From the NCBI GenBank assembly GCA_963752475.1, contig CAVVYR010000035.1, positions 1 to 11,740 of the forward strand: a stretch of DNA of 11,740 bases, written 5' to 3'. Both the position numbers and the translations under genes were made by a program. This DNA is from an uncultured Chloroflexia bacterium (lineage in GTDB: Bacteria; Chloroflexota; Limnocylindria; Limnocylindrales; CSP1-4). The stretch's first letter is position 1. Every line of letters begins with the position of its first letter. Below are positions 1 through 11,740 of this stretch, piece by piece. The notes below the pieces were generated by a model. That model was not told the DNA's origin. It saw only the letters and a list, made by a program, of their open reading frames with translations, and did no database searches.

Positions 1-437
1 GAGCGAGGCGCCAGGCATCGACGCGAACCTTTCGGCGTCGGACCGATCGGTCGCAGCACCGAATCCTATGAACTCGTCCAGTGGCTGGTACAGCCGACTT
101 GGTGCATGCACACTTCCAGGTCCGGACCGATGCTGCAGCCTTCGAACGTGGCTCCGTACCGAACCTCGCCGCTCGCCTGAGGCCCATCGGCGTGCACCCG
201 AGCTCCCCGCCCACACGGAACTCGTCCAGCGCCTCGGGTCTCACCAGCATCAGCCGGATGGTCCCAACGTGCGAGTACGCCCCCGCTCCTGCGTCCACCA
301 GCTCGGATCAACCACGCCTCGGGTGCTCCCCACGTAGACGGTGTCCGCATCCACACATCGTTCCCGGGATCAAGGCGCTAGGCTCGTGACTCGACGCAGC
401 CGGCCACACGCCACGATTGGACGAAGCGGAGGATTGG

Positions 438-1222
438 ATGTCAGAGCAGGGAATCGGCGGCCCACGACTGCAGTACCGGTCGCCGCAGGATGGATCGCGG
501 CTCCAGAGGACTACCCCGATGCGCCGATCAGCCTTGTGCTGGAGCGGAGCACCGCGGGGGCCGAACTCTTCGGAGTAGCCGTCGCGATCGGTGGCGACAT
601 CCCGCTTCACTGTCACTCCATGATGGAGTTCCAGTACGTCGTTAGCGGGAACGGGCTGGCGCTGAACGCGGACGGCGCAGAGATTCCGATCTCGGCGGGC
701 GGCACCGTCATCAGCCCGGCAGGGCCGGCAGGCGCGCATGGATTCCGGAACCTCGGGCGCCTGCCTCTGACGCTGTTGTGTCTGTATCCATCGCCGGGGG
801 GCGCCACGCCCGATCGCAGCCCCTTCGATCCAAGGACGAACCCCGGTGAGGGACCGCGGACAACGTATCGTTCTCCGCACGAGCTGCGACCTTCCCGCAC
901 CGATGATGCGACGCGTGTCGCCCGCATCCTCGACGAATTGGATCCAGGCGCGGAACTCCATGCGCTTGTCAGGGCGGTCACGTCCCCGACCGTCCGCCAT
1001 CATCACTCTGTCTTCGAGCTCCAGTACGTGGTGGCAGGTGTAGGTGTCGTCGCCGATGCTGACGGCCGCGAGACCGAGATCGGGCCAGGTGGCGTGGTTG
1101 CGTGTCCTGCCGGGCCCTCGGGCGCTCATGCGTTCCGGCCAAGCGGCTCGATGCCCTTGCAGCTGCTCTGCGTGTCTCCGTCCCCGAAGGGCACGGCTCC
1201 GGACACGGTTCTCGACGACTAG
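438..1222 (+). CDS. Tandem (bi-)cupin domain protein; one apparent frameshift near 492-494
   Basis: Two similar halves, each with cupin motif 1 (HCHSMMEFQYVVSG / HHHSVFELQYVVAG) and motif 2 (PAGPAGAHGF / PAGPSGAHAF). GGAGG at 428-432 precedes ATG 438. The peptide from that start (MSEQGIGGPRLQYRSPQD) matches the start of repeat 2 (GEGPRTTYRSPHE) but lies in a different frame from the 341..1222 ORF, implying one missing base. Confidence 0.8.
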
Positions 1223-1236
1223 CAGTCCACGCGCGG

Positions 1237-2280
1237 CTAACTGCAGAGCGCCCTGGCTGCATCGCCGTCGGTGATGAGGGTGTTGACCCAGCCGCCGAGC
1301 AGCGCCGCGCGGATAGCCTCGGTCTTCTCGATGCCTCCGGCGACAGCGATGACCTCGGGCACCGTCCGCAGCTGGGCACCGCTGATCGCCAAGCGTCGCT
1401 CGTCGACCGGGGAGCGGATGGAGCGGCCGCGACGATCGATGAGTGAGGCCCCGATGTCCGCTACCACCCCGAGGCTGGCGAGGTGCTCCCGGAGCTCAGG
1501 CTCGAATGACTGCGCCATCATCGATTCCATCGGGTCCCAGCTCCCGATCGCGACGACTGCGACCGTGAGACGCTCGAACTGCCCCAGGCTCCGCGCCACC
1601 TCGGGGTCACGCATAAGGCTACGAGCCGTCGACGCATCCGGCGCGATGAGGGGGGCGTGGAAGGCGTAGACCGGGCCACCCGAGCGCGCTGCAACGCGCC
1701 GTACGACGTCGTGTGAATTGAGGGAGATGCCGACGCCGGACACGCCCCCGATGACTTGTACGACCGTGCATCCGGGCAGCGGCGGCAGCGCGGCGGCCAT
1801 CTGGTCGAGCGTGCGACCCCAGGCGATCCCGACGATCGAGTCCTCATCCACCGTTTCCGCCAAGACTGAGCTGGCCACGGCACCGAGCTCGCGACGTTTG
1901 AAGTCGGGAGGTACGCCCCGCGCTGCCAGCACCACCGCCTGATGAAGGCCGAACTGTCGTCGTACGGATTCGCTGAGTTCCAGGTCGAGCGGCGACTCCG
2001 GCAAGGAGACCTCGATACGCACAAGCCCGCGGCTGATTGCCTCGTCGATGAGGCGAGCGACCTTGAAGCGGGACAGCCCCAGGTCCTTGGCAATCGCCGA
2101 CTTGGTCTCGCCACCCCTGTAGTGGCGCTCCACGACCTGGGCGAGTTGCACGAGATGCAGGGGGCCATCCGCCGGGTGAGGGCCACGTCGTGTTCTGGTC
2201 GATTCGGGCACTGGTGGTCGCCTGCTGCGACCGGCTACGGCCGGAGTGTCGCGTTGCGGCGAGCCGCTGGTTGAGCGCAT
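1237..2280 (-). CDS. SorC/DeoR/LsrR-family sugar-binding transcriptional regulator (start uncertain: 2280 or 2301)
   Basis: N-terminal HTH HYRGGETKSAIAKDLGLSRFKVARLIDEAISRGLVRIEV, then sugar-binding domain motifs GIAWGRTL, VQVIGG, APLI, VVAIGS, VAGGIEKTEAIRAALLGGWVNTLITD. Divergent from the sugar operon. Confidence 0.93.
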   Translation of the reverse strand: MRSTSGSPQRDTPAVAGRSRRPPVPESTRTRRGPHPADGPLHLVQLAQVVERHYRGGETKSAIAKDLGLSRFKVARLIDEAISRGLVRIEVSLPESPLDLELSESVRRQFGLHQAVVLAARGVPPDFKRRELGAVASSVLAETVDEDSIVGIAWGRTLDQMAAALPPLPGCTVVQVIGGVSGVGISLNSHDVVRRVAARSGGPVYAFHAPLIAPDASTARSLMRDPEVARSLGQFERLTVAVVAIGSWDPMESMMAQSFEPELREHLASLGVVADIGASLIDRRGRSIRSPVDERRLAISGAQLRTVPEVIAVAGGIEKTEAIRAALLGGWVNTLITDGDAARALCS

Positions 2281-2326
2281 CCGATACCCGCGTTGACTCA
2301 TCGTATCCAGAGGCCTACCATCGCCA

Positions 2327-2355
2327 TATGAGCGAAAGTTTCGCTCGTATGAGCA
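2327..2355. promoter_or_regulatory. Candidate operator for the divergent regulator
   Basis: Perfect inverted repeat GAGCGAAA-G-TTTCGCTC (2330-2346) overlaps the near-palindrome GCTCGTATGAGC (2343-2354). TATGAGC occurs at 2327 and 2348, 21 bp apart. It lies in the divergent intergenic region. Confidence 0.6.
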
Positions 2356-2360
2356 GAGTA

Positions 2361-2387
2361 CCATGTCGTGTCCACGGCACGACATGG
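2361..2387. repeat. Perfect 10-bp inverted repeat (stem-loop) upstream of the operon
   Basis: CCATGTCGTG-tccacgg-CACGACATGG, with no following U-tract. Confidence 0.7.
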
Positions 2388-2473
2388 CGGAGAGATGGGC
2401 TGGGTGGATCGACTGGGCCAAGTTGGAGCCGGCCCGTCAGGGCGAGTTGCGGGGGATGAGGAGGAGCGGGGAG

Positions 2474-3076
2474 ATGAGGGCTGTGACCGTCCTTGAGCGG
2501 GCACATTCCGTGCTCGAGAACGACCGGCGTGCCATCGCCTCGGCAGCCGCCTCGCTCGGGCAGGGTTTCGTGGACGCCGTGTCGATTCTGCTCGAGGTGC
2601 AGGGCAAGACGTTGGTGACGGGCATGGGAACATCTGGCGCGGCCGCCCGACGCATCGCGCACCTGCTTTCGTGTGGCGGTACGCCTGCGGTATTCGTCAG
2701 CGCGGCCGACGGGTTGCACGGCGGCCTCGGCATCGTCGCGAAAGGTGATGTCCTCATCTCGGTCTCGAAGGGTGGCGAGAGCCAGGAGTTGAACGACTTC
2801 ACAGGTCTGGCCCGTGCCCGTGGCGCTCGCGTGATCGTGATGACCGAAGAGGCCAGTTCCAGCCTCGCCGCACACGGTGACTGCGTCATCGAGATCCACA
2901 CGCCTCCCGACACCGATCCAGGACGCCGGCTGGCCATGGGTAGCACGATCGCCGCGTCTGCAGTAGGTGACGCCCTGGCGTTGATCCTCATGCAGGAACG
3001 AGGCTATGAGTGGGAGCGGTTCGAGATGACGCACCCGGGCGGTGCTGTCGGCAAAGCCATCGACGCGCGCGGATGA
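2474..3076 (+). CDS. SIS-domain sugar-phosphate isomerase, KpsF/GutQ/KdsD-like, without CBS domains
   Basis: Motifs LVTGMGTSG, GTPAVFV, HGGLG, ISVSKGGES, VGDALAL and HPGGAVG align with the KdsD/GutQ SIS domain. The protein ends right after HPGG. A purine-rich RBS (GAGGAG...GGAG) precedes ATG 2474. Confidence 0.88.
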   Translation: MRAVTVLERAHSVLENDRRAIASAAASLGQGFVDAVSILLEVQGKTLVTGMGTSGAAARRIAHLLSCGGTPAVFVSAADGLHGGLGIVAKGDVLISVSKGGESQELNDFTGLARARGARVIVMTEEASSSLAAHGDCVIEIHTPPDTDPGRRLAMGSTIAASAVGDALALILMQERGYEWERFEMTHPGGAVGKAIDARG

Positions 3077-3113
3077 CTCGCAGCTCAAGCGCCAAAGCGC
3101 GGACCTTGGTCAG

Positions 3114-4637
3114 ATGACGGGCACAGACGGGGCGACACCTCGTCTCCGGGTCCGCGGACTATCCAAGCGCTTCGAGGCCGTTCGTGCCTTGGTGACCGCG
3201 GAGCTCGAGGTCAAGCCCGGGTCGATCCACGCGCTGGTCGGGGAGAACGGCGCGGGCAAGTCGACCCTCGTCAAAATCATCACCGGACTTGAGGTCGCCG
3301 ACGAGGGCTCGCTGCTCCTCGATGGACGCGAGGTCCACTTCACCTCACCCATGGACGCGAGGTCGGCTGGCGTCACGGCCGTCTACCAGGACCCCAAGCT
3401 GTTCCCCCATCTCGACGTCGCCGAGAACCTGCTCATGGGCATCCAGCCCACCAACGTCCGCGGCCTGCGCGTCGACCGCCGAGCGATGTACCGCCAGGCA
3501 AACGAACTGTTGGCCCGGATCGGCGTGAACATCGACACGCACACCCTGGCCGTCGGACTCTCGGCCGCGGATCTGCTCTTCGTCGAGATCGCGCGGGCGC
3601 TATCCGCCGACGTGCGCCTGCTCATCCTCGACGAGCCGACCGCAGCGCTCACGCCCGCAGAGGCCGACCAGCTCTTCACCGTCGTCCGCGACCTGAGGGA
3701 CGATGGGGCTTCCATCATGCTCATCACCCATCGACTCGAGGAGCTCGACGGGCTTGCCGATGCCATCACCGTATTGCGTGACGGGACGGATGTTGCCTCG
3801 ATGCCGATGGCCGAGACGGAGCGCGAGGAGATCGTCCAGCTGATGGTCGGCAGGACCCTGGCGGCCGAGGGCAGGCGCACCGCCGGAGTTGTGGGCGAGG
3901 AGCGGCTCAGCGTGGCCAATCTCACCAGCGTCGGGACGTTCGACTCGGTGTCGTTCTCGGTGCGCGAGGGCGAGATCGTCTGCATGGCCGGGCTCGTGGG
4001 CTCAGGCCGCTCTGAGGTCGCCCAGGCGGTATTCGGCATCGAGAGCTACGACTCGGGTTCGGTCCGAGTCGACGGCGAGGCCGTTGACGTCAAGGACCCC
4101 ATGCAGATGGTGAGCCTCGGCGTGGCCTACGTCCCGGAGGATCGTGACGCGCAGGGGCTCGTGACCTCGTTCTCCATCACCGACAACGTGGCTTTGCCGC
4201 TGCTCCGGGCCCTCTCGCATCTGGGCCTCCGTTCTCGCGGACGTGAACGAGGCATCAGCGAGCAGTACGCGGATGAGATGGCCATCAAGGCACCGACCGT
4301 TGACACGCCGACCTCCTCTCTCTCAGGCGGCAATCGCCAGAAGACCCTCTTGGCCAAGTGGCTAGCTACGAAGCCGCGGGTATTGATCCTCGACGAACCC
4401 ACCCACGGCATCGATGTCGGATCGAAGGCGGAGGTCCACGCCATCATCCGGGACCTGGCCGCGCAGGGTATGGCCATCCTCATGATCTCCTCCGACCTGC
4501 CCGAGGTCCTACTGCTCAGCGACCGCATCCTGGTCATCGCCGATGGGCGTCTCGTAGCGGAACTCCCCGGATCAGAGGCGACCCAGGAAGCGGTGATGAG
4601 CGCGGCAGCCAGCAACGCCAGCGAGCGGACAGCATGA
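3114..4637 (+). CDS. Sugar ABC transporter ATP-binding protein (two-domain CUT2 type; RhaT/LsrA/RbsA-like)
   Basis: Walker A GENGAGKST, Q-loop VYQDPKLFPHLDVAEN, LLILDEPT, ITHRLEE; second domain GLVGSGRSE, YVPEDR, LSGGNRQK, LILDEPTHGIDVGSKAE, ISSDLPE. Start could be 3073 if one indel is present. Confidence 0.95.
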   Translation: MTGTDGATPRLRVRGLSKRFEAVRALVTAELEVKPGSIHALVGENGAGKSTLVKIITGLEVADEGSLLLDGREVHFTSPMDARSAGVTAVYQDPKLFPHLDVAENLLMGIQPTNVRGLRVDRRAMYRQANELLARIGVNIDTHTLAVGLSAADLLFVEIARALSADVRLLILDEPTAALTPAEADQLFTVVRDLRDDGASIMLITHRLEELDGLADAITVLRDGTDVASMPMAETEREEIVQLMVGRTLAAEGRRTAGVVGEERLSVANLTSVGTFDSVSFSVREGEIVCMAGLVGSGRSEVAQAVFGIESYDSGSVRVDGEAVDVKDPMQMVSLGVAYVPEDRDAQGLVTSFSITDNVALPLLRALSHLGLRSRGRERGISEQYADEMAIKAPTVDTPTSSLSGGNRQKTLLAKWLATKPRVLILDEPTHGIDVGSKAEVHAIIRDLAAQGMAILMISSDLPEVLLLSDRILVIADGRLVAELPGSEATQEAVMSAAASNASERTA

Positions 4638-5665
4638 GCTCCGGGGCCACACCGACGACAGAGCCAGCATTCCAGCCCACGAGGCGTGCCGAGCTCGCAC
4701 TGCGTGTTCGGGTCTTGGGCGTCTCCGGCTTCATGGTCCTGCTCGCCATCGTCTTCACGCTCCTGACCACGCGGTTCCTGACCGTGGACAACCTACTGGT
4801 GGTCGCCTTCAACGCCGCCATCCTGGCCATCGTGGCGACCGCCATCAGCGTCGTGCTGCTGACGCGCAACCTGGACCTCTCGGTGGGGTCGGTCATGGGC
4901 TTGGCCGGCTACCTGTGGGCTGACATCGCCTCGCAGGCGCCGGATGCCGGGCCGCTGCTGCTGTTGGTGCCACTGGCCGTCGGCGCGATCTGCGGCGTCA
5001 TCAATGGCCTGCTCGTGGCTTACGGTGGTCTTCCGTCCATCATCGCCACGCTCGGGACCCTGTCGGTCTATCGAGGCGTGACCTTCATCTATGCAGAGGG
5101 TCAGCAGGTGACCTCGAATGTGATCCCTGGCTGGATGCTCGAGATGGTCGACATCCGCGTGGTGGGGATCCCCGCGCTGGCCATCGTCGCCGTGGTCGTC
5201 GTGCTCACCGTGGCCGCCTTCCTGCGACAGACACCGCTCGGCCGGCAGATCTACGCGGTCGGATCGAGCGCCGAGGCCAGCTTCTTCTACGGGCTCTCGG
5301 TCAAGCACGTGGTGGTCGCGGCGTACGTCATCTCTGGGCTGCTGGCCGGACTCGCCGGCTTCCTCCTCGCTGCCCGTGTCGGCACGGTTTCGGTCGCGTT
5401 GGCCAGCGGCTGGGAGTTGACCGCGCTGTCAGCCGCGGTCATCGGCGGGGTGAGCGTGCTGGGGGGGTCCGGCAGCGTGATCGGAGCCGCGCTCGGGGCC
5501 GTCGTGCTGGCCATGATCGACAACGGGCTCGTTCTCCTGCGGGTACCGGAGTTCTGGCGGATGTTCCTGCAGGGCAGCGCCATCGTGGCAGCCGTCGCGG
5601 CCGACGTCGTCATCGAGAAACGCATCCGCCGCGTGTTCAAGACGCATGGAGACCGCGGCCGATGA
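4634..5665 (+). CDS. Sugar ABC transporter permease (RhaP/LsrC/RbsC-like)
   Basis: Hydrophobic; NLDLSVGS, LPSIIATLGT, GRQIYAVGSS, AAVIGGVSVLGGSGSV, NGLVLL. ATGA overlap with the ATPase stop. Confidence 0.95.
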   Translation: MSSGATPTTEPAFQPTRRAELALRVRVLGVSGFMVLLAIVFTLLTTRFLTVDNLLVVAFNAAILAIVATAISVVLLTRNLDLSVGSVMGLAGYLWADIASQAPDAGPLLLLVPLAVGAICGVINGLLVAYGGLPSIIATLGTLSVYRGVTFIYAEGQQVTSNVIPGWMLEMVDIRVVGIPALAIVAVVVVLTVAAFLRQTPLGRQIYAVGSSAEASFFYGLSVKHVVVAAYVISGLLAGLAGFLLAARVGTVSVALASGWELTALSAAVIGGVSVLGGSGSVIGAALGAVVLAMIDNGLVLLRVPEFWRMFLQGSAIVAAVAADVVIEKRIRRVFKTHGDRGR

Positions 5666-6711
5666 CGGCTCCACGTTCTGCGCAGCCCGCCACCGAGAGC
5701 GCGTCGGCCTCCTCTGCACGTCCCCGAAGGCGTCTTTCGGGACACCGGTGGGAGATGGGGCTGGTGGTGATGCTCGTCGGCTCGGTCATCGTGGCGGCAC
5801 AGCTCTCGCCGTACTACCTGAACCTCGACCAGATCCTGCTGGCGATGCGCCTCACGATGGTCGCCGGCATGCTGGCGCTTGGGCTCATGGTGGTCGTGGT
5901 CCTGGGCGAGATCGACCTCTCACAGGCGGCCATCGTCGCCTTCGGGGCGGTCATCTTCGCTGCCTGCTCCCAGTGGGGCCTTCCGTTCTGGGCCGCTCTT
6001 CCCATCGTCATGGTGTTGTGCATGGTGCTCGGTGCCTTCAACGGCATCCTGGTCGCCTACCTTGGCTTGCCCTCCCTGGCGGTCACCATCGGCACCCTTG
6101 CGGCGTATCGCGGCCTGGCGTTCATCATCGGCGGAGACAAGGGGTACACCGGCTTCGACGACATCTATCTGTGGCTGGGCAGGACGACCAGCCCGATCGC
6201 GCCGGCCATCGTGGTCTTCGGCATCGCCGCCATCGTGCTGACCATCGTCATGGCGCGCTCCAACTTCGGAGCCTACTGCTACACCATCGGGAATAGTCCG
6301 ACAGTGGCGCGGTTCTCAGGCGTCCCGGTGGCCCGAGTGAAGGTGCTGGCCTTCGTGCTCTCCGCAGCACTCGCGGCGCTGGCCGCCTGGATCCTCATTG
6401 GCCAGTTCGGGTCCGCCCGTGGCGACAATGCGGACGGCGTCACGCTCCTCGTCGTCACAGCCGTCGTCCTCGGCGGCGTCGACATCTACGGTGGCCGTGG
6501 GTCGGTTCTCGGTGTTGTCCTCGCTGTGCTCATCCTAGGCACGCTCGGCAACGGTATGGGCCTCGCCAACGTGGCCGGCCCGACGCAGTCTGTCGTCTTC
6601 GGGCTGCTGCTCATCGGCAGCATCCTGCTGCCACGGACCGTTTCCAGCCTCATGTCCACTATCCGTATGCGTAGGTCGGCCACTGACGTGGCCGGCTCCA
6701 CGCGGGCGTAG
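5662..6711 (+). CDS. Sugar ABC transporter permease (RhaQ/LsrD-like)
   Basis: Hydrophobic; GEIDLS, LPSLAVTIGT, YTIGNSPTVARFSGVPV, VVLGGVDIYGGRGSV. ATGA overlap with the first permease. Confidence 0.95.
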   Translation: MTAPRSAQPATESASASSARPRRRLSGHRWEMGLVVMLVGSVIVAAQLSPYYLNLDQILLAMRLTMVAGMLALGLMVVVVLGEIDLSQAAIVAFGAVIFAACSQWGLPFWAALPIVMVLCMVLGAFNGILVAYLGLPSLAVTIGTLAAYRGLAFIIGGDKGYTGFDDIYLWLGRTTSPIAPAIVVFGIAAIVLTIVMARSNFGAYCYTIGNSPTVARFSGVPVARVKVLAFVLSAALAALAAWILIGQFGSARGDNADGVTLLVVTAVVLGGVDIYGGRGSVLGVVLAVLILGTLGNGMGLANVAGPTQSVVFGLLLIGSILLPRTVSSLMSTIRMRRSATDVAGSTRA

Positions 6712-6793
6712 CTGCGATGAGCCCCGAAAGGAGGTGTGGCTGACCGAATCGAACCAACCACGCGACAGCATGGAATCGGAGGACTCCCAAGAG

Positions 6794-7837
6794 ATGAGCA
6801 ACAGTTTCACTCAGAGCAGGAAGGCTCGCCTAGCCACGCTCCTGGTCGCCGTCATGGCCACCACGGCGCTCTCAGCACCAGTCGTAGCCCAGGACGAAGA
6901 GTCGGCCGACAGCTGCTCTGGTCTCCGCATCTTCCACACCGGCAAGTGGACCGGGTTCCCGTACTTCGAATTGGCGCAGGTGGGCGTCGTCGAGGCAGCC
7001 GACGAGCTCGGCGACACCGTGACCTACGGTGGCGCGTCCGAGCCCGACACCCAGGCGCAAGTCCAGACGCTGCAGAACTTCGTGGCGCAGAAGCCCGACG
7101 CCATCGTGCTCGCCGCGATCGATGTGAACGCGGTGGCTCCGGTGCTCGAAGACGCCCGCGCACAAGGCATCAAGATCGTGACCTACGACGCCGATGCCGC
7201 CGTGCAGGCCCGCGATGCCTTTGTCAACCAGCTGAGCTACCGGCAGGCCGCTCAGGTCATGCTCGATGCGGCTCTGGAGAACGCGCCCGAGGGTGGGCAG
7301 ATCGCCTACGTCGCCGCGTCTCCGACGGCGCCCAACCACACGGCTCACATCGAGAACATGAACGACCTCATCGCGACTGACCCTAAGTACAGCGTCTTCG
7401 AGGCCGTGGACACGCAGTACGCGGATGACGACGACGCCAAGAGCTACGACGTCGCCATCAACCTGATGCAGGCACATCCTGATCTGCGCGGCATCATCTC
7501 GTCCTCGGCGGTGAGCGCACCGGCCGGCGCGCGCGCCATCCAGGCCGCGGGTCGCGAGGGCGAGGTCTTCTCCACCGGGTTCGCGCTGCCGAACGCGATC
7601 AAGAGCTATCTCGAGGATGGCTCGCAGGCCGCGTTCGCACTCTGGGACCCGCAGGAGCTCGGCTACGTCGCCGCACAGTTGGCCCATCAACTCGTCTGTG
7701 GCGAGACAGAAGTCGTCGAGGGCGAGACCTTCACCGCTGGCAAGGCTGGCGATTTCACCTACGGCGTCGACGGCGAGGTCGTCTACGGCCGACCGCTGGT
7801 CTTCACCCCCGAGAACATGGACGACTACGACTTCTAG
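6794..7837 (+). CDS. Sugar ABC substrate-binding protein, RhaS/LsrB-like (PBP1 fold), with Sec signal peptide
   Basis: GGAGG at 6778-6782 before ATG 6794. Signal peptide MSNSFTQSRKARLATLLVAVMATTALSAPVVA|QDE. Family motifs K..G.PYF, QVQTLQNFVAQKPDAI, TYDAD...RDAFVNQ, LWDPQELGY and C-terminal FTPENMDDYDF. Confidence 0.93.
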   Translation: MSNSFTQSRKARLATLLVAVMATTALSAPVVAQDEESADSCSGLRIFHTGKWTGFPYFELAQVGVVEAADELGDTVTYGGASEPDTQAQVQTLQNFVAQKPDAIVLAAIDVNAVAPVLEDARAQGIKIVTYDADAAVQARDAFVNQLSYRQAAQVMLDAALENAPEGGQIAYVAASPTAPNHTAHIENMNDLIATDPKYSVFEAVDTQYADDDDAKSYDVAINLMQAHPDLRGIISSSAVSAPAGARAIQAAGREGEVFSTGFALPNAIKSYLEDGSQAAFALWDPQELGYVAAQLAHQLVCGETEVVEGETFTAGKAGDFTYGVDGEVVYGRPLVFTPENMDDYDF

Positions 7838-7870
7838 CCGCTAGACGCAGAGACCCGAGGCGAGGCGACG

Positions 7871-8828
7871 ATGAGACTGAGCATCTTCTTGGACCCCCAG
7901 GAGGGAATGACCTATGCCGCGATGCTGGCCGCCGCGCAAGCGACGGAACGCGGCGGCTTCTACGGGCTGTACCGCTCTGACCATCTCGCCCCGACCTCGG
8001 GGCTCTTCGACCGCAATGCCACCGAGGCGTGGACGACGTTGCGCGGGACTGGCCCGCGAGACATCGAGGATCAGGCTCGGGACGTTGATCACGCCACTGA
8101 CTTTCCGGGAGCCTGCGTTGCTCTCCAAGATGGCCAGCACCGTCGCCGAGATGAGCGGTGGTCGCGTAGAGGTCTCCATCGGGACTGGCTGGAACACCGG
8201 CGAGCACGAGGCGCTGGGACTCGAGTTCGAGTCGTTGGGCGTCCGCTTCGAGCGACTCGAGGAATACGCCAAGGTCCTGATCGGCTTCTGGGGCGACGAG
8301 CGCTATCTCATTCGAGGGCACGTACTACAGCGCCTCGGATATCCTGCCGCGTCCGCTTCCCCGACCGCCGGCCTCGCATCATCATCGGCGGTCACGGCCG
8401 GCGCAAGACCCCGCTGCTCGCAGCGCGCTACGCCGACGAGTACAACATCGACTGGCCATCGCCTGAGCAGTGCAGCGAGCTCTTCGGGCGTCTCGATGGT
8501 GCCTGCGAGCAGGTGGGCCGCGAGCCAGGCTCCATCGAGCGTTCCGTCCTGCTCGGGGTCATCGTCGGGGAGACCGAGGCGGAGGTCCGCCGAGTGGTGC
8601 CTGCAGGCGTGAGCGAGCTCGGTGACAGCGACCCCGACGCATGGCTTGCTGAATGCTCCGGCCTGGAAGGCCGGGACACCTGACGAAATCATCGACTGGC
8701 TCCGTGCTACGAGGCCGTCGGCGTGGAGCACGCCATCCTGATGTACGCACCGTACGGCGACGTGAGCATCATCGACCTGCTGGCTCGGGAGGTGCTCCCG
8801 GCCTTCGGAGGAGGGATCGGAAGGGTGA
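7871..8828 (+). CDS. LLM-class, probably F420-dependent, oxidoreductase (TIGR03560/Rv1855c-like); at least 5 frameshifts as read
   Basis: Pieces across frames: MRLSIFLDPQEGMTY...YRSDH...EAWTTL / AGLARETSRIRLGTLITPLTFR...MSGGRVEVSIGTGW...EH / FEGTYY / PRIIIGGHGRRKTPLLAARYADEYN / GTPDEIIDWL / YEAVGV...DLLAREVLPAF. End inferred from the GTGA overlap at 8825-8828. Confidence 0.85.
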
Positions 8829-10523
8829 GCAGTTCGCCGCGGTTCGCGCTGGGCTTCGACTTCGGGACCGAGTCAGGAAGGGCGGTCCTCTTCGATGTCG
8901 CGAATGGGCGCTTGGTGAGTAGCGCCATCCATCCTTATTCGAACGGCGTCATCGATGAGCGGTTGCCCGCAGTCGGGCCGAACGCTCGGACCCGACTGGG
9001 CGCTGCAGGACCCCGACGACTACCTCGCCGTACTCCGCGGTGCCGGTCGCCGTGGGTCCAGGACGCCGGGGTCGATGCCGTTGACATCATCGGAGTCGGC
9101 ATCGACTTCACCGCCTGCACCATGCTGCCTACGACTGCCGATGGGACGCCGCTGCTGCACGCTCCCGCAATGGCGCGGCGAGCCGAATGCCTGGGTCAAG
9201 CTTTGGAAGCATCACGCCGCGCAGCCCTATGCCGATCAGATCAACAGGGCTGCGGAGACCGCACGTCCGGACTGCTGGCACGCCACGGCGGACGCTACTC
9301 GTCAGAGTGGTTCTGGTCCAAGGTGCTCCAGACCGTGAACGAGGCACCAGAGGTCCACGCGGCGGCCGAGCGCTACATCGAAGCCTGGACTGGATGGTCT
9401 GGCAACTCACCGGCGTGGAACGACGGCTGCCTGTGTGGCGGGCTACAAGGCGCTTGGGATCCGAAGAAGGTTTCCCCGACGAGTTCCTGGCGAGCCTCAC
9501 CCGAGCCTCGAGGGCATCGTCGAACTCGCATGCAGCGGGACCTCGACCCCTCGGCGAGCGAGCCGGCGGGCTCACCGATGAGTGGGCAGCGACACTCGGC
9601 CTGTTGCCCGACACCTCGGTCGCCATCTCGACGCTCGACGCGCACACATCGGTGCCGGCGACGGGCGTCACCGAGCCAGGTCGCATGGTCATGATCATGG
9701 GTACCTCCATCTGCCACCTCGTCATCGGCGAGGAGCGCCACGAGGTCGAGGGCATGTGTGGCGTGATCCAGGGTGGCATCACTCCCGGCACATGGGGCTT
9801 CGAAGCTGGCCAATCCTGTGTCGGCGACCATTTCGCCTGGTTCGTCGAGTCTCAGCTCCGGCAGAGTACGTGGCCGAGGCTGCGGACCGTGGCGTCTCGG
9901 TCAATCGAGTGCTGGAGGAGCGTGCGGCGCGGGATCGCACCTGGCGAGAGCGGTCTACTGGCACTGGACTGGTGGAACGGCAACCGATCGGTGCTGGTCG
10001 ATGCGGATCTGACCGGGCTGATGGTGGGCATGACGCTGCAGACCAAGCCAGAGGAGATGTACCGCGCCCTGATGGAGGCCACCGCATACGGCACGCGCGC
10101 CATCATCGAAGCATTCGAGCGACAGGGCGTGCCGGTCGCACAGTTGGTCGCATGCTGGTGGGCTGCCGGACGAGAGTCCATTGCTCATGCAGATCTTCTC
10201 CGATGTCACCGGCCGCGAGATCTGGGTCGCCCAGTCGCCGCAGACCCCGGCGTTGGGCGCAGCGATGCACGCTGCGGTCGCGGCCGGCAGTGAGCGAGGT
10301 GGGTATCGGGTCCATCGAGGAGGCAGCCGAACGCATGGGCCACCTGCGCGATGCCCCGTATCGCCCGGATGCCGAACGGGCCAGAGTCTACGACCGACTC
10401 TACTCCGAGTACAGGAGCCTCCACGACTATTTCGGTCGGGGTGGCAACGATGTGATGAAGCGCCTCAAGAGCCTCCGATTCGAGAGGTTGCAGGCTCGTG
10501 TCGAAGGAGGAAGAGATGCTTGA
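8825..10523 (+). CDS. araB: Ribulokinase (FGGY family, Bacillus AraB type); about 10 or more frameshifts as read
   Basis: Pieces across frames: [153 protein letters not shown] lies upstream of GTG 8825. Confidence 0.9.
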
Positions 10524-11253
10524 CGCCGTAAGGCAGGAGGTCTGCCAACTCAACCAGGAGCTACCGCGCAATGGCCTTGCGCCGTGGACGGCCGGCAACC
10601 TGAGCGCTCGAGACCCTGAGAGCGGTCTCGTCGTCATCAAGCCGAGCGGTGTCCGATACGAGGCCATGTCTGCCGAGTCCATGGTCGTCCTCGACCTCGA
10701 GGGTGCTGTCGTCGAGGGGCCACTACAGCCATCTGTGGACGCGGCCTCGCACTTGTACGTCTATCGCCATCGACCCGAAGTGCACGGCGTCGTGCATACG
10801 CACTCGCCATATGCGACGGCATTCGCTGCGGTAGGCCAGCCGCTGCCCGTGTACCTGACGGCGATGGCTGATCAGTTCGGTGGGCCCGTGCCCGTGGGGC
10901 GCTACGTGGCGCCGATCGGTGGGGAAGCCATCGGCGCCGAGATCCTGGCCTCTATCGGCGACTCTCCAGCTGTCCTGATGCAGAATCACGGCGTCTTCAC
11001 GATCGGAGCGACTGCCACGGCCGCCCTCCAGGCGGCAGTGATGCTCGAAGAGAACGCGAAGACGATCGCTATCGCGCTAACGATCGGAACTCCGTCGGAG
11101 ATCCCAGCCGAACACGTCGACCGTCAAAGGGAGTTCTATCTGACTCAGTACGGGCAGAAGCGAGGAGGTCCCTCGAAGGTGCTCGATGGCCAGGGCTGTC
11201 CAGTGATTCGGCGAGGCGCCAGGTGTCGACCCGCCCCTTCCACCGAGTCCTAG
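10516..11253 (+). CDS. araD: L-ribulose-5-phosphate 4-epimerase (class II aldolase/adducin family)
   Basis: AAGGAGG RBS at 10504-10510. Motifs [20 protein letters not shown] (Asp as in AraD, not the Glu of FucA), [14 protein letters not shown] and Y..YGQ near the C-terminus. Overlaps the araB stop. Confidence 0.88.
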
Positions 11254-11586
11254 ACGGTCACAGTCGCTGTGGATGACGACCACTTTGAGCACCAGACGGT
11301 CGCAGAGGCACCGTGAGGCGCCTCCACGACGTACCCGACTGATTGGGTCGTCTCGACACAGCCAGACCAGCTGATCGGAGTCCCAGCCGTGGCCACACGG
11401 TGACTGACCCGGTGATTGACCATAGTGGTCGGACAGGCCCGAATCCGTGCTCAGGAAGCCCCCCGAACCCGTCGGCTGTCCTCCGATTGGTCGCGTAGCT
11501 TTGCAGCCGACCAACGGAGCCGCCTCCCATCGACCGGCGAACGAGGTCCCGGTTCGTGCTGCTGTCGGTTGGTATCTGGTCCGTGC

Positions 11587-11595
11587 TGATAGCGT
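11587..11595 (+). promoter_or_regulatory. Possible extended -10 promoter element
   Basis: TG-A-TAGCGT, about 28 nt upstream of ATG 11623. The -35 match is weak. Confidence 0.3.
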
Positions 11596-11622
11596 GGTGT
11601 CCTAGCGACAGGAGACCCATCG

Positions 11623-11740
11623 ATGTGCTCGGACCCCGACAGCCACCCTCCCATCGACCCTGCGGGTCACGGCTCGGCCAACGGTAACGAGATCGGCCTC
11701 ATCGTCGGTGACGGCAACCGCTGCACCGCCTACCAGGCCG
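11623..11740 (+). CDS. 5' end of a probable dienelactone hydrolase family protein (runs off the window)
   Basis: AGGAG at 11610-11614, then an open frame MCSDPDSHPPIDPAGHGSANGNEIGLIVGDGNRCTAYQA. This resembles from memory the MC.D.D..PP...L...DG.RF.AY.A N-terminus of a dienelactone hydrolase subfamily. Not in the ORF track because it is truncated. Confidence 0.55.
   Translation, partial: MCSDPDSHPPIDPAGHGSANGNEIGLIVGDGNRCTAYQA

Follow-up and report, generated by a model that had tools for sequence, protein, structure and literature searches.

An AraB-type ribulokinase and an L-ribulose-5-phosphate 4-epimerase (AraD), encoded side by side without an L-arabinose isomerase (AraA), raise the question of which sugar they serve and how it reaches them. 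The stretch of 11,740 nucleotides analysed here (the window) is the whole 11.7-kb contig C35 of an uncultured Chloroflexia bacterium, whose 4.25-Mb genome (G000) is a bin of 38 contigs with 88.8% completeness and 5.8% contamination. A first-pass annotation had observed that neither araA nor an NAD-type polyol dehydrogenase gene lies in this window, which is correct. It had also proposed that a different substrate is imported and converted to a ketopentose or its phosphate by an F420-type luciferase-like oxidoreductase (LLM), a SIS protein and/or a bicupin. With moderate confidence, we favour as the overall explanation an accessory module that feeds a non-arabinose C5 compound through LLM, AraB and AraD.

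Gene content and borders of the module

The window contains the following features.

1..55, no strand: left island junction and first (left) of two imperfect direct-repeat copies; on contig C17 it comes after the stop codon of a helicase-nuclease gene
341-1222 (conserved 494-1219), + strand: bicupin with two Cupin_2 domains (Pfam Cupin_2, 4.8e-21, two stretches)
1237-2291, - strand: SorC/DeoR-type transcriptional regulator, transcribed away from the operon (Pfam Sugar-bind, 193.9 bits)
2293..2321, + strand: promoter-like site TTGACT-17-TACCAT, 5' of the operon; the sole sigma-70-like match in the window
2342..2355, no strand: putative operator CGCTCGTATGAGCA (CGCTC-N4-GAGCA), a conserved palindromic motif
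2363-3076, + strand: single-domain SIS protein, KpsF/GutQ type without CBS (Pfam SIS, 7.2e-20)
3042-4637, + strand: ABC transporter ATPase, CUT2 sugar type (two ABC_tran domains, Pfam 2.8e-51)
4634-5665, + strand: ABC permease 1 (NCBIfam best LsrC, under cut-off)
5662-6711, + strand: ABC permease 2 (NCBIfam best LsrD, under cut-off)
6794-7837, + strand: periplasmic or extracytoplasmic sugar-binding protein, SBP (Pfam Peripla_BP_4, 198.7 bits)
7871-8819, + strand: LLM, TIGR03560 'F420 Rv1855c' type (Pfam Bac_luciferase in two frames)
8825-10523, + strand: araB, AraB-type ribulokinase (tblastn pieces in three frames)
10516-11253, + strand: araD, L-ribulose-5-phosphate 4-epimerase, NF005123 subtype (Pfam Aldolase_II, 172 bits)
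11209..11262, no strand: second (right) imperfect direct-repeat copy, from sequence comparison
11534..11740, no strand: right flank, common to the 'empty-site' contigs C33 and C18 (90% and 88% identity)

Neighbouring genes either overlap or are separated by 5-82 nt, and the bicupin gene converges on the regulator gene. The start of the regulator is uncertain because its ORF continues to 2421. Its closest NCBIfam models are DeoR (Bacillus type) and, second-best, LsrR, both under cut-off, as are AraG, XylG and LsrA, the models nearest to the ATPase. Identity to the proteins of a second genome of the same genus (G024) is 84% for the regulator, 87% for the ATPase, 86% for the bicupin from position 494 on and 90% for AraD over residues 1-206. 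AraD is conserved up to ~11133 and ends in a variable tail.

The module of ~10.8 kb (about 376-11200) is an accessory catabolic gene set, movable and self-regulated, that is polymorphic for insertion/deletion at a site flanked by genes for a helicase-nuclease and a hydrolase. Contig C17 (6229-8467) aligns to window positions 1-2278 and shows the left side of this site. The direct repeat pairs 3-31 with 11211-11239 at 83% identity and extends over ~55 nt in a further alignment, and homology of the module to G024 and a further genome, G010, stops at ~11200, just short of the right repeat copy. C33 and C18, two other contigs in the same bin, represent 'empty-site' versions: the module is absent, and the right-flank sequence lies directly 3' of the helicase-nuclease stop codon and 5' of a dienelactone-hydrolase gene.

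The cassette recurs with its operator

All ten genes are intact in G024, at 83% nucleotide identity. The cassette is also present in G042, in Nakamurella lactea, in a second Nakamurellaceae genome and at metagenome loci L052, L054, L055 and L056; we found no published description of it. Its constant core comprises the SorC-type regulator, the RhaS/Lsr-like ABC importer, a TIGR03560-type LLM, the ribulokinase and the L-ribulose-5-phosphate 4-epimerase, while the Nakamurella cassettes add a gene of the ribulose-phosphate-3-epimerase family 3' of araD. The operator motif stands 5' of the cassette in L010, L011, L012, L013, L055, L056 and L066, L054 has a variant with a 3-nt spacer, and the operator is kept in nine loci. 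As the same order and operator recur in G024, G042, the two Nakamurella genomes and metagenome contigs, the arrangement is not due to chance. Although the promoter match is weak by itself, since one was found where 1.2 are expected, its hexamers are unchanged in G024 and G042. Presumably, the SorC-type regulator binds the putative operator.

The LLM gene lies immediately 5' of araB in nine of the twelve LLM-clade loci in which the sequence downstream can be seen, spanning Chloroflexota and Actinomycetota. The SIS gene occurs in five of eight informative cassettes and is missing from G042, L054 and L055. The conserved part of the SIS protein begins near position 2477, and its closest PDB entry is 3fxa. 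GutQ, KdsD and KpsF models each score under cut-off, a Thr occupies the position of Lys59 in arabinose-5-phosphate isomerases, and all five cassette SIS proteins share a G[ML]GTSG motif. The bicupin, for which the closest PDB matches are weak, accompanies the module in this genus only, is absent at the Nakamurella and L055 loci, and is still intact in G010, where the operon is deleted. Neither protein is therefore an obligatory pathway enzyme, and the enzymatic role offered for them in the first-pass annotation is not supported as it stood.

Broken reading frames in LLM and araB

The gene content and order given in the first-pass annotation are real. It had missed, however, that LLM and araB are not open in this contig: Pfam finds each as pieces in different frames. 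Using the intact G024 orthologs as the reference, we counted 21 indel events of one or two bases between 8042 and 10308, that is, in 2.3 kb. Six fall within LLM (8042, 8302, 8367, 8650, 8705 and 8813) and 15 within araB (8970-10308), eight of the latter being one-base deletions within 9272-9541. The 5.6 kb at 2469-8041 contain only four events, and a single one of them disturbs a coding frame, at 4565, close to where the ATPase gene ends.

Such breaks could mean that the cassette is a decaying pseudogene cluster in this genome, with LLM and araB truly frameshifted and the pathway dead. The indels are packed into two adjoining genes while the transporter genes are clean, the module is deleted in G010 and missing from the C33 and C18 haplotypes, and the G042 copy also has frame breaks. 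The substitutions, conversely, bear no sign of relaxed selection. Read in the G024 register, LLM is 84% identical with no nonsense substitution and araB is 88% identical with no stop in 557 codons; together they contain no nonsense substitutions in 869 codons. Synonymous to nonsynonymous counts are 86:50 and 175:66, and codon position 3 takes 63-68% of the substitutions, as in intact neighbouring genes. Eight one-base deletions in 270 bp are also unlike natural decay. The assembly itself has deletion-rich contig ends, as in the overlapping tail of C17, which differs from C35 by 42 deletions and three insertions, and codon-phase switches per kb are more frequent on its short contigs than on its long ones. 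Because the substitution patterns still show purifying selection, we regard the broken frames as probably an error of the consensus, in a region of this small contig that is poorly supported. Confinement of the indels to 2.3 kb is unlike uniform sequencing error, which leaves real, recent decay as a possible but rather unlikely reading.

Ribulokinase, epimerase and the case for L-arabinose

The G024 AraB ortholog scores 709 bits (cut-off 428, NF003154), which places AraB as a ribulokinase equivalog, and matches the Bacillus halodurans ribulokinase 3qdk at 8e-211. AraB retains A96, W126, K208, D274 and E329 of 3qdk, so that all of what we take to be the L-ribulose contact residues are conserved. 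The G024 AraD ortholog reaches 286 bits against a cut-off of 251 (NF005123), and AraD retains N28, K42, S44, G45, D76, H95, H97, T116, D120 and H171 of the Escherichia coli enzyme. In L055 the same regulon has an AraD of the other subtype (NF006047), which argues that epimerase function is what selection keeps.

As in canonical araBAD systems (E. coli, Bacillus subtilis and contig C19 of this genome), the cassette encodes a ribulokinase followed by an L-ribulose-5-phosphate 4-epimerase yielding D-xylulose-5-phosphate. It differs in lacking AraA, in its SorC-type regulator in place of AraC, AraR or LacI, and in adding an importer of its own, whose SBP is RhaS/Lsr-like, and the LLM before araB. 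A search of the rest of the genome did recover araA, in a complete canonical araD-araA / araB-LacI / ABC locus on C19, whose AraD belongs to NF006047 as opposed to the NF005123 of the cassette. The strict operator motif has a single occurrence in all 4.25 Mb of the genome and is absent from this canonical locus.

The cassette might nonetheless be an AraA-independent route for L-arabinose itself, with the LLM, possibly together with the SIS protein, replacing the isomerase; one example is redox-neutral reduction and re-oxidation via L-arabitol, after which AraB and AraD would act as usual. A table in PMC5217420 lists N. lactea as growing on L-arabinose, and the substrate could therefore be this sugar. 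By PF02610 and NF002795, N. lactea has no araA, and its sole above-cut-off ribulokinase is that of the cassette. Yet N. lactea could use an oxidative L-arabinose pathway instead, and G000, G042 and G846 have araA besides the cassette, in G000 within a complete canonical locus that also encodes a transporter and a LacI regulator. Moreover, G024 holds a second, canonical-type ribulokinase, and the SBP is closest to rhamnose-binding proteins rather than AraF-type binders. We consider this route improbable.

The importer and free ketopentoses

By NCBIfam, the SBP is nearest to RhaS (258 bits, cut-off 342), with LsrB second (175, cut-off 384), and in the PDB the rhamnose-binding proteins 5bq3 and 4kvf come closest to it. 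All eight cassette SBPs carry the signatures PKWT[GT]FPYF and P/A-N-H. In sequence, the SBP is a distinct subfamily between RhaS and LsrB, with a binding-site signature unlike either.

A comparable doubt attaches to the scavenging of free ketopentoses (L- or D-ribulose, L-xylulose), in which the importer would supply AraB directly and the LLM would catalyse a side reaction. The conservation of the presumed L-ribulose contacts in AraB agrees with this. A parallel is the Rbl D-ribulose locus of Citrobacter rodentium, which according to PMC12307932 likewise combines, in one operon, a CUT2 ABC transporter, an FGGY ribulokinase and a KpsF-like single-domain SIS isomerase, the latter dispensable there and variable in the cassette. 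Rbl differs in having no AraD, LLM or cognate regulator. Its kinase, RblK, is a D-ribulokinase that shares only 28% identity with AraB (PMC12307932). The cassette SIS protein is set apart from that of Rbl by the Thr at the Lys59 position. Against ketopentose scavenging, among the partners of araB the LLM is the most constant, which is unexpected of a bystander, the SBP is far from 9i1m-type binders (E 3.6e-21, versus 2e-62 for RhaS types), and free L-ribulose is not known to be an abundant natural nutrient.

The LLM oxidoreductase

Membership of the LLM in TIGR03560 is borderline: at 237.3 bits the G024 ortholog lies just above the cut-off of 231.4, and the L055 protein falls below it at 222.7. 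Among NCBIfam models, F420-type LLM subfamilies match best. Foldseek mixes FMN monooxygenases (RutA, SfnG, MsuD) with F420 enzymes. F420 dependence, suggested by the label 'F420-type' in the first-pass annotation, is not supported as it stood: it comes from a borderline HMM score, and the fold search does not tell F420 enzymes from FMN ones. FO synthase genes (cofG, cofH, FbiC) were not found in G000, G024 or N. lactea, nor was cofH in G042 or in any of the 31 genus genomes searched; G000 does carry cofD and cofE, and cofD also occurs in G024, G042 and N. lactea.

This pattern leaves some room for an FMNH2/O2-dependent monooxygenase, similar to SsuD, RutA or sulfoquinovose monooxygenase, that strips a substituent off a modified pentose before the kinase acts. 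RutA, SfnG and MsuD are among the top Foldseek and PDB sequence matches, and the missing FO synthase would fit. We deem it very improbable, as no cassette contains a flavin reductase gene, the LLM is compact (315 aa) with its highest TM-score to the F420-dependent glucose-6-phosphate dehydrogenase 5lxe (0.84/0.87), its best models are of the F420 type, and the cofD and cofE genes persist.

The cassette clade of the LLM tree is supported at 100/100, and LLMs from outside cassettes are nested within it. Close relatives (66-72% identity) adjoin a URO-D-like gene in another conserved context, and the LLM is therefore not exclusive to the cassette pathway. We infer its role in this pathway from gene linkage only.

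Least credible is an lsr-like role in handling autoinducer-2 (DPD) or another C5 dicarbonyl similar to it, in which the LLM would form a 1-deoxy-pentulose by reduction, the AraB-type kinase would phosphorylate C5 and the AraD-type epimerase would give 1-deoxy-D-xylulose-5-phosphate: the divergent SorC-family regulator, the ATPase-permease-permease-SBP order and the FGGY kinase do mirror lsrRK / lsrACDBFG, with LsrC and LsrD the best permease models and LsrB and LsrR second-best for SBP and regulator, but every Lsr model is under its cut-off, LsrF and LsrG are absent, the kinase is a high-scoring ribulokinase rather than LsrK (81 bits, cut-off 528), and of the six AI-2 contacts of LsrB, which we take to be K35, D116, D166, Q167, P220 and A222, the SBP keeps three (K35, D116, A222), having N, H and S at D166, Q167 and P220.

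A proposed pathway for a non-arabinose C5 compound

We return to the preferred reading, the accessory module for a non-arabinose C5 compound. The different-substrate route of the first-pass annotation is supported in part, by the cassette's own operator, by N. lactea lacking araA, by the distinct SBP signature and by the LLM-araB linkage; its SIS and bicupin roles and F420 dependence are not supported as they stood. A SorC-type repressor would sit on CGCTC-N4-GAGCA, just 3' of the TTGACT/TACCAT promoter, and its relief, probably by a phosphosugar intermediate as in its family, would yield one transcript for the API-like SIS protein, the CUT2 ABC importer in lsrACDB-like order, the LLM, the ribulokinase and the epimerase. 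The importer would take up a C5 carbohydrate other than the L-arabinose of the canonical locus. Pentitols (ribitol, L-arabitol, xylitol) and rare pentoses or ketopentoses are the likeliest candidates; our best guess is a pentitol or rare pentose that is converted to L-ribulose. The LLM would produce the ketopentose by hydride transfer, probably deazaflavin-dependent. Family membership and conserved active-site residues suggest that AraB would then phosphorylate it at C5 and that AraD would convert L-ribulose-5-phosphate to D-xylulose-5-phosphate for the pentose-phosphate pathway. The SIS protein and the bicupin would be accessory. The Rbl locus, with its dispensable isomerase, is a published precedent for an ABC importer, an FGGY ribulokinase and a KpsF-like isomerase encoded together (PMC12307932).

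Bacterial pentitol and polyol loci follow the same logic of import, dehydrogenase, FGGY kinase and pentose-phosphate pathway. Examples are Klebsiella rbt/dal, Sinorhizobium ery-rbt-lal, which includes the SorC-type EryD, and the E. coli gut operon, in which GutQ is an API paralogue. Shared with the cassette are also control of the SorC type and the presence of an API-like SIS gene within the operon. Their dehydrogenases are NAD-dependent SDR/MDR enzymes, in contrast to the LLM, and their routes run via D-ribulose or D-xylulose and do not need AraD. In E. coli yiaK-S / ula (LyxK, SgbU/UlaE, SgbE/UlaF), a 3-epimerase makes L-ribulose-5-phosphate from L-xylulose-5-phosphate, and an AraD paralogue then converts the L-ribulose-5-phosphate. 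The 3-epimerase gene of the Nakamurella cassettes resembles this arrangement, but it belongs to the Rpe family and not to the UlaE/SgbU fold, and the cassette has a different transporter type and no 3-keto-L-gulonate-6-phosphate decarboxylase or reductase. In the cassette, the LLM stands where an arabinose isomerase usually would, and this arrangement is testable in a cultured type strain.

Gene content and reading frames

The window is the entire contig C35 (11,740 bp, 66% GC), from a bin of 38 contigs and 4.25 Mb with a completeness of 88.8% and a contamination of 5.8%. Genes were called from listed ORFs and Pfam matches, and by comparing the window with the same-genus genome G024, an intact relative. 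The gene list and order of the first-pass annotation proved correct, although it had missed that the frames of two genes, encoding a luciferase-like oxidoreductase (LLM) and AraB, are broken. Pfam detected no AraA in the window, scans returned no Rfam families or tRNAs, and neither an intrinsic terminator nor an integrase or transposase was found within it.

Genes called in the window (strand where assigned)
341-1222, +, bicupin
1237-2291, -, SorC/DeoR-type regulator
2363-3076, +, SIS protein
3042-4637, two-domain ABC ATPase
4634-5665 and 5662-6711, two permeases
6794-7837, sugar-binding protein (SBP), Peripla_BP_4
7871-8819, LLM, luciferase-like oxidoreductase
8825-10523, ribulokinase, araB
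10516-11253, L-ribulose-5-phosphate 4-epimerase, class II aldolase-type, araD

LLM and araB are not open in the window. Pfam recognised each solely as fragments in differing frames, and aligning the intact G024 proteins by tblastn required three frames for araB. Because of these frameshifts, the window araB could be scored against the ribulokinase model only in pieces, of 272 and 111 bits. Nucleotide alignment to G024 placed 21 indel events of 1-2 bases each at 8042-10308 (9 insertions and 12 deletions), with eight one-base deletions crowded into 9272-9541; araB has 15 events, at 8970-10308. The stretch 2469-8041 has four events, and its sole coding-frame shift lies at 4565, in the 3' end region of the ATPase gene. 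A single indel in araD, at 11131, falls where the conserved domain ends, and the gene is otherwise essentially intact.

Old pseudogene decay can be dismissed, as the signatures of selection are intact: third codon positions hold 63% of the mismatches in LLM and 68% in araB (58-73% in the intact neighbours), and the 869 codons of the two genes contain no nonsense substitution when read in the G024 register. Read in this way, the LLM and AraB proteins are 84% and 88% identical to those of G024, with synonymous to nonsynonymous codon changes of 86:50 and 175:66. Very recent decay is a less probable but tenable explanation, as the indels are bunched within 2.3 kb. We favour consensus error as the probable cause, since the substitutions look selected and parts of the assembly are visibly poor. 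Contig C17 of the same bin overlaps window 1-2278 (C17:6229-8467) with 147 mismatches and 42 deletions in C17 versus three in C35, so that the C17 tail looks like a low-quality, deletion-rich copy. Codon-phase switches reach 2.4 per kb in small contigs, compared with 0.86-1.06 in long ones. The case calls for caution: the contig is small, its bin is mixed, and frame errors masked the condition of two key genes.

Filled and empty versions of a chromosomal site

We read the module as a movable island. C17 ends with a helicase-nuclease gene; beyond its stop codon, the contig carries the sequence of window 1-2278. Two further contigs of the bin, C33 and C18, have the sequence of window 11534-11740 immediately after this stop codon, with a dienelactone-hydrolase gene coming next (site junctions at C17:6190-6270, C33:7760-7840 and C18:5200-5290). 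The bin thus carries filled (C17 and C35) and empty (C33 and C18) versions of one chromosomal site, indicating that at least three haplotypes are mixed. A short imperfect repeat, CCGGC(C)GA[GA]CGAGG, is present at both junctions, and a second imperfect direct repeat of about 55 nt occupies 1-55 and 11209-11262.

Homology of the window to G024 extends from 376 to 11201, and in G024 and a second same-genus genome, G010, the module sits between unrelated flanks. G010 has lost the operon through a clean deletion of about 9 kb, leaving a relic (L004, G010:C3:151519-155737) in which araD, from codon 37, is joined to the final 137 regulator codons. Its bicupin is intact despite the loss of the operon.

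Recurrence of the cassette

The cassette of regulator, importer, LLM, araB and araD was found in genomes of two phyla. All ten genes are intact in G024, at 83% nucleotide identity to the window. A further genome, G042, has the same gene order with the SIS gene missing and several frame breaks. The regulator is divergent from SIS-ATPase-permease-permease-SBP-LLM-araB-araD in two Nakamurellaceae genomes, those of Nakamurella lactea DSM 19367 and G846, neither of which has the bicupin in this cassette. Metagenome contigs carried SBP-LLM-araB-araD (L052), ATPase-permease-permease-SBP-LLM-araB-araD (L054, 56% GC) and SIS-LLM-araB (L056).

A variant architecture was found in locus L055 and, partially, in L012. 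Here LLM-ribulokinase is divergent from a Gfo/Idh/MocA oxidoreductase gene, whose products in L055 and L012 share 78% identity; in L055 the regulator is divergent from permease-permease-SBP-ATPase, after which come a 2-hydroxyacid dehydrogenase and an AraD of canonical type. The added oxidoreductase genes of this actinobacterial-looking variant lie at L055 8813-9859 and 18812-19840 and at L012 7469-8539. The D-2-hydroxyacid-dehydrogenase-family gene of L055 is under the same operator as the rest of the regulon, and the additional oxidoreductases suggest extra redox steps in these loci.

Among the fetched loci, to which all presence counts refer, LLM is followed by araB in nine of the 12 with a visible downstream side. 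Wherever they could be seen, araD (8/8) and the regulator (6/6) were always present. SIS was found in five of eight informative cassettes and the bicupin in four of seven loci, every one from a single genus.

The exceptions to the LLM-araB order are G043/L014, G009/L022 and L053, with LLMs 66-72% identical. Those of G043 and L053 share a different context, adjoining a URO-D-like gene; G009 was viewed for 1.5 kb on each side. Sister LLM loci L014 (8730-12034) and L062 (2011-5131) have an ABC1 kinase, a second LLM and a cupin-containing protein upstream, and L014 and L053 (944-2972) have a URO-D-like protein and a Zn-ADH downstream. In the LLM tree, the three exceptions nest in the Chloroflexi branch of a clade with 100/100 support. 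All remaining members of this clade are linked to the cassette, which makes the cassette context look ancestral.

Distribution of the module is sporadic. The cassette LLM profile matched 104 of 401 genomes of the source's class at E ≤ 1e-95, a tally that includes the unpublished genomes G526 and G757, on which no other claim rests. All but G009 of the 30 loci fetched from this search were paralogues of 41-46% identity without cassette neighbours. In the class of Nakamurella, one of 401 genomes matched, N. lactea itself, in a search that scored five candidates per genome and may have missed others. Within the Nakamurellaceae, two of 61 genomes have the module.

Promoter, operator and regulator

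The sole sigma-70-like match in the window, TTGACT-17-TACCAT, lies at 2293-2321. Downstream of this promoter-like site is a putative operator, CGCTCGTATGAGCA (2342-2355), whose strict form has no second occurrence in the 4.25-Mb genome. CGCTC-N4-GAGCA is also found ahead of the leading cassette gene in G024, G042, L056, L012 and, in several copies, both Nakamurella genomes. L055 has three copies, one per divergent intergenic region, and L054 has an operator with a 3-nt spacer directly before the ATPase gene. The regulator scores 193.9 bits against PF04198, the C-terminal sugar-binding domain, a score that places it in the SorC family, and has a weak N-terminal HTH match; we infer that this SorC-type protein binds the putative operator.

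About 3 kb downstream of the G024 cassette (L010 16161-18434) is a stretch with few long ORFs, containing a second SorC-like frame, an LLM-resembling fragment and two more CGCTC-N4-GAGC operator copies (L010 16356 and 16450). This stretch may be a degenerate second copy.

AraB, AraD and the canonical ara locus

AraB and AraD are textbook enzymes for which AraA is the usual feeder. The G024 AraB scores 708.9 against NF003154 (cut-off 428) and 692.2 against TIGR01234 (cut-off 583), and by these models the cassette AraB is a ribulokinase equivalog. It aligns to the Bacillus halodurans ribulokinase 3qdk (8e-211) with A96, W126, K208, D274 and E329 (3qdk numbering) all identical; these we take to be the L-ribulose contact residues. 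PMC12307932 likewise names A96. The cassette AraD scores above the subtype NF005123 cut-off of 251 in G024 (286.3) and L054 (300), and the window AraD is 90% identical to that of G024 over residues 1-206. In the alignment to 1jdi, D76, H95, H97 and H171, presumably the metal ligands of Escherichia coli AraD, and N28, K42, S44 and G45, presumably its phosphate site, are identical, as are T116 and D120. This alignment stops at residue 194, and the C-terminus, with the region of the presumed catalytic residue Tyr229, is not alignable.

The first-pass annotation proposed a pathway without AraA. Elsewhere in the genome an araA does exist, on contig C19, but it is not under the cassette operator, no form of which was found near that locus. 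The C19 locus comprises araD (NF006047 type), araA (747 bits), araB (758 bits), a LacI-type regulator and an ABC transporter. The cassette itself does not qualify as a canonical araBAD operon: it lacks araA, and the araA on C19 has its own araB and araD and no cassette operator. Further araA genes lie outside the cassette in G042 and G846. In N. lactea, two models found no araA, and the only ribulokinase above cut-off is the cassette AraB, so here the cassette works without AraA. The genome report table for this species includes L-arabinose and L-rhamnose among its carbon sources (PMC5217420); growth on L-arabinose without araA must then be accounted for by this cassette or by an oxidative pathway. 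The cassette substrate is either a compound other than L-arabinose, or L-arabinose entering through another reaction.

Both Nakamurella cassettes end in a divergent ribulose-phosphate-3-epimerase-family gene overlapping the araD stop (L013 13349-14014 and L066 6962-7594), the two being 55% identical to each other. This gene hints that L-xylulose-5-phosphate may be an intermediate there.

SIS protein, binding protein and bicupin

The SIS protein was described as atypical in the first-pass annotation, and the comparison with solved relatives agrees. It has the N-terminal domain type of KpsF/GutQ and no CBS domains, and scores below the cut-offs for GutQ (134 vs 481), KdsD (128 vs 505) and KpsF (118 vs 204). 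Lys59 of the GxGKSG motif, which we take to be an active-site residue of arabinose-5-phosphate isomerase, is replaced by Thr in all five cassette SIS proteins and in the nearest solved relative, 3fxa. Asp replaces E152, and H88 and E111 are unchanged. The 2xhz chain has Ala at the Lys59 position, which fits a K59A crystal form. On the missing CBS pair, the scores and the Thr substitution, we rejected membership of the canonical arabinose-5-phosphate isomerases (KpsF/GutQ/KdsD), to which the cassette SIS probably does not belong. In Citrobacter rodentium, the Rbl locus is reported to join a D-ribulokinase and a CUT2 ABC transporter with an isomerase resembling KpsF, and loss of the isomerase gene left growth on D-ribulose undiminished (PMC12307932). 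Dispensability of the Rbl isomerase agrees with the variable presence of SIS in the cassette.

The SBP is closest to rhamnose-binding proteins (2e-62), with LsrB next. It falls below the cut-offs for RhaS (TIGR02637, 258.2 vs 342.25) and LsrB (175 vs 384). Assuming that K35, D116, D166, Q167, P220 and A222 are the autoinducer-2 contacts of LsrB, the SBP keeps three of the six (K, D and A) and has N, H and S at the others (register with 3t95); together with the score, this led us to reject an LsrB autoinducer-2 receptor. A RhaS rhamnose-binding protein was likewise rejected, on its score and on residues differing from 5bq3 and 4kvf at the LsrB-contact-homologous positions (Q to H, P to S and T to A). 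The signature PKWT[GT]FPYF plus N-H is shared by all eight cassette SBPs. Its conservation across phyla points to one common, distinct ligand.

Searches of the PDB with the bicupin gave weak cupin matches only, and no link to cupin sugar isomerases was found among them.

The LLM and deazaflavin

The LLM had been proposed to be of the F420 type. Against TIGR03560, the F420-dependent LLM oxidoreductases of the Rv1855c family, the G024 LLM scores above the cut-off of 231.4 but is borderline (237.3); the L055 LLM, at 222.7, is under it. The fold evidence does not separate F420 from FMN, as a search with the LLM model (pLDDT 88) returned enzymes of both kinds alike, the best TM-score being to an F420-dependent glucose-6-phosphate dehydrogenase.

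Of the genes for F420 tail assembly, the source bin has cofD and cofE (C29:146900-149371); G024, G042 and N. lactea likewise have cofD. Profile searches of these draft genomes, with an initial filter that may miss genes, found no FO synthase in the source bin (cofG, cofH or fused FbiC); they detected neither cofH nor FbiC in G024 and N. lactea, and G042 likewise gave no cofH match. The same holds for cofH in all 31 genomes of the genus (including G001-G024 and G824-G829). With cofD and cofE present and FO synthase not found, scavenging is conceivable, and these organisms may take up the deazaflavin FO.

We tentatively propose, as a possibility less likely than not, that the LLM could be an F420-dependent sugar or polyol oxidoreductase replacing AraA as the entry enzyme to AraB and AraD. 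It would run on scavenged deazaflavin, given cofD, in the source bin also cofE, and no detectable FO synthase, and would perhaps provide the araA-free L-arabinose route of N. lactea. If true, pentose or pentitol catabolism would gain its first known F420-dependent step.

Implications

The analysis shows the cassette to be a genuine and conserved regulon that is independent of AraA, with the LLM as its constant, uncharacterised member. The observation of the first-pass annotation stands in part, and so does its interpretation; SIS and the bicupin vary in presence between loci. The most economical reading of the substrate is a pentitol or rare pentose giving L-ribulose. Among the papers listed by our literature searches there was no description of the cassette, none that connected F420 or luciferase-like enzymes, TIGR03560/Rv1855c or SorC with ribulokinase, SIS or 4-epimerase, and none that covered both F420-dependent enzymes and pentitols.

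A conserved, self-regulated module in two phyla thus ties AraB and AraD to an uncharacterised LLM and to an SBP with its own pocket signature. Since N. lactea DSM 19367, a cultured type strain, carries an intact cassette, the question is directly testable. If the LLM feeds AraB and AraD, a function would be assigned to a branch of the large and almost wholly uncharacterised TIGR03560 family. It would also represent a new cofactor class for sugar catabolism, and identify a five-carbon nutrient of soil Chloroflexota and rock-dwelling Nakamurella.
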